Virus record (IMG/VR): IMGVR_UViG_3300036893_000049
Span: 21,260-85,259 of that record
Direction: 5' to 3' (one strand)
Source of the DNA: a virus
DNA length: 64,000 nucleotides
The number at the start of each line of letters is the position of its first letter. Positions within the stretch are counted from its first letter, which is position 1. The position numbers were made by a program, and so were the translations under genes. This document shows positions 1 through 64,000 of this stretch, piece after piece. A model generated the notes under the pieces. It worked only from the letters and a program-made list of their open reading frames with translations. It searched no databases and was not told the DNA's origin.

Positions 1-267
1 CTTCCGTCCGTTCCACTTGTCATCCAGCGCCGTGTCAGACCAATCGTAAAGTTCGCGCATCACGGCATCGAATTCCTCGGTATTGATAGAAGGGTCGCGA
101 GCCATATCAGCGAATTCCTCGCGGAGTTCGTCGCGCCGCTCGTCAATGTATGCGTCCCCGAGCGGCGGTAGCAGGCCGAGACGATCGGAGATGGTGCGGG
201 CGATCAGCGGGATATCGTGGGTATCCCATACGTCTTTGATGTTGAGGGTGCGTTGCCATTGGGCCAC
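1..267 (-). CDS. hypothetical phage protein, runs off the window edge
   Basis: Read by hand (not in ORF track): AGGAG then GTG at 267, MAQWQRTLNIKDVWD...EEFDAVMRELYDWSD, open to base 1. Confidence 0.7.
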   Translation of the reverse strand, partial: MAQWQRTLNIKDVWDTHDIPLIARTISDRLGLLPPLGDAYIDERRDELREEFADMARDPSINTEEFDAVMRELYDWSDTALDDKWNGRK

Positions 268-304
268 GGGGAGTCTCCTGGGGTTGTACTCGTTTTCGCG
301 AAGG

Positions 305-703
305 TTAATTCACATCCCCCGCCGGGCCATTCTCGATATCGAACTCAACCTCGATATCCAGAGCCTCGGGAGCCTCGATGGCTGGCAGTTCCAGCGATGT
401 CGCGAATTCTTCCCAGGCCGATATCCAGGCCGCGACTTCCTGGCCTTTGTCGCTCTCCTGCCATTTTTCCGACTTCTCCTCGAATTCGGATAGCTGGTCG
501 GCGTGGAACTGCTCGGCGAATTCGCGGAGATCGGCTACGGCATTCTCTGCTGTCCGATACGCGGTTTCCAGGTCTGCGTAGGCGGTTAGCACGGCCTCGT
601 TAAATGTTTCCCGTGCTTCTTCCATTGCCTCGGTCGCATCCCGAACCGCCGATGACAGATCGTCGTATTGCTTGGTCTCGCGTTTGTCCATTTTGAAGGG
701 CAT
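305..703 (-). CDS. acidic helical phage protein
   Basis: GGAG RBS before ATG 703; MPFKMDKRE...SEKWQESDKG. Confidence 0.7.
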   Translation of the reverse strand: MPFKMDKRETKQYDDLSSAVRDATEAMEEARETFNEAVLTAYADLETAYRTAENAVADLREFAEQFHADQLSEFEEKSEKWQESDKGQEVAAWISAWEEFATSLELPAIEAPEALDIEVEFDIENGPAGDVN

Positions 704-1055
704 CTTTGTTCTCCATCGCCGGACCATCCCGGCGGGTTGATGTTAAGTCCGGTCTCGTCTCACGCGGGCGTCTCTCGTGCCCGCGTGCGCAGCGCCACAG
801 GTGCACACCGTAATGCCAGGATCGGCACATGTTGCCGGTGCCAGAGTTTGCGCTGAACCAATACCAGCGCCCGCGCGTGCCGCCGGCCAGGAGTGCCGCT
901 TTCACGGCCTCCGAGGTGTACGGGCGCGCCTCGTAAGCGCCATCACGTCTACGGAACACAAGCCAGTCCCGATGGCCTTTCATGGCTTTGCGGCGCGCTT
1001 CAACAAAGGCGGAAGTGTCGGCGGTGACGATCAACGTCGCGGCTGGCGTCGGCAT
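600..1055 (-). CDS. hypothetical phage protein
   Basis: ORF in the leftward accessory cluster; 3' end overlaps the next gene. Confidence 0.5.
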   Translation of the reverse strand: MPTPAATLIVTADTSAFVEARRKAMKGHRDWLVFRRRDGAYEARPYTSEAVKAALLAGGTRGRWYWFSANSGTGNMCRSWHYGVHLWRCARGHERRPRETRPDLTSTRRDGPAMENKDALQNGQTRDQAIRRSVIGGSGCDRGNGRSTGNI

Positions 1056-1291
1056 CGCTCAGACCCTCCTGAGATATTGAGCCGCCTCAATAATCGCGGC
1101 CTCTTTGTTGTTGGCGCCAAGCAAAACCGGCTCGCCGGGGACCGAAAAAATAATGACATCTTCCGGGCCTATCAGGACCCAATCGCCGTCACTGTCCTGG
1201 CAGACCTTATATCCAATGGGGAGTTTGTTTGGCATTTTGTATCCTCCTGGTGTTCAACCCTGATCCGGTCGGGCCGGATCAAGGCAGAGCG

Positions 1292-1576
1292 TCAGGCGTC
1301 TACGGCGCGGATAAGCGCCAATGCGCCCCGATAGACCGGTTCCATGGTGCCGTTCTGTTCGTGGGAATTGGTGCTTTCCACCCAGGCCCGCAGATACTTC
1401 AACAGGTCAGGCGCGGCGGCTATCAGCCGAACGTTGGCCGCTTGCTCTGGCGTACGTTTACCCAAACCGGAACAATCTGCCACGATCTGGTAATCCTGTT
1501 CTGGGCCGGGCGAATATCTGACCAGACAACCACCATATTCTAAATCGGCCTCCCATGGTCCTGGCGTATGCGACAT
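1292..1576 (-). CDS. phage protein of the HTPGPW...RLIAAAPDLL type
   Basis: MSHTPGPW and ANVRLIAAAPDLL motifs; AGGAGG RBS. Confidence 0.75.
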   Translation of the reverse strand: MSHTPGPWEADLEYGGCLVRYSPGPEQDYQIVADCSGLGKRTPEQAANVRLIAAAPDLLKYLRAWVESTNSHEQNGTMEPVYRGALALIRAVDA

Positions 1577-1579
1577 CGT

Positions 1580-1867
1580 TCAGTCCTCCTGGTTGTCAAG
1601 ACTGCCACCCCTCGCGGGACAGTCAGCCCAGATCATCCGCATGTTATCCCGGCGCCGACTCCGGGCATGGAACCCAGTGGGCAGTTCCGCACCCGCGAGT
1701 AATGCTGACACGACGCCTTCAAGGCCGGGGAGATGCCAGACGTGCGTCACGTCGATCTGTTCGCCCGTGCTGTCCACCGTCAGTTCGCGTGGGCTGGTGC
1801 CATTGATCCGAGACGAAAGGCGCGTCGTCCCGCAAGAGATTGAGCCGTCAGCGTATATTTTAAGCAT
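1580..1867 (-). CDS. hypothetical phage protein
   Basis: AGGAGG RBS; bracketed by the 27-bp direct repeat. Confidence 0.6.
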   Translation of the reverse strand: MLKIYADGSISCGTTRLSSRINGTSPRELTVDSTGEQIDVTHVWHLPGLEGVVSALLAGAELPTGFHARSRRRDNMRMIWADCPARGGSLDNQED

Positions 1868-1900
1868 TGTGTATCCTCCTGGTTGTCAAGACTGCCACCC
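1584..1900. repeat. 27-bp exact direct repeat TCCTCCTGGTTGTCAAGACTGCCACCC (1584-1610, 1874-1900)
   Basis: Seen directly; on the - strand it contains TTGACA and the AGGAGG RBS. Confidence 0.9.
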
Positions 1901-1938
1901 TCGGGGGTGACAATCCAAACGATCAGGCTGCGAGCAGA

Positions 1939-2607
1939 TCACCATCCGAATTTGTCGCGACATATCGGCCCGATACCGAGGTCGATACTTTCTTTGTTCG
2001 TCAACTCACGCCCGCAGCATCCGCACGATCCGGTTTTCTGCCCATAGGCAACCGCCGCTTTGTGTGGGTCAGACGCCACCTTAATCACACTGGCCGTGGT
2101 CGCGCTGTCGCAGGCGAACGATGGCCGGAACCGCCCCTCGGATACCTTGCCGAGGTACTCGCCGGACTGTTTAACGTAGATCGCCCCCGCGTTGTTGCCG
2201 TGGTCAGGCGCGCGGGAGAAAACAAAAGTGGCCAGTCTGAGTTTCGGCCGCTTGATTCCATTCGCACGCGCCGCCTCGAACGCGGTTACGATGGCATCTA
2301 CCGTAATTTCAGCAGTTTCAACCTCGCGGCCAGTGCCATTGCAGGCGAAACATGCGCGGCCACGACGCCACTCGCCAGACCCGAGGCACTTCACACAATC
2401 GCCGGGTTGCAATTCAACCGCGATGTGCCGCTGTAGTCCGGAGCCGTCGCAAGCGAAGCATGGTCCGAAGGGTTTGCCGTTGCGGCCGAGGAACTTACCG
2501 CCTCCGCCGCACTTCGCACAGAGAATGTCAGGCACAGGAGCGTCGTCGCCGATGTCCATTTCGATGCCGAATAGCGCGGACAGATTGGTGTCTGTCAAAC
2601 GATCCAT
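1939..2607 (-). CDS. zinc-finger protein: DnaJ-like CxxCxGxG repeats plus C-terminal DUF6011-like domain
   Basis: CAKCGGGG, CFACDGSG, CVKCLGSG, CFACNGTG; C-terminal CGCCGRELT...SIDLGIGPIC. Confidence 0.8.
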   Translation of the reverse strand: MDRLTDTNLSALFGIEMDIGDDAPVPDILCAKCGGGGKFLGRNGKPFGPCFACDGSGLQRHIAVELQPGDCVKCLGSGEWRRGRACFACNGTGREVETAEITVDAIVTAFEAARANGIKRPKLRLATFVFSRAPDHGNNAGAIYVKQSGEYLGKVSEGRFRPSFACDSATTASVIKVASDPHKAAVAYGQKTGSCGCCGRELTNKESIDLGIGPICRDKFGW

Positions 2608-3066
2608 TTTTGTGTCCTCCTATGGAAAGGCCACCCGTCGCCGGGGATGGCGGGTCAGGCCGCCGCTTTCTGATAAACCCGGTCCCATCCATTGGTCTGG
2701 GTTGGCGTCTCTACGCCAACGCACCGCGTGGCGAAGGACCACACCATATCCATCAGCGCCGCCTTGCTCATGCTTTCGATTTCCGGCTGGCAGGTAGTCG
2801 GGATCAAAACGGGTCTTTGATTTTTCAGGTTCATCGTAAGGGCCTCCTGTAGTGGATTGCCTCATGCTCATCAGGAAGATCATCACCGGGTCTCTGGCAG
2901 CCCCAATATCCGTCGAGAAGCTGCACCCACTCGATAGGGCCATCCTTGGCCATCGCGTCCCAGAATGACCGTGCTGCTTCACAGTTCGCGGGAGGACGGG
3001 AATGATATCGTTTTCCAGTCCCCATGCGGAACACTGCTGAAAGGTTCCAACCGGCTGGCAGCCCGC

Positions 3067-3264
3067 TCACGCTGGTTGCCAAACTCTCGGCCCCTTGGAA
3101 TGGCCCAGATGCACGGTCATGGCTCGCACGCACCCGCCTCTCTTGTTCAGTATCCGCCGCGCGCCAAGTTCAGTCTTCGCGTATCCGAGCACGTAGCGGT
3201 CACCTTCCCCCTTGCTGTATGCGGGGTGCGTGACGGGCAATGCGGTTGTTTCGACCTGTTTCAT
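3067..3264 (-). CDS. small hypothetical phage protein
   Basis: GGAGG RBS; packed between neighbours. Confidence 0.55.
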   Translation of the reverse strand: MKQVETTALPVTHPAYSKGEGDRYVLGYAKTELGARRILNKRGGCVRAMTVHLGHSKGPRVWQPA

Positions 3265-3267
3265 GGC

Positions 3268-3588
3268 TCAGCCCTCCACTTTGGCAATGATGCGGTCGGC
3301 ATCGACCAGACACAGATCAGCCCGGCTTTCCGACCATCCGAGGTCAATGAGCGCCTTCCGGTAGCGGGTGCGCATCTTACGCAGTTCCATCAGCATGTCG
3401 GGAGCCGCTGCAATCAGCCGCCCGTCCGCGTCCGCTTTCGGCTGGTCTGTGTTCTCGAAATTGACGGTGGCCACCAGGGCTTGGATGTCCTCCCCGCTGC
3501 GGTCGTCCATCTGAACGGCACCGCTTTCACGGTCATAGAACCAGGGGCCTGTGGTGTGGGTCATGCTGTTGTGGTAGAACGGGTCCAT
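3268..3588 (-). CDS. second HTPGPW-type phage protein
   Basis: MTHTTGPW...ADGRLIAAAPDML. Confidence 0.7.
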   Translation of the reverse strand: MDPFYHNSMTHTTGPWFYDRESGAVQMDDRSGEDIQALVATVNFENTDQPKADADGRLIAAAPDMLMELRKMRTRYRKALIDLGWSESRADLCLVDADRIIAKVEG

Positions 3589-3645
3589 CTTCGTCTCTCC
3601 TGTTTGGGATGGCGGGGAAGCCGGACGGGGCCGGAGCCCCGTTGT

Positions 3646-3852
3646 CTATGCTGACGCGAAGCCGACCATTTCGCCGCGCCAGTAGTTGGCTGTCGCCGCG
3701 AAAAATGCCGCGTTATCCCGCGCCTGTTTCGCGTGTCCGGGTTGTCCTTCTTCGATTGCCAGGACGGCGCGGCCCTCGGCATGGGCTGCCCAGAGATCGT
3801 ATTGAGCGATCCATGCCGGGACGCGATCAAGGTTGATTTCGTTGAGTGTCAT
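3646..3852 (-). CDS. first gene of the leftward accessory operon
   Basis: AGGAGG RBS, ATG 3852. Confidence 0.65.
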   Translation of the reverse strand: MTLNEINLDRVPAWIAQYDLWAAHAEGRAVLAIEEGQPGHAKQARDNAAFFAATANYWRGEMVGFASA

Positions 3853-4003
3853 CTCATCCTCCTATCCAAAACCCCAGGACGATCCGGGGGCTTGAGAGAG
3901 TAGGCTGTCCGGGAGGTCCCGATCTTGAAGCAGGCGTTAATCCTGCGAACGATCCGGGAGGCCCGATCGCCTGTCGTCCGGCGATAGGGGGAATGTAGCG
4001 AAA

Positions 4004-4064
4004 GCGTATTGCGCCGTCAATTGCGCTTTTCGCATACCTGTATTGCGCTAGGCGTATTGCGCTA
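4004..4064. promoter_or_regulatory. four ATTGCGC direct repeats, probable RHH operator in a divergent intergenic region
   Basis: ATTGCGC at 4008, 4020, 4042 and 4056, directly upstream of an RHH gene. Confidence 0.55.
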
Positions 4065-4091
4065 CCGCGTCCGAATCGGTATGGTCCGCCC

Positions 4092-4337
4092 ATGAGCAAC
4101 GCCCAGATCACCCGAAACACACGCAACCTCACGATGCGCCTCCCGCTCGACCTCTATAATAAGGCGCGGGAGAAGGCGTCTGGGGGTAGCCTGAAGCCGG
4201 TCATCGAGGCTGGACTCCGTGAGGCGTGGGATATGCCGGTGGTAATATCTGGTGAGGGGGCTGACACGTCGGTGAGCGAACCTACTGAGGAAATCGAGGT
4301 CACGTCCGAGATGATCGAGGCGCGGAAGGTGGGATGA
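4092..4337 (+). CDS. Arc/CopG-like ribbon-helix-helix regulator
   Basis: RNLTMRLPLDLYNKAREKA...LKPVIEAGLRE pattern. Confidence 0.7.
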   Translation: MSNAQITRNTRNLTMRLPLDLYNKAREKASGGSLKPVIEAGLREAWDMPVVISGEGADTSVSEPTEEIEVTSEMIEARKVG

Positions 4338-5560
4338 GGGTGGTCATGCAGGCCACGAAAGGACGGCTCTACGGCGGCGGACTCGGAACCGTCGCGCGGA
4401 TCGGCGGCCAGTGCCGGGCCGTGTGGAACCTGTTCGTTGCGGAGAGCGCCGAACGCTATAAGGCCGAGGGCAAGTTCGTTTTCTATGCTGAAATGTCGGC
4501 TCGGCTGCCGAAGTTGTTGAAGGAAGACGCGCGCCTTGCCGGGTTGCCGCACCGCGCGGCACAGATGACCGTGCAGAAGCTGGATCGGGCGTTGCGCGAC
4601 TGCGCCAAGAGCAAGGGGAAGGCGCGACGCGGCTTTCCGCGCTTCAAGAAATACGCTGACAGGTCCGACGCTTTTTCGTTCGTTGGCCGCGAGGTCCGCG
4701 TTGAACCGGGTCGCATCCGACTGCCGAAGGTCGGCTGGCTTCGCGTGCGCGGCATGACCTTGCCCGATGGCGCTGACATGAAGCAGGTCGCCGTGACGCA
4801 AGAGCCGAATGGCTGGCACGTCTCCATCCAGTTCGAAGCCGCGCCGAAGCTCTACGCCGTGCCGACGCTTCCTGCGGTCGGTATCGACGGCGGCTTGATC
4901 CATCTGGCGACACTGAGCGACGGCACCCTCATTCCGCATCCACGGCTTGCCAGGAAGGCCGCGAAGCGGCTGCGCCGGTTGAACCGGGAACGCGATCGGC
5001 GGCGCAAGGGCAGCGTGAACCGCCGACGCACCGTGGCCAAACTCGGGCGCGCACATCGCGCGCTGGGCAACGCCCGCAAGGATGCGATGCACAAGGCCAC
5101 CCGGAAACTGGTGGACACATACGGCGGCTTCGCCGTCGAGGATTTGAGCCTGCGAGGCATGATGCGGACCCGGATGGCGGGTTCGCTGGCCGATGCTGGG
5201 CTGGGAGAGTTCGTCAGGACGCTCCACTACAAGGCCGATTGGGCGGGGCGAACGTGGCACGTTCACGGGCGCTTCGAACGCAGCACGGGCGTCTGTCCGG
5301 ACTGCGGCCAAGTCGGCGGCAAGCTTGCCCTGTCCGTCAGGAGTTGGGTTTGCGATAGCTGCGGCGCGGTTCACGATCGCGACGTTGCCGCCGCCAGGGT
5401 GATCCTGGCTGGCGCGGTACTGCCAGTGGGGCAGGAACCGTCGGCTGCGATGCCGAGAAAGCGAGGCGCTGCCGCTCGTGGCGGGGATCGGGCATCCGCT
5501 CGGTCTAGTCACGGCGGGCCACCTCCGAATGTTGCCGATGCTCTGCCGGAGGCTGCATGA
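4334..5560 (+). CDS. tnpB: IS200/IS605-family RNA-guided endonuclease TnpB (copy 1)
   Basis: GFPRFK; RuvC motifs GIDGG, AVEDL, HDRDVAAA; zinc finger CPDCG/CDSCG; no tnpA adjacent. Confidence 0.95.
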   Translation: MRVVMQATKGRLYGGGLGTVARIGGQCRAVWNLFVAESAERYKAEGKFVFYAEMSARLPKLLKEDARLAGLPHRAAQMTVQKLDRALRDCAKSKGKARRGFPRFKKYADRSDAFSFVGREVRVEPGRIRLPKVGWLRVRGMTLPDGADMKQVAVTQEPNGWHVSIQFEAAPKLYAVPTLPAVGIDGGLIHLATLSDGTLIPHPRLARKAAKRLRRLNRERDRRRKGSVNRRRTVAKLGRAHRALGNARKDAMHKATRKLVDTYGGFAVEDLSLRGMMRTRMAGSLADAGLGEFVRTLHYKADWAGRTWHVHGRFERSTGVCPDCGQVGGKLALSVRSWVCDSCGAVHDRDVAAARVILAGAVLPVGQEPSAAMPRKRGAAARGGDRASARSSHGGPPPNVADALPEAA

Positions 5561-5642
5561 GCAAAAGCAATAACCCCGATCCCGATCTTGACAAAATCAC
5601 GGAATCGCCCCGATTGTCCGTCCCGCGCAATGTGGAGCCGAC

Positions 5643-5819
5643 ATGCCGGACACCATTCCAATCGCCGCTGCGGACATCCCGCCGGATGATAAATACGATG
5701 CTATCCTGGCAATGCTGCACCGGATCGATGCCCGGGTTGAGGCGCAGGGACGGGAGATACGGACGCTGGTCGAGATGCTGCGGTCGCGGGCTACCCTTCC
5801 GCCGGTCGGGTATCGTTGA
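5643..5819 (+). CDS. small hypothetical protein (58 aa)
   Basis: Read by hand: GGAG RBS, MPDTIPIAAAD...PVGYR; stop overlaps the next ATG. Confidence 0.55.
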   Translation: MPDTIPIAAADIPPDDKYDAILAMLHRIDARVEAQGREIRTLVEMLRSRATLPPVGYR

Positions 5820-6628
5820 TGGCCACAATCGCCGAAAGCGCCGTTACCAAACCCGCCCGAATCGCCGAAAGCGCCGCCACCAAACCCGCCCGTAAACGAC
5901 AGCGCCGCTCAGCCGAGTGCCAGCGGGAGCAGGTTCGCCGAAACCGCGAACGCCGGGCCGCCCGTGCGGAGGCGGATCGAATCGCCGCGGCGGAGGCGGA
6001 GCAGCGCCGGGCCGATGACAGGGAACGCCGGGCCGAGGCCATCGCTCCGGCATTTCTTCGCAACCCGGTGGTCGTCCCCAAGGGTCGCATGATTGTTGGC
6101 CCGCGAATCCAGATCAATGGCAACCATGCTGTTCGAGGTGTCGAATTTCCATTCGCCTCCCGCCGCGCGCGCCGGGCTATTTCCATGCTCCGGCAGGACT
6201 GGGCCGATGTGGGCGCCGGTCTCACCGCGGGCACGGCAAACTATGTGGGAATCACCGGGGGCGGATCGGATGCGCCGATCTCAGGCAAGGACTCCGCCAT
6301 GCTGGCCCAGATCGAAATGCGAGCCCGGCTTGACGGTGCGATGACATACGTCGGGGCATTCGCCCCGTGTCTCGCCAGGATCGTGCTGGATTGCATCCCC
6401 GTCGCGACATGGGCGATAGAACAGGCCATCCCAATTACGCCCGACGCCGCCATGAAGCACGTCCTCGCGGCGTTCAACCGGCTCGCGGATTGGTATTGTC
6501 CCACGAAACTCGTCGAAATCGGAACCCGCACGTTCGTCATCGCGCCGCCGCGCGAAGCCTATGCGGTGCCAGGCCAGGACTATGCCGGTCCCGAATATGA
6601 TGAGCGGGGACGGCAGATTGGGGCTTGA
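5819..6628 (+). CDS. DUF6456-like protein, putative late-transcription regulator
   Basis: C-terminal ARLDGAMTYVG...LARIVLD...FNRLADWY; lies just upstream of the terminase; 33-bp in-frame duplication near the N-terminus. Confidence 0.6.
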   Translation: MATIAESAVTKPARIAESAATKPARKRQRRSAECQREQVRRNRERRAARAEADRIAAAEAEQRRADDRERRAEAIAPAFLRNPVVVPKGRMIVGPRIQINGNHAVRGVEFPFASRRARRAISMLRQDWADVGAGLTAGTANYVGITGGGSDAPISGKDSAMLAQIEMRARLDGAMTYVGAFAPCLARIVLDCIPVATWAIEQAIPITPDAAMKHVLAAFNRLADWYCPTKLVEIGTRTFVIAPPREAYAVPGQDYAGPEYDERGRQIGA

Positions 6629-6714
6629 CACGATACCCCACAATGCAATAGAGAATCGGACAGGGTCGTATTTTGCGGCCTGTCTCAAATAGTAAACAGA
6701 TAGTGAGATAGTGA

Positions 6715-7101
6715 ATGCCTGCTGGTGCCGCCCCCGGTGAGCGGCGGGGTGGTCGGCAAAAAGGTACAACCAACAAACTGACCAAGGCCCGCGATGAATC
6801 TGAGAAGGCCGCTCGCGCCGTTGCCTTTGGAAGTTTGACCGAAGATCAGATTCAAGCCCTGACGCCGAAGGATATCTTTCGTCTTGTGGCACACCATGCG
6901 GTGCGGACGATGGATATCCCTCTGATGCTCAAGGCCGCGTCTGAACTGGCCCCATACGTACATCCGCGCCTGACCGCGACCACGTTGGAAGCTAATGTCC
7001 GTAGCAGCCCGAGCGATTACACGGATGCCGAACTCCTGGCGCTCGCAAGTGCCGGAATGGGCGAAGAAGGAGATGGCGAGGCGATCAGCGGCCCGCACTA
7101 A
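6715..7101 (+). CDS. terS: terminase small subunit
   Basis: GGRQKGTTNK motif, AASELAPYVHPRL; precedes TerL. Confidence 0.8.
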   Translation: MPAGAAPGERRGGRQKGTTNKLTKARDESEKAARAVAFGSLTEDQIQALTPKDIFRLVAHHAVRTMDIPLMLKAASELAPYVHPRLTATTLEANVRSSPSDYTDAELLALASAGMGEEGDGEAISGPH

Positions 7102-8500
7102 GCTGCTCGGATTTGTCCAGTATACGTATCCCACTTATATCCCAGCCGGACACCACGGACTGATCTGTGAAAAACTGGAGGCGGTCGAACGCGGTGAATG
7201 TAAGCGGCTTATGATTCTAATGCCGCCGCGCCATGGGAAAAGCCAGCTTGTCTCTCGACATTTCCCGGCATGGTATATCGGCCGGAATCCAACAAAGCAG
7301 ATTATTAGTGCCTCCTACGCCTCGGACCTTGCATCTGGCTTTGGCCGCGATGTCCGCAATCTGGTTGCCAGCCAAGAGTTCGCCGCGATCTTTCCCGGCG
7401 TTCGTTTGGCTGATGACAGTGCGGCGAAAAATCTCTGGCACACCACACAGGGCGGTATCTATGTCGCGGCGGGGGTGGGCACGGGCATCACCGGCAAGGG
7501 AGCCGACATTTTGAACATTGACGATCCGGTAAAGGACCGGGCGGAGGCGGAAAGTCAGACTATCCGGGATGGTATCCTCGCGTGGTACACGTCAACTTCA
7601 TACACGCGATTGATGCCCGGTGCCGCGGTAATCCTGACCATGACTCGCTGGCATGAAGACGATCTCGGCGGCACGTTGTTGCAGATGGCCGGGGGTGACA
7701 AGTGGGACGTGCTGTCACTCCCCGCACTGGCATCAGCCAACGACGACCCGCTTGGCCGAGCCGCGAATGAAGCTCTCTGGCCAGCGTGGTACGATGAGAC
7801 CGCGCTTGCGAAGATCCGGGCGAACATAGGCGAGCGGGATTTCGGTGCGCTTTATCAACAAGACCCTCGACCGGCCGGGACATCCTTTTTCGATGTTCAA
7901 TGTTGCCTCGTCGATGGCCAGCCGGTTGATGCGCCAAAAAACTGCGAAAGTGTATTCGCTGTCATGGACACGGCGATTAAGACCGGCACGAAAAACGATG
8001 GGACCGGCATTCTGTATTGTGCTTTTTCTCCACATTTCGGCTACCAACTAACGATTCTGGATTGGGAAATTCAGCAGATCGAAGGTGCGATGTTGGAGAC
8101 GTGGTTTCCTGTCATTTACGAAACCCTGGAAGGCTACGCCAAGGCTCAGCGGGCGCGAATGGGCGCGCTGGGAGTCTATATCGAGGACAAGGCGAGCGGA
8201 AGCATTCTTCTTCAGCAAGCCGCTCGGCGGGGTTGGCCAGCGAAAGCGATCGAAAGCGGGTTGACCGCGGTCGGTAAGGACGAACGAGCGATATCCGTCT
8301 CGGGATACGTTACCAGGGGCGATGTTAAAATATCACGTCACGCCTATGAGAAGATCACGAATTACAAAGGCCGGAACGGCAACCATTTCCTGATGCAGGT
8401 GTTTCGATTCCAGGTCGGTGTGAAGGATCAGGCGGACGACCTGCTAGACTGCTTTACATATTCCGCGGCGCTGGCTTTGGGTAACTCAGACGGGTATTGA
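6995..8500 (+). CDS. terL: terminase large subunit (start uncertain)
   Basis: Walker A MPPRHGKS, IDDPVK, MTRWHEDDL, ALYQQDP; nuclease motifs MDTA and DDLLD. Confidence 0.95.
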   Translation: MSVAARAITRMPNSWRSQVPEWAKKEMARRSAARTKLLGFVQYTYPTYIPAGHHGLICEKLEAVERGECKRLMILMPPRHGKSQLVSRHFPAWYIGRNPTKQIISASYASDLASGFGRDVRNLVASQEFAAIFPGVRLADDSAAKNLWHTTQGGIYVAAGVGTGITGKGADILNIDDPVKDRAEAESQTIRDGILAWYTSTSYTRLMPGAAVILTMTRWHEDDLGGTLLQMAGGDKWDVLSLPALASANDDPLGRAANEALWPAWYDETALAKIRANIGERDFGALYQQDPRPAGTSFFDVQCCLVDGQPVDAPKNCESVFAVMDTAIKTGTKNDGTGILYCAFSPHFGYQLTILDWEIQQIEGAMLETWFPVIYETLEGYAKAQRARMGALGVYIEDKASGSILLQQAARRGWPAKAIESGLTAVGKDERAISVSGYVTRGDVKISRHAYEKITNYKGRNGNHFLMQVFRFQVGVKDQADDLLDCFTYSAALALGNSDGY

Positions 8501-8528
8501 TAACTCTTGGGGACTCAGACGGGATTGC

Positions 8529-8651
8529 TTAGCTGGTCACCGCAAAAATCCACCAGATTATCGCTCCCGCGATCAACAGGGATGCCAGCGACCGCGCCCA
8601 TCGGAAGAGGACCAGGGCCGCGAAGATGACGGGGAACCAGAGCAGGGTCAC
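8529..8651 (-). CDS. small membrane protein (moron)
   Basis: Two hydrophobic segments, MTLLWFPVIFAALVLF...IIWWIFAVTS; GTGA-coupled to upstream gene. Confidence 0.5.
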   Translation of the reverse strand: MTLLWFPVIFAALVLFRWARSLASLLIAGAIIWWIFAVTS

Positions 8652-8821
8652 GACGCCAACGACTCTAATTGACTCGCCACGAACAGTTCCACGCGCTCGG
8701 GTAATCGCACCGCACATAGGGTGCCATCTCGATCCGCGATCTTCCCGATGCGTCCGACGTATGCGGAATTCACATCGCGCACCACTCTGACGAGTTCGCC
8801 GGATTCGACGGTTTGGGTCAC
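8648..8821 (-). CDS. small KOW/SH3-like protein (moron)
   Basis: Read by hand: MTQTVESGELVRVVRD...YVGRIGKI; GTGA overlaps at both ends. Confidence 0.45.
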   Translation of the reverse strand: MTQTVESGELVRVVRDVNSAYVGRIGKIADRDGTLCAVRLPERVELFVASQLESLAS

Positions 8822-8970
8822 TTCGCTTTCCTTTCCTTATCCTCAACCCGAGCCGCCTCGACCAATCGCCTGACGATTTCAGCGACCGGCACTTCGGCTT
8901 CGCGGGCGACATGTGCCAGCCAGGTATCCTGTGGCGCGGTGAATGTGATTGTGGTTCTCGGGTTGCTCAT
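8818..8970 (-). CDS. CopG-like ribbon-helix-helix protein (50 aa)
   Basis: Read by hand: MSNPRTTITFTAPQDTWLAHVAREAEVPVAEIVRRLVE. Confidence 0.65.
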   Translation of the reverse strand: MSNPRTTITFTAPQDTWLAHVAREAEVPVAEIVRRLVEAARVEDKERKAK

Positions 8971-9354
8971 ACGCATCACATTAGCATCGCCTGAGCGAGG
9001 TTGTCAATGTCCCTATCCGCCGCCCTCTGTGAAGAACTGGCCCGGCGCGGGCTGGCGAGGTTGTCTGCCGCCGAACTGGAGGCCGCTCTGAGGGCCCGTG
9101 GACTCTCCCTCACCGGGGGTGCCAGGGATGCGGTGAACGCTCATTTGGCTGCGGTGCGAGGGCTCAGTGCGGATGGTCTGGCGGAACGCGGCGCATGATC
9201 GATCCTGTTGCCGCGGTCGTGACTGCCTTGGCGGAACGTGGCATCGCAATCGATCCGGCCATACTCGCGGACGCGATTCATGCCGCTGGGGCTCAATTCA
9301 TCCCGCAGGCCGAAGCGCATGACACCGCGAAAGCATGGGAACGCGGCATAAAAA

Positions 9355-10893
9355 ATGGCTGAGATTACAATTACGGGGGTGAATCTAAGCACGACCCTTC
9401 AAAACCTGTTGATGGCCGATGATATCGTCCCCGGCGCGGAACCGTCGTATCAACTTTGTCAAGAAATTTACGTTTCGCATCCGCTAGGAAAAAAATTGTG
9501 CGACACTCCAATCGCGCTGGCGCAGTCGCAACCTCGCGAAATCGCGATCCCAGGTGCGCCGGAACGGGTCAAAGAACAATTCCTGAAACAATGGAAGTCG
9601 GATGGATGCGACGGCCATATCTTTAATGTCGGTTCGGCATCCCGCCGTCTCGGTGTTGCTGCGATTGGTATCCTGATACGGGGCGTTGAGCCAATGGCTC
9701 CCCTCGATCTCGAAAAGATCGCGAATGCCGAGATTTCATTTAATATGTGGGATGCCCTCAATCTGGCGGGATCGCAGGTTCTCGACCTCGATCCGAACTC
9801 GATGGACTTCCTCAAGCCGACCAAAGTATCGGCGGCCGGGACGCCGTATCATCGCAGCCGTGCCATTGTGCTGATGCACGAAAAACCGCTGTATCTGAAA
9901 TATAGCAATCCGGCTTATGGGTTCACGGGCCGTTCGGTTTACCAGCGAGCCTTGTTTCCGCTGAAATCGTTTGTTCTGACGATGGTCACGGATGCGATGG
10001 TTGCCCGCAAGGCCGGGCTTTTGATCGCGGCGATGAAACAGGCCGGGTCCGTCATCAGTCAGGCGATGCAAAAACTGTTTAGTGTTAAGCGCGGGATGCT
10101 GGAAGACGGCGCTACGAACAATGTGCTTGGCATCGGGGCTGAAGACCGCATTGAGTCTCTGAACCTACAGAACGTCAACGGCGCGATGAGCGAGTCCCGT
10201 AAGAATATTCTCGATAACATCGCGACCGCCGCCGATATGCCAGCTATTATGCTGAACCAGGAGACTTTCGCGGAAGGGTTCGGCGAAGGCATCGAGGACG
10301 CCAAGTCGGTTGCCCGTTATGTCGGTGGCGTCCGCGCCGAACTCGAACCAATCTATTCCTGGTTCGATACCATCATCATGCACCGGGCCTGGACGAAGGA
10401 ATTCTTCAAGACGTTGCAGGCGGAAGAAGAAAATTCCCCTGACGTGGAACCGGTTTATTCCGGTATGGAGTATCGCGAAGCATTTTATCAATGGAAGAAC
10501 GCTTTCTCCGCGATCTGGCCGTCTCTGATCGAGGAGCCGGAATCGGAGGCCGTCATGGTCGAGGATGTGAAAATCAAGGGTGTGATCGCCACTGTCCAGG
10601 TCTTCGATCCCTTGATGCCGGATCAACACAACAAGGCGGAACTGATCGAGTGGGCGCAGGACAATCTGAATTCCAGCGAGACATTGTTCAGGACGCCTCT
10701 TAATATCAGCCTCGATCTGATCGCGGATTATGAACCGCCGGTGCCGATTGCCATACCCGGCGAAGACGAAGGGGAAGGCAAAGAACCGCCGGAACCAAGA
10801 CCCTTCAGCCGCCAGGACGCGGATGCGCGTGTCGCGGGATGGCTGGCCGCGGTGCCGGTGTTGGGAAAGAAGAGAGGCCGTGCCGCCGCTTGA
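9355..10893 (+). CDS. portal protein (DUF1073-like)
   Basis: 512 aa after TerL; YHRSRAIV, YGFTGRSVYQRAL, IATAADMPA motifs. Confidence 0.85.
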   Translation: MAEITITGVNLSTTLQNLLMADDIVPGAEPSYQLCQEIYVSHPLGKKLCDTPIALAQSQPREIAIPGAPERVKEQFLKQWKSDGCDGHIFNVGSASRRLGVAAIGILIRGVEPMAPLDLEKIANAEISFNMWDALNLAGSQVLDLDPNSMDFLKPTKVSAAGTPYHRSRAIVLMHEKPLYLKYSNPAYGFTGRSVYQRALFPLKSFVLTMVTDAMVARKAGLLIAAMKQAGSVISQAMQKLFSVKRGMLEDGATNNVLGIGAEDRIESLNLQNVNGAMSESRKNILDNIATAADMPAIMLNQETFAEGFGEGIEDAKSVARYVGGVRAELEPIYSWFDTIIMHRAWTKEFFKTLQAEEENSPDVEPVYSGMEYREAFYQWKNAFSAIWPSLIEEPESEAVMVEDVKIKGVIATVQVFDPLMPDQHNKAELIEWAQDNLNSSETLFRTPLNISLDLIADYEPPVPIAIPGEDEGEGKEPPEPRPFSRQDADARVAGWLAAVPVLGKKRGRAAA

Positions 10894-11728
10894 CGGCGGG
10901 TTCGGTCCCGCGACAGGCTTCTATGCGGTTTTGACCGCGGCCATCAACAGTCTGATGGAAACGGGATACGACTCGCCGGAGCAGATCGCGGCATGGGTTG
11001 CTCAGATCAGACGGGCCGCCTTGCTCAATATGATCCCGGAGAGCGTGCTACAAAAATCGCTCAACGACACCATGCGGGCGATCTATCGAAACAAAATTGA
11101 ACGAGGCGGCATTCTCACTCAACACCCAGGCATCGCACGATTCACGCTGGAACGGGTCGAGCCGAAGCTGAGAGCGGAACTTGATCGCCGCATCGTTGCC
11201 TCGGCCAATCTGATCCGGCTCAACCGGCAAGAGGCCATTGAAACGACATTACGGCGGTTTTCCGGGTGGTCCACCTCGATCCCCGCTGGCGGCATAAGCG
11301 AAACGAGCCGCCGCGCGACGAAGGAAAAAATCCGTAAGCCGCTGGCTTCGTTACCGTTTGAGGAACGTCGCGTAGCGGTAGATCAAGGCCACAAGTTCGT
11401 TGCGAACCTGTCGGAAATTCTCGCCGCTAACGGTGGGGCAATCGCGGTCAAATGGAATTCGCACTGGCGGCAGCAAAATTATGACTATCGCGAAGACCAC
11501 AAAGAGCGGGATGGAAAGATATATCTCTTGCGCGGAAATTGGGCGAAGGAAAAGGGCCTCGTGAAACCTGGGTCGGCTGGGTATTATGAGGACATTACAT
11601 CGTTCGGCCAGGAAGTTTTTTGCCGGTGTTTTGGGACCTATATCCATTCGCTTCGGCGGCTTCCCGAAGATATGCTGACCGAGAAGGGTCAAGAGGCCGT
11701 TGCCAACAGAATTAATATGGCGGCCTAG
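10880..11728 (+). CDS. Mu gpF-like head morphogenesis protein
   Basis: W-x-S-H, YREDHKERDGKIY, GQEVFCRC. Confidence 0.85.
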   Translation: MPPLDGGFGPATGFYAVLTAAINSLMETGYDSPEQIAAWVAQIRRAALLNMIPESVLQKSLNDTMRAIYRNKIERGGILTQHPGIARFTLERVEPKLRAELDRRIVASANLIRLNRQEAIETTLRRFSGWSTSIPAGGISETSRRATKEKIRKPLASLPFEERRVAVDQGHKFVANLSEILAANGGAIAVKWNSHWRQQNYDYREDHKERDGKIYLLRGNWAKEKGLVKPGSAGYYEDITSFGQEVFCRCFGTYIHSLRRLPEDMLTEKGQEAVANRINMAA

Positions 11729-11737
11729 GAGAACACC

Positions 11738-13807
11738 ATGCCGCTGAAATCGGGATCGTCTCAGAAAACGATTTCAGAAAACATCGCCGAAATGATCCGC
11801 GCCGGTCACGATCCGAAACAGGCAGAGGCAGCCGCGTACCGCATGGCGCGGGGGGATGCCGATTCAACTATCGGTGCCGCGGGCATCATGTTTCTGACGG
11901 CTGGCGGCGAGACGTTACTGTTGAAGCGCGGCCCTGGCGGAGATTTCCCTGGCGCGTGGTGCTTCCCTGGCGGAACATCCGAGGGCGATGAAACCGCGGA
12001 ACAAACCGCCGAACGCGAAACGATTGAGGAACTTGGCTTTCTGCCGGAAGGCGAGCGGATGCTTCTGACACGTCAGATGCGCGCCGATCTGCCGCATGAT
12101 CCTGGCGTTGTGGATGCGCTGAACCCCGTCGATTACACGACATTCCTCCAACGGGTGCCGGAACGATTTGAACCGAAACTGAACGGGGAACATACCGGAT
12201 TCGCGTGGTGCAAACCATCCGAACCGCCGCAACCCCTTCATCCCGGTTGCCGACTCGCGCTCGAACGCCTTGGAATGAACGAACTGGATATCGCCCGCGG
12301 CATGGCCGCCGGTGAATTGACCAGCCCGCAACGGTATTACAACGTTTGGCTTTTCGATATCAGGATTTCTGGCACCGGTTATGCTCATCGGGGCGCCGTC
12401 AAGAACAAAGACGGAAAGGTGATTCGAGAGGCCGAACATGCGTGGCGGCGGCCTGAGAACTATCTGACAGAAGACTATCTCGCTCGCACGAACGGATTGC
12501 CCGTCATCTGGGTCCATCCGAAAGACTCCATGCTCAACAGCAAGGAATTCAGAAACCGGATAATCGGAACCTGTTTCCTTCCGTATATTCGAGACGAATC
12601 TGTCTGGTCCATAGTTAAAATATGGGACCAGGAGTCCGCCGCCGATATGGCGACGATGGATTTGTCAACATCGCCCGGCGTTGTGTTGAGCGGAGACGAT
12701 GATATCCGCGTGAGACTTCCCGATGGTTCGCCGTTGTTGATTGAAGGCGATCCGACCATAAACGATCACATTGCCATAGTTCCTCAGGGAGTCTGGGACC
12801 TCGGCGGCCCACCGTCTGGAATTCGAACCGACAGCGTAAAGGAAAGCACCATGCCGCAAGAGACCGAAGAAGAGAAGGCCGCCCGCGAGACGCGAGAGGC
12901 GAAAGACGCCGCGCGCGATGCCAAGATGGACAAGATCATGGATGCGCTCGCATCCATGGCGGATAATTTCGGCAGGCGTTTGGACGCGGCCGAAACGCGC
13001 GACACCAAGCGTGACGCGGATGAGGCGAAGGCGCGAGCCGATGCGGAGGCCGCCGAAGAAGAGCGGAAGAAGGCCGATGCCGCACACCGCCTTGACGCGA
13101 AGGGCCGCCGCGATGCCGAGCGCGAAGCCTGGATGAAGGCCGATGCTGGCGTGTGCGCCGATGAGGACGCCCAGGAGGCCATGGAACTCGATGCCATGGT
13201 CAAGGATGGCGCCGATCCCGACGAGGCCGCCGACAAGGCTCGCAAGGACCGCCGCGACAGGATGGACAAGCGCCGCAAGGACGCCGCGTCCGAGGAAGAA
13301 AGGAAGATCGCGGACAAAGCCCGCGCGGATAGCGTGGCGACTCTTGACGCCGCCGCTGTCGCCAAGATTGTCGCGGACACGCTGGCGAAGCAGAACCGGT
13401 CGGAGGCGGATACCACGACGCTCAGCCTTGAGCAGGCCCGCGCCGATGCCGTTTTCACCGCGTTTGGAAGCGGCGCGGCCCGGCGTCCGATGTCCGGTGA
13501 AACTCCGGCGGACTATCAGATCGCCATGGCGCGCGAATTCCAGAAGCACTCAAAGCGCTGGAAGGACACCAACCTTGGCCTTCTGGACAGTTCGACGCGT
13601 GGCGTCGTGATCGCGGACATCTATAACGATGCCATCGCGGCATCGAAAAACACCGACGATCTTGAGCCGGGCCAACTGGTCTACATCACCCGTTCCGGCG
13701 AGGGTGGACACCAGATCACCGAGGCCCGCGGCAACGGCACCTTTATCCATGGGCTGAAGCGAGATTCGATGCGGGTCACGAAATTCATGACCGAACGGAG
13801 GGCTTAA
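11738..13807 (+). CDS. DUF2213-like head maturation protease/scaffold with N-terminal NUDIX domain
   Basis: NUDIX box GGTSEGDETAEQTAERETIEELG; protease motifs WVHP, STSPGV, DHIAIVPQGVWD; charged scaffold tail. Confidence 0.85.
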   Translation: MPLKSGSSQKTISENIAEMIRAGHDPKQAEAAAYRMARGDADSTIGAAGIMFLTAGGETLLLKRGPGGDFPGAWCFPGGTSEGDETAEQTAERETIEELGFLPEGERMLLTRQMRADLPHDPGVVDALNPVDYTTFLQRVPERFEPKLNGEHTGFAWCKPSEPPQPLHPGCRLALERLGMNELDIARGMAAGELTSPQRYYNVWLFDIRISGTGYAHRGAVKNKDGKVIREAEHAWRRPENYLTEDYLARTNGLPVIWVHPKDSMLNSKEFRNRIIGTCFLPYIRDESVWSIVKIWDQESAADMATMDLSTSPGVVLSGDDDIRVRLPDGSPLLIEGDPTINDHIAIVPQGVWDLGGPPSGIRTDSVKESTMPQETEEEKAARETREAKDAARDAKMDKIMDALASMADNFGRRLDAAETRDTKRDADEAKARADAEAAEEERKKADAAHRLDAKGRRDAEREAWMKADAGVCADEDAQEAMELDAMVKDGADPDEAADKARKDRRDRMDKRRKDAASEEERKIADKARADSVATLDAAAVAKIVADTLAKQNRSEADTTTLSLEQARADAVFTAFGSGAARRPMSGETPADYQIAMAREFQKHSKRWKDTNLGLLDSSTRGVVIADIYNDAIAASKNTDDLEPGQLVYITRSGEGGHQITEARGNGTFIHGLKRDSMRVTKFMTERRA

Positions 13808-13810
13808 CCA

Positions 13811-14710
13811 ATGGTCGCGACCATATCAAACAATCCCTATGCTACCACGAATGGCTTTGGTGGTTTCAATATCGAAAGCACCGGTTTTTGGCAGGGCATG
13901 TCGGTCGATGAACCCGATCTCCGGAATCGCCTCGCTGGCGGGTATCTGTCCAATGCCGAGACGATTCCGATGTGGGGCGGCGTTATGATCAGCGAAGCCA
14001 TCCCCGGCGGGTCGGGAACGCCAAACACCGCATTAGGCGGCCTGATTACGCGCGCTACGACACTGACCGCCACATCGACCAACGGCTATACGGGTTTTTC
14101 GGTCTTCGATCAAAACTTCGCGATGGTCAGCAGCCCGTCGAGTCGAGTCCCATTGATCGGGTCCGGGGGGCAGGTGAACTTCTACCGGAAGGGATCGGGC
14201 AAGCGAATCATCGTCGCGATGGACCCGTCCCTGGTCAGTATCGATGGCAGCATCATCACCTCTCAGGTCTCGTGGGACTTCAACAACTCGCTATTGACGG
14301 CATACGATGCCTCAACGGCGACCTATTCGTTGACCTCGATCACATCGACTTATGCGGCCGGCGTTTATACGATGGTCGTGGTTGCCGCCGCCGCCACGCC
14401 GGTTGGCGGAATTGGCGACTCAATCAACGTGAGTGGCGTGACCGGCACCGGGGCTTCTCTGGTCAACGGCGATCAGGTTGTGACCGCGTTCACCGATAAC
14501 GAGCATTTCACTTTCCAGGTGTTGGCCGGTTCCGGCGCGATCGCCACGGGCGCATTGTCCGGGACCCTGGTGCTGAACTACGGGACCGGCGCGCTGCCCG
14601 TGCAGGTGCTGGAAACTCAGGCCGGAAACAGCGGCACCGTCCAATACAACGCGGTGACCAACTCAGCATCGTGGAATCAATCCGGCGCCGTCGCCATGAT
14701 TTTGATATAA
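13811..14710 (+). CDS. head decoration/structural protein
   Basis: Between scaffold and capsid genes; PMWGG and VSWDF motifs. Confidence 0.7.
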   Translation: MVATISNNPYATTNGFGGFNIESTGFWQGMSVDEPDLRNRLAGGYLSNAETIPMWGGVMISEAIPGGSGTPNTALGGLITRATTLTATSTNGYTGFSVFDQNFAMVSSPSSRVPLIGSGGQVNFYRKGSGKRIIVAMDPSLVSIDGSIITSQVSWDFNNSLLTAYDASTATYSLTSITSTYAAGVYTMVVVAAAATPVGGIGDSINVSGVTGTGASLVNGDQVVTAFTDNEHFTFQVLAGSGAIATGALSGTLVLNYGTGALPVQVLETQAGNSGTVQYNAVTNSASWNQSGAVAMILI

Positions 14711-14725
14711 CAGGGAGCCCAGAAC

Positions 14726-15742
14726 ATGCTTATCGCCCCCGCTCAACAAATGATTCATCCGTCATATGTCATGCCGGAAATCGTGCTGCCTTACAGTCAG
14801 GCATCGGGTGCGTTCGACGCGCTTCCGACCGGCGAACCGTTGGTGAGGCTTGGTGAAGACGATCTCGCCGTCTATATGCGCCAGATCGCCGTGCGAACGA
14901 AACTCGCCGCCGGGCAGGCCACTTTCAATTCTCTGCCATCGGCGGACGTGATCGTTTGGCAGATGAGCACCCCGGCTTACCGGTTGCGGTCGCAGTCGAT
15001 CTTCGACCATCACGAAAGCGCCGCCGCCGGACGCAACGGTTTCTCGTTGAGTGAGGCATATCGTCTCGCCAATCAGCAGGGCTTCGCGCAGCTTGCTCGT
15101 GTCGGCTTGCTCTATGGGTTCAACCCCGCCAACGGCGAAGGCATCATAAACGCGGCGAATATCACCACGCTCAATTTGCCCGCGGACAGTTTCAGCAATA
15201 CGACTGTGACGACCTATGATAACGGTCAGATGGCATTCTTTCTGATGAACCAGGTGCTGGGGATCAAATCCCGGACCAACCAACTCGGAATGGGTCGCAA
15301 ATTTGTCTTTATCGGGCCTCAGCGGACACTCGGATCATTCGAGTACAACGTGGTCCAACTCGTGCAGTATCAGCGCCCCGGCGCCGGCACGGCATCCACG
15401 GTCGAGACGGTGCGAAACGTTCTGATGTCGAACGGCGACGAGGTGATCTGGGCCTATGATGATACTCTGATCGGCAAGGGCGCCGGAGGCACCGATGCCG
15501 TTGTCATTGTCATGCCCGAGGTCGAACGGCCGAAGCGCGGTGCGTGGAATACCAACAAATTCGCGGAATTGCAGCCGGGCCAGGAGGCGATGCTTCTGCA
15601 AATCTGCGACATGGCGGCGCCGCGCGAAATCACCGTTCCGCTGGCATTGGGCGCGATCAGCACGCTCTATGAACTGTCGACAACTTCGGGTTGGGCATTC
15701 CGTCCGGAGGGCGTTACGGTTGTTTCAATGCCGTACCCGTAA
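14726..15742 (+). CDS. major capsid protein (DUF2184-like)
   Basis: 338 aa, synteny, TTSGWAFRPE C-terminus. Confidence 0.8.
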   Translation: MLIAPAQQMIHPSYVMPEIVLPYSQASGAFDALPTGEPLVRLGEDDLAVYMRQIAVRTKLAAGQATFNSLPSADVIVWQMSTPAYRLRSQSIFDHHESAAAGRNGFSLSEAYRLANQQGFAQLARVGLLYGFNPANGEGIINAANITTLNLPADSFSNTTVTTYDNGQMAFFLMNQVLGIKSRTNQLGMGRKFVFIGPQRTLGSFEYNVVQLVQYQRPGAGTASTVETVRNVLMSNGDEVIWAYDDTLIGKGAGGTDAVVIVMPEVERPKRGAWNTNKFAELQPGQEAMLLQICDMAAPREITVPLALGAISTLYELSTTSGWAFRPEGVTVVSMPYP

Positions 15743-15780
15743 TAAACCCTTAACATCCGCACCATGCCTTAGGAATTCCA

Positions 15781-16326
15781 ATGAAGCTGTTCATAGGCAA
15801 CCCCACGACTCAAAATCACGTCTTCCTCTACCGTCTCGCTGAAAATGCCAAGATCGTTGAGCGGCCAATTCCGGCCGGTAAGCAGATCGACATCGAATGC
15901 GACACGCGCGACGAGATTGACAGCATCATCAAACAACACGCCAGATACGGTTTGATCGATGCGAATGAAGTAACCCGAATCCGCAAATTCCATGGCCTTT
16001 GTTACGCGCTCGACAAGCCGATACCGGCCGACAAGCTGAACTATTTTCGGGAACACAACACCGGCGAACTGATTGAGCAGGGCCGCGAGTTGCGCCAGAT
16101 CGCCGCCATCGCGGGAAACGATCTCATGGAGACCGCGTTGCTGGAAAACGATCGGCACGAACGCGTCGACCGCTTCGATCTCTATATCCAGGAAGATCGG
16201 CAGGGTGATAGCCCCTTTCCGCAACTGTCGGATCAGATCACGGTGACGAAGAACCCTGATAAGGTGGGGCCGATTTCCGATCCGGTTGCGACACGCACCA
16301 AGTCAGGACGACGCAGGGCCGCGTGA
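15781..16326 (+). CDS. head-associated protein
   Basis: Synteny; MKLFIGNPTTQ. Confidence 0.6.
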   Translation: MKLFIGNPTTQNHVFLYRLAENAKIVERPIPAGKQIDIECDTRDEIDSIIKQHARYGLIDANEVTRIRKFHGLCYALDKPIPADKLNYFREHNTGELIEQGRELRQIAAIAGNDLMETALLENDRHERVDRFDLYIQEDRQGDSPFPQLSDQITVTKNPDKVGPISDPVATRTKSGRRRAA

Positions 16327-16504
16327 GCATGTCAGAGACGATTGAGGACATGCTCACGCTAACCGATGCGCGGCGGCTTCTGGGACGCGCCAGGGCCGTT
16401 CTGCGGACGGTGGCGGAGTGGGATCGGGACGAACCGCAATCGGCCATGACGCTTGTCGTGGCGGCGCATTTACATCGCGATATCGTCAACGCATTGTCGC
16501 CAAA

Positions 16505-16975
16505 ATGAGCAGCACACTCGGTCCAACGCTCGCCGGGTTCACGACGTTCGTTTACAACGTTATGCAGATAGACCCGCTCAATTTGCCTACGGATTCGGCT
16601 ATAATCGAGTATGCGTTCGATAACGCCATGACGATAGTCAATCAGGCTCTGTGTGTTGTCTGTGGACCGCCGAATGGGCAATGGTCGTACTATGCCATCG
16701 CGGTTTATAATCTTGGCGGGTCGAATATTATCAATTTCGCTCAGGATCAGACCGGTCGGACATATTTCGCCGATCTTCGCGCGCTGTATGGGATCGGGAA
16801 ATTTCCGGCTGGTGTGGTTGCCGGAACGTCTGATGCCGGATCATCGACCTCGCTTCTCAACCCGGAGTTCATGAAGACGCTCACGATGCGCGACCTCCGG
16901 ACGCTCAAGGACCCCTGGGGGCGGGCTTATATGGAGGCGGCGATGGACTACGGGGAAATCTGGGGACTCACGTGA
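16505..16975 (+). CDS. head-tail adaptor (DUF4054-like)
   Basis: Synteny; DPWGRAYM. Confidence 0.65.
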   Translation: MSSTLGPTLAGFTTFVYNVMQIDPLNLPTDSAIIEYAFDNAMTIVNQALCVVCGPPNGQWSYYAIAVYNLGGSNIINFAQDQTGRTYFADLRALYGIGKFPAGVVAGTSDAGSSTSLLNPEFMKTLTMRDLRTLKDPWGRAYMEAAMDYGEIWGLT

Positions 16976-17481
16976 AGCTCATCCTCGGCGTGTACGACGT
17001 ACCGTATTCCGATGCATCGTATAATCCAGTTCGCGCCTCGAAGAATCCGAAATATCGTCGCGGCCGGGCGAGGCGCCCCACCGCTGACGTGGCGGCTTCG
17101 AATCATAAAACCACGGGCGATGTCGCGGTCATCCTTGAGGATGAATACCACATCATGGAGACGTTTTTCGAACTCCATGAGGACATGATTGGCGACATGC
17201 TTTGTCAATCCATGAGCGATACGCTGGATGAACTGGCGGATGGTGCGCCGGGCGATTTGAGCCTTACCGCGGCTGCCACCAGCAAGATCGAAGAGACCTT
17301 TAAGCGGTGGTTGTCAGAACGCGGCATGGACGCGACCGCGACTGCTGGCGTGCCAACCAAGGCCGCGATGATGGGAGTTTCGCATCGGTTTCTGCATCCT
17401 TATGCGAAGCGGCCGAGCCGCCCGAGTTTTATAGACACAGGTCTCTACGAAGCCAGTTTTGTTGCCTGGACTGAGATATAA
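16972..17481 (+). CDS. neck/tail completion protein
   Basis: RPSFIDTGLY C-terminus; coupled to neighbours. Confidence 0.65.
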   Translation: MKLILGVYDVPYSDASYNPVRASKNPKYRRGRARRPTADVAASNHKTTGDVAVILEDEYHIMETFFELHEDMIGDMLCQSMSDTLDELADGAPGDLSLTAAATSKIEETFKRWLSERGMDATATAGVPTKAAMMGVSHRFLHPYAKRPSRPSFIDTGLYEASFVAWTEI

Positions 17482-18407
17482 TGTCTTACGCGATCCCCCA
17501 GGACACGTTAAACCCCACGCTCGATACTGGCCTGGAACAACTCTCCGGCTACGCACAAATTCCGTTCACGCAATATATCCGGCGCGTGCTTCCCCTGGAT
17601 GGATACGTGTTCTGGCAGGCGACGCAACAGACCACATTCCCGGGCTCGCTTCATTACGATGCCCGTGCGGTGCAAAACGACGACGAATCATTTTCGATCA
17701 ACCGGGTTATCCTGACGACAAGTTCGCCGATTCAGCCATTCGAGAAAATCGGTCCTAACGAAATGTGGATTGGCATCTGGGACGGCATGAAGTTCGCGTT
17801 TTCCTCTCGCGGATATTTTTATCCCAACGCCGGGCTTTTCCACTACGCGGGCGATGCAGTTTATCCGATCATGGAATCGCAACTTATCGATATCGGCGCC
17901 GGGCCGTCCGATGATACTCTGATCGTATCCAACAGCCTCCCGGCATGGCTGACGCTCGTTACTTATGATCCGGTCTGGCTTGTCGCGGGGAACCCTGGGA
18001 TCACGCTTTATCCGTCATTCCTGGTGCCGGACAATCTTCGTCCTCCATACGGTTCGGTGCATATTCCGGCGGAGCAGACAAATCCGATGGCCGGGCTTCC
18101 GGTTATCGGAAACAGGGGCGCGCATTCGCAACTGGCCTGCGATGTCGTGGATGTCACGCTTTACGGCACAACGAACGCCGAGGCTCTCGCGTTTCTCGAT
18201 CTCGTCAATCAGTTCAGTCTCGATACCGACATATTTGGGATAATGGGTGCCACGGTGGCGCGCGATCCGAAACGGATACAGACAGAACTTAGCGTGATCG
18301 CGATGAAGAAAACGTTCCGATTCGAGGTTAATTACCTCCAGGAGTCCATGGTCGATACGGCGCTTCAACTGATCGAATCGGCGCCGATCACATATATCCT
18401 TCAATAA
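17481..18407 (+). CDS. head closure/tail terminator-type virion protein
   Basis: Synteny; VLPLDGYVFW. Confidence 0.6.
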   Translation: MSYAIPQDTLNPTLDTGLEQLSGYAQIPFTQYIRRVLPLDGYVFWQATQQTTFPGSLHYDARAVQNDDESFSINRVILTTSSPIQPFEKIGPNEMWIGIWDGMKFAFSSRGYFYPNAGLFHYAGDAVYPIMESQLIDIGAGPSDDTLIVSNSLPAWLTLVTYDPVWLVAGNPGITLYPSFLVPDNLRPPYGSVHIPAEQTNPMAGLPVIGNRGAHSQLACDVVDVTLYGTTNAEALAFLDLVNQFSLDTDIFGIMGATVARDPKRIQTELSVIAMKKTFRFEVNYLQESMVDTALQLIESAPITYILQ

Positions 18408-18417
18408 GGAGTCTAAA

Positions 18418-19011
18418 ATGCCTCAGAACCCTCTTGGTGTTGTTTTCGGACAGAACCCCGCTGGAGCGCTGCAACCGCTCACCACCGATGGCGATGGTGG
18501 GCTTATCGTCTCCCAGGCCGAGGCCAATACGTTCATTGGCGCCAATCCGTCCGGCGTCACGACCTCCGCTGGGCTGGCGACAACCTATGTCGGCATCTGC
18601 CTCTCCAATCCGGCGGGTAGCGGCGTCAATCTGATCTTGCGGCGTATCGCCGGGCAGTTCATCGTGGCCCCCTCCACCGTGACCGGGTTTAATCTGATCA
18701 CCGGCTATGCGGCCGGGGGTATCACGGTCCACACGACGCCTCTGACCCCGTTCAGCGGCATCATCGGCACCGGTCCTACGCCAAAAGGACTGCTGGACAG
18801 CGCCGCGACGTTGGTTGGGACGCCGGTCTACACGATGCCCCTTGGCGAGACTCTGGTCGCCACCGATCTGCCTGCTTTCAATACCGATCTTGAGGGATCG
18901 ATTGTTCTGCCGCCGGGTGCCTATGCGGCAATCGGCACGACCATCGCCGGACCCGCGAGCGGCTTCATGGGGTCGATCCAGTGGGAAGAAAAAGCTGGCG
19001 CCGTGATCTGA
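18418..19011 (+). CDS. hypothetical virion protein
   Basis: AAGGAG RBS; beta-rich sequence. Confidence 0.55.
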   Translation: MPQNPLGVVFGQNPAGALQPLTTDGDGGLIVSQAEANTFIGANPSGVTTSAGLATTYVGICLSNPAGSGVNLILRRIAGQFIVAPSTVTGFNLITGYAAGGITVHTTPLTPFSGIIGTGPTPKGLLDSAATLVGTPVYTMPLGETLVATDLPAFNTDLEGSIVLPPGAYAAIGTTIAGPASGFMGSIQWEEKAGAVI

Positions 19012-19037
19012 TCCTCTGATCATCCGGGAGGTGGAGT

Positions 19038-20468
19038 ATGACAAACGGCTATAACCCGATCGTGCAGGTAAACGTATCGGTGCAACAGGCACCGGCGCCC
19101 AGCACGTTGCAGCGGAACGTGGCGTTCATTTCGCAGGGCGCCACTAATCTGGCGGCTGGCACTTATTCTTTGTTGACCGTCGCATCGAGCCTCACGCCGC
19201 TCCTAAGTGGCGCGTTATCCCTGACCGGGATTACGCAGAGCGCGGGTACCGCGACGGCCACGGCCGCCGCGCCGCACGGCTATACCATAGGCGACCAGGT
19301 GTTTCTGATAATGACGGGCGGCACGGGGTCGTCGGTCGCCTATAATGGCGCCTTTATCTGCACCGCAACGACAACGACGCAGTTCACCTATCCGGTTCCT
19401 GGCGGAACCCCGGCGACCGGTGTCGGCACGTTCATTTATACCCCACAAGATGTTGCCGAACTTGTCGCGATGAACACGACATTTTTCGCGCAGGGTAGCG
19501 CGGCCTCGGTTTACGTTCTGGAACTCGGCATCCTTCAACCCACGTTAGGGCCGACCGAACTCCAGACCTGGATCACGGCCAACCCAGGAGTGTTCTATGC
19601 GTATCTGGTGCCGCGGTTGTGGTGCGTCCTGACCTCGTTCTATACGCTCGCCGCGAATTACACGAGCCCAACAGCGAAGACCTATTTTCACCTTACGACC
19701 ACGCTTGCCTATTGGCAGGCGAATCCTTCGAGTTTCGCGACAACGCTGAAAAGTGTTATCGCGAGCATTGAGGCGCCAGCCGTGGCTGCCGCCGCCGTCT
19801 CTGGAACGGCGACCGAGTTCAGCGCCGCCGCGTTCTTTTATTCGACAGCGAACCTCAATCCGAATGCTGGTATTCCGGTCACTCAGGCAGCCTATACTTT
19901 CCTGTATGGTGTGACGCCATACCCCGTGGCGGGAAATTCGGCATTGTTCGCATCGCTGAAAACCGCCAATATCAACTATGTCGGGACCGGAGCCGAAGGC
20001 GGTCTCGCCTCCAATCTGATTGAGTTCTACGGCAAGACGCTTGACGGAAACGACTTCAACAAGTTTTGGTTTTCCATCGATAATGTGCAGATCAATCTTG
20101 AGTTAAACACCGCGAATGCCATCATCAACGGGTCGAATAATACTCTGGCCCCCCTTAACTATAACCAGTCCGGCGTCAACACTTTGCAAGCCGTCGCGGG
20201 ACAGACCATGCAATCTGAAATTGGTCTCGGTCTTGCCCTTGGCGCGCTGGTCCTGACGCAGATGACCGCCGCGAACTTCGCCGCCGCCGTCGCCAACGGA
20301 CAATTCATCGGACAGGTCGTGGTCAATGCGGTGCCGTTCCAGTCGTATGTGACGCTGAATCCGACACAGTACCCTCTTGGGGTCTATGGCGGCCTGTATG
20401 TCGCCTATACGGTGCAACTTGGCTTCGAACAAATCATCTATAACATCACCGCTTCGACGTTCGCGTAA
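19038..20468 (+). CDS. tail sheath protein (DUF3383-like)
   Basis: 476 aa before the tube gene; NYVGTGAEGG, PLNYNQSG. Confidence 0.8.
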   Translation: MTNGYNPIVQVNVSVQQAPAPSTLQRNVAFISQGATNLAAGTYSLLTVASSLTPLLSGALSLTGITQSAGTATATAAAPHGYTIGDQVFLIMTGGTGSSVAYNGAFICTATTTTQFTYPVPGGTPATGVGTFIYTPQDVAELVAMNTTFFAQGSAASVYVLELGILQPTLGPTELQTWITANPGVFYAYLVPRLWCVLTSFYTLAANYTSPTAKTYFHLTTTLAYWQANPSSFATTLKSVIASIEAPAVAAAAVSGTATEFSAAAFFYSTANLNPNAGIPVTQAAYTFLYGVTPYPVAGNSALFASLKTANINYVGTGAEGGLASNLIEFYGKTLDGNDFNKFWFSIDNVQINLELNTANAIINGSNNTLAPLNYNQSGVNTLQAVAGQTMQSEIGLGLALGALVLTQMTAANFAAAVANGQFIGQVVVNAVPFQSYVTLNPTQYPLGVYGGLYVAYTVQLGFEQIIYNITASTFA

Positions 20469-20479
20469 GGAGCCCGAAA

Positions 20480-20941
20480 ATGTCAGGCACGAATAGCGGC
20501 AATCCGCAAATCCCGCAGGGCGTCATCAATCTTGGCCGCGTTAGTTTTCAGGTGCCGAATTATCAAAATCTGAATGTCACGCCTCCGTTCATGGGCGCGG
20601 GCGGCCTGTCGTTCTCTCGGGGTGGTCCTTCCACGACATTCATTAACACCCTGACTGGACGGGTCAGATCGCCGGAGCCCTTTCAGCCAGTCACGATCAC
20701 CGTCCATCTGGTGCGCTCTCAGGCACTCGCGGCGGCATGGGAAGCACAATTACAGTTGTGGTCCCTCCTCGGACCCACGACGGTCTATACCGACTCCCGC
20801 ATGTTGCCGACTTACAGTTTTTACGAGTGCGCCATCGATAACGTCGGTGAGATCGTTTCAAACGCGAAGTCGGCCGAGTACATGGTCACCATTGGCGGGA
20901 CGCTCCCGATCAATAGTAATCTTTGGGCGCTGATTGCGTGA
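20480..20941 (+). CDS. tail tube protein
   Basis: 153 aa following the sheath. Confidence 0.7.
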   Translation: MSGTNSGNPQIPQGVINLGRVSFQVPNYQNLNVTPPFMGAGGLSFSRGGPSTTFINTLTGRVRSPEPFQPVTITVHLVRSQALAAAWEAQLQLWSLLGPTTVYTDSRMLPTYSFYECAIDNVGEIVSNAKSAEYMVTIGGTLPINSNLWALIA

Positions 20942-21522
20942 AAATCGACCGGAAACTAAACCTCGTCCAGACCTTTGATACCTCCGCGGGGACGGTTCAC
21001 GTCCATTCGGTGCCGATATCATACGAAACCTGCCGCCAGTATTCTTTCATCATACGAAAGACATACTCGCAAATCGTCAACAACGGATTGTTTCCCAGCG
21101 GCGGCGCGTCGGTTGCCATCGAAATGATGGAGAGGATCGCGAAACTCGATAACGTCTGGGAAGGTTCCGATGGCGTCCGCGATGGGTTGCGGGCGGAAAT
21201 CCGGCAGCGAACAAATGTCATTATCCCGACACCCCAGGGCTGGAAGACGATTCCCTACGCCCATGCTTTGGAACAAAATCTTTTCGACCAGGAAGATGTC
21301 GATGAGATGGAAGGCGCCATCGTTTTTTTTACCTGTGCCTCTTTAGTGTTGAGGAGCCAGAACGATCAACAGAGGATGACGATTCTGTTGAACGTGATGG
21401 AATTTCAGTGGCACACGCGGACTACATCGTTGGATTGTATGGCGCACGCCGCTTCCTTGCCGATGTCGATGCCGGTCGAGAGTTCTGGCGAGACGATGCC
21501 GGTATCGTCGGTGCCACGCTAG
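20938..21522 (+). CDS. tail assembly chaperone
   Basis: Between tube and tape measure; contains a T8 run. Confidence 0.7.
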   Translation: MKIDRKLNLVQTFDTSAGTVHVHSVPISYETCRQYSFIIRKTYSQIVNNGLFPSGGASVAIEMMERIAKLDNVWEGSDGVRDGLRAEIRQRTNVIIPTPQGWKTIPYAHALEQNLFDQEDVDEMEGAIVFFTCASLVLRSQNDQQRMTILLNVMEFQWHTRTTSLDCMAHAASLPMSMPVESSGETMPVSSVPR

Positions 21523-21638
21523 ACTGGGCGGCGACCGATGGGTTCATGGAGTGCGTCGGCGCCAAGGCGCGGGGTCAATGGACTGATGTCAGTTCATTCC
21601 GCCAACGGCATCTGATCGCGGCGTTAAGGAGGGTGTGA
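21324..21638 (+). other. putative -1 frameshift site (T TTT TTT) and open -1 frame extension
   Basis: The -1 frame has no stop from the T-run to TGA 21638, which overlaps the tape measure start. Confidence 0.55.
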
Positions 21639-23362
21639 TGCCGCGCACGGTATTTTCTGTGGATGTGGATCGATCTCAATTCGATTCGTATGTATCCGCA
21701 TTCAATGACTATCAGGCTCAACTCGGCAAGATGGAGGGATCGTGGAATGCGGCCAGCAATGCCGCGGTGGGTGCCGAAAGCGCCTCTCTCGGTATGGTCG
21801 ATACCCTCGCGGCGAGCGCTGCGTCGGCAGTTCTGATTGGGGATGCTCTGCAACGAACCGAGGCCGCCAGCGGAAGGGCGTCAAACAATTTCGGCAAACT
21901 CGCGGAGCATGCCAAGGGAATCGCCTCGTCCCTGCTTTCCGCGACGGTCAGTCTCGCGAAATGGTCTGTCCTGTCCCTGGGCGCGGGACTTATCGGCGGC
22001 GGGGTCGGTCTCTTCGGATTGGACCGTCTCGGGGAGTCGGTCGCCGCGACGCGCCGGACCTCGCAGGGGCTTGGCATTTCGGCCGGTGAACTACAGGCGT
22101 TCAATGTCAATTACGGAACGCGGCTTGGGCTTGGCACGGATTTTCTGAATACGGTTCAGGGCGCGCAATCGGACCTCGGCCAACAATGGAAATTCTCTGC
22201 CCTTGGTATTCCGCAATCCGAGGTGGGTGGCGACACCGCGACCTTGACGACCGATGTAATTCGCCGCGCCCACGCGCTCTGGCAACAGGCTGGACCTCAA
22301 GGGCATAACGTTCAATGGATGCAGGCTCATGGTCTTGATGGGATCATGGGATTCAACCAATGGCAGGCTATCGGCCGTCAGTCAGATAGCGATCTGGACA
22401 GGTGGGGCGCTCAATACCGACGCGATGCCGGGACAATGAATCCGACCGATCCGACGCAAAAAGCCTGGGTCGAATTTACGACGCAACTTGATCGGGCGGC
22501 GAAGCAGATCGAGGCGGTATTTATTACAGGCGCGAGTCCGTTGCTTCCGGCCCTGGAAACATTCTCAAAATCCATTGAGAAAATGATCGCTAACTTTTTT
22601 GGCAATGCGAGCATCGAACAGCATATCAAAAACCTTGGCAAGGCATTGGAGGGGTTTGGAACCTATCTCGGGTCGGATAAGTTTATTGACGATGTGAAGA
22701 AGTTCGCTGATGGAATCAGTTATGCAGTCGATAAGGTCGAGAATATCTTACGCATTCTTGGCATCATGGCACCAACGGCGGCGCAACAGGCGATGCAGGG
22801 GCTGCCCTCGGCTTTCAAGTCGGGAGAGGATACGATCGGCGGATTGACGTTCCGGCAGACGATTGGGCTCGATCCGAAGCCCGCTGGGTATGATATGGAT
22901 TTTGGGCCACTCGAACAGAAAGTCGGTCTTCCGCCAGGAGTATTGAGGGGCCTTGCGATAACTGAGTCCGGCATGACACCGCATCCTTCTGATCGCTTCG
23001 CCGCTGGAGAGTTGCATCGCGGCATGTTCCAAATGTCAGACACCATGCTCGGCCGCTATGGAATCCAAAATCCCTATGATGCGGATCAGGAATCCAAGGC
23101 CGCGGCGATTGAGGAAAGCGCCTATCTTCAACGGTTCAATGGCAACATCGCGGCGGCTATCGCGGCTTGGAATGAAGGTCCTGGCGCGGTTGAATCGCAG
23201 ATGGAAAAGGCACGGCGGCAGGGCGGTAACTGGCTCGATTATGCCGGTAAGGGCGTGCAGAAATATGTCAACGATGTCGCCGGACGCATGAATATCAGTG
23301 TCCAGGTCCTAAACCAAACCGGCGCCGCTGTCGCGGTCCTCTTGAACGGTGCCCGGCAGTGA
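21635..23362 (+). CDS. tape measure protein with C-terminal lytic transglycosylase domain
   Basis: Helical Ala-rich body; GLAITESG, GMFQM, AAIAAWNEGPG. Confidence 0.85.
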   Translation: MMPRTVFSVDVDRSQFDSYVSAFNDYQAQLGKMEGSWNAASNAAVGAESASLGMVDTLAASAASAVLIGDALQRTEAASGRASNNFGKLAEHAKGIASSLLSATVSLAKWSVLSLGAGLIGGGVGLFGLDRLGESVAATRRTSQGLGISAGELQAFNVNYGTRLGLGTDFLNTVQGAQSDLGQQWKFSALGIPQSEVGGDTATLTTDVIRRAHALWQQAGPQGHNVQWMQAHGLDGIMGFNQWQAIGRQSDSDLDRWGAQYRRDAGTMNPTDPTQKAWVEFTTQLDRAAKQIEAVFITGASPLLPALETFSKSIEKMIANFFGNASIEQHIKNLGKALEGFGTYLGSDKFIDDVKKFADGISYAVDKVENILRILGIMAPTAAQQAMQGLPSAFKSGEDTIGGLTFRQTIGLDPKPAGYDMDFGPLEQKVGLPPGVLRGLAITESGMTPHPSDRFAAGELHRGMFQMSDTMLGRYGIQNPYDADQESKAAAIEESAYLQRFNGNIAAAIAAWNEGPGAVESQMEKARRQGGNWLDYAGKGVQKYVNDVAGRMNISVQVLNQTGAAVAVLLNGARQ

Positions 23363-24069
23363 GTGCGTCTATCCTCTCTCCGGTTTTCGCCGCGGCATAC
23401 GAAATTTCACCGATATTCCTGACCGGCGGCATCGCGGCAACGATCGGCTCGGCCGCCGGTTCCGCGTTCGGCGGCAGCATTGGGGCCGGCGTATCATCGG
23501 TCATCGGTGGTGCATTGCCACTGATTGCGTTTACCGAGGGGGTTGATTTTCTCGCGGCGGCCTTGGCCGGCGGTTTGCCATCCTCGCCGTTCGCCCGGTT
23601 CACCGTCATCCCCTCAGGAAAACTGATATCACAGCAAATCGCGCACTATCCGTTTGCCAATCAGGCGGTCGCTGCCAATGCGGTCATTACGGAGCCCCTG
23701 ACGGTCTCTGTGCGGATGGACTGCCCCGCCGCCGAACCTGGGGCCTATGTGTCCAAACTGGCCGTTATGACCGCCCTACAGGCCGCGCTGAGTGCTCATA
23801 ATGCGTCGGGTGGTCTCTATACGGTCCTGACACCGTCCTTCCCTTACGTCAATCTCATCATGACGGCCTTCACGGATATCTCCGGCAGCGGATCGAACCA
23901 GGTGCAATATCAGTGGCAGTTCGACTTTGAACAGCCTCTGGTAACCCTGGCGGCGGCGCAACAGGCATATTCGTCGCTATTGAACAAGTTCAGCGGCGGG
24001 ACACAGATCACCGGAATGCCGTCATGGACCGCACCGGGGAATGTTGGCCCGGCGGTGCCGGTATCATGA
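23359..24069 (+). CDS. baseplate/tube initiator protein
   Basis: Synteny; YPFANQAVAANAVI. Confidence 0.65.
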   Translation: MSASILSPVFAAAYEISPIFLTGGIAATIGSAAGSAFGGSIGAGVSSVIGGALPLIAFTEGVDFLAAALAGGLPSSPFARFTVIPSGKLISQQIAHYPFANQAVAANAVITEPLTVSVRMDCPAAEPGAYVSKLAVMTALQAALSAHNASGGLYTVLTPSFPYVNLIMTAFTDISGSGSNQVQYQWQFDFEQPLVTLAAAQQAYSSLLNKFSGGTQITGMPSWTAPGNVGPAVPVS

Positions 24070-24338
24070 GCGGATTGATTTCGTTTACGCCAACCAGTAC
24101 GGCGCCATTTCAGTTCGGCGCCACACTCGACGGGACGAACTACACCTGTCAGGTCCGATGGAACGTATCGGCGCAGCGCTGGTATCTTTTCATTTTCGAT
24201 ATCTCGGGATCGGTGGTTCTGACGCGGGCGCTGATCGCGAGTCCGCCGGGATATGGAATCAATATGATATATGGGTTGTTTCTGACCTCGGTTATGTATT
24301 TCTGGGATGCGACGCAGAGTTTTCAGGTGATTCCGTAG
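24066..24338 (+). CDS. baseplate plug-like protein
   Basis: PFQFGATLDG...WNVSAQRWYL. Confidence 0.65.
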   Translation: MSGLISFTPTSTAPFQFGATLDGTNYTCQVRWNVSAQRWYLFIFDISGSVVLTRALIASPPGYGINMIYGLFLTSVMYFWDATQSFQVIP

Positions 24339-24346
24339 GAGGAACG

Positions 24347-24559
24347 ATGGATACGCTTAATCTTAACGATGTGGTTTCTGTGGAACCGGGTGTCTCTGGG
24401 AAATCCGTTATGATGATGCTTGTCGAAGTTGAGGCTATTGATGGAAAGATCGTGGGGTCTGCACTATCCGCTGGTTATCATATCGATCAATGTGCGTTGC
24501 CTGGGCGGCTCATTTATACGATCACGTCTCCAATTGATCGCGAGAAATGTCCGAAATGA
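24347..24559 (+). CDS. small inserted hypothetical protein
   Basis: AGGAGG RBS; lower GC than its flanks. Confidence 0.5.
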   Translation: MDTLNLNDVVSVEPGVSGKSVMMMLVEVEAIDGKIVGSALSAGYHIDQCALPGRLIYTITSPIDREKCPK

Positions 24560-24775
24560 CCCGCTCATGCCACAAGATGTAGTATCGGCGGGGCGTGACA
24601 AGCCGGGTTTGCAATCCTCAACATTAAGGCATATAATAAATTTGCTTATCCGTCTATCATACCAGAAGAGGCGGTATCTGGTTGTCGGTCCAGGCAGCCC
24701 ACGCGCGGAGAACGGACCTGATACTCCGCCAGGGCAAGCGTCCGGTTCAATTCCACGCATAGCCGGATAAGCATT

Positions 24776-25813
24776 TTGCGTTATTATCTGATCCAAATTT
24801 TTCCGCCCGGCTCGGACCCTGGTTCCGCGCCGGTATTCCGGGAATACACGTCATTTCCAAACGGGCAAAGCGATCCTGGTGCTCTGAATATCGTTTTGGA
24901 TATCTATCAATACACCTTTGGCGATGCCCTACCATTAAGTGTCGTGCAAATTTACGGTATAGATATCCGGGATGTTTCCCAGGTCAGCAATTTTACGAAC
25001 TGCAATATTATGATCTGGGCGGGTTTCCAAAAAGGCTTGCCACTCAATAACTCAGCGCAAGCCGGGCTGCTCTTATCAGGCATCATCTGGCAGGCGTTCG
25101 GTAATTGGCAGGGCACGGAAATGGTCCTGGATTTCGTGGTCTCTCCGCCGGGCGCCATCGCGGCACAGAACACGAATTTCTCTTTCAGTTGGACGGCTGG
25201 AACCCCGCTTTCTTCCGCTTTGGCGACCACGCTCACGAACGGTTTCCCGAAAATCAAGCAGAACATCCAGATCAGCCCAAATTTAATTATTGGGCATGAC
25301 GAGAACGGCGTCTACCAGTCCATGCCGCCATTCGCGCAAACCCTGAAATCCCTCACGGCGGCGGCCATCGGTGGCACTTATCCCGGCGTCGATATTATCT
25401 GGACGCCAACCCAGATCAATGTGTTCGACGGCACGGCGCAGCAGACACCGAAACAGATCGCATTTCAGGACCTCATCGGACAGCCGGTGTGGATCGGGCC
25501 GCTCACGATACAGTTCATGTGCCCCATGCGCGCCGATATCAGTGTCGGAACATTCGTCACGATGCCGAAAGCGTCAACCGGAGGCGCATATCCAGCCTAT
25601 TCTCCTGGTGCCGCCGTTACAACATCAGCCGCGCAACCGCAGGCACGGCAGAGCAGCATCTTCAACGGAACCTTCAACGTGATCCTCGTGCATCACATGG
25701 GCATCTTTCGGCAGCCTGACGGAACAGCATGGGTAACGGTATTCAACGCCTATGTGACGACACCGGAGCCCGTTCCGACTGTCACCATTGAATCGTTATC
25801 GTTCGGCCCATGA
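24776..25813 (+). CDS. baseplate hub protein
   Basis: QAFGNWQG, DLIGQPVW motifs; synteny. Confidence 0.75.
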   Translation: MRYYLIQIFPPGSDPGSAPVFREYTSFPNGQSDPGALNIVLDIYQYTFGDALPLSVVQIYGIDIRDVSQVSNFTNCNIMIWAGFQKGLPLNNSAQAGLLLSGIIWQAFGNWQGTEMVLDFVVSPPGAIAAQNTNFSFSWTAGTPLSSALATTLTNGFPKIKQNIQISPNLIIGHDENGVYQSMPPFAQTLKSLTAAAIGGTYPGVDIIWTPTQINVFDGTAQQTPKQIAFQDLIGQPVWIGPLTIQFMCPMRADISVGTFVTMPKASTGGAYPAYSPGAAVTTSAAQPQARQSSIFNGTFNVILVHHMGIFRQPDGTAWVTVFNAYVTTPEPVPTVTIESLSFGP

Positions 25814-26376
25814 ACGGCAATTTTCAGCGTACCCCTATCGGCGAATCGATTCAACGGATCGCGCGGGAAGGCGTTGGGACGCAGCTACAGCGCGAGGCCA
25901 AGGCACTTCCTTGTTCCGTGGTCTCTGTCAACGGCCAATTCGTTACCGTGAAATTCGAGGTGAACTCTGGAATATTCACGTTGCCGAACATCACGATTCC
26001 GATCAATACCAGTGAATACGATTGGATTCCGGTTCAGGTCGGGGACCTGGGCTACACTCAGGCCGCCGATGTCGCGCTCGCGGCGGTGAGTGGGGTTAGC
26101 TCGAATGTCCCCAATCTGGTGCAGGGGATGAACCTGACCTCTTTGGTGTTCCAACCGATATCCAATATGGCGTGGACGGTCGCGAACTCCAATCAGCGGA
26201 TTGTGCAGGGTCCATCTGGCGCGGTGATACAGGTAACCGGCGGCGCGACAAGCCTGACCGTCACATCGAGTGGCATTTTCCTGAAAACAACAAGGCTCAA
26301 TGTGGCGACGCTTCCAACTTCTCCTGGTGCGGCAGGGGATATCTATAACCATTCTGGGACCCTGATGGTATCATGA
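25810..26376 (+). CDS. baseplate spike (gpV/gp138-like)
   Basis: LPCSVVSV...PVQVGDLG OB-fold pattern. Confidence 0.7.
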   Translation: MNGNFQRTPIGESIQRIAREGVGTQLQREAKALPCSVVSVNGQFVTVKFEVNSGIFTLPNITIPINTSEYDWIPVQVGDLGYTQAADVALAAVSGVSSNVPNLVQGMNLTSLVFQPISNMAWTVANSNQRIVQGPSGAVIQVTGGATSLTVTSSGIFLKTTRLNVATLPTSPGAAGDIYNHSGTLMVS

Positions 26377-26723
26377 GAATCTGGGGAAGAATCCCAGCAT
26401 CGCCCGGCGCACCGCCGACGATATGGGTTGAGGTCACAACAGATGCCAATGGTGAGAACGGGAATGTCTATCTGACGAATCTGTGCCAATGCCTGGCACT
26501 CAATCTCAATGAAGACCCATTTTTCAGTCAGTACGGAATCCCGGCGCAACCATCTGTTCTCAGTCAGATATTCCCAGATTACAACACGAATTTAACGCAG
26601 CAACAGTTCCAGCAGTATTTCGCGCTTCTGACGATTAAGAAGCGGTCTTCGCCGACGCCAACATACGACATCACCGCGATTACATTTTCCGGGACCATTC
26701 TGACAGCACAGGTGCCGGTATGA
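26373..26723 (+). CDS. baseplate wedge/sheath initiator (W-like)
   Basis: LNLNEDPFFSQYGIP; synteny. Confidence 0.65.
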   Translation: MRIWGRIPASPGAPPTIWVEVTTDANGENGNVYLTNLCQCLALNLNEDPFFSQYGIPAQPSVLSQIFPDYNTNLTQQQFQQYFALLTIKKRSSPTPTYDITAITFSGTILTAQVPV

Positions 26724-28144
26724 GCGAATCGACGCTTCCTAATGTGATGACCCCACTGGGACTCCAGCCGCAGACGCCAGCGCAATTGAACAACCAAATT
26801 TATACGGTGGCCTTGTCGCTTTCTCCTGGCCTTACGGTCCTCCCAGGGACGCTGGTCGCGGATATGGGAGGCACGGCGACTGGCGCCGCTGTCGTGATGG
26901 AATATATGCGAGTCGATGTCGTCAATTCCATCTCGCCGCTACTCGCGAACCCTTTCCTGCTCTACCAACTCGGAGCGGTTTACGGTGTGCAGCAGGGACA
27001 AGGCAGCAATGCTTCGGTTTACGTCGTCTTCACGGGATCGTCGGCCGGGTTTGTCATCCCAATCGGGTTCACCGTCTCGGACGGATCGAATAATTACACT
27101 ATTCAGGACGGCGGCATCATCGGGTCGAGTTTGCAAAGCCCGCCGCTTTTCGCGCTCTGCACGAATTCAAATCAGTTCGCTATTCCCGCCGGATCGGTCA
27201 CGACGATCAGAACGTCAGTCCCAGGCGGATATACGCTCAGTGTCACAAATCCCCTCGCGGGGACGCCACTGGAATCGCAACAGACGATCGCCAGTTTCCG
27301 GTCCCAGGTCGTACAGGCTGGCCTTGTCGCTTCGGTTGGAACGCCCGCTTTTCTGAAGACATTGATTACCAACGTCTCAGGTGTGAATCCATTCCTGGTG
27401 TCGGTTGCCTCCGTCCCTGGTACGGGATGGAAAATCATTGTTGGCGGGTCCGGCGACCCTTATCAGATCGCGAACGCGATCCTACAGGGGGTGGGGTCCG
27501 TTGCCTTTTTAACGGGCTCGACCATCGGCGTGGCAAATTTCACTGCCGCCGCGAATGGTGTCTGTACAACCACGATCAATCACGGTTATTCGACCGGACA
27601 GGCCGTTACGGTTGCTGGTGCCTCGCCGGGTGGATATAATCAGACCTACGCTTCAATTACGGTCGTGGACGAAAAAACGTTCCAGTCCAACGTAAATACG
27701 TCAGGGTATGGTGCATGGACGAGCGGGGGCGTCTGCACGCCGAACTTCCGAAATCAATCAGTTAGCATCAATGATTATCCTGACACCTATACAATTCCAT
27801 TTGTTGTTCCGCCCTCCCAGACTGTTGCGATGTCGGTGTCATGGAATACGATATCCGTCAATTTTGTCTCCGCGACGGCAGTTGCCTCTTTGGCGGGCGC
27901 GGCGCTGGCGAATTATGTGAACAGTCTACCTATTGGTGCGCCGTTGAATGTTGACGTGATGATCCAGATATTCCAGACCGCCGTTGTTTCGATCCTCCCG
28001 GCGGCGCTGATTTCCATCGTGACGTTCTCAGTGACCATCAATGGCGTCGCGACCTCTCCCGCTGGCGGAACGGTTCTTGTGTACGGCGACCCTGAGTCCT
28101 TCTTCACAACGACCGCGGCTTCAATCGTGGTGACGCAGATATGA
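26720..28144 (+). CDS. baseplate J-like protein
   Basis: LGAVYGVQ...VVFTG...IPIGFTVSDG. Confidence 0.85.
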   Translation: MSESTLPNVMTPLGLQPQTPAQLNNQIYTVALSLSPGLTVLPGTLVADMGGTATGAAVVMEYMRVDVVNSISPLLANPFLLYQLGAVYGVQQGQGSNASVYVVFTGSSAGFVIPIGFTVSDGSNNYTIQDGGIIGSSLQSPPLFALCTNSNQFAIPAGSVTTIRTSVPGGYTLSVTNPLAGTPLESQQTIASFRSQVVQAGLVASVGTPAFLKTLITNVSGVNPFLVSVASVPGTGWKIIVGGSGDPYQIANAILQGVGSVAFLTGSTIGVANFTAAANGVCTTTINHGYSTGQAVTVAGASPGGYNQTYASITVVDEKTFQSNVNTSGYGAWTSGGVCTPNFRNQSVSINDYPDTYTIPFVVPPSQTVAMSVSWNTISVNFVSATAVASLAGAALANYVNSLPIGAPLNVDVMIQIFQTAVVSILPAALISIVTFSVTINGVATSPAGGTVLVYGDPESFFTTTAASIVVTQI

Positions 28145-28800
28145 GCGAGACACAATACGTCTCCCCCAACGCGGTTTATGATGGAGGCTTAACGTATGTG
28201 CCTGGAATACTTCCAGCATATGTTTATCAGGAATATGCTGACGACGACAATATCCGAGCGTTTTTCACGTCATATAATAACCTGGCGACGCAATATCTCC
28301 TTTGGTTCAGTTCGCTCAACCTGCCGATCTATACCGGCGGCATCATCGCGGGTGCGCTGCTTGATTGGGTCGCGCTCGGATTGTATGGGATCATCCGGCC
28401 ATCGATCACGACGGGCTCTGTGTTTTATGAGGGTGCCACGAACACTGTGCCGACAAACGTTGTCGCCACGAACAGCCAGCTTCAAAGTTCGACCGAAGCG
28501 TTGCAATCGACCTCGGACGATATCTTCCGCCGCGTTATCACTTGGAATTTCTACAAAGGCGATGGATTCGTGTTCAATATGCAGTGGTTGAAACGGCGCG
28601 TATTCCGGTTCCTGAATGGTCCGAACGGTGTCTCTCCGGTTATAGACCAGACCTATACCGTGAGTTGCACCGTAACAGGAAATACGTTCGCCGTTGTTGT
28701 CGCGACCGGAGATGCCGGGACAATCGCGTTACTCAATAATCTGATCGGTTCCGGCGCCTGCGCGATTCCGTTTCAATATGTAGTGACGGTGGCGACATGA
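28141..28800 (+). CDS. baseplate wedge protein (DUF2612-like)
   Basis: LLDWVALGLYG, SDDIFRRVITW. Confidence 0.75.
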   Translation: MSETQYVSPNAVYDGGLTYVPGILPAYVYQEYADDDNIRAFFTSYNNLATQYLLWFSSLNLPIYTGGIIAGALLDWVALGLYGIIRPSITTGSVFYEGATNTVPTNVVATNSQLQSSTEALQSTSDDIFRRVITWNFYKGDGFVFNMQWLKRRVFRFLNGPNGVSPVIDQTYTVSCTVTGNTFAVVVATGDAGTIALLNNLIGSGACAIPFQYVVTVAT

Positions 28801-29990
28801 TACTCCTTTCCTCGAATGATGCTTCGACGACGCTCGGTGCCGGGATCAGTTCCAGTACAACCACCATTGTTCTGGCGCCGGGGGGCGGGGGTTTGTTCCC
28901 GTCGCCCGCCGCGAACGAATATTTCACACTCACGCTGAACGATGCGGCGACGCGAGCGAATTATGAAATCTGCAACTGCACCGCGCGCACGGGCGATAGT
29001 CTGACGGTTACGCGCGGCGCGGAGGGCACGACGGCACGCTCATGGCTCTTGGGCGACTTCGCTTACAACACGAATACCGCGAACAGTATCGGCACCGCGC
29101 GTGCCTATGCCGCTGGAAACACGCCAACGCTCCCGTTCACGATTCCCGCCGCGCATCAGGGCGTTGTTCAGTATTGCGGCACCGCGGGCACGATCACGTT
29201 GCCAGCCGTTGCCGGGATTCAGGATGGGTTTCTTTGTGCGATATGCTGCACGTCGAACGCGGCGACGATCACGGTCAATACGAATTCGGCGACGGTGGTT
29301 TTGCCATCTGGCAACGTAACCTCGACGTTTACCCTCACCGCGCTACAGCAGACTGTTACGCTACAATGGAATGCGGGGGCTTCGCTTTGGTATGGACTAA
29401 ATAGCAGCGCGGCACCGCCGCCGCCGCCGGTGCCTGGAAGTTGGGTGATTACCGCAAGTACAACGTTTACCGTTCCCACAGGTGTCGGAACTCTTGAAAT
29501 TGAATTGTGGGGCGGCGGTAGCGGCGGGGTTGGCGGAACAGGTGCGGCTGGCAGTGCGGGAGGTTACGCCTGGGGGGTGTACTCGGTGACACCCGGAACA
29601 GAATATACCGTATTGATCGGCGCGGGTGGCGCGGGCGTCACAGGTGCCAGCGGTAGTTCCTCAGGTGCGGGAGGGGAAACGAGTTTTGGGGGAACGTTAA
29701 TATACGCAACGGGGGGCCTGTCAGTTGGCCCATCCTCTCTTGGTATCCCTTCTGAGGGGGGTATGGGCTTTGGTGGGGATCTAAATTTGCCGGGCGGTAG
29801 CGGCGGCGATCTATGCAGCACCTTCTTTGTCGCGATTGGCGGCGCGGCACCCAGAGGCGCGGCGGGGGGGTTTGGTCAACCCGGCCAGACGGCGGGTTAT
29901 GGTGCGGGAGGAGGCGCGGCTGCTAACCAAACGCTCTTAATTGACTACGGGGGCAACGGCGGCGGGGGATTGGTCATCGTCAGATGGTGA
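28797..29990 (+). CDS. tail fibre-like protein with glycine-rich C-terminal domain
   Basis: LTVTRGAEGT N-domain; WGGGSGG...GGLVIVRW. Confidence 0.75.
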   Translation: MILLSSNDASTTLGAGISSSTTTIVLAPGGGGLFPSPAANEYFTLTLNDAATRANYEICNCTARTGDSLTVTRGAEGTTARSWLLGDFAYNTNTANSIGTARAYAAGNTPTLPFTIPAAHQGVVQYCGTAGTITLPAVAGIQDGFLCAICCTSNAATITVNTNSATVVLPSGNVTSTFTLTALQQTVTLQWNAGASLWYGLNSSAAPPPPPVPGSWVITASTTFTVPTGVGTLEIELWGGGSGGVGGTGAAGSAGGYAWGVYSVTPGTEYTVLIGAGGAGVTGASGSSSGAGGETSFGGTLIYATGGLSVGPSSLGIPSEGGMGFGGDLNLPGGSGGDLCSTFFVAIGGAAPRGAAGGFGQPGQTAGYGAGGGAAANQTLLIDYGGNGGGGLVIVRW

Positions 29991-30138
29991 GTGTGACCTT
30001 GGGAGCGTGCCAGGGAAGCCCCTCGACCGGTAGCACCATAACGAGGCTCGTGGTGCTGCTCGGCGGCGCGGGCGGCGGCCCGACAACCGGCGGGACGGGC
30101 GCGGCTGGTTTCCTGACAATTATTGAGTATTGCACCTC

Positions 30139-30852
30139 ATGACGCCCTACGTCTGCACCGCGATTCCTGGCAATCCCTTATGGTTTCCCGCGCGCGGCAA
30201 CGATGCGTCTCTCGACTATTCGCTCAACATCGCATCGGCGTTGGATGCCGGGACCGACTTCCCCGCCTCGGCGACGTTCGCGATAGCCCCGTCCGGTGCC
30301 GGGGAAGCGGTCGCCAGCAGCCTCACATACAGCGGCGGAGGCGGAATACCGGTCTTCACCGTCACGCTGTCAGGGGGCGTTCAGGGCCGCATCTACACAT
30401 GGCAGTTGGTCGTGACGTGCTTTAACGGGTTAATTTATGAATTTATCGGCTACCAGGGCGTGATCCCAGGTCTGCCGGGATATCCGGTTCCGGTCGCGCC
30501 ATCGCCAGGATTTGGAACGCCGATCACGTGGACAGCGGGGACAACCATGCAAGAGGTCGTCACGGGATTGATCGGGACTGGAACGAATCAGGCCACGGCC
30601 ACGCTGCTGTATGGATTCACGAGCATAATTTCCTCGGCTCCATCTGGCACCGGGTTCATTCTGCCTGGATATATTCAGGAGGGGACAATTATTGTCCAGG
30701 ACATGGACCTTACGCACAACGCGACGATTTATCCTCCCGTGGGGGCTCATATCAACAACCTCGCGGTCAATGTTCCGTTCACCGTTGGCTCAAACGGTGG
30801 CCGGATCAGTTTTTCCACCAACGCACCGGCAACGCAATGGTATGCAGGATGA
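30139..30852 (+). CDS. fibre-tail adaptor-like protein
   Basis: LDYSLN...LSGGVQGRIY pattern. Confidence 0.55.
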   Translation: MTPYVCTAIPGNPLWFPARGNDASLDYSLNIASALDAGTDFPASATFAIAPSGAGEAVASSLTYSGGGGIPVFTVTLSGGVQGRIYTWQLVVTCFNGLIYEFIGYQGVIPGLPGYPVPVAPSPGFGTPITWTAGTTMQEVVTGLIGTGTNQATATLLYGFTSIISSAPSGTGFILPGYIQEGTIIVQDMDLTHNATIYPPVGAHINNLAVNVPFTVGSNGGRISFSTNAPATQWYAG

Positions 30853-32210
30853 TGAAATATATCTGGGGGCTTCTGGCCGGGATTTTTATTGGTGCCGCCG
30901 TAGTGGCGCAAACGCCACTTAGCGGCCCGCTGCTTATTCAAAAGAATTTCAGCGAGATCGCGACAAACGGAACGCAGGCGGCAGCGATTGCTAATCTCGG
31001 GCTCGCGCCGATTTCTCCTGGCACCGGGACTGGCAATCTTTTGATTGGCGCGACAGGAAATACCGGACTGTCGGCATCATACAACATCTTTGGCGGCTAC
31101 AGGACCGGCGTAAATGTCACGACATGCACAACCGGCCTTCCGCCGGGGTTCGATGTCGCGCTTGGGTATAACGACCTTCCCAACGATGCCGGGTGTGAAA
31201 ATATCGCGGTGGGCGGCCAGATTTTAGGGGCCAATATCGGCGGGCATAATAACGGCGGCCTCGGGGAGGATGTTCTTGGCGGTGTCACGTCAGGGGTTGG
31301 AATTTGGGGTTTTGGTCATGGCGTCGGTGGTCAGGACGGCACGTATGCGATCACCGGAGCCATGGACCTTTGGATGCTGGAAGGGGCCTGCGGTTATTGC
31401 AGCGGCGCGATATCGGATACAATCTATATAGGCCGGTACGCCGGAGCAGGGGCACCGGCAAATCACAACACGGCAAGCGGAAACATCGGCATAGGAAGTC
31501 TTTCGCTGGAGAATGTTTCAACGGGAACCGGTGAAGTCGCCGTGGGTGCCGGGACATTGACAGGCTCGTCGTCCGCGCCATTGACAGGTACTAATAATAC
31601 CGCGATCGGAAACGGCGCTGGAAATGCGGTCCAGGGATCGGGGAACGCTAATACAATGATAGGAGATCAGGTTTTTTCTCAGTTGACAACAGGACAACAA
31701 AACGCGGGGCTCGGAGCCTTCGTTGGTTTTAATTGCATAACCTGTATTTCCGACATTCTGATCGGGTACAATACGGCATCTTCGATCCTGACCAGCGGGT
31801 CCGGCAATATCATGATCTGTAACAACTGCGATGTTCCAGCGTCAAATACGAGCAACTGGCTCAACATTGGGAACGCCGTCATGGCGGTTTTGAGTCCGCC
31901 GACAGTTGCATCTGGGTTCGGAACAAGCCCCAGCATCCCGAAGGGCGCCAGCACGCGCGCGTTCACGGTCAATGTCGGATCGGGTGGAAGTGCCACGACT
32001 GGCGTTTTGAATATGTCGCAAGCCATGCCAAACGGTTATATCTGCAAGGCGACCGATATCACCCACGCCGGTTCGTTCGTCACCGAGGCCGTTCCAGACG
32101 GGAGTAATCCGACGTTTGAAATTGACTTGTTGAACTACAGCCGGACAACGGGGCTCGCCATTGCCTGGACGGCAAACGATGTGATCACGGTAATGTGTGA
32201 GGGGTATTGA
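30849..32210 (+). CDS. Gly/Asn-rich beta-repeat fibre/adhesin-like protein with N-terminal signal-like peptide
   Basis: MMKYIWGLLAGIFIGAAVVAQ; repeated NTAIG/NIGIG units. Confidence 0.6.
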   Translation: MMKYIWGLLAGIFIGAAVVAQTPLSGPLLIQKNFSEIATNGTQAAAIANLGLAPISPGTGTGNLLIGATGNTGLSASYNIFGGYRTGVNVTTCTTGLPPGFDVALGYNDLPNDAGCENIAVGGQILGANIGGHNNGGLGEDVLGGVTSGVGIWGFGHGVGGQDGTYAITGAMDLWMLEGACGYCSGAISDTIYIGRYAGAGAPANHNTASGNIGIGSLSLENVSTGTGEVAVGAGTLTGSSSAPLTGTNNTAIGNGAGNAVQGSGNANTMIGDQVFSQLTTGQQNAGLGAFVGFNCITCISDILIGYNTASSILTSGSGNIMICNNCDVPASNTSNWLNIGNAVMAVLSPPTVASGFGTSPSIPKGASTRAFTVNVGSGGSATTGVLNMSQAMPNGYICKATDITHAGSFVTEAVPDGSNPTFEIDLLNYSRTTGLAIAWTANDVITVMCEGY

Positions 32211-32341
32211 AATGGTTGGCCTGAGGACGGCATCTGCTCAACGCATGAATCGCGGTGCGAATGTATCATCACAAGATCGAGCGGTTTCTGTTCAGCCTTC
32301 GAACCGAACCGCGTCGTCAGGCCCTCAGTAGGAGCGTTCGT

Positions 32342-32734
32342 ATGCGTAAAGGAATTATTTTTGCCGCGGGTCTGATGTGGACCGGATCGGTATTGGCGCA
32401 AGGCGTTCCAGGCGCTTATACCGGAAACGGATCGTTGTCGGTCACCACGACGCCCGCGCTCGTCAACACGATGACCGTGAATTCAACGGGTAAACCGCTC
32501 CCCGCGAATTTGAACAATGTCACGGTGTCCAATCCCGGTGGCGGAACGGTCGCGGTTTGTCCATCTGCCGGATCGGCGTCATGCACATGCTCGCAAAATG
32601 GCGTCGCGAACACCAACGGTCTGACGATCGGCGGCGGTCTGGGGGCATGGAGTTATGTGCTTCAAGGGGTCGCGTCCAATCTTCCAAAGATTGTCGCGTG
32701 TTCCGTGACTACCGTCGTGGAGTTTCAGTGGTGA
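32342..32734 (+). CDS. small beta-rich protein with signal-like peptide
   Basis: AGGAG RBS; MRKGIIFAAGLMWTGSVLAQ. Confidence 0.6.
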   Translation: MRKGIIFAAGLMWTGSVLAQGVPGAYTGNGSLSVTTTPALVNTMTVNSTGKPLPANLNNVTVSNPGGGTVAVCPSAGSASCTCSQNGVANTNGLTIGGGLGAWSYVLQGVASNLPKIVACSVTTVVEFQW

Positions 32735-35433
32735 TGAAATATGCTCTCGCTGCTCTGTTCGTTCTGATCGCCGGAACGGCCCAGGCGCAAATGGGTGCCG
32801 CGCCTGGTCCGCGCCCGCCGCAGGGTGGTGCGCCGGGAACGCTGGCTTGTTCTCTCGCCAATCCATCGCAATGTCCCGCCGCCGGTTCGCCAGGACAGAT
32901 ACAGGTCAACATCGCTGGCGTGCTGGGCGCTTATTCAGGACTGACTTATAACGGCACGACATTGACGCTGCCCAGCGGTTCAACGTTTACATCGTCGGGC
33001 CAAACGCTCGCGGGCAGCACGACCGCGACTGGCCCATTCTACACCGCCGCCGGTTGGCCCCTCCCTCCCTCCAATCTCCGCTCCCCAACCTCCTACGACG
33101 CCGCCCAATACGTATCCGGCCTCGCTTATTGGCTCGATCCGATCAGCGGGACGATCATGCTCAACAATGGCACTCAGGCCGCCGGGGGCGCGTTTTGGGA
33201 ACCTCGCGCCGTCGTAAGCGGTGCGGTCTACGATTTTACCGCGGCGAAGGTTGGCGATCTTCCTAACGCGATACATTGCGCCGGTCCTCGCGTCCTTAGC
33301 ACCAGATATTGGAGCGGCGCGCTCAGCGGGGGTCCGGCCGGGCCGACAACTGCCTATATTCGTGAGTTGATCCGTGCCAGCGATGGCACGACCCTTCTCA
33401 CGACCTCAATCGACGGGTCGAAAGAATACACGGCGGCGATTGACTCGTTCGGCGGGACCGTCGCGCAGGACTGGGTCGCCGAGATCGTCCGGTTTGGTCA
33501 ATGTGGGCCGACCACATACACGGATTACAATGAGACGGAATGGGAAGTTCCCCTTACGACCGCCTCGACCAGCACAACCGGAAATCCTCTGGTTTTCACG
33601 GTGCCGACCGCGACCGCGAGCGGTTCCGCTGCCAGTGCGACGCTTACCGCCGTCTCATCTTTTCCGGCGTGGTTGCCTGTTTCAAACTCATCGGTTTTTG
33701 ATGCGGTGAATGGTCCCGGAGGATTGAACCTCGCGACGATTACAGGCACCAACCTTTCGGCCAGTGGCACATGGTCGATCAGCGGGACGACGCTAACCAC
33801 TCCAAGTGCTACGGGAACCATTCAGATCGGCCAACAGCTTTCGTCAACGGCTGTCGCCAGTGGAAATAAAGTTGTCGTCGCCGGGACCATTATCACGGGC
33901 GGCAGCGGAACCAGTTGGACGGTTTCCATTTCTCAGACCGTTCCAAGTTCGCCCATGCTGGCCGCTACTCGGATCACCAATTACAGCACCGTGGCCTCGA
34001 CGCTGACGGTCTCGCCCAATCCGTCAGGAACGATCACGGCGGGGACGATATCCTACCAGCTTCCCGTCGCGCCGGGGATGGACATTTACGCTGCGGGGAC
34101 GCTGTTTTGCGAGGGGTTCCATGTCACTTACGTTTCGGGCGGGAACGTAGGACAGGCGAACTACGACCTCGAAACATCTTGCTATCTGGCGTCGGGGAGC
34201 AACGTCCTCATCGGGACCGGTGCGCTGGTCACTCCGCAGGCTATGGTCGGCAATCAACGCGCGTCCTGGTTCGACGAAGTGAACGATAACCGGGCGGTAG
34301 CGAGTGGGTATGCCGCTGGCGCGCTCCAACACGCCGACTTGTCGCCCAACACAACCGTCGCCGCTACCAACAATATGACAGTCCTCATGGAGGTCGGCAC
34401 CCGGAACGTCGGGCAGATATTCGATGGGTTTAGTCTGCTGTCATCTGGCCTCAATTCCAACGCTCTTGCGTTCTCTACAGGAGGCAATGGATACTCGGCT
34501 TTCCTCTACCCGCAACCCGGCCTTGGCGCATGGACCAGCGCGTTCGTTCACCGTGCGCCAGGACACCAGGGAGGATCGCTGATCTGGTTCAACGCAGCCT
34601 ATGCGAACTCGACAACAGGCAATATGACCGGCGGCATAGACGGCCTCGCGGTTGTTCCGGCGAACTATCAGGATGGGAACACGTCGCTCGCGGGTGGCTC
34701 GATGTGCGGAAATTTGGGCTTGCAATCGCAAACACCTCTGGCTTACGGGAATTGCTTATTGGGTGCCGATGTTATTTTCAGCCCGGCGGTGCCACCGGCT
34801 TTGCTTCCCCTCGCCAAAGCGGCGATGTATCGCGACAGCGGCATCATCCCTCAGTATGACGTGAGCATTCTCTTATACGACGGGTTCGCAGGCATAACGG
34901 GTATCAGTCAGACTTTTGCTGACCAACTTGAGGCCAAACACCCCAACTGGCACATCAACAATATATCGCCCCTTAGCTCCATGTGCAGCCAGGTGACGCA
35001 TTTTGCCAATTTGGCCACGGCACAGATTGACCCGGCCGCGGTAAATATCATCATCACGGGGATCAACCCGAACGATGCGTCAACGTCACTGGACCCGACG
35101 GTTCAGGAAGCCTGTATCGCTACTTTTATCACGGATGCGGTGGCGGCGGGGTTTGCAAAACCGTTCATCGTAGTCTGGAACTATAACTCCGGCTCGTGGA
35201 ATGGGACGACCCTCACCTATAATAATGCGCTGATCGCATGGGGAAACAGCGGCGCCATCGAGACCCTTGGCGGCATTCATATCGACACGACGGCGTGCGC
35301 CGTATCCTACACGCCGAACTCTATTTGGTCGCAGGATGGGTACTCGCAGATGCCGCACTGGCACGCTTGCGCCGCGACGATTATTGAAAAGCAGATCATG
35401 GATAACCTGCCCGTAGCGTTGAAGGGATATTGA
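32734..35433 (+). CDS. large Thr/Ser/Gly-rich spike or adhesin-like protein, possible C-terminal SGNH-like domain
   Basis: MKYALAALFVLIAGTAQAQ; C-terminal IIITGINPND and QDG...PHWH. Confidence 0.6.
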   Translation: MKYALAALFVLIAGTAQAQMGAAPGPRPPQGGAPGTLACSLANPSQCPAAGSPGQIQVNIAGVLGAYSGLTYNGTTLTLPSGSTFTSSGQTLAGSTTATGPFYTAAGWPLPPSNLRSPTSYDAAQYVSGLAYWLDPISGTIMLNNGTQAAGGAFWEPRAVVSGAVYDFTAAKVGDLPNAIHCAGPRVLSTRYWSGALSGGPAGPTTAYIRELIRASDGTTLLTTSIDGSKEYTAAIDSFGGTVAQDWVAEIVRFGQCGPTTYTDYNETEWEVPLTTASTSTTGNPLVFTVPTATASGSAASATLTAVSSFPAWLPVSNSSVFDAVNGPGGLNLATITGTNLSASGTWSISGTTLTTPSATGTIQIGQQLSSTAVASGNKVVVAGTIITGGSGTSWTVSISQTVPSSPMLAATRITNYSTVASTLTVSPNPSGTITAGTISYQLPVAPGMDIYAAGTLFCEGFHVTYVSGGNVGQANYDLETSCYLASGSNVLIGTGALVTPQAMVGNQRASWFDEVNDNRAVASGYAAGALQHADLSPNTTVAATNNMTVLMEVGTRNVGQIFDGFSLLSSGLNSNALAFSTGGNGYSAFLYPQPGLGAWTSAFVHRAPGHQGGSLIWFNAAYANSTTGNMTGGIDGLAVVPANYQDGNTSLAGGSMCGNLGLQSQTPLAYGNCLLGADVIFSPAVPPALLPLAKAAMYRDSGIIPQYDVSILLYDGFAGITGISQTFADQLEAKHPNWHINNISPLSSMCSQVTHFANLATAQIDPAAVNIIITGINPNDASTSLDPTVQEACIATFITDAVAAGFAKPFIVVWNYNSGSWNGTTLTYNNALIAWGNSGAIETLGGIHIDTTACAVSYTPNSIWSQDGYSQMPHWHACAATIIEKQIMDNLPVALKGY

Positions 35434-35465
35434 CATGCGCTGGCCCGCGACCGTGAAAGCGGGCA

Positions 35466-35822
35466 GTGTCCGGGGATGACGATCTCATCGGCCCTGAGTT
35501 TCCGCACGCCCCCGCCAACGACCGGTCGTTGCGCTCGCAAACCGACGCAAATTCTCATAAAAAAGACGTTAATCGCGCGTCAATGGAGGACGATACATCA
35601 ATTACGAGGCGTTCCGAGGATGAATCCGACCGGGCCTGGCTTCATGCACAGCGTGTCTCCGCTCTGGCGCATGCGGCGCGCAAGGCCAGCCGTTGGCGTG
35701 CGGTTAAACGGTTCGCGACCGCCGTTGGACTCGCCGCCACAACCGGAATGCCATGGACGGCATGGTTGACATGGATATGGGATCATCTCCGTCCAATCAT
35801 TCACGCGGCTACTGGCCCATGA
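35466..35822 (+). CDS. small membrane protein (holin-like)
   Basis: C-terminal hydrophobic segment; follows the tail module. Confidence 0.5.
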   Translation: MSGDDDLIGPEFPHAPANDRSLRSQTDANSHKKDVNRASMEDDTSITRRSEDESDRAWLHAQRVSALAHAARKASRWRAVKRFATAVGLAATTGMPWTAWLTWIWDHLRPIIHAATGP

Positions 35823-35983
35823 AATTGTTCGATTCCTGGTGTTCGATGTCCGACCGGCATCCGGTCAGATGTTCGATTTTACAGTTCGGTGGCGTCTCGT
35901 GCGTGTTCGTGGCGGTCTGTCTCTGGGCGGGGTCGGAGAATGCGCTGTTGACGCTGTGGCGGATGGTACGGGGATGGTGGTAA
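35819..35983 (+). CDS. small membrane protein
   Basis: One hydrophobic segment; ATGA-coupled. Confidence 0.45.
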   Translation: MKLFDSWCSMSDRHPVRCSILQFGGVSCVFVAVCLWAGSENALLTLWRMVRGWW

Positions 35984-35984
35984 C

Positions 35985-36308
35985 GTGGAGGCCGAGATCA
36001 AAGAATGGCTCCAAACGGTCGCGCCCTACATCGCAATCTTCGTGTCACTCTATATTGCGATTCGCGTTCAGGCCGTTCACAAGTTGGTCAATTCGGAAAT
36101 GGACCAGTTCCGGGCCACGCTAAAGCGGTTGGCCGAGGCGAACGAGGCCAGCGTCTTTCGTGCCGGGCAACAAAACGTCAGGGATGCCAATCGCAATACG
36201 GTGGTCGTCGCCGGGCAGGCTACGAGAGCGGCGGCAGAGGCAACGACAGCGGCGGCATCGGCGGTCGAGGCTGTCCAGGTTGGTCGTGATGGTCTCGGCC
36301 CCCAATAG
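35985..36308 (+). CDS. membrane-anchored protein
   Basis: N-terminal hydrophobic segment, then VHKLVNS motif. Confidence 0.55.
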   Translation: MEAEIKEWLQTVAPYIAIFVSLYIAIRVQAVHKLVNSEMDQFRATLKRLAEANEASVFRAGQQNVRDANRNTVVVAGQATRAAAEATTAAASAVEAVQVGRDGLGPQ

Positions 36309-36535
36309 CCTGACCGAATCGATGTCACTCAAGATGACCCCATCCCTGGCTCCAAACGGTCGCGAATCATGGCTTAGAGGTACGGTTGGAGCCTTCAACT
36401 CACCCCCGGCGGCCGTGGCGGATGGGCGAAGGCGTTGCATTTCGGGGCCGGTATCGGTAGGATACAACCCATCGCCGCCCAGCGATTTCGTTGCAGCCCC
36501 CGTGATACCGTTCCCCGGTGTCCGGGGGTTTTGCA

Positions 36536-36763
36536 TTACGCGGCCACGGCCTCAGCCGCACGGTGCTTGTAGGTTCGGGCGGCAATCCAACCATCGACAT
36601 CATTGCGCCGATAGAGAACGCGCCGTTGGCCTACCCGAACGAAGGGCGGTCCCTCACCGTCAATTCGCCACCGCAGCGTGGTACGATCATCAACGTGCAA
36701 CAAGGCGCACAATTGCGCATCGGTCAGGAATTCCCCTGACAGGTCCACAGTGTCATGCAACAT
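36536..36763 (-). CDS. AlpA/excisionase-like helix-turn-helix protein
   Basis: FLTDAQLCALLHVDDRTTLRWR...GPPFVRVG.RRVLYRR.DVDGWI. Confidence 0.85.
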   Translation of the reverse strand: MLHDTVDLSGEFLTDAQLCALLHVDDRTTLRWRIDGEGPPFVRVGQRRVLYRRNDVDGWIAARTYKHRAAEAVAA

Positions 36764-36970
36764 ATCTCTGTCCTTTGGTGACTGGGGCCGACGTGGCCCG
36801 CCGTCAAGGACATAGCGAACGGCAGTGTCCGCCCTCTACTGTCCGCAATCGCATGATTTTCAGACCGATTCCGGTCCTCTTTCAGGTGACGCTGCCATCT
36901 GAGTAATTTCCGATCCTCTCGCCCTCTCCTCTCCCGTGACATGGTGCGCCCATAATCTCGGGAGCGTGCC

Positions 36971-37165
36971 ATGATCGGTCTGTTGGTCAATCTGCTGATT
37001 CTGTGCCTCATCGTGGGGCTGATCTGGTGGGTCATCACCATGATCCCGCTTCCCGCGCCGTTCGCACTGATTGTCCGCGTCGTGTTCGCGGTGATCCTCG
37101 TCATCGCCCTCATAGATTGGCTGACCGGGTTTACTGGTGTTGGGCGGCGGTATCATATTCTTTGA
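36971..37165 (+). CDS. small two-TM membrane protein (Thivi_2564-like)
   Basis: LIVGLIWWVITMIPLPAPF; GGAG RBS. Confidence 0.7.
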   Translation: MIGLLVNLLILCLIVGLIWWVITMIPLPAPFALIVRVVFAVILVIALIDWLTGFTGVGRRYHIL

Positions 37166-37211
37166 GGGGTGGCGGCCCCCTAAGAATGTGCTATATGTTG
37201 AAAGGCCATAG

Positions 37212-37282
37212 GGCGAGCGCAGAGAGTCGAACCCTGGTCTCGGGGGTACGAGCCCCGCGTCCTACCGCTGAACGACGCTCGC
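37212..37282 (-). tRNA. tRNA-Thr (anticodon CGT), atypical 3' end
   Basis: Full cloverleaf: acceptor GCGAGCG/CGCTCGC, D-stem GTTC/GGAC, anticodon arm CGGGG-CTCGTAC-CCCCG, T arm CAGGG-TTCGACT-CTCTG. Confidence 0.85.
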
Positions 37283-37545
37283 CATATTGGCCGCCATAGC
37301 ACCATCTGGTGCCGACTATCCGGGCCGCTCCCTTCCACTTTCCTAGGGCGTTGGGGAGCGGCCCTTCTTATCCTCACCCCCGGCACGGGTAGTGACTCAG
37401 TTTGATTTTGGCTGCGGACGGAAGTCCTAGAGGCCAGGTACAAACATAGCTGTGTTGCGGGGTACGTTGCGAAGACGTTCTGTTTATCCTGTCTATTCTC
37501 TCAGATATCTACCACAATCATCGCTAGGCAACCAGCGGTGGAACC

Positions 37546-37758
37546 ATGCAACAAGCAGACCCTACGCATCCCAAACGTGATGCAGAGTTCACACACATCT
37601 CCGGTGGCAACGATAACGACGAGCCTCCGGTCAACGCGGTAGCGTTCACTGATTTGGCATCAGCGATGGGGATGGATGAGGACGCCTTGTTGCAGAGGTT
37701 TGCCGCGATCCTCCGCAAAAGAGAGGGTGGCGAAGATACAACCCCGGCGGAAGAGTGA
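37546..37758 (+). CDS. small acidic hypothetical protein
   Basis: ORF with GGTGGA upstream. Confidence 0.4.
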   Translation: MQQADPTHPKRDAEFTHISGGNDNDEPPVNAVAFTDLASAMGMDEDALLQRFAAILRKREGGEDTTPAEE

Positions 37759-38095
37759 CGCCGATGGACTGGGGTCAACTCCTGGATGGGGATCATCCAG
37801 GAGTCGCCAGTTCCGGGTCCTCGCGGAGAGAGCGTCTATCCCCCGCGCGAGAAACGGAGTCCAGGCGTGTGCGCGCTTGGCCCCACAGGTTCCCTGTGAG
37901 TCTGGTAGCACAAGTCTTGGCTCCTATCAAAGGGACTTTTGGGCTTTTGTGGCGTTTTTGATTCTGAGGTATGTGCCGCGACACTCGGTTGAGACGGCTG
38001 CCTTCGCGGTCGATTGGGCGTTTGGTCCACTCGGCTGAATTATAGACCCGATCACCTGACCACGCCATACGTCACCAGAACCACCTGAGGGGCGG

Positions 38096-38129
38096 ACGCT
38101 CCGGGGGAAACTCCGGGGCGTTTTTATTT
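38096..38129 (+). terminator. intrinsic terminator
   Basis: GC-rich stem with GAAA loop followed by TTTTTATTT. Confidence 0.7.
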
Positions 38130-38285
38130 GTCCTCCGCGATTCGCGCGATCTCCGCCAGCCTCTTCCGCAATCGCTCGATTTCCGCGGCGGCGTCAGCCA
38201 GCAAGACGTAGCCGATGCCGACTTCCTCCGCGGTCAGGCGGGGGTGGAGGCGGTAGAATCTCAGGCGATCGATCAGTCCGGGCAT
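38124..38285 (-). CDS. small phage protein
   Basis: LIDRLR...DAAAEIERLR; directly after the RtcB stop. Confidence 0.6.
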   Translation of the reverse strand: MPGLIDRLRFYRLHPRLTAEEVGIGYVLLADAAAEIERLRKRLAEIARIAEDK

Positions 38286-38286
38286 C

Positions 38287-39648
38287 TCAGTCTTTCCAAG
38301 GATCATCGATTCCGTCTCCCGCCATCGCCACGGCGAATGGCCGTAGTGTGTGCAGCACTCGCGTCGAGGCCGCGTGGTGAGCCAGCACTTCCGGCAAACG
38401 GCGATAAGCCATCGGACTTTCGTCCAGACCGCCGCCCGCCAGTAACACGCCGCGATCTTGCAACCACGCCTCCATCTGGGTACGGGTGAACGTGCGAATC
38501 GCTTGTTTCCGCCCGAATAATCGCCCGGCACCGTGGACCGTCGAGTAGAGCGCATCCTTCGCTTCTTGGCAGTCAACACCTTCCAAGATCACAGCGTCAT
38601 CGCCCATGGAGCCGCCAACAAAGCCCTTTTGGCCGGGGAAGGCTGGAGTTGCACCTTTTCGAACTACCCAGAGATCACGGCCGTTATGCGTTTCGCGCCA
38701 CGCGTAATTATGATGGTTGTGAACCATTTCGGTCACTGAGCCGCCGATGATCTGGCGAACACGTTCAACCACCCATTCACGACCGGCGTAAGAGTACCTT
38801 CCGGCCAATTGCATCGCCGCGATATAACGGCGGCCGACTTCACTATCTTCATCGACCACGGCGGGTGCAACGTTCATGCCGTCTTTCCCGCCAGCCGCTT
38901 TCAGATATCGTGTCGCGCTGGTGTGACCGAAACCGCGAGAACCGAAGTGGACGCCGATCCAAACGAAATCGTCTTCATCTCGCATGAGATCGACATAATG
39001 GTTGCCTGATCCGACCGTTCCTAGCTGTGCGACGGCTTTTGAGCGGTATTCACCCATGTCGGATTCGCGCCATGCGTCGCTGTCGTCAAAGAGTTCATGT
39101 TCCACGCGCTCCTCATTGGTGCGACCGACGCCGAATGAAATAACCTTGCGGACATCTTCAAGGATTGGATGGATACGATCCTGGATATCGGAAAATGGCG
39201 TGTCCAGGCGAACGGCCATGTTGCCGCATCCGATATCGAAACCGACACCGGAAATGCTGATCTGCTTTTCATAAGCGATCACGCCCCCAACAGGTTGCGC
39301 GTAACCAAGATGACCGTCCGCGCAAATCACGCCCTTAACCGCGTTGCCGATAGCCATGCAGTTTCGCATCTGAGCGATGGTGTTGGGATCGTGATCGCCG
39401 AAGATCGTCAGAGGACTGTCGCGGAATCGTTCCTCCTGCGGGCGCAGATTGACGATGCTGGCCGCGAGGTCCGCTGCCTCCCTGGCGTTTTGCGCCGAAC
39501 GGGCAGCATCGCGGAAATCGCACCATGCGGGCATACCCCGCTCACTGCCGGGTTTCGCGACACGCGAATCCGGATCGATGCCTTTAGCCTGGCACATTTC
39601 GCGTGCGGCGACTTCCAATGGATCGGCTCGACGTGTTGAAACAGACAT
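38287..39648 (-). CDS. rtcB: RtcB-family RNA ligase with N-terminal extension
   Basis: ADGHLGY, VGFDIGCG, GTVGSGNHY, HFGSRGFG, HNHHNY, RKGATPA, HGAGR, DESPMAYR. Confidence 0.95.
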   Translation of the reverse strand: MSVSTRRADPLEVAAREMCQAKGIDPDSRVAKPGSERGMPAWCDFRDAARSAQNAREAADLAASIVNLRPQEERFRDSPLTIFGDHDPNTIAQMRNCMAIGNAVKGVICADGHLGYAQPVGGVIAYEKQISISGVGFDIGCGNMAVRLDTPFSDIQDRIHPILEDVRKVISFGVGRTNEERVEHELFDDSDAWRESDMGEYRSKAVAQLGTVGSGNHYVDLMRDEDDFVWIGVHFGSRGFGHTSATRYLKAAGGKDGMNVAPAVVDEDSEVGRRYIAAMQLAGRYSYAGREWVVERVRQIIGGSVTEMVHNHHNYAWRETHNGRDLWVVRKGATPAFPGQKGFVGGSMGDDAVILEGVDCQEAKDALYSTVHGAGRLFGRKQAIRTFTRTQMEAWLQDRGVLLAGGGLDESPMAYRRLPEVLAHHAASTRVLHTLRPFAVAMAGDGIDDPWKD

Positions 39649-39669
39649 AACTCTCTCCTTCTATAAGGC

Positions 39670-39745
39670 ATCGCCGCACGGGACTCGAACCCGCCGCCTA
39701 TCCGTTAGTGGCCACTGTGCAGTTCCGACGTTTGCACACGGCGAT
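39670..39745 (-). ncRNA. tRNA-like structured element between the nucleotidyltransferase and rtcB
   Basis: Closing stem ATCGCCGT/GCGGCGAT, T arm GCGGG-TTCGAGT-CCCGT, stem GTGCA/TGCAC; no canonical anticodon arm. Confidence 0.6.
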
Positions 39746-39751
39746 ATGGGA

Positions 39752-40732
39752 TCACAAAATCGCGGTTCGATAAGCATCCTTCACGATAGCGTCGATCACG
39801 CCGTGGTCCGGCGTCTCGGGCAGTGCGGATACCTCCTCCTCTGCTTCTACTCGTTCCAACAAATCCTCGATTTCCTCCGCGACGGCGGCATAGGGCAGTT
39901 CGCCTTTCTTGATCGCCAGAATATGCTTGGCGTTCAGCAGTGGAAAGGTGATATGGCCAGATCGCAACAGTTCCAGAGCCTCGCCGCCAACTCGCACCGC
40001 ATGAGAAAGCGCCTTCCAATCGACGTTTTCGTTACGTTCGGCCTGCAACGCGCGGGCGCCATATTCGTCCAGTAGTCGAACATAGATCGCGCGCGTATCC
40101 TTCAACGATGTGAAGAACGGTGCCTTACGGTTACAGCATTCAAGATGCGGGATCGGATCGGGACGGCTTGGATGCGGGATAAATATGATCGCGGTATGAT
40201 CGAGTTTATGTTCCGCGATGAACGTAGGCAGCGTGTCTGCCGCGATCTCCAACTTTGCCAGATGCCCGTATTCCATGATGGCCTGGTCAAACCAATTCAC
40301 GATCTCGCGGGCGGCATGAACGCGCGAGCCTTTGATTCCATATTTGTTTGCCTGAGTTCGGCAATAGCCAATGAAGCTGGCGGCACGACGGCTCAACAAC
40401 TGATGGCGACAATCCCAGATACGGCCCCAGATCGGATCGGGATCGCATGTCATAGCCCATCGTGGCGCAAACAGCATGTCCAGAGCAACGGTCTGCCCTT
40501 CTGCCAGCAATGACAAATACCGATGGAGCGCATAAGCCTCCCGGTCGATATCGCCCGCGACGTTCTTTTCGCCAGTCTGCTTGGGTCGTTTGTCTGTTAC
40601 CGTCGCTTTAACGCGTTGCAATAGGATCGCGTCCGCGTCTGGCACAAACACGGTTTTGTAATCCACGTCCGACGCTGGCGTGGACGTGCCGTAGAGGTGC
40701 GAGCCAAACTTGATCTCGACAAGGGTTTTCAC
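39752..40732 (-). CDS. Pol-beta superfamily nucleotidyltransferase (RlaP/Nuc-transf-like)
   Basis: GSHLYGTSTPASDVDY, DWKALSHAVR, ILAIKKG. Confidence 0.9.
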   Translation of the reverse strand: MKTLVEIKFGSHLYGTSTPASDVDYKTVFVPDADAILLQRVKATVTDKRPKQTGEKNVAGDIDREAYALHRYLSLLAEGQTVALDMLFAPRWAMTCDPDPIWGRIWDCRHQLLSRRAASFIGYCRTQANKYGIKGSRVHAAREIVNWFDQAIMEYGHLAKLEIAADTLPTFIAEHKLDHTAIIFIPHPSRPDPIPHLECCNRKAPFFTSLKDTRAIYVRLLDEYGARALQAERNENVDWKALSHAVRVGGEALELLRSGHITFPLLNAKHILAIKKGELPYAAVAEEIEDLLERVEAEEEVSALPETPDHGVIDAIVKDAYRTAIL

Positions 40733-41145
40733 GACTTATCTCCAAACATCGCCGCGAACCGTTCTCGTAGAATTTGCTCGGCCTTAGCAGTCAGGATTTG
40801 TTCAATTGCGGGGTTCAATTCTTTCCACGTCTCATTGATACGTTCGAGGATCATCTTATTGATCGCACCATGCGTCACATCGTTGATGAACGCCGCCGCC
40901 ATCGCGGTCATGGTGTCCGCGAGCATCTTTTGATATTTGGTCGCGATGGTTTTTTTATACCAATCGTCTTGAATCATCTCGCTCTTGAGGAACGAATTAA
41001 TATGGGCTTCAACCGCCTCTCGTGTGGTGCGGCGCGCGATTTCCTGCGCTACCTGAGCCGCGCCAGTTCTGGCCAATTCAACCGTGGCTTCGGGGTCCAG
41101 TTCCAGCAATTTCGCGATTGCCGGTGCGCTCAGCAGCAGTTTCAT
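40729..41145 (-). CDS. helical hypothetical protein
   Basis: Overlap-coupled at both ends. Confidence 0.6.
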   Translation of the reverse strand: MKLLLSAPAIAKLLELDPEATVELARTGAAQVAQEIARRTTREAVEAHINSFLKSEMIQDDWYKKTIATKYQKMLADTMTAMAAAFINDVTHGAINKMILERINETWKELNPAIEQILTAKAEQILRERFAAMFGDKS

Positions 41146-41339
41146 AAAAAAGCACTCGCTCTCATGGCTTTCCGAACGGCATGGTCCCACGGTTCGGAAT
41201 TGTGTGGCAGCACGACGGCATACTCGCCGCCCTTCTTATCGACCCGGTAGCGGATCGCGATGTGATCGCCGGACGGCTCGTGGAGATACACGCTCAGTTC
41301 CCCGGCGCGGTCGAAAATGGTCAGTTGCGTGCCAGACAT
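41142..41339 (-). CDS. small hypothetical protein
   Basis: GGAGG RBS. Confidence 0.5.
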   Translation of the reverse strand: MSGTQLTIFDRAGELSVYLHEPSGDHIAIRYRVDKKGGEYAVVLPHNSEPWDHAVRKAMRASAFL

Positions 41340-41490
41340 CCCACCCTCCAAAATCCCCGCCCCGGCCAGCGCAGACGCGGGGTGTCTGTAGAGCCGGGAC
41401 TATTCCCCGTCGCTGGCCGGGGAGTGGTGGATACGACGATTGGGGTTGACAGATCAATGCACCCGATCTTTTGAAGCAACCGGACGGTTT

Positions 41491-41982
41491 TCATACCGCC
41501 CCCATCTTTCTCAAAAAATCCCGGGCGACCTCCGCGACCGGCAGCGGGTGAGTGGCCCCCTCCGCTACATCCGGCTTGCTCCGGTCCTTAGCCGTATGCT
41601 CGATCAGACCAAGTATCGATTGTTCCCGCAACGCTTCACGCAGTGCAGGTGGCGAAATGTCATTGGCCTTGGCGAGACCATTAGATATGGTACGAAATCC
41701 CCGCCGCGCCTGACTACGAATACGGGCACGAGCCGTTTGACCGATTTTGTGCAGATCGTCAGGAACGACGCGTTTATATCCAACACGGCGCACGGAAGCG
41801 AATACCGCGCCATTTTCTCGTTCAACGACAAAAATCGCGCGATAAAGAAGATACCGGCATACGTTAATGTTCCGGCCGATTGCCTTACTGAAATCGTCGA
41901 ATGTCAACGTTTCGCCAAAAGGACAAGCGGCGAGAAGGTCCGCGAGGATGCGGGTGTCCTGGTGTAACTCCATGACGATCAT
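41491..41982 (-). CDS. hypothetical protein with winged-helix-like N-terminus, downstream of array B
   Basis: AGGAG RBS at the end of array B; GETLTFDDFSKAIG...SVRRVGYKRV. Confidence 0.7.
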   Translation of the reverse strand: MIVMELHQDTRILADLLAACPFGETLTFDDFSKAIGRNINVCRYLLYRAIFVVERENGAVFASVRRVGYKRVVPDDLHKIGQTARARIRSQARRGFRTISNGLAKANDISPPALREALREQSILGLIEHTAKDRSKPDVAEGATHPLPVAEVARDFLRKMGAV

Positions 41983-41999
41983 GGGAAGGCTCCTGTATT

Positions 42000-42074
42000 G
42001 TGTCGTGCTGTGCGGTGGTGTGGCGTGACGTGTCGTGCGGTGCCGTGGTGTGGAGTGGTGTGCTGTGGTGTGAT
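42000..42074 (-). repeat. array B: 15 units of invariant CAC plus variable NN (GTG-NN on +)
   Basis: + strand NN series: TC CT CG GT GC AC TC CG CC GT GA GT CT GT AT; GTG intact in all 15 units. Confidence 0.95.
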
Positions 42075-42080
42075 GATTTT

Positions 42081-42122
42081 GGCAGTCCCAACAGAAGCGA
42101 GAACGATTCCGTTGGGATTGCC
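42081..42122 (-). other. long hairpin 5' of array B
   Basis: GGCAATCCCAACGGAATCG-TTCT-CGCTTCTGTTGGGACTGCC. Confidence 0.8.
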
Positions 42123-42128
42123 GATGAT

Positions 42129-42143
42129 GTGCCGTGGCGTGGT
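42129..42143 (-). repeat. mini-array of 3 GTG-NN units right after the Cas7-like stop codon
   Basis: GTGCC GTGGC GTGGT. Confidence 0.7.
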
Positions 42144-42144
42144 A

Positions 42145-42738
42145 TCATGCAACCATCTGGCGATTATCCTGCCAGACCAGTTTATCCAGAACGAAGCGGC
42201 CATTGTGACCGCCATTTTGTGGCCGGAACTGGCCGATTCCAATAAAGAGGCCAGCAAGTTCCACCATGTCCCGGAAAACGGGCTCGACGATGATCGGGTC
42301 CAGGATGATGATTTCGAATGTCGATGACCATTCCCGAACCACGGGAAAGCGGCGCACGACTCGTTTGCCTGAACCCCGGACACCATCGGCGTTGGCTGAG
42401 ATCGTAACCATCATCGCCTCTGAGGGATCGATATTCAGGATTGGTGCGGCGGGGATCATCACGCCGCTGGTGAACTTGGCGGACCATGTGGCCTTCCCCT
42501 GGCCCGGGATTTGGATTTTTGAATATTTCGCCGCCGCGATCAGGCATTGGTGAAAACCGTGCGGTGGAATAATGATGGTTTTTTTGCCGTCGTGTTCCTC
42601 GATGGACAATTTGCTACGCCATGTCCTGGCGTCATAGGCATCTGGCGACTCGCCTTCGAGCCGCGGGTCATTGTGTTGCCGGGACTGACTGTACGGCGCG
42701 GTGCCACGGAGGGTCAGTTGAGCGATGGTGTATTGCAT
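42145..42738 (-). CDS. stand-alone Cas7/RAMP-like RNA-binding protein
   Basis: N-terminal strand QLTLRGTAPY; IIIPPHGFHQCLIAAA resembling the RAMP IPxxxxKG helix; C-terminal G-rich loop AGLFIGIGQFRPQNGGHNGRF; no other cas genes in the window. Confidence 0.75.
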   Translation of the reverse strand: MQYTIAQLTLRGTAPYSQSRQHNDPRLEGESPDAYDARTWRSKLSIEEHDGKKTIIIPPHGFHQCLIAAAKYSKIQIPGQGKATWSAKFTSGVMIPAAPILNIDPSEAMMVTISANADGVRGSGKRVVRRFPVVREWSSTFEIIILDPIIVEPVFRDMVELAGLFIGIGQFRPQNGGHNGRFVLDKLVWQDNRQMVA

Positions 42739-42755
42739 GGAAGGTTCCTTGGCTG

Positions 42756-42860
42756 GTGAAGTGATGTGTCGTGGAGTGGCGTGATGTGTCGTGGAGTGGC
42801 GTGGTGTGGCGTGGAGTGGCGTGGAGTGGCGTGGCGTGATGTGATGTGCGGCGCGGTGGC
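42756..42860 (-). repeat. array A: 21 units of invariant CAC plus variable NN (GTG-NN on +)
   Basis: + strand NN series: AA AT TC GA GC AT TC GA GC GT GC GA GC GA GC GC AT AT CG CG GC; one GCG variant at 42851. Confidence 0.95.
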
Positions 42861-42872
42861 CTCGCGGCCAGT

Positions 42873-42926
42873 TTCGTGATTACACGAATTGCCGGTTGAC
42901 TGTCAACCCATGATTACGGTAATCAT
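42873..42926. promoter_or_regulatory. divergent promoter/operator with three palindromes
   Basis: TTCGTG-ATTA-CACGAA; GGTTGAC-T-GTCAACC (TTGACA on -, TTGACT on +); ATGATTAC-G-GTAATCAT. Confidence 0.7.
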
Positions 42927-42931
42927 CGCCC

Positions 42932-43153
42932 ATGAGCCGAGAAATCTTGCTTCCCGAAGTTATCACCGTTCGGTTGCCAGCGGGCACACTTACCGCCCTG
43001 GATGCCTTATGTAAGACGGCTGAGCGGCGCGCGGATGTCGCTCGGGCGATTCTGGTGGGGGGAGTGGCGGAATCTCCCGCCCCTGACGCCGCCGGTTCCC
43101 GCTATCGACCCCGCCGGGCCGGGGCAACCACAGGGACCACGCCCCATGACTGA
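42932..43153 (+). CDS. ribbon-helix-helix regulator, probably leaderless
   Basis: VITVRLPAGTLTALDAL...RADVARAIL. Confidence 0.7.
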   Translation: MSREILLPEVITVRLPAGTLTALDALCKTAERRADVARAILVGGVAESPAPDAAGSRYRPRRAGATTGTTPHD

Positions 43154-43348
43154 CTCCCCGCCCCCCGTCGAGAGCGTCTGGCCCGACCATCTGACCTTAT
43201 GGTTTGGCCCCCGGCCCGACTCTGAGGATGGACGCGTCGAAGAGCCCGTAGAGCCGGATCGTGAGCCGGAACCCCGCCCAGACCGCGACGAGGATGGGCA
43301 TGTCGCGATGTGGACGCGGGAGCCGCAAGTCGAGCGGGGGGATGCGCC

Positions 43349-43762
43349 GTGACCAGTATCTGGGGCAAACAGGAAAAACAGTTCAGATTGCACCGGGCAC
43401 AGAACGGCCTTTGCGCGCTGTGCGGAGATGACCTGAAACTGGCCGAGGCGACTTTCGATCACATCATCCCGAAGTCGAAACACGGGCCTTCAACGATTGA
43501 TAACCTTCAACTGGCACATAGATCGTGCAACAACAAGAAGGGCGATAAGATTGTCGCGCCGCTCCAACTATCGGGGAAAATTCGCAAGCGCGTGTTGCAC
43601 GCGCTGGTGATGGAGCGGCTTTGCCGTCGAGACATTGACGAACGAAAGGGAAATTATATAGTTGATTCCCTTCGGCAATCTGGTAATATTGCCGGATCGG
43701 GTGGCGCTACCAACGCCAGTCCCGATCCTGACCTCGACGGAAGGTTACTCCGCGTTGGCTGA
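43349..43762 (+). CDS. HNH endonuclease; C-terminus altered by the insertion at 43649
   Basis: CALCG...TFDHIIPKSKHG...DNLQLAHRSCNNKKG. Confidence 0.9.
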   Translation: MTSIWGKQEKQFRLHRAQNGLCALCGDDLKLAEATFDHIIPKSKHGPSTIDNLQLAHRSCNNKKGDKIVAPLQLSGKIRKRVLHALVMERLCRRDIDERKGNYIVDSLRQSGNIAGSGGATNASPDPDLDGRLLRVG

Positions 43763-44942
43763 CCCTATCGTAGCGACTCAGATGCTCACATGGAAGTGTC
43801 GTTTGCTCCCAAGCAAAGGCCAGCATGACAAATTGCGCGCTGCACTAAGCCATACCCGCGACCTCTACAATGCCGCCTTGGCTGAGCGCATCGACTGTTA
43901 CCGGAAAACCGGCAAAGGGCGCTCTTTTTTCGACCAGGCTAAGGGCCTTACCGAACTCCGCGCCGATCCGGGCTGGGCAACCTATTCTGTCGCCATGCAA
44001 CGCTGGCCGCTGAAACAAGTCGATCTTGCCTTCGCCGCCTTCTTTCGACGCATCAAGGCGCGGGACGGAAAAGCCGGATTTCCGCGATTTCGGGGCCGCG
44101 AATGGTTCAAGACGTTCGGTTTTTCGGATCGCGGCGGCTGGCGCGTGGACGGCAACCGGCTGCGGCTGAAGGGCATAGGGTCTGTTCGTATTCACCTCCA
44201 TCGCCCCCTCCCTTCTGTGCCAATCGCCTGTAAGGTGAAACGCGAGGGCCGGAATTGGTATGCGCTGCTGACCGTCGAGACGCCTTGCGCGGCCTTCCAC
44301 CCCGGCCCGGCTGTCGGAATCGACATGGGCATCACGACCATGGCGGCGCTTTCGACCGGCGAACTGATCGCCAACGCACGCCCAGTCAAGCGGGCTGAGA
44401 GAGAAATGCGGAGACGCCAGAGACAGATCGCGCGATGCAAGAGAGGATCGAATCGTCGCCGCGAGGTCAAGGCGCGGGTGGCATCGCTGCACGCCAAGAT
44501 CACCCGGACGCGCGAAACGCATCTGCATCAGGTGTCGGCATCGCTCACGGCCCGGTTCGGCACGATTGCCATCGAGAAGTTGAACGTCAAGGGCCTGGCT
44601 GGCGGAATGCTCGCCAAGCAGGTCAATGACGTTGCATGGGGTCGCTTCATAGGTATGCTGCGCTATAAGGCTGCAAGGGCCGGTGGCACAGTGATTGAGG
44701 TTGATCCTCGCGGAACAAGTCAGACCTGCCCTGAGTGCGGCGTCATCAAGAAAAAGGAACTCTCGCAACGCGTCCACCGATGCGATTGCGGCTGTATCCT
44801 TGATCGCGATGTCGCCGCTGCGAAGGTCATTCTAATCCGGGCCGGGAATGGTCCGGGAGGCCGCAACGCTGGTGCTACAAGGCGTGGTCTCGAAAAGATA
44901 TGCGAGGCTGCCTGATGTCAGGTAGTCAAGTATATAATTCCC
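43649..44942 (+). mobile_element. non-autonomous element with IS1595-type ends carrying only tnpB
   Basis: 17-bp TIRs GGAAATTATATAGTTGA / GGGAATTATATACTTGA (15/17 identical); AACGAAAG duplicated at 43641-43648 and 44943-44950. Confidence 0.85.
43755..44915 (+). CDS. tnpB: TnpB RNA-guided endonuclease (copy 2); TTG start inferred
   Basis: LYNAALAER, GFPRFR, GIDMG, IAIEKL, TSQTCPECG, CDCG, DRDVAAA. Confidence 0.95.
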   Translation: MADPIVATQMLTWKCRLLPSKGQHDKLRAALSHTRDLYNAALAERIDCYRKTGKGRSFFDQAKGLTELRADPGWATYSVAMQRWPLKQVDLAFAAFFRRIKARDGKAGFPRFRGREWFKTFGFSDRGGWRVDGNRLRLKGIGSVRIHLHRPLPSVPIACKVKREGRNWYALLTVETPCAAFHPGPAVGIDMGITTMAALSTGELIANARPVKRAEREMRRRQRQIARCKRGSNRRREVKARVASLHAKITRTRETHLHQVSASLTARFGTIAIEKLNVKGLAGGMLAKQVNDVAWGRFIGMLRYKAARAGGTVIEVDPRGTSQTCPECGVIKKKELSQRVHRCDCGCILDRDVAAAKVILIRAGNGPGGRNAGATRRGLEKICEAA

Positions 44943-44958
44943 AACGAAAGGAAACACC

Positions 44959-45252
44959 GTGAGCCAGACCACAATCCAGCCCCCCACACCCGCCCCCGTG
45001 CAACCTCCGGGCCTGTTTCAGTGGGTCAGGAGCCGCTTGTCCGAGGCCAGCACATGGGGCGGCATCAGCGCCTTCGCGGCGGCCATGGTGACGCAGGTCC
45101 CGGCCAGCGTGCAGCCTTATATGCTGGGGCTGTCTGGTGCCGCGGCGGCGCTGGCCGTCGTGATCGCGGAAAAGGGCAGCAGCCGGACGCCGGCACAGAT
45201 CGCGGCCGATGCGCTCGCGGCGGCGCAAGAGGCGGATAGGTTGAGGTCGTGA
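44959..45252 (+). CDS. holin-like two-TM protein
   Basis: RLSEASTWGG motif; two hydrophobic segments; upstream of the putative endolysin. Confidence 0.65.
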   Translation: MSQTTIQPPTPAPVQPPGLFQWVRSRLSEASTWGGISAFAAAMVTQVPASVQPYMLGLSGAAAALAVVIAEKGSSRTPAQIAADALAAAQEADRLRS

Positions 45253-45361
45253 ACATCGCAAAGTTCCTTGACGGCATCAAAAAAGACGAAAAATGGGAAA
45301 CCTACGCAGATGCTGGGTATCGCGTCCGGAAGGTGCGGATTGACGATAGGGGGGACGCGTA

Positions 45362-45655
45362 ATGATCTTTGGCACAACCATGACCGGGCGCGATCCAAAA
45401 TATCGGCATCGCAAGTCGTTCCTTCCGATGCAACACATCAAGGAATCTCAGTTGCTGAACCGGTTGGACAGCCACTATATCTTACGATTCCGCATGGATG
45501 GTGGAGGTGGGATGGGTCGCGGCGTCTGGCGAAACGGACATCAGATGCGGTGGTATTGGCGGATTGCCATGGGCGGTCGTACGCCCGCTTACCGGCCACC
45601 GGACCCACCGATGGAAGCGCCTGAATGGTTTGAGCCCGAAAGGATGGCCGCGTGA
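45362..45655 (+). CDS. hypothetical protein
   Basis: GGGGG upstream; in operon. Confidence 0.45.
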   Translation: MIFGTTMTGRDPKYRHRKSFLPMQHIKESQLLNRLDSHYILRFRMDGGGGMGRGVWRNGHQMRWYWRIAMGGRTPAYRPPDPPMEAPEWFEPERMAA

Positions 45656-45807
45656 TCCTCCTCGCTACACTCGCCGTCATCGGCACCCTCGCCAAGGAAT
45701 TGACCATGGATAGCCGCGAAATCGAACCTGGTGATGCCATCGCCAACGACAATAATACGCCGCCAATTACCACGGTCACTCCAACTGATCTGGCGGGGGA
45801 AGGGTAA

Positions 45808-46140
45808 ATGGCCACACTAAAATTAGTTGATCGGGCAGGCAATATCATGGGCGCAATCGTTATCCCGGATGCGAAAGTTGCGCGCTTCGCCCAAGATCAA
45901 CGTCTGACCATACAATATGTTGATGCGCTGCCTGTATCATCATACCCACCGCATAATATGGAAAATGTAGATTCGCACATCCACATCATAACCATCGTCC
46001 CGGCACACACCCGGAGTGATGCGGTGATGTTGGCGGAAGGCGCGCTCTATGATCTTGAGAAGGTCGAGGGGTGCTTCTTCATTCCTGGCTATGCGTTCAG
46101 TATACCGCGAACGTGCTTTTATGGAGGGAATCTGACATGA
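45808..46140 (+). CDS. hypothetical protein
   Basis: GAAGGG RBS; ATGA-coupled to the next gene. Confidence 0.55.
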   Translation: MATLKLVDRAGNIMGAIVIPDAKVARFAQDQRLTIQYVDALPVSSYPPHNMENVDSHIHIITIVPAHTRSDAVMLAEGALYDLEKVEGCFFIPGYAFSIPRTCFYGGNLT

Positions 46141-46664
46141 ACGCCACCGACTTCCTGACCACCATCGTCCGTCCATCCCTCGCCTGGATGGAATCGGTCC
46201 TTGGCTCTACGCCGCTGCTGACCGACGCGAACCGGACGCAGGTCGAGGTTATGCTGACGGCAATCGCCGGGCAGGAGAGTGCGTGGACCTATCGGGTGCA
46301 GGCCAACGACGGCCCGGCACATTCTTACTGGCAAGACGAGGATGGCCGTCACGAGGCCCTGGATGGCGTCCTGACAGGCGCGGCGACGAGTGCATGGGCC
46401 ACGAAACTCTGCGCGGCGGCAAAGGTCGCGCCGAACCGGATAGCGGTCTGGGAGTTGTTCGCGACGCCAGCGGGTGATGGCCTCGCTTGCGCGGTTGCGC
46501 GGTTGTTGCTGTGGACGCATGCCGGGGCACTGCCAGCGGTTCATGACGAAAGCGGCGCGTACCAGTATTATCTCGATCTCTGGGAACCGGGTGCCCCATC
46601 CCGGGGGCGCTGGGCCGAGGTCTATCCGCAGGCGGTCGCGGCGGTGACGGGAGGGGCGACGTGA
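46137..46664 (+). CDS. putative endolysin, lysozyme-like fold
   Basis: MLTAIAGQES...GPAHSYWQ...AVARLLL...WEPG. Confidence 0.65.
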   Translation: MNATDFLTTIVRPSLAWMESVLGSTPLLTDANRTQVEVMLTAIAGQESAWTYRVQANDGPAHSYWQDEDGRHEALDGVLTGAATSAWATKLCAAAKVAPNRIAVWELFATPAGDGLACAVARLLLWTHAGALPAVHDESGAYQYYLDLWEPGAPSRGRWAEVYPQAVAAVTGGAT

Positions 46665-47056
46665 ACGAAATCCATTACGCGCTCGGCGCGGCGACCGAGG
46701 CCGATGAGGTCCGCCGCGAAATGGCGGCGGGGATGACGCGGCTTACGCAGACGATCCTCGATCTGCGAGCGGAAAATCAGACTGCCACCGCGGAAAACTT
46801 ACGTCTCGCCGAACATCTCGCCTATGCGACAATCGAAGCGCGCGGTGCCAACGAACGGAGCGCCCGGCTCGATGTGGAGAATGTCGCACTGAAATCCTTT
46901 CTTGAGGCCATTTGCTCGCAGTGGGTTGCGGCGGTAACGGAACTCATGCTCTTCAAAGCGTCGAACGTGCAGCCCTTGGATACGCCGGTCGAACCGAAGT
47001 CGTGGCCGTTTCAGGATCACAGGCGCGATCCGCGTGTCATGGGGAACCCGAGGTGA
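46661..47056 (+). CDS. coiled-coil hypothetical protein
   Basis: GGAGG RBS; GTGA-coupled. Confidence 0.55.
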   Translation: MNEIHYALGAATEADEVRREMAAGMTRLTQTILDLRAENQTATAENLRLAEHLAYATIEARGANERSARLDVENVALKSFLEAICSQWVAAVTELMLFKASNVQPLDTPVEPKSWPFQDHRRDPRVMGNPR

Positions 47057-47529
47057 ACCGCGGTAACGGATTCTTGGTAGTCCTCATCCTCGCGGCCACC
47101 TTGACCGCCGCACCCGCATGGCACCCCAAAGATGTAGCAGCCCCGCCCGAAACGGTCTGCTGCTACATCGACGAGCCGCGCGATTGCTGGCTGCCTCGCG
47201 AAGACCATGAATGTCATGTGGAGGATGCGCCGAAATGAACCCGCTCCACCTCCACGTCGTCGCGGCGGTCTGCATAACTATAGGGGTTATGTTTGTCATG
47301 ATGCTGGTGTCCGGCTGCACGCCGCCGGTTTGCGAATATGCTTGGCCTACAGTGCGATGTCTGGAGGTGGGGCGGTGATGAAACAGACCGAAACCGAATG
47401 CGAACATATGAACCTCAGGTCGTTCGCGAGTGTGGAAACTTCAACACGAAGGTCGTCGATCGAACCAGCCTACACAACTGAAATTCTGAGCCATCCTATC
47501 GTGGTTGGCTAGGCGTAAGGAAACTCGAA

Positions 47530-47835
47530 ATGAACGAACCCACGAGCGGACTGGCGCGATTCCAGTCGATCAAACAGGTGAGCGCGGGAGAAATCACCGA
47601 AGTTGTCGAATACGGTTGCTACGTCAAAGATGCTGACGGAACCGCGACTCTTCGCGAATACGCGCCGAACATGAATGCCCGATACACGCCTGTCGTTGGC
47701 GATTTCTGGATCGTATATGACGGTGACGGCTATCAGTCGATCAGCCCCGCCAAGCAGTTCGAGGAAGGCTACAAGGCCGTCGAACCTGATTTTGATTGGG
47801 CGGCGTTTAATGCGTTACGGAAAGCGTCACCATGA
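47530..47835 (+). CDS. hypothetical phage protein
   Basis: PVVGDFWIVY.DGYQSISP..FEEGY motif; AAGGA RBS. Confidence 0.7.
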   Translation: MNEPTSGLARFQSIKQVSAGEITEVVEYGCYVKDADGTATLREYAPNMNARYTPVVGDFWIVYDGDGYQSISPAKQFEEGYKAVEPDFDWAAFNALRKASP

Positions 47836-48166
47836 TCGCCATTCTCTCCGTCGAATGGGTCGATCATGGCCACGAGCCTCAGTGCGTGCCGAATCCGGAC
47901 TATCCGCAAGGAATCGACGTGAATGTTTCCATGGGCGCGAAACACTCGTGCATGACGGCGGAAGCGCCGGGCAACGAAGATTGCAAAGGAGAAATTGAAA
48001 TGAGCGACACATCAGATGATGCTAAGATATTCGTCATCACATTGAATTTCATCACCCGACAGGAACGAGACCGAGCGGCGAAATTGATCAACGCCGCATT
48101 AGACGGTGGTAATGTCCACCATAGCGGTCTCTGTATGCTTGAAGAAGGTGACGACGGAGCCCAACC

Positions 48167-48934
48167 GTGCTGATCGGTCCTCCCGCATCGGCGATCGTCC
48201 GAGACAACAAAGGTGTGTTGCACGTTTGCGGCATTTCCGGCGGCAAGGACTCGTCTGCCATGGCGTTGGAATTGCAAGCGCGGCACCCGGATCGTCCCTT
48301 TATCTATCTCTGCACACCAACCGGCAATGAACCGGAGGCGATGTTTGACCATTGGCTTGCGTTGGGCAAACGGCTCGGCTCGCGCGTTTGGCCGGTGACC
48401 ACGAGTTACAGCCTTGTCGGGCTGATTAAGCATTACAAGGCGCTTCCGAACTTCCGCCAGCGTTGGTGCACCCGCCAATTGAAGATCGAACCCTATGGGG
48501 TATGGATGGCCGCACAGGCGGCAAATGGTCCAGTGGTCTCGTATATCGGCATTCGTTTCGATGAGCCTGAACGCGAAGGCGGCGACTATTCGGCTATCGA
48601 AGGCGTTACCGCGACATTCCCCATGCGTGATTGGCAATGGGCGTTGTCCGATGTTCTGGATAGCCTGGATCGCCGCGGCGTTTGCATCCCCGTCCGGACA
48701 GACTGCGAGTGGTGCTACCATCAGACCTTGTTCGAGTGGTATTCGCTCTGGGCCAACTTCCCTGACCGGTTTGCGGAAGGCGAGGCTTTGGAGACTGAAA
48801 TCGGTCATACTTTCAGGTCTCCTGGGCGTGACACTTGGCCGTCGTCCATGACTGATCTGCGAAAGAGATTCGAGGGCGGGGATGTTCCGAAACAGCGCAA
48901 ACGGGCCACAGCATGCGCGGTTTGTTCCAGATGA
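48167..48934 (+). CDS. PAPS-reductase-family PP-loop protein with Cys clusters
   Basis: ISGGKDSSA, RWCTRQLKIEP, GIRFDE, RTDCEWC. Confidence 0.85.
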   Translation: MLIGPPASAIVRDNKGVLHVCGISGGKDSSAMALELQARHPDRPFIYLCTPTGNEPEAMFDHWLALGKRLGSRVWPVTTSYSLVGLIKHYKALPNFRQRWCTRQLKIEPYGVWMAAQAANGPVVSYIGIRFDEPEREGGDYSAIEGVTATFPMRDWQWALSDVLDSLDRRGVCIPVRTDCEWCYHQTLFEWYSLWANFPDRFAEGEALETEIGHTFRSPGRDTWPSSMTDLRKRFEGGDVPKQRKRATACAVCSR

Positions 48935-49028
48935 CAGGGGGAGGGATGTCGGTTGCCGTCACAACCGCTGGCCGCCCAGACGACCCGCGCTCGATCAAAA
49001 TCCCGTGCAAGATCACCGGGACGAAACA

Positions 49029-49733
49029 CTGAAAAGGACCCAACACCATGACCACGACAGTCCACATCTACTCGTCCCATGTGATGGACGATTGCCGCCT
49101 CGAACTGATCGCGCTGGATGCCACCATCGCGGCCATCACGGTCGCATTCGATGGGCCGACGACGACAATGAAGACCGTCGAAACCATCCTCGATCCCGAT
49201 ATCGGCCATCATCGAATCGTCACGCATCTTGTCCACGGCACGCGGGAACTCGTCCTCCGCGAAGTGAAGCGGGAACCGGCGGCTTGACAGTGACGGTCAG
49301 CGCCAAACCAAAATGCGATGATGCCGAGGTAATGCGGCTCTGGCGCGAATGTGGTCTGCCAGAGTATTTTCTCGGTAATGGCGGCACAAACCATAAACTT
49401 GTCGCGTTCGCCGCACGCATCCAATCCGAAAGGACGCATCACTGCAACATCTGCGGCGGCACGGTCGATCTGACCAACGCGACCGCGCCGACCGTGGGCT
49501 TCGGAAAGACCGGACGATGATCAACTGCACAGCCTACCCCCTGAACGGTTGCGCTCACCCGCAATTCTGCAAGGATCAGTGCAACGGTCGCCCGGTAAAG
49601 ATCAGCCGGGAAACCATGGAGGCGCTGCTGGCTAAATGCCGCGATGACATGCGGCAACTACGCGAAGAAGCGCGACCAAATCGGGCGCTGATGAACGAAC
49701 CGATGACAATCTGAAAAGGACCCAACACCATGA
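49029..49733 (+). repeat. 23-bp exact direct repeat CTGAAAAGGACCCAACACCATGA (49029-49051, 49711-49733)
   Basis: Seen directly; each copy supplies the RBS and ATG of a different gene. Confidence 0.9.
49048..49287 (+). CDS. small hypothetical protein
   Basis: Starts in the first repeat copy. Confidence 0.6.
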   Translation: MTTTVHIYSSHVMDDCRLELIALDATIAAITVAFDGPTTTMKTVETILDPDIGHHRIVTHLVHGTRELVLREVKREPAA

Positions 49734-50248
49734 AACGCCGTTTACTCGCCACCACCGCCTTGGCCGGGCTTGCAGCGCTCGCCGCGTGCAGTCCCGCGCA
49801 ACTCGCCACCGCATCCGCTGATCTGACGAAGGTCGCAACCATCGTCGCGGGTGCCGGCCCATACATTCAAATGGCTGGCACGCTCATCGGCGCACTCTAC
49901 CCGCCCGCAGCACCTATCATCGCTCTGGCAACCGCTGCCCTGACGGAAGTAGAACCGGTGTTCGCGACGATCAACGCGAGTCTGACGGTCGCGAAGACGC
50001 AAACGGCGGTCGGCCAGATTGCGACCGGGTTCGATACCGCGACGGGCTTTCTGCAACAGGCGATCAATGAGGCGCCCCCATCGGCAGGATTGGCGAAATA
50101 CCAGCCTTACGTGACGCAGGCGACTGCCATCGTGCAGATGCTGACCGCCTTCGCAGCGACCGGCGCACTACCCACTCCGGCTCCCGCGGCGCCGACAGCG
50201 GCCATACTGGCTCAGCCAACGGTGCCGGTGAAGATGTGGGGGCTATAG
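49730..50248 (+). CDS. lipoprotein
   Basis: MKRRLL...LAAC lipobox. Confidence 0.75.
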   Translation: MKRRLLATTALAGLAALAACSPAQLATASADLTKVATIVAGAGPYIQMAGTLIGALYPPAAPIIALATAALTEVEPVFATINASLTVAKTQTAVGQIATGFDTATGFLQQAINEAPPSAGLAKYQPYVTQATAIVQMLTAFAATGALPTPAPAAPTAAILAQPTVPVKMWGL

Positions 50249-50479
50249 ATGGTGATGACCGTCTACTACGACACCGAAGCCGATTCCGCTCATATCGCCT
50301 TTCTGGGCGGAATCGGTCCTGGCGAAACCGTGCGTAACGTCCGGGCCGGTGAAGTGACCCTTGACTTTAATGCCGCCGGGCAACTCATCGGTATTGAACT
50401 GCACGATCTCTATCTACTGCATCCAGACCTGGCGCGAGACGCGATTCAGATGCGGCCAATTCGAGAGGGTGACATATGA
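50249..50479 (+). CDS. DUF2283-like protein
   Basis: YYDTEADSAHI...LDFNAAGQLIGIEL. Confidence 0.8.
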   Translation: MVMTVYYDTEADSAHIAFLGGIGPGETVRNVRAGEVTLDFNAAGQLIGIELHDLYLLHPDLARDAIQMRPIREGDI

Positions 50480-51024
50480 TTCTCCCATACGGTTCCGTCA
50501 AGAATTTTACCCACCAAGGTCCCGAGGATCGCCTGGGCTTATGCACCTTTGCGATGCTCTGGAACCACCGAATCCTTCTTGGCGACCCGCCCATCGGCGA
50601 CGGCGGCCTTGAATACGCGGCGAACATGATGGAGGGCGGGTTCAACGATCTGAACCCCACTACGGATCGCGGCGAGCGGGTTGAAGATGCACTGAATTAC
50701 GTCAGGGACCGAGGATGGCCGGGACAGCCGACGCTTCGTATTCAGTCCTGGCACAAGATCGCGCTCGACGACGTGCGGGATGCAATCGCGCGAACCGGCG
50801 GCGCGGAGTCGTGGGGGCTGTTGCCCATGACTGAGGACGGCACGGATTATGACTTCACGGACGGCGCACTGGCCCGGAACGCCCCTGGGGTTCACGCTCA
50901 TGCCGTGTTGTGGGTCGCGCCGTTGTCGTTCGTGACCTGGGGCCTGATAAAGACCGTCTCCCGCGCCTGGACGGAACGCTACTGGCAGGAATGGTTCGAC
51001 GTAACCTGGGAGGATGTGGCATGA
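50476..51024 (+). CDS. possible papain-like peptidase
   Basis: LGLCTFA, HAVLW, VTWG. Confidence 0.5.
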   Translation: MILPYGSVKNFTHQGPEDRLGLCTFAMLWNHRILLGDPPIGDGGLEYAANMMEGGFNDLNPTTDRGERVEDALNYVRDRGWPGQPTLRIQSWHKIALDDVRDAIARTGGAESWGLLPMTEDGTDYDFTDGALARNAPGVHAHAVLWVAPLSFVTWGLIKTVSRAWTERYWQEWFDVTWEDVA

Positions 51025-51221
51025 CCGCTTGGAAGCAAGACGGCTTTGCGCTGATCTCCGACATCTTCCCGCCCGGTGGGCAGAAGATGCCGTTGCTCCA
51101 TAAATTCGCCCCTGGTCGATCAGAGGTCGAATATGAATTCCGCCAGGCGGAAGAATTGCCAGAAAACCTGAAAACGAATATCAGGATCGTGCCAGCGATT
51201 TTGACATTCGAAGGGTGAACC

Positions 51222-51566
51222 ATGAGCTACCCCACCTCGGAATCCGATCTTCCTCGCATGATTAGCGAGACCCGGAAAAGCAAAGCGAAATCTGGCGGAA
51301 CACCATCTCTTTCGATGGCGTCGTCAGCCAGGCGAACATTCGACGAAATATCGCGTTCCTTGCAGGAATTCGCGGTATCGGACAAAATGCTTCGATCACC
51401 GCATCTCATGCGACCATACACAGGGAAATGGGTCGCGGCATATCAGGGCAAGGTTATAGTTGTCTCAGATGACTTGGTTGCCGTGCAATCTCGACTCCGT
51501 GTGGACAAAATTCCCCTGGCGACCGTTGCCATTAGATTCATCGAGAAGGACGGTATTGCCGCTTAA
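51222..51566 (+). CDS. DUF5678-like protein
   Basis: YTGKWVAAYQGKVIVVSDDL. Confidence 0.7.
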   Translation: MSYPTSESDLPRMISETRKSKAKSGGTPSLSMASSARRTFDEISRSLQEFAVSDKMLRSPHLMRPYTGKWVAAYQGKVIVVSDDLVAVQSRLRVDKIPLATVAIRFIEKDGIAA

Positions 51567-51663
51567 AATCAGATGATTCAGTTGTCAATGAATCCTCGGT
51601 ATTATGTAGCAAAGGGCACCTCTCCGTTGTGGCACTAAAAGCTGGCCACCCTATCATGACCGC

Positions 51664-52095
51664 ATGGCCGAACCACACGTCATCTCCGCTCTGAAAGCCA
51701 AGCGCGCCCGCATCGCGGGAGAGATCATCCAGGCCCAGGAAATCGTCGCGCGGCGGACGAAGGAACTGCTAACGATCGATGCGGTGATCCTCATGTTCTC
51801 CCCAGACTGCGATCCCGACATGATCGCGCCGATCCGGCCAACGTCACGCGGGCTGTTCTTCCAATACAAGGAACTAACCCGGCTCTGTCTGACCATCCTG
51901 CGAAACGCCAATGGTCCGTTGACGCTTGACGGTATCATTGACCGCGTGGTGGCCGCGAAGGGCCTGCCGGATGATCCGAGACTCCGCAGGCGCATCTATG
52001 AAATCACGCGGGCCTCACTACTGCGCCAAGCCCAGAGAGGCCGCGTGCGACGTATCGTGGACGAACCGGACCAGTGGTGGGAACTGGTAGGGTAG
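51664..52095 (+). CDS. IS passenger: coiled-coil plus winged-helix-like protein
   Basis: HVISALKAKRARIAGEI; LTILRNANGPLT. Confidence 0.75.
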   Translation: MAEPHVISALKAKRARIAGEIIQAQEIVARRTKELLTIDAVILMFSPDCDPDMIAPIRPTSRGLFFQYKELTRLCLTILRNANGPLTLDGIIDRVVAAKGLPDDPRLRRRIYEITRASLLRQAQRGRVRRIVDEPDQWWELVG

Positions 52096-52167
52096 CGGGA
52101 CCGGATTCGCACCCGGTCCCGCCGTTCGCTATCCTGGGGTTGCCACACCATCCAGGGAGCGAAAACG

Positions 52168-52587
52168 ATGTCGGACCATCAGAGCTTAATATCAAATAAC
52201 ATCCCGTCTGATTTTACAGGATTGGCTTGCGTGCCCCTGGCAAACGGCAATGTGATGGCCTACTTCATCCAAGATGGCAAAAGCCTTGGCAGGTTTGAAT
52301 GCGCGCAGTCGAGACTGGCTGAAATGGCTGCCAATCTTTTGAACGCCGCGCAAAATGCTTCTATCGCCGCTGGCAATCCCACAGTTGATTCGCCTATGCC
52401 TCCTATGGCCGCGCCGATCATATTAGCAAACAGATTTGCGGTGGGTCCGAATCCGGAGACCGGGTTCGAAACATTAGTTGTTCAAGTTGGCGGGGCGGTA
52501 GTGGGTTTTGCCATTCATAGTAGTATTCTGAGTCATCTTGGAGGGGCGCTTCAACTGGCTTCGGCGACGAAAGCCAAGCCAAATTAA
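52168..52587 (+). CDS. IS passenger hypothetical protein
   Basis: GGGAG RBS; lower GC. Confidence 0.6.
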   Translation: MSDHQSLISNNIPSDFTGLACVPLANGNVMAYFIQDGKSLGRFECAQSRLAEMAANLLNAAQNASIAAGNPTVDSPMPPMAAPIILANRFAVGPNPETGFETLVVQVGGAVVGFAIHSSILSHLGGALQLASATKAKPN

Positions 52588-52704
52588 CTTCTTCATTCAT
52601 GATGACAGCCGCTCCTATTCCGTGTATGTTGCCAAACATGGCCCCGGAAGGCTGTCTATGAGGACGTGAGCGGGGTGCCAGCCCCGCCCGTCATCCCCTC
52701 TATA

Positions 52705-53691
52705 TCACGCCACCTTGGCGCGTTGCCAGTAGCCGCAGAAATCCACGCTCGGACGGCACGCCATGGCCAGCCCCGTGATCTGCTGGACCTGCCGCCCGTT
52801 GTCGAGCCGCCGATGATCCTCCCGCCACGCCATTTCCTGGGCATACCGGATCAGATATTGGCCCGCGATGTGGTGATGATGGCCGATTTCCGCCCGGCGC
52901 ATCCGAGAGAAGAAAGACTCCGCGCCGTTCGTATAGGTCCCCGTCCCGGTGCTGTAGAGTTGGCTGTGGTCGATCCGGGAGACCTCATACCGGGCGTGAA
53001 GGTCGTTCCAGCTTGGCGCTTCGTCTGCCATGAGGGTCGAGTCCTTGCGGACGCGGGACCGAATCCATGACGTGGCGGCGGCTTCCGTCTTGAACACAGC
53101 CGGGAGGGTGCGCCCGCCACGCTCGCGGACCACGACCACCACGCGGCGCTTGCCGTTCTGGTTCTTCGCCAGCCGCCGGTCCCGCCGATTCTCTTTGTGG
53201 TTCGCGGGCTTGATGTAGCCGCCGAAATACCCGCCATCGGTCTCGACCGTCTTGCCTTCGCCGCCGATCTGCATCCCCTTCAATTCGGACGCCATCGCCT
53301 CGCGGATTTTGTGGGAAAGGACGAACGCGGTCTTGTATTGCACGCCCAGGTCCCGGCTCAGTGCCAACATGCTCTTGCCCTTGACCTCGTTCACGAAGAT
53401 CGCGACCGCCGCGAGATAGTTGCGGAGGGCCATCTTGTGATGGGCAAAGAGGGTGCCGCTCGTGATGGAAAACGACTTCCGGCACGCCTTGCAGCGCCAG
53501 CGCGGCGCACCGTTCGCCTTGCGGCAGTCCCAGACAATCTCGCAACCACAATGCACACAGACCGGTCGGCCATCGGTATCGTGCCAGCGAACTGCCATGA
53601 AGGCTTGCTCGGCTTCCTGGTCCGTCATCCGCATGACCTGGGTCAGGGAGAGGGTCCGGGCGCGGGAGGAAAGGAGGAAGTGAGATGACAT
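52705..53691 (-). CDS. IS1595-family DDE transposase
   Basis: Zinc ribbon CVHCG/CKAC, HTH, VETDGGYFGG, LMADE, TNGAESFFSR. Confidence 0.95.
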   Translation of the reverse strand: MSSHFLLSSRARTLSLTQVMRMTDQEAEQAFMAVRWHDTDGRPVCVHCGCEIVWDCRKANGAPRWRCKACRKSFSITSGTLFAHHKMALRNYLAAVAIFVNEVKGKSMLALSRDLGVQYKTAFVLSHKIREAMASELKGMQIGGEGKTVETDGGYFGGYIKPANHKENRRDRRLAKNQNGKRRVVVVVRERGGRTLPAVFKTEAAATSWIRSRVRKDSTLMADEAPSWNDLHARYEVSRIDHSQLYSTGTGTYTNGAESFFSRMRRAEIGHHHHIAGQYLIRYAQEMAWREDHRRLDNGRQVQQITGLAMACRPSVDFCGYWQRAKVA

Positions 53692-53775
53692 TACCGTATT
53701 CCGCAATTTGATGTCGGAATTGATAATGTCGCAGAATGCTCTTGTCAACAAGAAAATGCGTATTATGATAACTCA

Positions 53776-54036
53776 TTGTCGGATTTTGGAGGCGGTATGG
53801 GTCTCGCGGCTACGGAGGCGGAACTGGCGGACAAAGCGCGCCGGTTCATCAAAGCCGAACTGAAACGGGCGGATGTGACCTATGAGCAGTTGGCCGAACG
53901 ACTGAAGGCCCATGGTCTCGTGGAAACGAAGGCTTCTATCGCCAACAAGCTGAGCCGGGGCACGGTGGGAGCGACATTCTTGTTAGCTACATTGGCCGTC
54001 CTCGGAAAAGACGGGTTGTGGTTGGCAGACCTGTAA
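53776..54036 (+). CDS. DUF6471-like HTH protein divergent from the transposase
   Basis: KAELKRADVTYEQLAERL...SIANKLSRG. Confidence 0.85.
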   Translation: MSDFGGGMGLAATEAELADKARRFIKAELKRADVTYEQLAERLKAHGLVETKASIANKLSRGTVGATFLLATLAVLGKDGLWLADL

Positions 54037-54082
54037 AAACAGGCATTATCCCCTGGATTCAATCAATCCAGGGGAGCGGAAG

Positions 54083-54802
54083 ATGCAGCACGGTGAACCC
54101 GAATATCGGCGGCGGGCTCGCGAGAAAGCAGTACAAAATCAGAAAAAAGCCGATCAAGCCCGGAATAAAGCTGCCGAAGATGCCAACCACAATGAAATAA
54201 TCGTCGCGCTTGAGGGCATAAACAAGGAACTTGAAAGCGCCGAAAATAAACAGAGCCCCAAAAATAAGCGCGAATTCCGGCTTAAGATAGCGGAGATTTC
54301 TGCCTTGTTGGTGGCTGCTTTCGTTGGCGTGGGAGCGATTGTCGTCGGAAACCTCGACGCCGCGCACCAACGAGACATTATGTTGGATGACCAGCGGCCA
54401 TGGTTGGGTATGGGCTTCGTAGGATATCCTCCAGATGGTCCGTTCCAACTTCAGTTCACCAATGGGGGCAAATCTCCTGCTTTGGATGTAGCGATTTCGG
54501 CTAAAGTCATCCCAGGGATGATCTCTGATTACCCGATACTTCCAATCGGTCGATGTAGCCTCAACTGCAAGGTTGACGGCATCGCGTTGCTCCCTGGCGT
54601 CCCTTACCAGATGGTCTTGCTTAGGGAACAATTCGGTGTCGATCCTAAGCGGTTCATTGATCTCTCGGCATGGATAATTGGACGGGCTGACTACAAGGAT
54701 GCGCATGGAGTTCATCATAAGACCGGGGTCTGCTTTTTCCACCGAGTGGAAACCCATGACCTGATTGCCTGTCCAATCGCCAATAGCAATTACGCAGACT
54801 AA
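54083..54802 (+). CDS. IS passenger single-TM protein
   Basis: Hydrophobic segment then QRPWL...NGGKSPA. Confidence 0.7.
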   Translation: MQHGEPEYRRRAREKAVQNQKKADQARNKAAEDANHNEIIVALEGINKELESAENKQSPKNKREFRLKIAEISALLVAAFVGVGAIVVGNLDAAHQRDIMLDDQRPWLGMGFVGYPPDGPFQLQFTNGGKSPALDVAISAKVIPGMISDYPILPIGRCSLNCKVDGIALLPGVPYQMVLLREQFGVDPKRFIDLSAWIIGRADYKDAHGVHHKTGVCFFHRVETHDLIACPIANSNYAD

Positions 54803-55187
54803 TGCGGCCCACACCGCCCGATGCCACATCACTCACCTCCACCCTTGAAATGGGAAAACAGGCTGGTTCCCGCCAGATTTCGCGTGGTGCCCGCTGCTAC
54901 ATAATACCGTGAATCCTTGACAACTGAATCTCCCGAGCCCGCTGGCGGTGCTGGCGGGTGTCAAGGACCGTCGTCACGCCGCACCCGTTCCTCAGCATCT
55001 ATTTCCTTGTCGATAGCCTCCAAGGCGGCGGACCAATGCGCCAACGCGCGGTCAACTTTATCTTGTAGGATCATCGTCGCTGCTTCAATGTTCTCGTCCT
55101 CACATAAATCAGCCTCGAAACCGATTGAACGGGTACGACTTCGCATACTGCGGGTGCGGCCATAAACCTGGATACGTGTGATTTTCA

Positions 55188-55721
55188 TTACGTGTTGTCT
55201 CTCTCTCCCTCTGACGCGACCTTGGCGGCGAGCGCGGCGCGGAGTGTGTCTCTGGCTTCCGCTGCCCAATCCGATGCTTCATTGCAAGCAGATCGGCACT
55301 CGTCTGGTCGACGCTTGTCCCAGGTACGTTCCGCGATTTCATTGAGAGCGTCGGCCGCTTCACCAGCCGCTGTCTCGATAGCCGTCAGCCGCGCGATCTC
55401 GGCGTCGCGGGCGGCGAGTTGCTCGCGGAGGCTGTCGATCACCAGACGCGCCGCTGCACGTTCCACTGCGACCACGCCTCCCACCGCCGCATCATCGGCC
55501 GGGGGCGGGGTAGCGGGGGAATAGTAACGCCATCCCGCATCGCCCAACCCGCGCGCACCGGCTCGGTCGTCCGTATCGTTAGACCATTGATCAATTTTAT
55601 CACGCCATCGGAAAAGCGAGATACCATTGGCATGGCGCAAGAAATGCCACTTTGTAAGACGATGATCGAGGGGCGGCCGCACGGCCCCATCAGAGTCCAG
55701 CGGTCTCAGTTCATCGGGCAT
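55188..55721 (-). CDS. hypothetical phage protein
   Basis: GAGGAG RBS before MPDELRP. Confidence 0.55.
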   Translation of the reverse strand: MPDELRPLDSDGAVRPPLDHRLTKWHFLRHANGISLFRWRDKIDQWSNDTDDRAGARGLGDAGWRYYSPATPPPADDAAVGGVVAVERAAARLVIDSLREQLAARDAEIARLTAIETAAGEAADALNEIAERTWDKRRPDECRSACNEASDWAAEARDTLRAALAAKVASEGERDNT

Positions 55722-56242
55722 CAGGGTTCTCCTCAATCTCGACGGGGACAATCCGCAGGTCTCAGAGCCCGTTCGTCAGCGCCATCCCGCCACCCCACCG
55801 CATCCAACGCCTCGGCCGCGAGTTTCGTCGCCATGCCTTCGGTCATGTAGCTGCCGGATTCCAGATACCGGGTCTGCACCTTGTCGGCGGCGTGTTTCAG
55901 GTTCTCAGCGGAATAGAGCGGCGCGGTCAGAACAGCGAGGGCGTCCCTGCATCGGGTTTGCCATTCGAGGCTATAGCGATAGGTATCCTTGTCAATCCTG
56001 GCTTGCATGACATTAGAAACCATTCTGCCAACGGTTTCAATCGCTTCAGCGTGTGTCATGTCGTTCTCCTTTGTTTCGCTCTCTGGAAAAACCGTTATGA
56101 AGTGCAGCGTAATTCCAAACATCACCAAGGCAACCACACCCGGAGGAGCGCCCCGGCAGGTGCCGATTCTGTACTTCTTCCTAAGCCATGCCGGTGGGTG
56201 CCGCGGGTCCAGAAAACACAGTTAGAGCATGCCGGTGTGGTA

Positions 56243-56650
56243 TTACTCATTCTCGAACGCCCTCAAAATCACCCGTTCCCGCTCTCTGTGCATCTCGATC
56301 ACAGCGTCTTGCAGTGCGATCTTTCGCCGGTAGCCTTCGATCATTAGTCTGAGTGTTTCATGGGCCACATCCAGGTCGCCGCGGAACAGGGCGTGGAAGT
56401 CGGGGAGGTTTGGGTAGGGGTCAGGCATGTCGTTATCCATCGTTCTGAGTTGCGCGCCGGTCCCGCGTATCCAGGCGCGGAAATTGCCGATTGATTCTAC
56501 GTACGTAGTCCGGAAGGAAATAGTCGTGCGACGATAACAGACTACCGTAATTCCCTCCAGGTTTTTCACAGCCCCAATCTTCCTTGCTGTCCTGGCGCGT
56601 CTCTGAGGTTCCCACACTTGACCCTCGCGCAATTCGATCTGGTTAATCAC
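56243..56650 (-). CDS. hypothetical phage protein
   Basis: GGAGGG RBS; leftward cluster. Confidence 0.5.
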   Translation of the reverse strand: MINQIELREGQVWEPQRRARTARKIGAVKNLEGITVVCYRRTTISFRTTYVESIGNFRAWIRGTGAQLRTMDNDMPDPYPNLPDFHALFRGDLDVAHETLRLMIEGYRRKIALQDAVIEMHRERERVILRAFENE

Positions 56651-57308
56651 CGAAAACCCTCCCCGCGATAATACCGCCGCCGCTTAATGGCCCGCAGAAT
56701 AGACGGCACCGAGAAGGCGATCCAATCCTGGCCGTCGATCATCTTGTGCCGGATGTTGTGACCGAGAATGACACCGCGAAAGACCGAAAAGATGAAACGG
56801 GTCACCGTCCCGCTCCCGGATGCTCGGCCAGCCATGCACTGGTTTGCGCCGTCTCGATATCCATTTGCCGCGGCACCGCATCCCAGAGACACAGAATCAC
56901 CAACACGGCAACCAGGATGCCCGTGGCGACGCTGGAGAGCGTGGAGTAGAGGGTGTCGATGGGGGTGGGGCGGGTCATTTCCAATCTCCCGGACGATACC
57001 CAAGTGACAGCATATGTTTCGGTATAGGCTGAACGCGGAGCCTACATAAACCGTCCACATTGACCCATAGTTTTCCGCCCTCAAGAATTACCTCGACCTG
57101 ATCTTGAGGGTTAGTGATATCTATCATGTTCTGCCCGACAGATATCGTAAATTTCTTATCACCCATGTTCACACTCCTTTACACCGAAACCGCACCGGCA
57201 CTCTTGTATCATCGCAACACGCCACAATCGCACCATGCGTGTCCCGCTCGATCTTCGTATGGCCAGCGCCGGGGCACATCTGGAGGACGACGGCGAGTAG
57301 GAGGGGAA

Positions 57309-57590
57309 TCATCGACCTGGGCGATTACGGGGACGAAGGTGGATGCCGCGAGTCTCAAGGCTGTTGCAGACAGCATCGCCAAGAGCGTGTGTTATGATCA
57401 GAATCCCGCACGCAATCATAAAAATAGCCGCACCCAGCATCATTCCAAGCACCCTCGGCGAGTCGTCTGCCGCGCAGACCCATTGAGCGAATTGATAATC
57501 CGCCCAGGCCAATACGGCAACAATCCCGATCCCGACCGCGCTCTCCGTGATTTCACGGCGCGGTTCGCGGAAGATATTCGATAGTGCCAT
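57309..57590 (-). CDS. two-TM membrane protein
   Basis: GGGAG RBS; two hydrophobic segments. Confidence 0.55.
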   Translation of the reverse strand: MALSNIFREPRREITESAVGIGIVAVLAWADYQFAQWVCAADDSPRVLGMMLGAAIFMIACGILIITHALGDAVCNSLETRGIHLRPRNRPGR

Positions 57591-58288
57591 CACACAGGTC
57601 TCCCTTGGTTTTTTGTATTCATGGCAGCCTCCTGAATCGTAACACATTCCCGGATGCCGCCTGCCGTTCCGCCAGCACCGCCGACTCGCGGGCATCGTCC
57701 ACCAATTCGTCCATTGCGCGATGCGCGGCGTGACAGTCGCGTTCGAGGATTTCGGCTTCCTCGGCCCAGAGGTAAAAACCGGCGGCGTGGAGTTTTGTGG
57801 ACAGGGGGATCATTCCCCACCCGCCCGCGCGAACAACGCGACAACCGCCCGAGCCTGCCGGTCAAGCCGATCGACATATTTTCGCAATCGCAGTATTTCG
57901 GCGGCGCATTCCCTGGGACTCGCGTTGCGGAAACCTCCGGCGCTGTCTGGCTTCCACCAGATGCCGAATTTGAACTCGTCATCGTCAGTCATGGCCGCCT
58001 CGCGGGTCTTCATCCGTTGATCGTTTCGGGACCTGACCGCCTCGCAGATATGTGTCGGAACCAGTCTGTTTCGTCCAGTCGTCTGGTTGCCGGTAGACTT
58101 CTTTGCGCTGTTCGGCTGTCAATTTCTTAAACCTCGCGGCTCGCTTTTGACCGCCTCTTGGGCGTTTAGTCATGGTCGGTGCTCCCACCGCCATCGTTTG
58201 TACGCGGCGACCATATCCTGCATGAGACCAACGAAAATACCGCCCGCCGCACCCGCGAAGAAACAGCTGAAGATAAGTAATACCTCGG

Positions 58289-58771
58289 TCATAATTCGCC
58301 CCTCCTGATCCGTTCAAACACTGTTACCAGATCGGAAAATGTCAGTTCCGCACCGCCATTCTCCGGGCCGCCATGTATCGCGTGAATGCTGTCGCCGATC
58401 CCGATAAGGGGTTTGGCTCTGCGGCAATCTATGTATTTCCAGATTCTGTCCACGGCGGCGCGGTAGTGGGCCTCCTCGGCATCGCGGACAAGCCGGGCGG
58501 CGGCGGCGGCTTCCTCCCCCCGCTCCCACTCTACCTCTGCTTCACGCGCTTTCGCTATGTCGTCGGGATCGACGGAGAGGTAGACAGAACCCCCACTGAT
58601 TCGGCGGCCATTCGCGCGGTGATACAGACCAGCCATCACCGTCAGCCGTTTCGGCGTTGCCTTCTGGACGGATGCAAGCCGATAAAACGGTTCGAGGCCG
58701 CCGTAGCATGAGAATATCATCGCGACCGGGTCACCCTGTTTCAGATCGTTGAGGTTCATTGGTTCAGCCAT
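58289..58771 (-). CDS. hypothetical protein with SH3-like N-terminus
   Basis: LKQGDPV...VQKATPKRLTV; GGAG RBS. Confidence 0.6.
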   Translation of the reverse strand: MAEPMNLNDLKQGDPVAMIFSCYGGLEPFYRLASVQKATPKRLTVMAGLYHRANGRRISGGSVYLSVDPDDIAKAREAEVEWERGEEAAAAARLVRDAEEAHYRAAVDRIWKYIDCRRAKPLIGIGDSIHAIHGGPENGGAELTFSDLVTVFERIRRGEL

Positions 58772-59714
58772 CGGTTTTCTCCACCTCGACAACCTGCCCG
58801 CCACATCCGATCCGATAGTTCCGCGCCAGACGGGTGAAGTCGCGCGCCGTCGCGTAGGCGTCCGGTGAACCTGCCTTGCTCAATGCGCTGACATAACGCC
58901 AGGCGTCCGCGATCTCCTTCGCGGTTGGGCGGACGGTTGGGGCGGGAAGGGTGGTCATGGCTTCCCCCGATATTCGCTTGAGAAATCGCCATTGGGTCCG
59001 CAACAGCCGTGCATCACGCCCATCGCGACCGCCAGAGCGGTGTTGCGCTTGCTTTCATCGCTGGCGGCTCTCCCTATCCCGATGACAGTTTCAACGGCAA
59101 CGCCAAGCGCCAGGCCCATCCGAACATCATCAGCACCTTTTTGTCCGGATTTCATGGCAATCCAATCCCAAACAATGCACAAATCTCATTCGCTATTTGC
59201 AATTCCTGGCGCCTGTTTTCCAATGGCGTTTTTGGTGGCCCTTGCGCGGATTCATGCTCCATAACGGCAAGGTTTTCATAAAGAACCGCGCGCACTCGCG
59301 CCAACGGACTGTCGGCACGGCATGCGGCAAGGATTTCTTCATCAGTCATCGTTTTGATGATTCTGCTACGTTGGATCACCGGCTGCCTCCTTCTCCGCCC
59401 GCCACATCTCCATCCGCGCGATCTTCTTCAACGCGATAGCCAGTTCCTCCAACCGCGCGGCGGCGAGCGAACCGGGCACACAGGCGCGGGATATGGCCAG
59501 CAGGCGGTCGATGCGGGTCTGGGTGGGGTTCATGGTTTTACCTCAATCGTAACGCCAGGGCTGTCGACATCGACGGAAACGGCAATTAACCTGGCGGACT
59601 TGTGCCCGTGGCGCCGTAAGTCTCCCTTCATGTCTTCCAGGACATCGATGATCTCCGTCTCAGCAAGGCCAGTGATCTGTTCGATCGTTAAGAAGTTTGG
59701 GTTGGCGGTCGGCA

Positions 59715-60050
59715 TTACTCCGTTTCCTTCCATCCAATTATCTCCGCGACGGCGCGCAGAGTCGCCGGGTCCCGGCATCTCAGAATCATGTCTGAGATTC
59801 GGTAAACATTCGCATGCAACCAGCAGTCGGCATCAACTTCAGTGGCGGTTTTTGCATTGGCTTTCAGGGTTTTGTTGGGCCAGCCATCGAGAATCCAGGA
59901 GCGCGATGTCTGGCCGACAACCTTGCATTTCCGCCAATGTTCGCGATAGATCGGGGCACCCGTAGCGCGGCCATCCGAGCCATTTGCGTAGACACGGCGA
60001 TTTGCGTCGAAGACGTAGACAAATTCTGGGGAATCGGCGGTCGGCATCAC
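59715..60050 (-). CDS. hypothetical phage protein
   Basis: VYVFDANRRVY...KVVGQTSRSW; GGAG RBS. Confidence 0.65.
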   Translation of the reverse strand: MMPTADSPEFVYVFDANRRVYANGSDGRATGAPIYREHWRKCKVVGQTSRSWILDGWPNKTLKANAKTATEVDADCWLHANVYRISDMILRCRDPATLRAVAEIIGWKETE

Positions 60051-60289
60051 AATCTCTCCGTCTCGCGGTGCAGCAACCGCACCAGTTCGTTCGTGATCCC
60101 GTTCGGCAATGTCTCCGGCGCGGGATGGATCGTGAAATTATCCGGCTCGGTGCGCTGTTCCGCCTGCGCCTGTTCGAGCGTGTAGCGCCCGGCATCGAGC
60201 GTGGTCTTCGTGTACCCGGACCAGCGCGGGCGGTAGTAGTAGTTGCCTTTTCGGATCAGGTATCCGGCGTATCCTTCACGAGCCATCAC
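60047..60289 (-). CDS. small phage protein
   Basis: YYRPRWSGYT...AGRYTLEQA. Confidence 0.65.
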   Translation of the reverse strand: MMAREGYAGYLIRKGNYYYRPRWSGYTKTTLDAGRYTLEQAQAEQRTEPDNFTIHPAPETLPNGITNELVRLLHRETERL

Positions 60290-60666
60290 TCCCTCCCCTC
60301 CAACATCGCATACCGCATCATAAACTCGTCAATCAGCGACATGACCCCACGCTTGATCCCGCGCTTGATTTCTGGCGTCACATAGGCGGGTGTGGTCACT
60401 AAGGTTCGCGCCAGGATTTGCACGCATACAAGTACCACGGAACGCCTGGTCATCTGGTTCGATCTGATCAGATCGTTGATCGCGGCAACCACTTTGGCGA
60501 CCTCGGCATCGGACGCACCCTCCCTGATAGTATCGGCCCATACCTGGTCTTCGATCCCGGCGATCATCGCTTCGTGCGTATCCTTGATCTTCACGCCATT
60601 GCAACCAAAAAAACGGAGAGATTTGGCGATGGCGGCGTAGATGTGGGCAGGGGGGATGGCCATCAA
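60286..60666 (-). CDS. hypothetical protein, N-terminus paralogous to the upstream gene
   Basis: HIYAAIAKSLRFFG...THEAMIAGIE. Confidence 0.6.
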   Translation of the reverse strand: MMAIPPAHIYAAIAKSLRFFGCNGVKIKDTHEAMIAGIEDQVWADTIREGASDAEVAKVVAAINDLIRSNQMTRRSVVLVCVQILARTLVTTPAYVTPEIKRGIKRGVMSLIDEFMMRYAMLEGRE

Positions 60667-60890
60667 AACACCCTCCCCATCGCTTCCGCCCGGTCAATGC
60701 ATTCCTGCAACTGGCCTTTCGCAAACAGGCCGATGACGCCGTGCGGTATTTCGATCCCGGCGATCATCGCTTCGTGTGTTTCCTTGATCTGGTCCGGACG
60801 CACGTCATTGTAACCAAAATCACGGAGAGATTTGGCGATGGCGGCGTAGATGTGTGCGCGGGTGGTTGGGCGGCGCATCATTTTCTCCAT
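60663..60890 (-). CDS. hypothetical protein
   Basis: HIYAAIAKSLRDFG...THEAMIAGIE. Confidence 0.6.
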   Translation of the reverse strand: MEKMMRRPTTRAHIYAAIAKSLRDFGYNDVRPDQIKETHEAMIAGIEIPHGVIGLFAKGQLQECIDRAEAMGRVF

Positions 60891-61105
60891 ACCCGCAGAC
60901 CGCTCTCGACAGAGCGAATGCGAATTTTGATCTTTGACCTAGAGGCCTCGTAATATATGCTCTCGCGAAGCCTGGTCCGGTTTTTCTCGTCCGCGAGAAC
61001 GAGAAAACTATCGCCCGGCTCCATTTGACTGAAGGGATATTTTTCCGGCTTTTTCTTGCCTTTGATGGGCGAAACAGGGATGCCTTTTTCGATTTCGTAT
61101 GTCAT
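60878..61105 (-). CDS. small basic phage DNA-binding-like protein
   Basis: IEKGIPV...KYPFSQMEPGDSF...GLRVWR. Confidence 0.75.
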   Translation of the reverse strand: MTYEIEKGIPVSPIKGKKKPEKYPFSQMEPGDSFLVLADEKNRTRLRESIYYEASRSKIKIRIRSVESGLRVWRK

Positions 61106-61405
61106 CAGAAACTTTCCTCTTCCTCGGCCGGGATGTTCAGGTTGGCGGCGGGTGGGGCGGGGAGGGGTTGCCAGTGGGTGGCATCGCCGGGCTGGAATAC
61201 ACGCTGCACCTTCGGCGGTTCGCATCCCCGTCCGTTGCAGTCCGGGCACTCGCCGCGGTCCGTTTGCAGATAAGGGTCATCGGGTTGCGGGTCCGAACGC
61301 ATTAAGCGACCGTCAACGCAGGTATAGGTCCGAGTGTCCATCAGTGATGCCATAGCAAAACCGTCGTCTTGTTCGGTGCCGTGCTGATATCCTGCCAATC
61401 CATTG

Positions 61406-61627
61406 TCATCTCCTCCGCGTCACCGGCTTGCGAAGTTCCACGATCACCGCGACCACGATAATGATGGCAATGATCGCGAGCGCCACGGCGAAACCGCCCC
61501 ATAACGGCGCGAGAACCCACCACCAGGACCAATCAATATAGCCGGTCAGTTTTAGGGCGACGAACAGAACACCGAAGTAACCGACAACTCCGATGCCACC
61601 GCAAGATGCGTTATTCTGTGTACTCAT
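61406..61627 (-). CDS. small membrane protein
   Basis: LKLTGYIDWSWWWVLAPLW. Confidence 0.75.
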   Translation of the reverse strand: MSTQNNASCGGIGVVGYFGVLFVALKLTGYIDWSWWWVLAPLWGGFAVALAIIAIIIVVAVIVELRKPVTRRR

Positions 61628-61628
61628 C

Positions 61629-61877
61629 TTATCCTCCGGTGGTCGCGCCACCCGTTGTGTGGTGGGTCGTTCGCGGCACCTCATTCACAAGCCCGGCGAG
61701 CGAGTCGGCATATGCCTTCGCGTCGGAAAGACTGGCGAATGGCAATGAATAAAAAACCGAGCCGCATGTGATGGCGCAATAAGCGGTATCGTGGCCGATT
61801 GCATTATATGGGCTGATCTCCCTCACATTCGCCAGGTCGATCCAGGTTCCGTTGGGTAACTTGTGAAGCGGTTGCAT
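61629..61877 (-). CDS. small phage protein
   Basis: GGAG RBS; LPNGTWIDL. Confidence 0.6.
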   Translation of the reverse strand: MQPLHKLPNGTWIDLANVREISPYNAIGHDTAYCAITCGSVFYSLPFASLSDAKAYADSLAGLVNEVPRTTHHTTGGATTGG

Positions 61878-61918
61878 GTTTCTCTCCTCCGCGCTTCGGC
61901 GCTGGTGTTCGGGTCGGG

Positions 61919-62182
61919 TCAGGCGGCTTTCCGGCGGAGATTCGCCGGATAAATGCGGGCATACAGAATCTCGCGATTGTCCCGATCCCGCCCCGTCACG
62001 ACCGAGATGTGCGGATGTTCGCGCTCCGGAAACGCCAGCGCGCAAAACTGGTGGTTTTCCCCCGGAACAGCGAGCGAACCGCACCAGAGCCAGCCTTCGT
62101 TGGTTCGCGTCGCCGCGATGGCCCACCGTTCGGTAAGGTCGCTTATGCTTCTGAGTTTCACATCGGTTTGTATGCGTGCCAT
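61919..62182 (-). CDS. first gene of the second leftward operon
   Basis: GAAGGA RBS; MARIQTDV. Confidence 0.55.
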   Translation of the reverse strand: MARIQTDVKLRSISDLTERWAIAATRTNEGWLWCGSLAVPGENHQFCALAFPEREHPHISVVTGRDRDNREILYARIYPANLRRKAA

Positions 62183-62416
62183 CGTAACGTTTTCCTTCCG
62201 GCCGCCCCTCGCGAGGCGTCTGGTTCGTTTGGGGTGGGTTACGCCGCCACGTCGAGGAGACGGCGACCCATGGGTCATTCGGTCATCTCGCGCCTCCTGG
62301 GTTCGGGTGGCGACGAGAGGGAGATTGGCACGGGACGGCGGGGAAGGCAATAAGAAAATCGCTTAGTGCGAAAAATAGTTGTTGACCGCGACCAGGACAC
62401 CCTATAGAAAGGGGCC

Positions 62417-62623
62417 ATGAACACACCGATCCATCCCTTGCGCCGATGGCTCTTTGAGCATCAAGAGACGTTGGCAGAGTTCGGCAAACGCGCGGACCTT
62501 GCGCCCAGCTTTCTGTCCGAGATTATGACCGGCAAAAAGCGTCCATCCCTGGACGCCATCGACAAAATCACCGCGGCGACCGCGAAGGCTATCACCGCAA
62601 ATGATTTTCAGGAGTCCGCGTGA
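62417..62623 (+). CDS. Cro/XRE-like helix-turn-helix protein
   Basis: TLAEFGKRADLAPSFLSEIMTGKKRPS; TTGACC...TATAGA upstream. Confidence 0.85.
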   Translation: MNTPIHPLRRWLFEHQETLAEFGKRADLAPSFLSEIMTGKKRPSLDAIDKITAATAKAITANDFQESA

Positions 62624-62961
62624 TGCCCTCCGGTCTCCAGCGTGCGCGGGATGCCGCCAAGGTAACCGAAGTGCCACTGAGCGAACGGCAAGCGAAATGT
62701 CTCGCCACATTATCTGATATGTCGCTGCCCTGGGGCGAATACTGCCTGTCGTTTCGCGTGATCGAGATAGATGCCGGAATGAACCGGATTGACGTAAAGC
62801 GATCAGTTCGCGCGTTGGCTCGGAAAGGGTTTGCCGAATTCCATAATGGCCTGACGACCGAGGACGGCAGTTTTGCCGGAGCAGGCTATTGTATAACGCC
62901 CGCGGGACTGGCGCGAGACGCCATCGCCCGTGAGCCCACGCCAGACCAGGGAGGCGCGTGA
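62620..62961 (+). CDS. winged-helix protein
   Basis: LSERQAKCL...VKRSVRALARKGFAE...YCITPAG. Confidence 0.7.
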   Translation: MMPSGLQRARDAAKVTEVPLSERQAKCLATLSDMSLPWGEYCLSFRVIEIDAGMNRIDVKRSVRALARKGFAEFHNGLTTEDGSFAGAGYCITPAGLARDAIAREPTPDQGGA

Positions 62962-63476
62962 TGATCCTCACCGAACACTGGTGCCCCGCATCACTCGCCG
63001 CGATGTTCCCGGCGGTTCAGGCCAGCGCCCTGTGCAGTGACGCGATACAGCGAGCGGACGAACCAGAGTATATCGGGATCGAGAAATTCCGTCACGGTAT
63101 GTCGGTGATCGCCTGCTTATCCGCGGGTCCACATACCGATCATGATTCTCCGCGTTATACCGCGCTTTGGATCGTTCGATCTCACGGCCACAAGATCGGC
63201 GTGTCGGACACGCGGCCCGGGGATTTGCGGGTTGTAAAGCATCGCCGCCCACGCAATCGCGCGGAATACGATGCTGTCACTGGCGAGATCGCGGTGCTCG
63301 ACACACATTCGCTACATTGGCTTCTCCCCGGAGATGGTGTGTTCGCGGCAGTCGCATCGGTGTGGGATCGGATGCCCGGAGTCGAAGACGTTGAGGCGCG
63401 GTTTGCTGCGTTGGGGATCGCGGCTGATAATCTGAATCTCGTCTTCGAGGCGGTTATGCCGCCAGGGAAGGCGTAA
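62958..63476 (+). CDS. hypothetical protein, possible cupin/2OG-Fe(II)-like
   Basis: PHTD motif and distal LHW. Confidence 0.5.
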   Translation: MMILTEHWCPASLAAMFPAVQASALCSDAIQRADEPEYIGIEKFRHGMSVIACLSAGPHTDHDSPRYTALWIVRSHGHKIGVSDTRPGDLRVVKHRRPRNRAEYDAVTGEIAVLDTHSLHWLLPGDGVFAAVASVWDRMPGVEDVEARFAALGIAADNLNLVFEAVMPPGKA

Positions 63477-63674
63477 CCCCATTGGCTGGTCCTCTCCGTT
63501 CCAGCCGATCCGCGCGAGGCAGCGGGAGTGCCTTACGTTTCCTCCCTTAAACTTCCCGGCGGCTGGTTCGCTGGCCGCCGGGGTTCTTTGGAAGATAGAT
63601 CGTGGAATACGCCGCAGGTCGCGGGGCCACAGACGAACTCTTAACCCCGGCGCCATCAACGAAAGGACCGAACG

Positions 63675-63962
63675 ATGCCCAATCTCCCCGCGGGCCGGAT
63701 CATCGAAATCAAATTCGAGTTTCGGCTTCCCGTTGACGCGACAAACGAAGAAATCGCGGAATGGGTGTCGTTCGCGACGGGCTCCGGCACGATATCGCTC
63801 GCCAATCCGTTATACGGTCGCCTCCTGGAATACTGGGATAAGCGCCCCGTGCTAACCGACACCTTCACGCAAGGGCGTGAGGTTGAGACCAATCGCCGCG
63901 CGTTACCTGGCGGCGTGACGGTTGTCGATGTTCAGTATGTTCGGGAGCGTGCCACGAATTAA
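63675..63962 (+). CDS. hypothetical protein
   Basis: AAAGGA RBS. Confidence 0.6.
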   Translation: MPNLPAGRIIEIKFEFRLPVDATNEEIAEWVSFATGSGTISLANPLYGRLLEYWDKRPVLTDTFTQGREVETNRRALPGGVTVVDVQYVRERATN

Positions 63963-64000
63963 CCCCGGCGTTCGCGCCATAACACAAGGAAACCACGATG

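What the first reader, a model, noticed from the sequence alone, without database searches (positions are those of the whole stretch)
41491..43153. Candidate non-CRISPR RNA-guided system: lone Cas7/RAMP-like gene embedded in CAC-NN pentamer arrays
Seen: on the - strand the order is promoter, GNRA hairpin, (NN-CAC)x21, RBS, 197-aa gene, 3-unit mini-array, long hairpin, (NN-CAC)x15, RBS, 163-aa gene, with a divergent RHH gene. The trinucleotide is almost invariant (35 of 36 units) while the dinucleotide varies, and I saw such arrays nowhere else in the window. Known: Cas7/RAMP proteins have an RRM fold with a C-terminal G-rich loop and polymerise along a guide RNA with fixed periodicity; this protein shows that motif layout (LTLRGTAP, IIIP...helix, GIGQFRPQNGGHNGRF). 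No cas1/2/3/5/6/8/10 and no repeat-spacer array are present. Inference: each subunit binds one CAC and displays NN, so the arrays are guides. From memory and unverified here, phage systems with alternating GGY/NN RNAs (VIPR) have been reported; this would be a relative with a different constant triplet.
Basis: partly seen in the sequence, partly recalled or inferred. Interest (0 to 1): 0.97.

Follow-up and report, generated by a model that had tools for sequence, protein, structure and literature searches.

The report
Phage VIPR system with CAC-NN guides
An 85-kb phage carries a real but already-described kind of CRISPR-like system (VIPR: a lone Cas7-like protein, a DNA-binding helper and guide RNAs built of 5-base units), from a clade that uses C-A-C instead of the published G-G-pyrimidine as the fixed letters, and one protein residue tracks that letter change.

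Summary
On the - strand there are two CAC/NN pentamer arrays, 21 units at 42754-42858 and 15 units at 41998-42072. Each runs into the ribosome-binding site of a gene.

This is therefore a VIPR system, a class published in 2026 preprints. One of them already lists CAC/NN among non-canonical repeats, and this scan has already noted a C-N-C VIPR on other DNA.

Added here:
- About 90 homologous loci carry C-N-C/NN arrays on the coding strand of the RAMP gene.
- G.U wobble counts in conserved inter-array hairpins of relatives support sense-strand RNA there; this window lacks those elements.
- The G-loop residue at the position of SUSP1 D177 is Q in all 8 CAC-type loci and R in all 61 CGC/CTC-type loci. 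This rests on only two independent switches.
- NN content turns over between loci with identical proteins.

No target was found, and expression could not be tested.

Verdict: a genuine new member of a known kind, of moderate interest.

The parts
42877..42906 (-). Promoter-like element: TTGACA (42901-42906), then N16-18, then TGTAAT/TAATCA
   Evidence: Read. L007 has the same TTGACA-N17-TAATC arrangement. The consensus scanner did not call it because the -10 is weak. This is a candidate only.
42858..42869 (-). GGCC-GCGA-GGCC GNRA-capped hairpin at the 5' edge of array 1
   Evidence: It is not conserved in the closest CAC-type locus L007.
42754..42858 (-). Array 1, the candidate vrRNA and leader of vipr: 21 pentamers (20 CAC, 1 CGC) plus variable NN. 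It contains an internal 20-nt (4-unit) tandem duplication and ends 15 nt before the ATG.
   Evidence: (period 20, 4.4 copies).
42746..42750 (-). Shine-Dalgarno AAGGA of vipr
   Evidence: Arrays abut the start codon by 0-36 nt in most related loci.
42145..42738 (-). vipr: 197-aa Cas7-like RAMP with G-loop GIGQFRPQNGGHNGRF (Q170)
   Evidence: phrog_4652.
42127..42141 (-). Mini-array of three CAC/NN units directly after the vipr stop codon
42081..42122 (-). Hairpin with a 12-bp stem and 18-nt loop between the mini-array and array 2
   Evidence: On the sense strand the stem has one A.C mismatch (dG -29.4 for the intergenic region); on the antisense strand that position is G.U.
41998..42072 (-). 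Array 2, the candidate vrRNA and leader of vap: 15 CAC/NN units using 9 different dinucleotides. It ends in CACAA-TACAG-GAG, the CAC-clade terminal motif.
41990..41994 (-). Shine-Dalgarno AGGAG of vap
41491..41982 (-). vap: 163-aa accessory protein with an N-terminal winged helix and a long helical hairpin
   Evidence: AlphaFold2 pLDDT 89.7. OmpR/GntR-type wHTH matches at probability 0.99 over about 75 residues. hhalign to SUSP1 Vap1 gives 67%, E 5e-5. A homologue is present in 64 of 82 loci (window included), downstream of vipr in all but four.
42932..43153 (+). Divergent 73-aa ORF, RHH-like by pattern. It is a local neighbour, not a conserved part of the system.
   Evidence: No family hit. 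No homologue in any related locus.

Best explanation
The locus is a phage-encoded VIPR system. An operon on the - strand is transcribed from upstream of array 1. Its C/A-rich, unstructured CAC/NN tracts are bound by the 197-aa Vipr protein, one protomer per pentamer, so that CAC is held by the protein and the NN pairs are displayed. By homology with SUSP1 VIPR, the ribonucleoprotein then recognises double-stranded DNA of a competitor through gapped pairing and silences it, probably a rival phage, prophage or satellite in an alphaproteobacterial host. The winged-helix Vap helps in this.

Shown here:
- the arrays and the operon layout
- the RAMP fold
- homology to Vipr and Vap1
- the viral setting
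- conservation of C-N-C/NN arrays on the coding strand across about 90 loci
- sense-strand RNA structure in relatives
- covariation of residue 170 with the middle base

Inferred: RNA binding stoichiometry, DNA targeting, the skip rule and the biological target.

A clade-specific inference follows from each array running straight into a Shine-Dalgarno sequence. Filament assembly on the leader may also throttle translation of vipr and vap.
For: - **Arrays:** 28 pattern hits against 0 expected; 35 of 36 units are CAC.
- **Homology to Vipr:** profile against PDB 36pp_D 'SUSP1 Vipr protein', E 0.0033; hhalign 80%, E 1.4e-5 over 126 columns; global alignment with a shared G-x-G-X-[FWY]-R-P loop.
- **Vap:** wHTH, related to SUSP1 Vap1, and found in 64 of 82 loci, downstream of vipr in all but four.
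- **Phage setting:** TerL, portal, baseplate and tail fibre.
- **Family-wide arrays:** 3026 CGC and 371 CAC units on the coding strand in 81 loci, and again in 11 alphaproteobacterial-type genome loci.
- **Strand:** in SUSP1 the GGT/NN arrays are also on the vipr coding strand. Inter-array hairpins show 24 G.U against 1 A.C (type B) and 10 against 3 (type A) on the sense strand, with alifold -30.4 against -12.0 and -24.5 against -15.1. L061 has an intrinsic terminator after its downstream array.
- **Protein-RNA link:** Q at residue 170 in 8 of 8 CAC-type loci, and R in 50 of 50 plus 11 of 11 G/T-type loci. It is the only perfectly discriminating column.
- **Guide-like behaviour:** N4 and N5 are near uniform, with all 16 dinucleotides used. 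Loci with identical Vipr share as little as 7% of 5-unit NN words.
- **No self-target** in the phage genome, as reported for published VIPRs.
Against:
- No natural target was found under the 1-nt skip rule, so the skip rule is untested for this clade.
- The window's arrays lack the conserved structured 3' tail of type II vrRNAs and run into ribosome-binding sites.
- Array 1 carries an internal 4-unit duplication and low-complexity NN content, which is odd for a unique guide.
- The window's own long hairpin has an A.C mismatch on the sense strand that would be G.U on the antisense strand.
- The R/Q covariation rests on only two independent switches (sign test not significant).
- SUSP1's H17 loop is absent from this clade, so the SUSP1 contacts cannot simply be transferred.
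Confidence: 0.82

Rival explanations
1. The arrays act mainly in cis. They are Vipr-binding leaders that autoregulate translation of vipr and vap, or decoys, rather than trans-acting guides. This is especially likely for array 1.
For: Both arrays end 15-16 nt from a start codon, with the Shine-Dalgarno sequence directly after the last unit. This layout recurs in most loci, with gaps of 0-36 nt. Array 1 has a 20-nt internal duplication and low-complexity NN content. No targets were found. The satellite 'decoy' vrRNA concept exists in print.
Against: NN positions are near random and turn over quickly between loci with identical proteins, which a pure cis-operator does not need. Related loci carry up to 17 arrays, most of them not next to a gene. 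Array 2 has 9 different dinucleotides and no internal duplication. This reading is compatible with the main one as a second role.
Confidence: 0.12
2. The functional RNA is the antisense strand, G-U-G/NN. That is G-rich like the published GGY/NN, and each tract would be followed by a 3' hairpin tail.
For: On the + strand both arrays precede a hairpin, matching the tract-then-tail order of type II vrRNAs. The long hairpin gains a G.U pair on the + strand (-33.2 against -29.4). The published alternative motifs all contain G.
Against: SUSP1 arrays are co-oriented with vipr. Conserved inter-array hairpins in relatives show G.U on the sense strand and almost no A.C. The upstream arrays leave no room for a separate vipr promoter, so sense transcripts must contain them. 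L061 has a sense-strand terminator after its array. Arg with G/U and Gln with A is chemically sensible for the sense bases. The antisense array would fold on itself (-50.7 against -18.2 kcal/mol).
Confidence: 0.04
3. The repeats are DNA-level features with no RNA role, such as slippage microsatellites, iterons, or binding sites for the wHTH or RHH proteins.
For: Tandem Repeats Finder reports them as 5-, 10- and 20-nt tandem repeats. DNA-binding proteins are encoded next to them.
Against: Three positions are fixed and two are free across thousands of units in about 90 loci. The arrays have a fixed orientation relative to a RAMP gene. A RAMP G-loop residue covaries with the fixed base. The RAMP is homologous to a protein solved on such RNA.
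Confidence: 0.02

Closest known systems
Type II VIPR of Escherichia phage SUSP1 (Vipr + Vap1 + GGY/NN vrRNAs; bioRxiv 10.64898/2026.04.26.720920 and .720927; PDB 36pp)
   Same: Both are phage-borne and have a two-gene vipr-vap core without cas genes or a CRISPR array. Both have a Cas7-like protein of about 195 aa with a G-x-G-X-[FWY]-R-P G-loop, a wHTH-type helper, and 5-nt units with 3 fixed and 2 variable bases on the vipr coding strand, placed upstream and downstream of the genes.
   Different: - The fixed triplet is C-A-C (C-G/U-C in most relatives), not G-G-Y.
- The G-loop residue is Q/R instead of D177.
- The loop carrying SUSP1 H17 is deleted, and a QIPGQGKATW insertion is present.
- The arrays fuse to ribosome-binding sites instead of ending in a pseudoknotted tail.
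- Protein similarity is detectable only by profile methods.
Non-canonical VIPR arrays in the COMPASS/Evo-PIN survey (bioRxiv 10.64898/2026.10.21.760802)
   Same: That survey reports 21 clusters (6,318 sequences) of 5-nt arrays with non-GGY cores, naming GAC/NN and CAC/NN, next to Vipr-like folds. This locus fits that description.
   Different: The main text, as far as I read it, makes no strand test, does not link residues to the fixed base, and does not describe the CGC/CTC majority or the array-RBS fusion. Its figures and tables could not be read, so overlap cannot be excluded.
Class 1 CRISPR backbone subunits (Csm3, Cmr4, Cas7)
   Different: There are no repeat-spacer array and no cas5, cas6, cas8, cas10 or cas1-2 genes, and the period is 5 nt rather than 6. 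Sequence identity is 10-15%.

Membership tests
VIPR system | Vipr protein: a minimal RAMP (RRM core, thumb, G-loop) homologous to described Viprs | tested here: met
VIPR system | Tandem 5-nt repeats with a conserved trinucleotide alternating with hypervariable NN, flanking vipr | tested here: met
   There are 21 and 15 units. Fixed positions are 87-95% conserved and N4/N5 are near uniform across the clade. NN content turns over between identical proteins.
VIPR system | Conserved trinucleotide is GGY (or the published relaxed forms NNNGG, YNNNG, NNNNG) | tested here: not met
   The sense-strand core is CAC and contains no G. A later preprint accepts CAC/NN as a divergent VIPR, so this separates canonical from non-canonical members rather than excluding membership.
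VIPR system | Adjacent vap accessory gene predicted to interact with DNA | tested here: met
   The 163-aa protein is a wHTH. It matches SUSP1 Vap1 at 67%, E 5e-5 and is found in 64 of 82 loci.
VIPR system | Minimal locus without a CRISPR array or other cas genes, mostly viral or proviral | tested here: met
   The contig is a phage. No CRISPR-like repeat appears in the window. The flanking genes are RtcB, a nucleotidyltransferase, HNH and TnpB. Not every ORF of the contig was scanned for cas genes.
VIPR system | vrRNAs are expressed as roughly 100-nt RNAs and co-purify with Vipr | not testable with these tools
VIPR system | Repeat tract followed by an invariable structured 3' tail | tested here: inconclusive
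   The window's arrays end in a clade-conserved CACAA-xACAG-GA motif that merges with the Shine-Dalgarno sequence. The hairpins here lie 5' of the arrays. Relatives have conserved structured elements after most arrays.
VIPR system | Targets dsDNA by NN pairing with a 1-nt skip; natural targets lie in competing mobile elements | tested here: inconclusive
   There is no self-target. Nothing rose above the shuffled null in 532 kb of related loci. Exact 10-unit seeds gave 0 convincing hits. The one 26/30 match, L082, is compatible with chance. Searches that tolerate mismatches against large collections were not possible.
CRISPR-Cas class 1 effector | Repeat-spacer array and further cas genes (cas5/6/8/10, cas1-2) | tested here: not met
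   No such repeats were found. The neighbours have no cas assignments.

The most novel reading that the evidence does not exclude
In this clade a single G-loop residue sets the middle scaffold base: Arg for G/U and Gln for A. It sits at the position where SUSP1 uses Asp177 to read G1. VIPR scaffolds would then be re-codable, and mutually orthogonal Vipr/vrRNA pairs would exist in nature, so that co-infecting phages could not hijack each other's guides. In addition, the guide tracts double as translational leaders that let Vipr autoregulate its own operon.
Probability: 0.4. Interest if true: 0.62.

Novelty: new member of a known kind. Interest (0 to 1): 0.5.

Why it matters
VIPR is a months-old class, so well-documented divergent members help define what is essential to it: 5-nt periodicity, a 3+2 layout, a Vipr filament and a wHTH helper. 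They also show what is free to change, namely the identity of the fixed triplet and the tail.

The clade described here is large. It has more than 1,000 protein clusters and about 90 loci with arrays, mostly from phages and prophages of Alphaproteobacteria.

It offers a natural experiment: R against Q at one G-loop position tracks G/U against A in the scaffold. If confirmed, this gives a simple handle for building orthogonal VIPR tools. It also offers an explanation for how competing phages avoid guide theft, a conflict already described for SUSP1 satellites.

The locus itself does not open a new class.

Tried and rejected
- **Self-targeting.** Both arrays were scanned against the 85-kb phage genome at 0-3-nt skips. 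Only the arrays themselves matched.
- **Cross-targeting.** 218 guides from related loci were scanned against 532 kb (the phage plus all loci) at 0-2-nt skips. Nothing exceeded the shuffled guides.
- **Exact 10-unit seeds under the 1-nt skip rule.**
  - Viral contigs gave nothing for array 2 (both halves) or for the 3' half of array 1.
  - The 5' half of array 1 hit three GCC/TCC low-complexity sites that fail on extension, at 25-26 of 42.
  - Genome contigs gave nothing.
  - Metagenome contigs gave one site, L082, with a 26/30 NN match in a non-coding stretch of an ordinary-looking bacterial contig. About one seed hit is expected by chance, so it is not accepted.
- **Known ribozymes or RNAs.** Rfam found nothing in the window region or in the inter-array elements of relatives.
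- **Curated protein families.** Pfam and NCBIfam have none for Vipr, Vap or the 73-aa ORF.
- **RHH gene as part of the system.** Rejected: no homologue in any related locus.
- **More Q-type loci.** A degenerate DNA search to find more Q-type loci for a prospective test recovered only loci already held.
- **Direct BLASTP.** Vap against SUSP1 Vap1 finds nothing; only the profile comparison does.
Full report
**What is in the sequence**

- A perfect -35 hexamer (TTGACA, 42901-42906) is followed by a weak -10 element.
- A GGCC-GCGA-GGCC hairpin lies at 42858-42869.
- Array 1 has 21 pentamers (42754-42858; 20 CAC and 1 CGC).
- AAGGA and the ATG of a 197-aa ORF follow (42145-42738).
- After the stop codon come three more CAC units (42127-42141) and a hairpin with a 12-bp stem (42081-42122).
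- Array 2 has 15 pentamers (41998-42072).
- AGGAG and the ATG of a 163-aa ORF follow (41491-41982).

A four-unit CAC/NN pattern occurs 28 times, only inside these arrays, against 0 in 100 shuffles. The rest of the 85-kb contig has no further array. Array 1 contains a 20-nt (four-unit) tandem duplication. Array 2 uses nine different dinucleotides without block duplication.

**The proteins**

The 197-aa protein has no Pfam or NCBIfam family, only phrog_4652 of unknown function. It belongs to a large family: 1,037 clusters at E<=0.001, all labelled 'hypothetical'.

By sequence, the family profile finds one meaningful PDB chain: 36pp_D, 'SUSP1 Vipr protein' (E 0.0033). I fetched SUSP1 (NC_028808). 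hhalign then aligns 126 columns with its Vipr (80%, E 1.4e-5), and a multiple alignment is colinear from end to end, with a shared G-x-G-X-[FWY]-R-P glycine loop.

The 163-aa protein folds confidently (pLDDT 89.7) as a winged helix followed by two long helices. Its N-terminal 75 residues match OmpR/GntR-type DNA-binding domains. Its family profile matches SUSP1 Vap1 (67%, E 5e-5), although plain BLASTP does not.

The contig is a tailed phage, with a large terminase, portal, baseplate wedge and tail fibre. Its nearest terminase is that of Acetobacter phage phiAO1 at 49%.

**What is known**

VIPR systems were described in 2026. They combine a Vipr RAMP, a vap gene and vrRNAs of 9-16 YNNGG repeats. 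One protomer binds per repeat, the GGY bases are flipped into the protein, and the NN bases pair with dsDNA while skipping every third base. The result is transcriptional silencing of competing phages and satellites. Seven types are described, with relaxed motifs NNNGG, YNNNG and NNNNG.

A later survey of intergenic space reports 21 clusters with non-canonical cores, 'e.g. GAC/NN or CAC/NN', next to Vipr-like folds.

This scan has logged many VIPR loci and one C-(G/T/A)-C case on other DNA.

The class, and even the CAC core, are therefore in print. The locus is a member, not a new system.

**Relatives**

I fetched 80 IMG/VR loci and 11 loci from species-representative genomes that encode homologues at 42-69% identity. 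The genome loci come from Roseomonas, Hyphomicrobiales, Rhodobacteraceae, Paracoccus, Ancylobacter, Rhizobium and one Massilia.

Nearly all of these loci carry pentamer arrays flanking the gene, always as C-N-C/NN on the coding strand. There are 3026 CGC and 371 CAC units. In most loci the nearest upstream array ends 0-36 nt from the start codon and the first downstream array begins 1-15 nt after the stop. Some loci hold up to 17 arrays.

A vap homologue is present in 64 of 82 loci, window included. It lies downstream of vipr in all but four: upstream in L043, and on the opposite strand upstream in L061, L064 and L065. None of the other neighbours of the window locus, including the divergent 73-aa ORF, is conserved.

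Positions 1 and 3 of the unit are C in 92-95% of units. Position 2 is A in 87% of units in the CAC-type loci, and G (71%) or T (17%) in the others. Positions 4 and 5 are near uniform, with all 16 dinucleotides used.

Loci whose Vipr proteins are identical can share as little as 7% of their five-unit NN words. Pairs at 90-99.9% protein identity share 8% on average. Some of this may reflect truncated contigs. This is the behaviour of a fixed scaffold carrying exchangeable information.

**Which strand**

This matters because the antisense would read G-Y-G/NN, closer to the published motif. Five observations favour the sense strand.
- In SUSP1 the GGT/NN tracts lie on the vipr coding strand.
- Upstream arrays leave room only for a ribosome-binding site, so the vipr mRNA must include them.
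- L061 has an intrinsic terminator right after its downstream array on the sense strand.
- Two families of conserved inter-array hairpins in relatives were tested for wobble pairs. On the sense strand they show 24 G.U against 1 A.C (type B, 24 sequences) and 10 against 3 (type A). RNAalifold energies are -30.4 against -12.0 and -24.5 against -15.1 for sense against antisense.
- The sense array RNA is nearly unstructured (-18 kcal/mol for 151 nt), whereas the antisense would fold on itself (-51).

One observation points the other way. The window's own long hairpin has an A.C mismatch on the sense strand that becomes G.U on the antisense.

**A residue that tracks the scaffold base**

I sorted loci by the dominant middle base. 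The residue aligned with SUSP1 D177 is Gln in all 8 CAC-type loci and Arg in all 50 G/T-type viral loci, and Arg again in all 11 genome loci. In SUSP1, D177 hydrogen-bonds G1 of GGY. It is the only perfectly discriminating alignment column. Residue 17, in the N-terminal loop, discriminates partially.

On a tree built without the G-loop columns, the CAC type needs two changes: one clade of seven that includes the window, plus L065 in a distant clade. Q follows both. Two events cannot reach significance.

The pairing is nonetheless chemically sensible. Arg donates to the O6/N7 of G or the O4 of U, and Gln pairs with the N6/N7 of A; this rests on established knowledge of protein-base recognition, not on a test here.

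More distant Viprs have Asp or Glu at this position together with a G-first core:
- SUSP1, GGT
- Pseudomonas phage LESphi2, GGC
- Gordonia phage Ecliptus, GGC
- Listonella phage phiHSIC, GCA

The register is unresolved. D177 reads the first fixed base, whereas here the covarying base is the second, and the SUSP1 loop that carries H17 is deleted in this clade.

**Array ends**

Arrays of the G/T type end in a conserved ...CGCAA-CGCAA-CG motif. Arrays of the CAC type end in ...CACAA-CACAG-GA, whether or not a gene follows. Array 2 of the window fits this pattern (CACAA-TACAG-GAG). Where a gene follows, the AGGA serves as its Shine-Dalgarno sequence.

This suggests a fixed 3' handle in place of the type II tail. 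It also raises the possibility that a Vipr filament on the leader occludes the ribosome-binding site. Both points are inference.

**Targets**

There is no self-match in the phage genome at any skip. No signal rose above shuffled guides when 218 guides of the clade were scanned against all DNA held.

[quoted passage not shown] - viral contigs: 0, 0 and 0 hits, plus three low-complexity false hits
- genome contigs: 0 hits
- metagenome contigs: one hit that extends to 26/30, in a non-coding stretch of an ordinary-looking bacterial contig. About one seed hit is expected by chance, so I do not accept it.

The target and the skip rule of this clade remain open. Expression data could not be obtained.

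**Verdict**

The locus is a bona fide non-canonical VIPR system (vipr, vap and two CAC/NN arrays) on a phage of a probable alphaproteobacterial host. It is a new member of a known, very recently described kind.

The incremental value lies in four points:
- the size and uniformity of the C-N-C clade
- the evidence for the transcribed strand
- the R/Q against G(U)/A covariation
- the array-RBS fusion

Noticed in passing
L097 (Listonella phage phiHSIC, AY772740) 1575-2473: ORF22 is a Vipr homologue (G-loop GFGDFRP). It is followed by three arrays with a G-C-A/NN core. The annotated ORF21 on the opposite strand lies on top of the arrays and is probably a mis-call. This looks like an unrecognised non-canonical VIPR in a phage genome deposited about 2005.
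   Followed up: partly
L095 (Gordonia phage Ecliptus gp19) and L096 (Pseudomonas phage LESphi2 P21_9): Both 'hypothetical proteins' are Vipr homologues with GGC/NN arrays. In Ecliptus the arrays lie downstream and the G-loop is GVGEWRP. In LESphi2 they lie upstream and the G-loop is GLCDYRP.
   Followed up: partly
L009 2051-4369; L005, L006, L008, L010, L011; L001 4674-6079: Two families of conserved, strongly structured elements of 50-70 nt separate successive arrays. Type B is a GNRA/UUCG-capped stem followed by a long bulged hairpin. Type A is a long hairpin ending in GGGTCGAGAG. They show compensatory and G.U changes and have no Rfam match. They are candidate vrRNA tails or processing sites. 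The published arrays of this layout use hammerhead ribozymes, which these are not.
   Followed up: partly
window 42761-42800; L007 2400-2450: Arrays contain exact internal duplications of whole-unit blocks: 4 units (20 nt) in the window and 5 units (25 nt) in L007. Arrays seem to grow by block duplication in register.
   Followed up: no
L059 about 2750-2810: A short GTG/NN tract, which is an inverted CAC/NN array, lies upstream of vipr on the opposite strand, in addition to four sense arrays downstream of vap.
   Followed up: no
window 43310-44915: An HNH endonuclease ORF (43310-43762) overlaps the start of a TnpB-type transposase ORF (43662-44915; phrog_506, E 1e-85). It looks like an IS insertion into or next to the HNH gene, right beside the VIPR locus.
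   Followed up: no
window 38287-40732: An RtcB RNA ligase (453 aa) and a phrog_388 nucleotidyltransferase (326 aa) lie on the same strand just downstream of the VIPR operon. They form an RNA-repair-type pair in a phage.
   Followed up: no
L088 (Massilia sp. MAG) 3604-4472: Eight arrays are dominated by C-T-C/NN (72 T against 36 G) with an Arg G-loop. Each array ends in the same CCTCAACGCGTCGC motif. This is the most T-rich scaffold seen in the clade.
   Followed up: no
L082 7716-7759 (metagenome contig Ga0316628_100008998): A 26/30 NN match to array 2 under the 1-nt skip rule lies in an intergenic region between an HlyD-type adaptor gene and a DUF72-like gene. It is judged compatible with chance, but it is the only near-match found.
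   Followed up: partly

Follow-up and report, generated by a model that had tools for sequence, protein, structure and literature searches.

VIPR (Viral Interference Programmable Repeat) systems, first described in 2026 and proposed to be older than CRISPR, read DNA under RNA guidance by means of a gapped code. These systems combine a lone RAMP protein, Vipr, with vrRNAs made of alternating GGY and NN blocks (bioRxiv 10.64898/2026.04.26.720920) and silence competing phages and satellites (10.64898/2026.04.26.720920). Vipr is a minimal RAMP built from an RRM core, a glycine-rich loop, and a thumb. One Vipr protomer binds each unit, hiding GGY and presenting NN, and experiments have shown that the NN pair with double-stranded DNA with one target base, usually the wobble base, being skipped (10.64898/2026.04.26.720920; 10.64898/2026.04.26.720927). 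In the Vipr of Escherichia phage SUSP1, R179 stacks on Y3, and D177 and W178 read G1 and G2 (bioRxiv 10.64898/2026.04.26.720927). The canonical vrRNA is an RNA of approximately 100 nt that co-purifies with Vipr and carries an invariable, structured 3′ tail, which is a pseudoknot in the SUSP1 clade. The VIPR discovery paper allows the variants NNNGG, YNNNG, and NNNNG besides GGY, and a genomic-language-model survey reports, near Vipr-like folds, 21 clusters in which a different triplet is fixed (e.g., GAC/NN, CAC/NN, WGT/NN, and TGH/NN; bioRxiv 10.64898/2026.10.21.760802).

The window analysed here, a stretch of 64,000 nucleotides, belongs to a complete 85,259-bp virus with direct terminal repeats; this peat phage recurs across several peat metagenomes, and no habitat claims are drawn from metagenome runs with small sampled-word shares. 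Positions 42000–42074 hold, on the plus strand, 15 head-to-tail perfect GTGNN units (array B), in which the variable dinucleotides follow the order TC CT CG GT GC AC TC CG CC GT GA GT CT GT AT, corresponding to AT AC AG AC TC AC GG CG GA GT GC AC CG AG GA on the minus (sense) strand; nine of these dinucleotides are distinct. Five phased GTG triplets matched the window 29 times, as compared to 0.03 matches expected from dinucleotide-preserving shuffles, and all 29 matches lay inside array B or inside a second tract (array A) at 42756–42850; a scan of the complete 85,259-bp genome identified these two tracts only. Sequence and phased-triplet statistics thus confirm the description in an earlier note on this DNA, i.e., 15 perfect GTG units separated by the listed dinucleotides of nine kinds. 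Tandem Repeats Finder (TRF) assigned the tract a period of 30 nt; because the NN letters of array B at lag 6 are no more alike than in shuffled NN order (7/18 matches, p = 0.21), this period is an effect of the fixed triplets, and the further claim that no block is duplicated inside array B is borne out. Array B is a genuine, non-random, functional-looking element, and it probably represents the guide-RNA (vrRNA) gene of a phage-encoded VIPR system of the CAC type.

Array A consists of 19 perfect units, read as CAC-NN on the minus strand. In contrast to array B, it draws on few kinds of NN (mostly GC, GA, and TC), and it contains an exact 20-bp tandem duplication (42761–42800) of the four units AT TC GA GC; array A may consist of two guides that have fused or are decaying, or may serve as a regulatory leader.

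On the minus strand, the features of the locus follow the order GC hairpin, array A, ribosome-binding site and vipr, mini-tract, stem-loop, array B, and ribosome-binding site and vap-like gene. The GC hairpin (GGCC-GCGA-GGCC, 42857–42870) is located on the 5′ side of array A, which lies in the leader of vipr and ends approximately 6 nt before the AGGAAC ribosome-binding site of this gene. The vipr gene (42145–42738) encodes a 197-aa, lone RAMP/Cas7-like protein with the G-loop GIGQFRPQNGGHNGRF; just after its stop codon, a mini-tract of three units (ACCAC GCCAC GGCAC, 42129–42143) could be read from the sequence. Array B is preceded on the sense strand by a 42-nt stem-loop (42081–42122), which is located downstream of the vipr stop codon; the 146-nt stretch containing this stem-loop has a minimum free energy of −34.5 kcal/mol (z = −4.1). 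The predicted vrRNA guide tract, array B, comprises 15 perfect CAC-NN units on this strand and is followed by a degenerate 16th unit, AAUAC (41995–41999, likewise read from the sequence), which directly abuts the AGGAG ribosome-binding site (41990–41994) of the vap-like accessory gene (41491–41982); the 163-aa product of this gene has an N-terminal winged helix and long helices. At the end of each array, a similar motif runs directly into the start codon, AAGGAACCUUCC-AUG before vipr and ACAGGAGCCUUCCC-AUG before the vap-like gene, with these array-end/start-codon motifs located at 42739–42750 and 41983–41994, respectively, on the minus strand. The terminal GA and AA units at the array ends are only semi-conserved.

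Upstream of the cassette, in divergent orientation, are an ORF of 73 aa without family match (42932–43153, plus strand), an HNH gene, and TnpB; at 43310–44915, the TnpB (OrfB_IS605) ORF overlaps the 3′ end of the HNH endonuclease ORF. The divergent promoter region (42876–42926) contains three palindromes (CGTGATTACACG, GGTTGACTGTCAACC, and ATGATTACGGTAATCAT), and palindromes in the intergenic region shared with the 73-aa ORF include 42894–42908 and 42910–42926. The palindromes between array A and the 73-aa ORF are candidate operators, and the 73-aa protein is possibly a regulator of the cassette. Genes encoding an RNA-repair pair, an RlaP-type nucleotidyltransferase and an RtcB ligase, are located downstream in the same orientation as the cassette (38287–40732). 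A scan of the locus found no promoter or terminator consensus, and Rfam identified no family and no ribozyme in the locus or in seven related loci. The 64-kb window contains no CRISPR-like repeat-spacer array and a single RAMP gene.

The 197-aa protein could be assigned by profile and structure comparisons. Neither this protein nor the 163-aa protein had a match in Pfam, PHROGs gave no more than an unnamed family, and neither the locus nor the 197-aa protein had a BLAST match in the phage collection; the family of the 197-aa protein includes 1,037 relatives, and every named one is called hypothetical. A profile of 34 members matched the PDB entry 36pp, "SUSP1 Vipr protein" (E = 2.4e-6), with an alignment that spans the glycine-rich loop, and hhalign against SUSP1 Vipr gave a probability of 95.7% (E = 9e-9) over 129 columns, including the G-loop. 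An AlphaFold (AF2) model of the protein (pLDDT 93) was structurally closest to the Cas7 subunits found in CRISPR complexes of types VII and III (E between 1e-7 and 1e-5, TM 0.5–0.6). By sequence profile and predicted fold, the 197-aa protein is Vipr, a lone Cas7-like RAMP. The equivalent of SUSP1 R179, the arginine that holds Y3, is kept in the family. In the phage Vipr, the positions that read G1 and G2 in SUSP1 carry other residues (Q for D177 and F for W178); across the family, D177 is replaced by Q, R, A, F, or S, and W178 by F or Y. Covariation of the D177-equivalent G-loop residue with the fixed triplet revealed no simple code.

The vap gene of VIPR systems has been described as predicted DNA-binding (bioRxiv 10.64898/2026.04.26.720920). 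At least 18 relatives retain the 163-aa gene downstream of vipr, and the model of its product (pLDDT 92) presents a winged helix and long helices that match the folds of winged-helix regulators only weakly; the profile comparison with SUSP1 vap1 also gave weak similarity (hhalign 63%, E = 7e-5). The predicted winged-helix protein fits the published description of vap.

A link between tracts with diverse NN and the Vipr family was found from both directions. A scan of IMG/VR by the DNA pattern (GTGNN)x10 alone yielded 104 loci, including 44 with diverse and 60 with uniform NN; a Vipr homologue was found beside the tracts at 33 of the 44 diverse-NN loci, as compared to none of the 60 uniform-NN loci, which represent ordinary microsatellites or coding repeats. 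Conversely, among 40 bacterial-genome loci fetched by protein alone, i.e., without use of the tract pattern, 37 carried 5-nt periodic tracts in the vipr flanks, as compared to none in shuffled flanks. These data also bear on a very improbable explanation, in which the tracts, with their 5-bp period, would serve as DNA iterons or operators to which the winged-helix protein or the divergent small protein binds, or would be slippage-prone microsatellites. Uniform GTGNN tracts in IMG/VR never accompany the Vipr family (0/60) and diverse-NN tracts do; slippage would homogenise the units. An operator role has in its favour the location of array A in the divergent promoter region beside palindromes as well as the winged-helix domain of the partner protein; however, array B is located between two co-oriented genes rather than at a promoter, and the strand of the tract relative to vipr is the same at 33 of 33 loci, a constancy that a symmetric duplex site would not require.

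Relatives of the cassette often carry 4 to 11 tracts in series. The VIPR discovery paper mentions staggered arrays and arrays interspersed with hammerheads; the elements that separate the tracts of the relatives examined here matched no ribozyme family. One or two conserved hairpin elements, none of them named by Rfam, lie between successive tracts at four loci (L157, L146, L151, and L001). Another locus (L029, 5900–7400) presents 4+4 sub-arrays parted by a 12–14-nt ACAGUUUUCCAA linker; the idea that these sub-arrays form a type III toxin-antitoxin RNA array was rejected, since the protein fold is Cas7-like and not ToxN-like. Locus L070 contains two 17-unit arrays (3779–3863 and 4589–4673) with the common NN blocks GA CC CG .. 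.. TA.G CT and with single-letter differences outside these blocks, a pattern that would be expected if the pair were aimed at two alleles of one coding sequence.

The NN of these arrays show guide-like evolution with fast turnover. Two relatives (L100 and L077) with Vipr proteins that are 99% identical, encoded by genes with 93% nucleotide identity, have no tract in common, and the same is true for a second pair (L091 and L105; 97% identical Vipr, 96.6% identical gene); where the vipr genes are identical, all tracts are shared. RNA-library evidence, which consists of assembled contigs without strand or ends and may contain DNA, includes contigs from three peat samples (X17–X19) that match the vipr 3′ end exactly (42134–42271, 138 nt) and then run into GTGCT GTGAC GTGGA GTGCG GTGTC GTGGT, which replaces the mini-tract and the hairpin. 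It appears that strains of the phage carry different arrays immediately downstream of vipr.

The fixed unit, given as GTG on the plus strand in the earlier note, is better taken as minus-strand CAC. The array triplet, CAC or GTG on the other strand, fits neither canonical GGY nor the relaxed NNNGG, YNNNG, and NNNNG forms; it fits the noncanonical CAC/NN class (bioRxiv 10.64898/2026.10.21.760802). Since the genes are located on the minus strand, the functional unit is more likely NN-CAC on that strand. CAC is found on the vipr strand at 33 of 33 IMG/VR loci, and the SUSP1 tracts (GGY, i.e., YNNGG) are also located on the vipr strand. A comparison of 78 loci shows CAC, CGC, CTC, CnC, GAC, GnC, or canonical GGC as the fixed triplet of the vipr strand, with C as the third base in nearly all of them; canonical GGC-NN is carried on the vipr strand by two family members (L157 and L172). 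The near-invariance of C3, together with the kept R179, matches the published register G1 G2 Y3 N4 N5. Read in the sense direction, the tracts of relatives lead into U-runs or a terminator (L163 and L029), and the last sense-strand units are semi-conserved with AA or GA as NN. This sequence evidence suggests that the guide is probably the minus-strand CAC-NN RNA.

The guide of a VIPR system could also be transcribed from the plus strand, antisense to vipr, as GUG-NN with the hairpins at 42081–42122 and 42857–42870 serving as 3′ tails. On the plus strand, each array is indeed followed by a hairpin, which resembles the published arrangement of repeat tract and structured 3′ tail; the published motifs are G-rich, and one RNA-library contig (42771–42938) spans array A and continues into the start of the divergent plus-strand gene. 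An antisense guide is nevertheless unlikely, as the canonical GGY/GGC tracts of SUSP1, L157, and L172 are located on the vipr strand and as the triplets on the other strand would become GTG, GCG, GAG, GTC, and GCC, thereby losing the position-3 pyrimidine held by the R179 pocket. The U-runs and the terminator in L163 and L029 also follow the tracts on the sense strand, promoters would be needed inside the vap and vipr coding regions, where none were detected, and the October 2026 survey preprint (10.64898/2026.10.21.760802) gives the motif as CAC/NN.

Leader array A, vipr, the hairpin with array B, and the vap-like gene form one minus-strand cassette. By homology with the SUSP1 and Pseudomonas fulva systems, Vipr protomers would polymerise along the RNA, one per 5-nt unit, with the fixed triplet buried and the two variable bases exposed by the protein; the NN string would then pair with double-stranded DNA with every third target base skipped, and binding would silence transcription of a competing mobile element. 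The target format predicted for array B is NNxNNx... over 44 bp. Transcription of the minus strand, assembly of the filament on CAC, the skipping of one nucleotide, and the silencing of DNA are inferred here. Against this reading stand the negative target searches described below, the missing structured 3′ tail, the lack of a promoter or terminator consensus, and the replacement of the G1- and G2-reading residues.

The position of the arrays may also point to a role in cis. A Vipr filament on either tract would cover the adjoining ribosome-binding site. TRAP controls translation via triplet repeats with 2-nt spacers, and the triplet repeats of the arrays, with their 2-nt spacers, resemble this type of control. 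The tracts could act in cis only, in the leaders of the mRNAs for vipr and vap, e.g., as an unstructured C/A-rich translation enhancer, a Rho-loading site, or an autoregulatory landing pad on which Vipr would occlude the neighbouring ribosome-binding site; both arrays end 5–10 nt from a Shine-Dalgarno sequence without a separate 3′ tail, and the array A sense RNA does not exceed its shuffles in structure (z = +1.1). An exclusive leader role is quite improbable; a simple enhancer or rut site would require neither strict 5-nt phasing of hypervariable NN nor a full replacement of the NN at 97–99% Vipr identity, relatives carry up to 8–11 serial tracts that are not each followed by a gene, and homologous systems use such tracts as guides. 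Autoregulation and guide function are compatible and could coexist. A TRAP-like attenuator, a Rho-loading site, and a CA-rich enhancer, each considered as the main reading of the tracts, were dropped once the neighbouring gene had been recognised as vipr.

No structured 3′ tail follows the arrays at this locus; the sense strand runs into the ribosome-binding sites, and the hairpins are located 5′ of the tracts. A tentative proposal, which we consider doubtful in its full form, is that CAC-type Viprs re-specified the two purine pockets (from G1 G2 to C A) and kept the pyrimidine pocket, that their guides lack a 3′ tail and form part of the vipr and vap 5′ leaders, and that assembly on the nascent operon RNA may both mature the guides and stop translation of the two genes. 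A bolder version of this leader-guide reading holds that pairing follows a rule other than the published one (another skip length, or RNA instead of DNA as the target); such a rule would explain the lack of a target with a 1-nt skip.

Searches for the target of array B were carried out at several scales. As the target is a duplex and the NNxNN pattern is symmetric under reverse complement, these searches are independent of the guide strand. When 72 arrays were compared all-against-all with the 0.98 Mb of fetched loci, with skips of 0–3 nt and shuffled NN order as the control, no signal emerged, and neither did one emerge from a search of arrays A and B on 1.5 Mb of local loci under the same scheme; skips of 0 (the contiguous 30-mer), 2, and 3 were searched on local sequence only. 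IMG/VR was searched with exact 8-unit seeds of array B at unit offsets 2, 4, 5, and 7, which catch any run of at least 9 perfect units. These seeds led to 58 distinct loci (two seeds converged on each of two loci), with extensions that reached 10/15 units at best, which is well within chance by a binomial estimate for a collection of this size. With 13 units and up to 3 mismatches, there were no matches in 802 alphaproteobacterial genomes (one match for the reversed control) or in five related phage records; likewise, all 15 units with up to 3 mismatches had no match in five genomes that carry a relative of the cassette. Seeds from the arrays of the relatives L070 (including its first array) and L016 found nothing. 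The genome of the phage itself contains no self-target, as the best match covers 8/15 units and is out of frame in the terminase gene; the VIPR papers likewise report no self-target for other systems.

The best match to array B with a 1-nt skip covers 10/15 units, including nine consecutive units, in frame, and is located in L192 (929–1567, minus strand); the same sequence is present in L188. The 212-aa ORF concerned (...DLPDTSTGRDVATLLERGDISGSSFGF...) presumably resembles an HK97-type prohead protease, and the genome of the phage itself has no Peptidase_S78 gene. A match of 10/15 units is estimated to occur hundreds of times by chance in a collection of this size, and we treat it as a lead, not as support.

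Two target formats had been proposed in the earlier note, namely a contiguous 30-mer and a gapped pattern that skips the wobble base. The contiguous form is not the format expected under the published VIPR rule. The gapped form (TCnCTnCGn...) agrees, by homology, with the published 1-nt-skip format, and the part of the proposal that concerns an actual target drew no match for array B in the searches run. The check suggested there, a search with the NN string at gaps of 0–3 nt as compared to shuffled order, gave no signal locally, and the 1-nt-skip searches of phage and alphaproteobacterial sequences (exact seeds or up to 3 mismatches) found no target. As for codon phase, the partial match of 10/15 units (L192/L188) is in frame and the partial match of 8/15 units (terminase) is out of frame.

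VIPR is of interest as a programmable repressor, and the locus described here provides a clean natural example of a CAC scaffold in a complete peat phage. The graded series GGC, GnC, GAC, CnC, CGC, CTC, and CAC could reveal how the protein reads the scaffold bases and could show which residues to change for orthogonal guide/protein pairs; the CAC locus leaves the general picture of VIPR unchanged.

Among more distant systems, TRAP binds (G/U)AG-NN(N) repeats in Bacillus leaders, i.e., phased triplets with 2-nt spacers located by the Shine-Dalgarno sequence. The phage arrays are similar in that they also consist of phased triplets with 2-nt spacers beside a Shine-Dalgarno sequence; however, no TRAP-like protein is present, the associated protein being a RAMP, and the spacers of TRAP sites are not hypervariable guides. 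The Class 1 CRISPR filaments (Cas7, Csm3, Cmr4, and type VII Cas7) have the same fold as Vipr, and both use one protomer per guide repeat, with a thumb that breaks pairing periodically. Unlike these systems, the phage window contains no repeat-spacer array and no other cas genes, and the guide would be encoded directly rather than acquired as spacers; the period also differs, with 5 nt and 2 paired bases in VIPR as compared to 6 nt and 5 paired bases in Class 1 CRISPR.

The closest characterised relatives are the Type II VIPR systems of Escherichia phage SUSP1 and a Pseudomonas fulva prophage (10.64898/2026.04.26.720920,.720927, and 10.64898/2026.10.15.759431), which have the same two-gene phage cassette of vipr and a small DNA-binding vap and a homologous Vipr, including the G-loop. 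Their tracts comprise 9–16 units, as compared to 15 and 19 units in the phage arrays, and in both cases the tracts flank vipr on its strand and consist of three fixed and two hypervariable bases. The phage locus differs in that its triplet is CAC and not GGY, with the G1- and G2-reading residues replaced (D177 by Q and W178 by F), and in that its arrays, known here from sequence alone, abut ribosome-binding sites and have 5′ hairpins in place of a 3′ pseudoknot tail. With the noncanonical VIPR-like clusters (10.64898/2026.10.21.760802), the locus shares the five-nt entropy period, the fixed CAC, the variable NN, and a neighbouring Vipr-like fold, and it most likely belongs to a cluster of this kind. 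The VIPR class and its CAC/NN variant are already present in the 2026 preprints, and the element is not new in kind. As compared to the survey, which is a computational listing without a strand argument, C3 invariance, array turnover, or target searches, the present analysis adds the strand and register argument from the near-invariant C3 series, the two-way association statistics, the turnover of NN, the leader-embedded architecture without a 3′ tail, and a defined negative target search.

Follow-up and report, generated by a model that had tools for sequence, protein, structure and literature searches.

How a gene for the RNA-guided nuclease TnpB came to lie between the inverted repeats of a double-strand DNA transposon, and what moves it, are the questions raised by a short stretch of a soil phage genome found within the window (the whole 64-kb stretch of DNA that was analysed). 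TnpB genes are familiar from IS200/IS605 elements, which have asymmetric hairpin ends and insert 3' of a fixed tetra- or pentanucleotide, and from IS607 elements, which have a serine-recombinase partner and end in GG; associations of TnpB with DDE transposons are considered rare in prokaryotes. The element described here is very probably a non-autonomous member of the IS1595 family with ISNwi1-like ends, with an OMEGA module, made of tnpB and its omega-RNA, in place of the transposase gene. Its movement by an IS1595-family transposase acting in trans is strongly supported by the sequence comparisons set out below.

The cassette covers 1,294 bp (~1.29 kb; window positions 43649-44942) and holds one gene, an intact tnpB. 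Its terminal inverted repeats of 23 nt are complementary at 19 of 23 positions (83%) and form the longest inverted repeat of the region: the left one (43649-43671, plus strand, GGAAATTATATAGTTGATTCCCT) is of IS1595 type, and the right one (44920-44942, minus strand, reverse complement GGGAATTATATACTTGACTACCT) also supplies the 3' stem and one pseudoknot strand of the predicted omega-RNA. The 15/17 match reported for these ends in an earlier note is correct over the first 17 nt. The 8-bp duplication described there is likewise present, with AACGAAAG at 43641-43648, inside the last codons of an HNH gene, and at 44943-44950, where it is predicted to form the first 8 nt of the guide. Both copies are identical and adjoin the inverted repeats without any gap. 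As a G comes next after AACGAAAG on both sides, the window copy alone would also be compatible with a 9-bp duplication, and the length is given as 8 bp because the sister copies described below set it at this value. A 12-nt end motif occurs twice in the 64-kb window, both times at the cassette ends, and a search of the 85-kb phage genome found no second copy of the cassette.

The interrupted gene (43349-43648, plus strand) encodes a phage HNH endonuclease (Pfam HNH, 4.9e-15; PHROG HNH families) that keeps its HNH domain intact, only the last three codons having been displaced by the insertion. In silico removal of 43649-44950 gives a 103-aa HNH ORF ending in DIDERKETP, whose TGA stop (44960) overlaps the GTG start of the next ORF (44959) as GTGA, which bears out the precise insertion previously deduced from the restored ERKETP terminus. 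Moreover, the duplication preserves the ribosome-binding site of the downstream gene, and the HNH gene is barely damaged. The label of holin given to this downstream gene is without support: this 97-aa ORF encodes a small protein that has two hydrophobic segments and matches neither Pfam nor PHROG. No empty-site allele was found among viral contigs and proteins, where the flanking genes have no close relative. When the N-terminus of the HNH protein was used for a pattern scan of viral contigs, only relatives of at most 49% identity came back, an equivalent scan with the 97-aa ORF returned no relatives, and the sole close match to the HNH protein in a search of 5.8 billion proteins was the window's own. 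In this line, 3-kb stretches of the cassette flanks showed no DNA similarity to phages G007 and G008, two genomes that are considered below for their transposases. With neither an empty site nor a second copy found, recent mobility of the window's copy is a candidate only.

The assignment of the ends to IS1595 came from other genomes. The cassette termini GGAAATTAT and GGGAATTAT fit GGnnATTAT (ggnnatTAT), which we take to be the ISNwi1-subgroup end consensus of ISfinder. More than 119 loci (about 120) matched the end motif across viral contigs, mostly in GC-rich phage contigs; since most of these contigs have 52-70% GC, an AT-rich 17-mer is not expected there by chance. In other phage contigs, these ends (GGGAATTATATA..TGA.TCCC) form 31 inverted pairs, 285 bp (0.29 kb) to 3.5 kb in length, and 22 of them are flanked by perfect 8-bp duplications. 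About 20 of the 31 pairs enclose a protein of ~305 aa with DDE_Tnp_IS1595 and Zn_ribbon_IS1595 domains, and others hold C5 DNA methylases, a PAPS-reductase-like gene or, as miniature elements, no gene at all. The cassette's own ends fit GGGAATTATATA[CG]nTGAnTCCC at 15-16 of the first 17 positions, and a transposase of the IS1595 family lies at most 2.5 kb away at 50 of the 120 motif loci. Such features agree with what is summarised for the family in PMC8101967, that is, a transposase with a zinc finger and a DDE_Tnp_IS1595 domain and, usually, 8-bp duplications. Not one element combining an IS1595 transposase with tnpB was seen among the 31 curated pairs and the 120 motif loci, and an HMM search for TnpB across those 120 loci found only two unrelated genes, both outside any such pair. 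Because only tnpB lies between its ends, the cassette counts as a non-autonomous derivative rather than a true IS, and, with no transposase gene inside, it must depend for its movement on a transposase made elsewhere. The ends shared with ~20 transposase-bearing elements thus support the earlier proposal that a non-autonomous IS1595-type cassette carries tnpB as its cargo and is mobilised in trans. Holin label aside, all the features described for this locus are present, and the recurrence of the ends, in pairs and with 8-bp duplications, in many other contigs speaks against chance.

Seven other TnpB cassettes with the same ends were found, whose TnpB proteins are 67-82% identical to that of the window. 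Three of these sisters (L015, L009 and L008) have their own 8-bp duplications (AAATGATA, CTCCCTAA and CTCCGGAA, respectively) at different sites, so that further copies with different duplications, the check proposed beforehand, do exist. Copies with boundaries unrelated to these inverted repeats, named in advance as evidence against the proposal, were not seen among the seven. Four of the eight cassettes (L011, L012, L013 and L016) have no duplication, and the left ends of L008 and L013 are degenerate, so some members of the family may no longer move or may have been rearranged. An 8-bp direct repeat in L013, CTCGCGAC, was discarded as a chance match, given that the alignment puts the left repeat further upstream. 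In scans for further cassettes, the exact left end led to one contig only, with a truncated IS1595 element, and a conserved 3' motif likewise to one, with a cassette that was known before. At the protein level, ~50 TnpB clusters at ≥70% identity were found in metagenomes. A DNA search with the element gave no match in phage records and only short matches of ~70% in two plasmids; tblastn with TnpB reached at most 46% identity in plasmids and 42% in phages, and genome contigs held no close TnpB relatives, only proteins of at most 49% identity. Within the collections searched, the TnpB-cassette family appears to be confined to phage and metagenome contigs.

The tnpB reading frame probably runs from a TTG start at 43755 to 44915 on the plus strand (386 aa, or 377 aa if counted from the ATG at 43782), and its product carries the Pfam domains HTH_OrfB_IS605, OrfB_IS605 and Cas12f1-like_TNB. 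It scores 247 bits against the NCBIfam model guided_TnpB (NF040570; cut-off 100), with 194 bits against IS200_TnpB and 131 bits against IS607_TnpB, under their respective cut-offs of 425 and 350 bits, and it matches the solved ISDra2 TnpB with E = 7.6e-40. The segments GIDMG, AIEKL and DRD align with the RuvC motifs of a 408-aa designed nuclease that spans the residue range of ISDra2 TnpB; read by position, D181, E265 and D343 would correspond to the ISDra2 triad D191/E278/D361. These three residues and a CxxC..CxC zinc finger are invariant in three copies. Moreover, dN/dS among the eight copies is about 0.1 (0.08-0.18), with dS saturated. Altogether, the low dN/dS and the intact D-E-D triad and zinc finger indicate that TnpB is maintained.

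A detailed view of the 3' end of the gene shows where the inverted repeat and the nuclease meet. The predicted omega-RNA scaffold (44770-44942, plus strand) overlaps the 3' end of tnpB and reaches the last base of the element, with helices at 44770-44819, 44837-44856, 44857-44891 and 44898-44935 drawn from covariation, and a pseudoknot where the terminal AUUCCC (44937-44942) pairs with a GGGAAU loop (44844-44849). The model comprises 54 pairs, with 96.5% of cells paired and 20 pairs showing changes on both sides; none of 500 shuffles reached this value, slid controls gave 35-48%, and the single-sequence fold had z = -2.98. An Rfam search with the element matched no family. In the pseudoknot, one pair (alignment columns 90/184) is A-U in five copies and U-A in three, never being broken in the eight, and this swap also turns an Asn codon of TnpB into Ile, so that one substitution covaries across an RNA pair and alters an amino acid of the nuclease. 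The inverted-repeat end would be one sequence with two jobs, as a predicted transposase binding site and as a strand of the guide-RNA pseudoknot. As the scaffold ends at the element's last base, with the terminal six bases held in the pseudoknot, the guide should start at the duplication and would consist of AACGAAAG followed by the right flank (AACGAAAGGAAACACC...). In this regard, other TnpB and Fanzor guide RNAs have a pseudoknot directly 5' of the guide (PMC10711439). Such a guide would match a cassette-free allele over its full length and the occupied left junction over ~9 nt only.

Placing the guide outside the element has to be weighed against a scaffold that ends near TAGTCA (44923-44928), in which case the guide would occupy the terminal 14 nt of the right repeat and would target IS1595-type ends. 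The hairpins overlapping the 3' end of tnpB and the constant target that a fixed guide would give speak for this arrangement, which is nonetheless very unlikely: bases 44920-44935 of the right repeat are paired within helix 7 with compensatory changes, and 44937-44942 pair with the 44844-44849 loop through the perfect A-U to U-A swap seen in three of eight copies, so these bases belong to the scaffold and not to the guide. Least credible of all is an ordinary solo tnpB element of IS200/IS605 or IS607 type (IS1341-like), where the inverted repeats and the 8-bp repeat would be coincidental. The nearest characterised relatives are indeed IS605-type TnpBs, with 42% identity to Deinococcus copies and the ISDra2 match given above, and two more distant relatives (L028 and L004, 36-42%) adjoin HUH TnpA genes. 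However, the ends are common to dozens of IS1595 transposase elements and the 8-bp duplications recur at different sites, whereas IS200/IS605 and IS607 elements have neither inverted repeats nor duplications (PMC13565253). Membership in IS200/IS605 (IS1341 group) or IS607 is contradicted by these repeats and duplication together with the sub-cut-off NCBIfam scores. A less extreme alternative takes the cassette for a fossil, transposed long ago and now immobile, with tnpB kept for a benefit to the phage such as cutting competing phage genomes. The saturated synonymous divergence implies that the family is old, half of the copies have no duplication or a damaged left end, the element is single-copy in each phage, and the insertion spares the HNH gene while keeping the downstream ribosome-binding site through the duplication. 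Against this, in the window's copy the duplication is exact and the ends match well, three sisters sit at different sites with exact duplications of their own, and the ends are conserved though outside the coding region, the right one being constrained, however, by the omega-RNA as well. On balance, we consider a fossil improbable.

A different matter is which transposase acts on the cassette, for which the phage itself offers one candidate. The window contains an intact IS1595-family transposase gene (52705-53751, minus strand; PF12762 3e-37, PF12760, NF033547 133 bits) with zinc-ribbon and DDE domains, around which no inverted repeats were found. This repeat-less gene might be a stationary copy that mobilises non-autonomous cassettes and miniature elements, an idea that refines rather than contradicts the non-autonomous IS1595 reading and that we hold to be rather unlikely. 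In its favour, the gene is part of a two-gene module with a divergent helix-turn-helix gene, conserved in three other phages at 58-77% identity; one of these, G007, whose DNA shows no similarity to the flanks of the window's cassette, has a miniature element of 318 bp that ends in repeats of GGGAATTATATA type and is flanked by the exact duplication TTGTTTTT. In addition, a second phage with a TnpB cassette (G001) also encodes an IS1595-family transposase, and the ends of the plasmid relatives of the resident transposase equal those of the cassette at 11 of 17 positions (xGGxxTTATxTAGxxGA). On the other hand, the resident transposase shares only ~30% identity with those located between GGGAATTATATA ends, and its closest IS relatives, on Rhodovastum and Skermanella plasmids, have clearly different ends (CGGTCTTATGTAGCA...). 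G008 (93% complete) has the transposase gene and no such element, G002 (92% complete) has the TnpB cassette and no IS1595 transposase, and the co-occurrence could be explained by shared hosts. No transposase with closely matching ends was found in the window's phage, and the 139-aa ORF next to the resident gene shows no homology to the passenger ORF that the related plasmid IS carries.

Taking the cassette as a non-autonomous IS1595 element, its life cycle can be pictured as follows. An IS1595-family DDE transposase supplied by the host, by another element or possibly by the phage would bind the two GGGAATTATATA..TCCC ends, cut the cassette out and paste it into a staggered 8-bp cut, which in the last codons of the phage HNH gene would have left AACGAAAG on both sides. 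From the left end tnpB would be transcribed, and the 3' part of its mRNA would fold into the omega-RNA, with the last stem and the pseudoknot made of the right inverted repeat. Given the full-length match of the predicted guide to a cassette-free allele, as opposed to ~9 nt at the occupied junction, TnpB would cut empty copies of the site, for instance in a co-infecting phage or at the donor site after excision, and recombinational repair could copy the cassette back into the cut. A homing or retention role of this kind has been shown for IS605-type TnpB. Whether DDE elements gain from a homing nuclease is a matter of debate, as their excision leaves a double-strand break anyway, and a 2026 review describes the question as open (PMC13565253).

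The left flank offers a possible clue in this respect. In six of the eight cassettes the dinucleotide CG immediately precedes the left duplication (-10/-9 counted from the left repeat), where the CpG background would give a frequency of 0.112 (P = 4.5e-5; 0.033 once corrected for 46 positions x 16 dinucleotides). The motif is only two bases long and was noticed after the fact in eight copies. No mirror-image CG motif was found on the right flank of the eight cassettes, and CG occupies the same place in 2 of 18 transposase-bearing or miniature elements, whose printed flanks were read by eye. These counts hint that the left-flank CG is part of the target-adjacent motif of the nuclease, for which it is a candidate. 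On this basis a selfish element with two engines can be tentatively envisaged, a possibility that we hold to be less likely than not. The IS1595 transposase, possibly the repeat-less, regulator-linked copy of the phage, would place the cassette at new AT-rich 8-mers, and TnpB, guided by the duplication and the right flank, would cut cassette-free alleles of co-infecting phages wherever the left flank ends in a permissive way (..NCG). The cassette would thus spread like a homing endonuclease gene, the CG enrichment would be a footprint of selection, and the right repeat would be under a dual constraint. If true, the one-sided flank motif would make it possible to test directly if carrying a homing nuclease aids the persistence of a DDE element.

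Several parts of this arrangement have precedents. TnpB inside DDE transposons, and solo TnpBs moved in trans, were published in 2023 by Altae-Tran et al. in PNAS (PMC10691335). They describe six branches of DDE-associated TnpBs (DDE-1 to DDE-6) flanked by inverted terminal repeats, together with solo TnpBs whose ends are alike and for which they proposed trans mobilisation. Like those branches, the cassette has its tnpB between the inverted repeats of a DDE transposon and is a solo element with ends common to transposase-bearing ones; the distance from the 3' end of tnpB to the transposon end is 27 bp, compared with the figure of within 250 bp in that article. The partner family named in its main text is IS630, and the 2026 review lists ISL2, IS630 and IS1031 (PMC13565253); IS1595 does not appear in the main text of the 2023 article. 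By family name alone, the partner of the cassette, IS1595, differs from those named. Some members of the IS1595 family are known to carry passenger genes (Siguier, Gagnevin and Chandler 2009, summarised in PMC8101967). The cassette resembles this family in repeats that start with GG, in the 8-bp duplication and in ends common to DDE_Tnp_IS1595 elements, and departs from it in having no transposase, an RNA-guided nuclease as sole gene and a right repeat absorbed into the predicted guide-RNA scaffold. With ISDra2 of the IS200/IS605 family it shares the protein family and domain order, the RuvC triad and the zinc finger, as well as a predicted omega-RNA that overlaps the 3' end of the gene, stops at the element boundary and forms a pseudoknot before the guide. 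ISDra2 is a single-strand HUH element that inserts beside a fixed motif, whereas the cassette is carried by a DDE element of the double-strand cut-and-paste type, with inverted repeats and a duplication, so the first eight guide bases would be the duplication itself and the target-adjacent motif would come from a random left flank. A further parallel comes from eukaryotic Fanzors in transposons with inverted repeats and target duplications, where the scaffold includes the inverted repeat and the duplication lies at the scaffold-guide junction (Yoon et al. 2023, PMC10711439). The cassette is predicted to share both traits and differs in its prokaryotic phage setting, its IS605-like TnpB and its non-specific 8-bp duplication. 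What the locus points to is a swap of carrier, in which, in bacteriophages, a TnpB of IS605 type has passed along with its guide RNA to IS1595, a family of double-strand cut-and-paste transposons, as a prokaryotic counterpart of the Fanzors in eukaryotes. In practical terms, a compact (~386 aa) and well-conserved TnpB with a defined scaffold end makes a candidate programmable nuclease.

The left part of the cassette also holds signals that bear on expression. In or near the left repeat, TTGATT (43661-43666) and, 16 nt later, TAATAT score 8/12 and look like a putative inward promoter, a pair that is absent from a separate prediction. Between this pair and the gene, a conserved 5' leader (43694-43758, plus strand) was predicted by RNAalifold from seven copies as two hairpins (43694-43728 and 43732-43758) with 18 pairs, nine of them with compensatory changes, and the second of these hairpins would cover the GGAAGG ribosome-binding site.

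The cassette (43649-44942, 1,294 bp) is present in a single copy in its source, an 85,259-bp IMG/VR virus record that carries direct terminal repeats and is estimated to be complete; the window covers bases 21260-85259 of it. Direct reading and a repeat search both confirmed the 17-bp terminal inverted repeats and the 8-bp duplication claimed in the earlier note: the duplication AACGAAAG lies at 43641-43648 and 44943-44950, and directly inside these 8-mers we find inverted arms of 23 nt (43649-43671 and 44920-44942) that are 83% complementary and match at 15/17 positions over the first 17 nt. A 12-nt end motif has two sites in 64 kb, which are the two cassette ends. The insertion had also been described as precise, with the end of an HNH gene restored and its stop overlapping the next GTG, and this was reproduced by scripted deletion of 43649-44950, which yields a 103-aa HNH ORF (C-terminus DIDERKETP) whose TGA overlaps the GTG of the following ORF; the insertion is therefore precise and leaves the HNH domain intact. 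The ribosome-binding site of the downstream gene is preserved by way of the duplication. This 97-aa ORF has no family match in Pfam or PHROG, so its label of holin lacks support.

Between the arms there is one gene, tnpB, with three TnpB Pfam domains and 247 bits against NCBIfam guided_TnpB. Its start is likely the TTG at 43755 (386 aa), with GGAAGG just before it; sister copies start one codon 5' of a conserved GTG, and an alternative ATG at 43782 gives 377 aa. In the best match of solved structure, a designed nuclease of 408 aa whose residue range is that of ISDra2 TnpB, the RuvC motifs align with GIDMG, AIEKL and DRD, which by position are read as the ISDra2 triad D191, E278 and D361. The zinc finger is intact, and a dN/dS of 0.08-0.18, with saturated dS, indicates that TnpB is under purifying selection.

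Protein-guided scans found tnpB homologues of 67-82% identity in four more viral contigs and several metagenome contigs, with readable ends in seven cassettes. The right end ...GTCAWGTATATAAWTCCC is common to all readable cassettes and the left end GGRWWTTATATASTTGA to most, the left end being degenerate in L008 and L013. Three of these sisters carry 8-bp duplications of their own (AAATGATA in L015, CTCCCTAA in L009 and CTCCGGAA in L008), and none was seen at the cassette ends of L011, L012, L013 and L016. Judged from the DNA, the copies show real transposition by a staggered-cut enzyme, since four independent insertions, the window included, lie at different sites with an 8-bp duplication each. 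TnpB relatives about 60% identical (L018:1-1226, L019 and L020) lie between different inverted repeats of 19 nt (84%), GGTGGTGCCGCAGTTTGAA and its partner, and the entire TnpB clade may travel with several kinds of DDE-type ends.

The family of the ends emerged from a scan of viral contigs with the motif GGRAATTATATASWTGA, which gave at least 119 stretches; among the matches listed, these lie mostly in contigs of 52-70% GC, where an AT-rich 17-mer is unlikely by chance. At least 31 plus/minus pairs of ends are spaced from 285 bp to 3.5 kb, 22 of the 31 with perfect 8-bp duplications. About 20 of the 31 listed pairs encode an IS1595-family transposase of about 305 aa (tblastn), and one such protein tested by Pfam contained DDE_Tnp_IS1595 (7e-40) and Zn_ribbon_IS1595. 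Pairs 285-545 bp apart are miniature elements, and longer elements of other phages carry passenger genes, namely C5 cytosine methylases (L120:5962-9470, L084:108-2383 and L150:67-2308) and a PAPS-reductase-domain protein (L078:1971-3852); phage-borne transposons may thus spread anti-restriction functions. None of the 31 listed pairs encloses a tnpB by tblastn or profile search. Members of the IS1595 family generally sit between 8-bp duplications and encode a zinc finger together with a DDE_Tnp_IS1595 domain (PMC8101967). Having IS1595-family ends and footprint and lacking a transposase, the cassette is a non-autonomous derivative that would need an enzyme in trans, and the common ends and 8-bp duplications support the earlier proposal that tnpB is cargo of such a trans-mobilised IS1595-type cassette.

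The same phage encodes an IS1595-family transposase by profile matches (52705-53751, minus strand), around which no inverted repeats are recognisable. Its identity to the transposases enclosed by GGGAATTATATA ends is only about 30%, and its nearest IS relatives (58-62% identity), on Rhodovastum and Skermanella plasmids, have 8-bp duplications and ends CGGTCTTATGTAGCA... that agree with those of the cassette at 11/17 positions. Head-to-head with it, on the plus strand (about 53798-54037), lies a small helix-turn-helix-like gene, and the resulting module (52705-54037) recurs in a further three phage contigs (L168, 77%; L169, 72%; L170, 58% identity), where the DNA downstream is unrelated. The gene has the look of a transposase resident in the phage, possibly regulated or domesticated. 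One of the three other phages with the repeat-less module, G007, holds a 318-bp miniature element (L174:1501-1818) whose ends are of the GGGAATTATAT type and which is flanked by a perfect 8-bp duplication, TTGTTTTT. Phage G001, host of cassette L008, encodes an IS1595-family transposase of the clade matching the cassette ends (L031:1290-2420), 37-55% identical to those inside matching ends, with one recognisable but decayed end, GTCAAGCCGATACTTCCC, and no duplication. These co-occurrences are suggestive pointers to a helper and do not identify the acting enzyme.

The last 180 nt of the eight copies share a common fold of 54 pairs, in which 96.5% of cells are paired and changes on both sides occur at 20 of the pairs; 0/500 shuffles reached the observed pairing, and sliding the partners reduced it to 35-48%. 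In helix 7 (44898-44935) the end of the coding region pairs with the right inverted repeat, and a pseudoknot joins the closing AUUCCC (44937-44942) to the loop GGGAAU (44844-44849). Three copies have loop GGGAUU and tail AAUCCC, a compensatory swap that also turns Asn into Ile in TnpB. Because helix 7 and the pseudoknot take in the right repeat, the scaffold is predicted to end at the last base of the element, as it likewise does in IS605-type TnpBs; Fanzor guide RNAs also include the inverted repeat (PMC10711439). A companion idea, in which the guide lies within the right repeat, is rejected, the repeat being predicted scaffold to its last base. With the scaffold ending there, the guide should be AACGAAAG plus the right flank, which matches the empty site in full but the occupied left junction over only about 9 nt. 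The most conserved flank dinucleotide is a CG directly 5' of the left duplication (6/8 cassettes; P = 4.5e-5 against a CpG background of 0.112, corrected 0.033), with no counterpart on the right flank across the eight; by eye, only 2/18 elements without tnpB have it at this position. With eight copies compared, this one-sided CG is a lead rather than a result; it would be the trace expected of selection by a TAM-dependent nuclease. In the 5' leader of tnpB, two conserved hairpins (43694-43758) show compensatory changes, the second covering the ribosome-binding site, and may serve to control translation or be what is left of an IS605-type left end. A promoter-like TTGATT-16-TAATAT, conserved in position, begins in the left repeat and scores below the scan threshold.

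IS200/IS605 and IS607 elements lack both inverted repeats and duplications (PMC13565253). The main text of Altae-Tran et al. (2023) describes inverted terminal repeats in six TnpB branches associated with DDE transposases, as well as solo TnpBs that share these ends; it proposes mobilisation in trans and names IS630 as partner family, with no mention of IS1595 (PMC10691335). Partner families ISL2, IS630 and IS1031 are listed elsewhere (PMC13565253), and by title and abstract none of nine papers mentioning both TnpB and IS1595 has this association as its subject. The kind of element has been known since 2023, here with IS1595 as the partner family. What the present analysis adds is the double use of the right repeat, seen in its pseudoknot covariation, together with the one-sided CG and the phage's transposase module that lacks inverted repeats.

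The window also contains a second, unrelated tnpB (4334-5560, 408 aa; PHROG 506 'transposase', Cas12f1-like_TNB domain), around which no inverted repeats were found. At 41867-42400, ORF translations are highly repetitive on both strands (e.g. TPHH/TARH runs), consistent with a putative short-period DNA repeat array, and these repeats adjoin a 197-aa ORF (42145-42738) of PHROG 4652, of unknown function.
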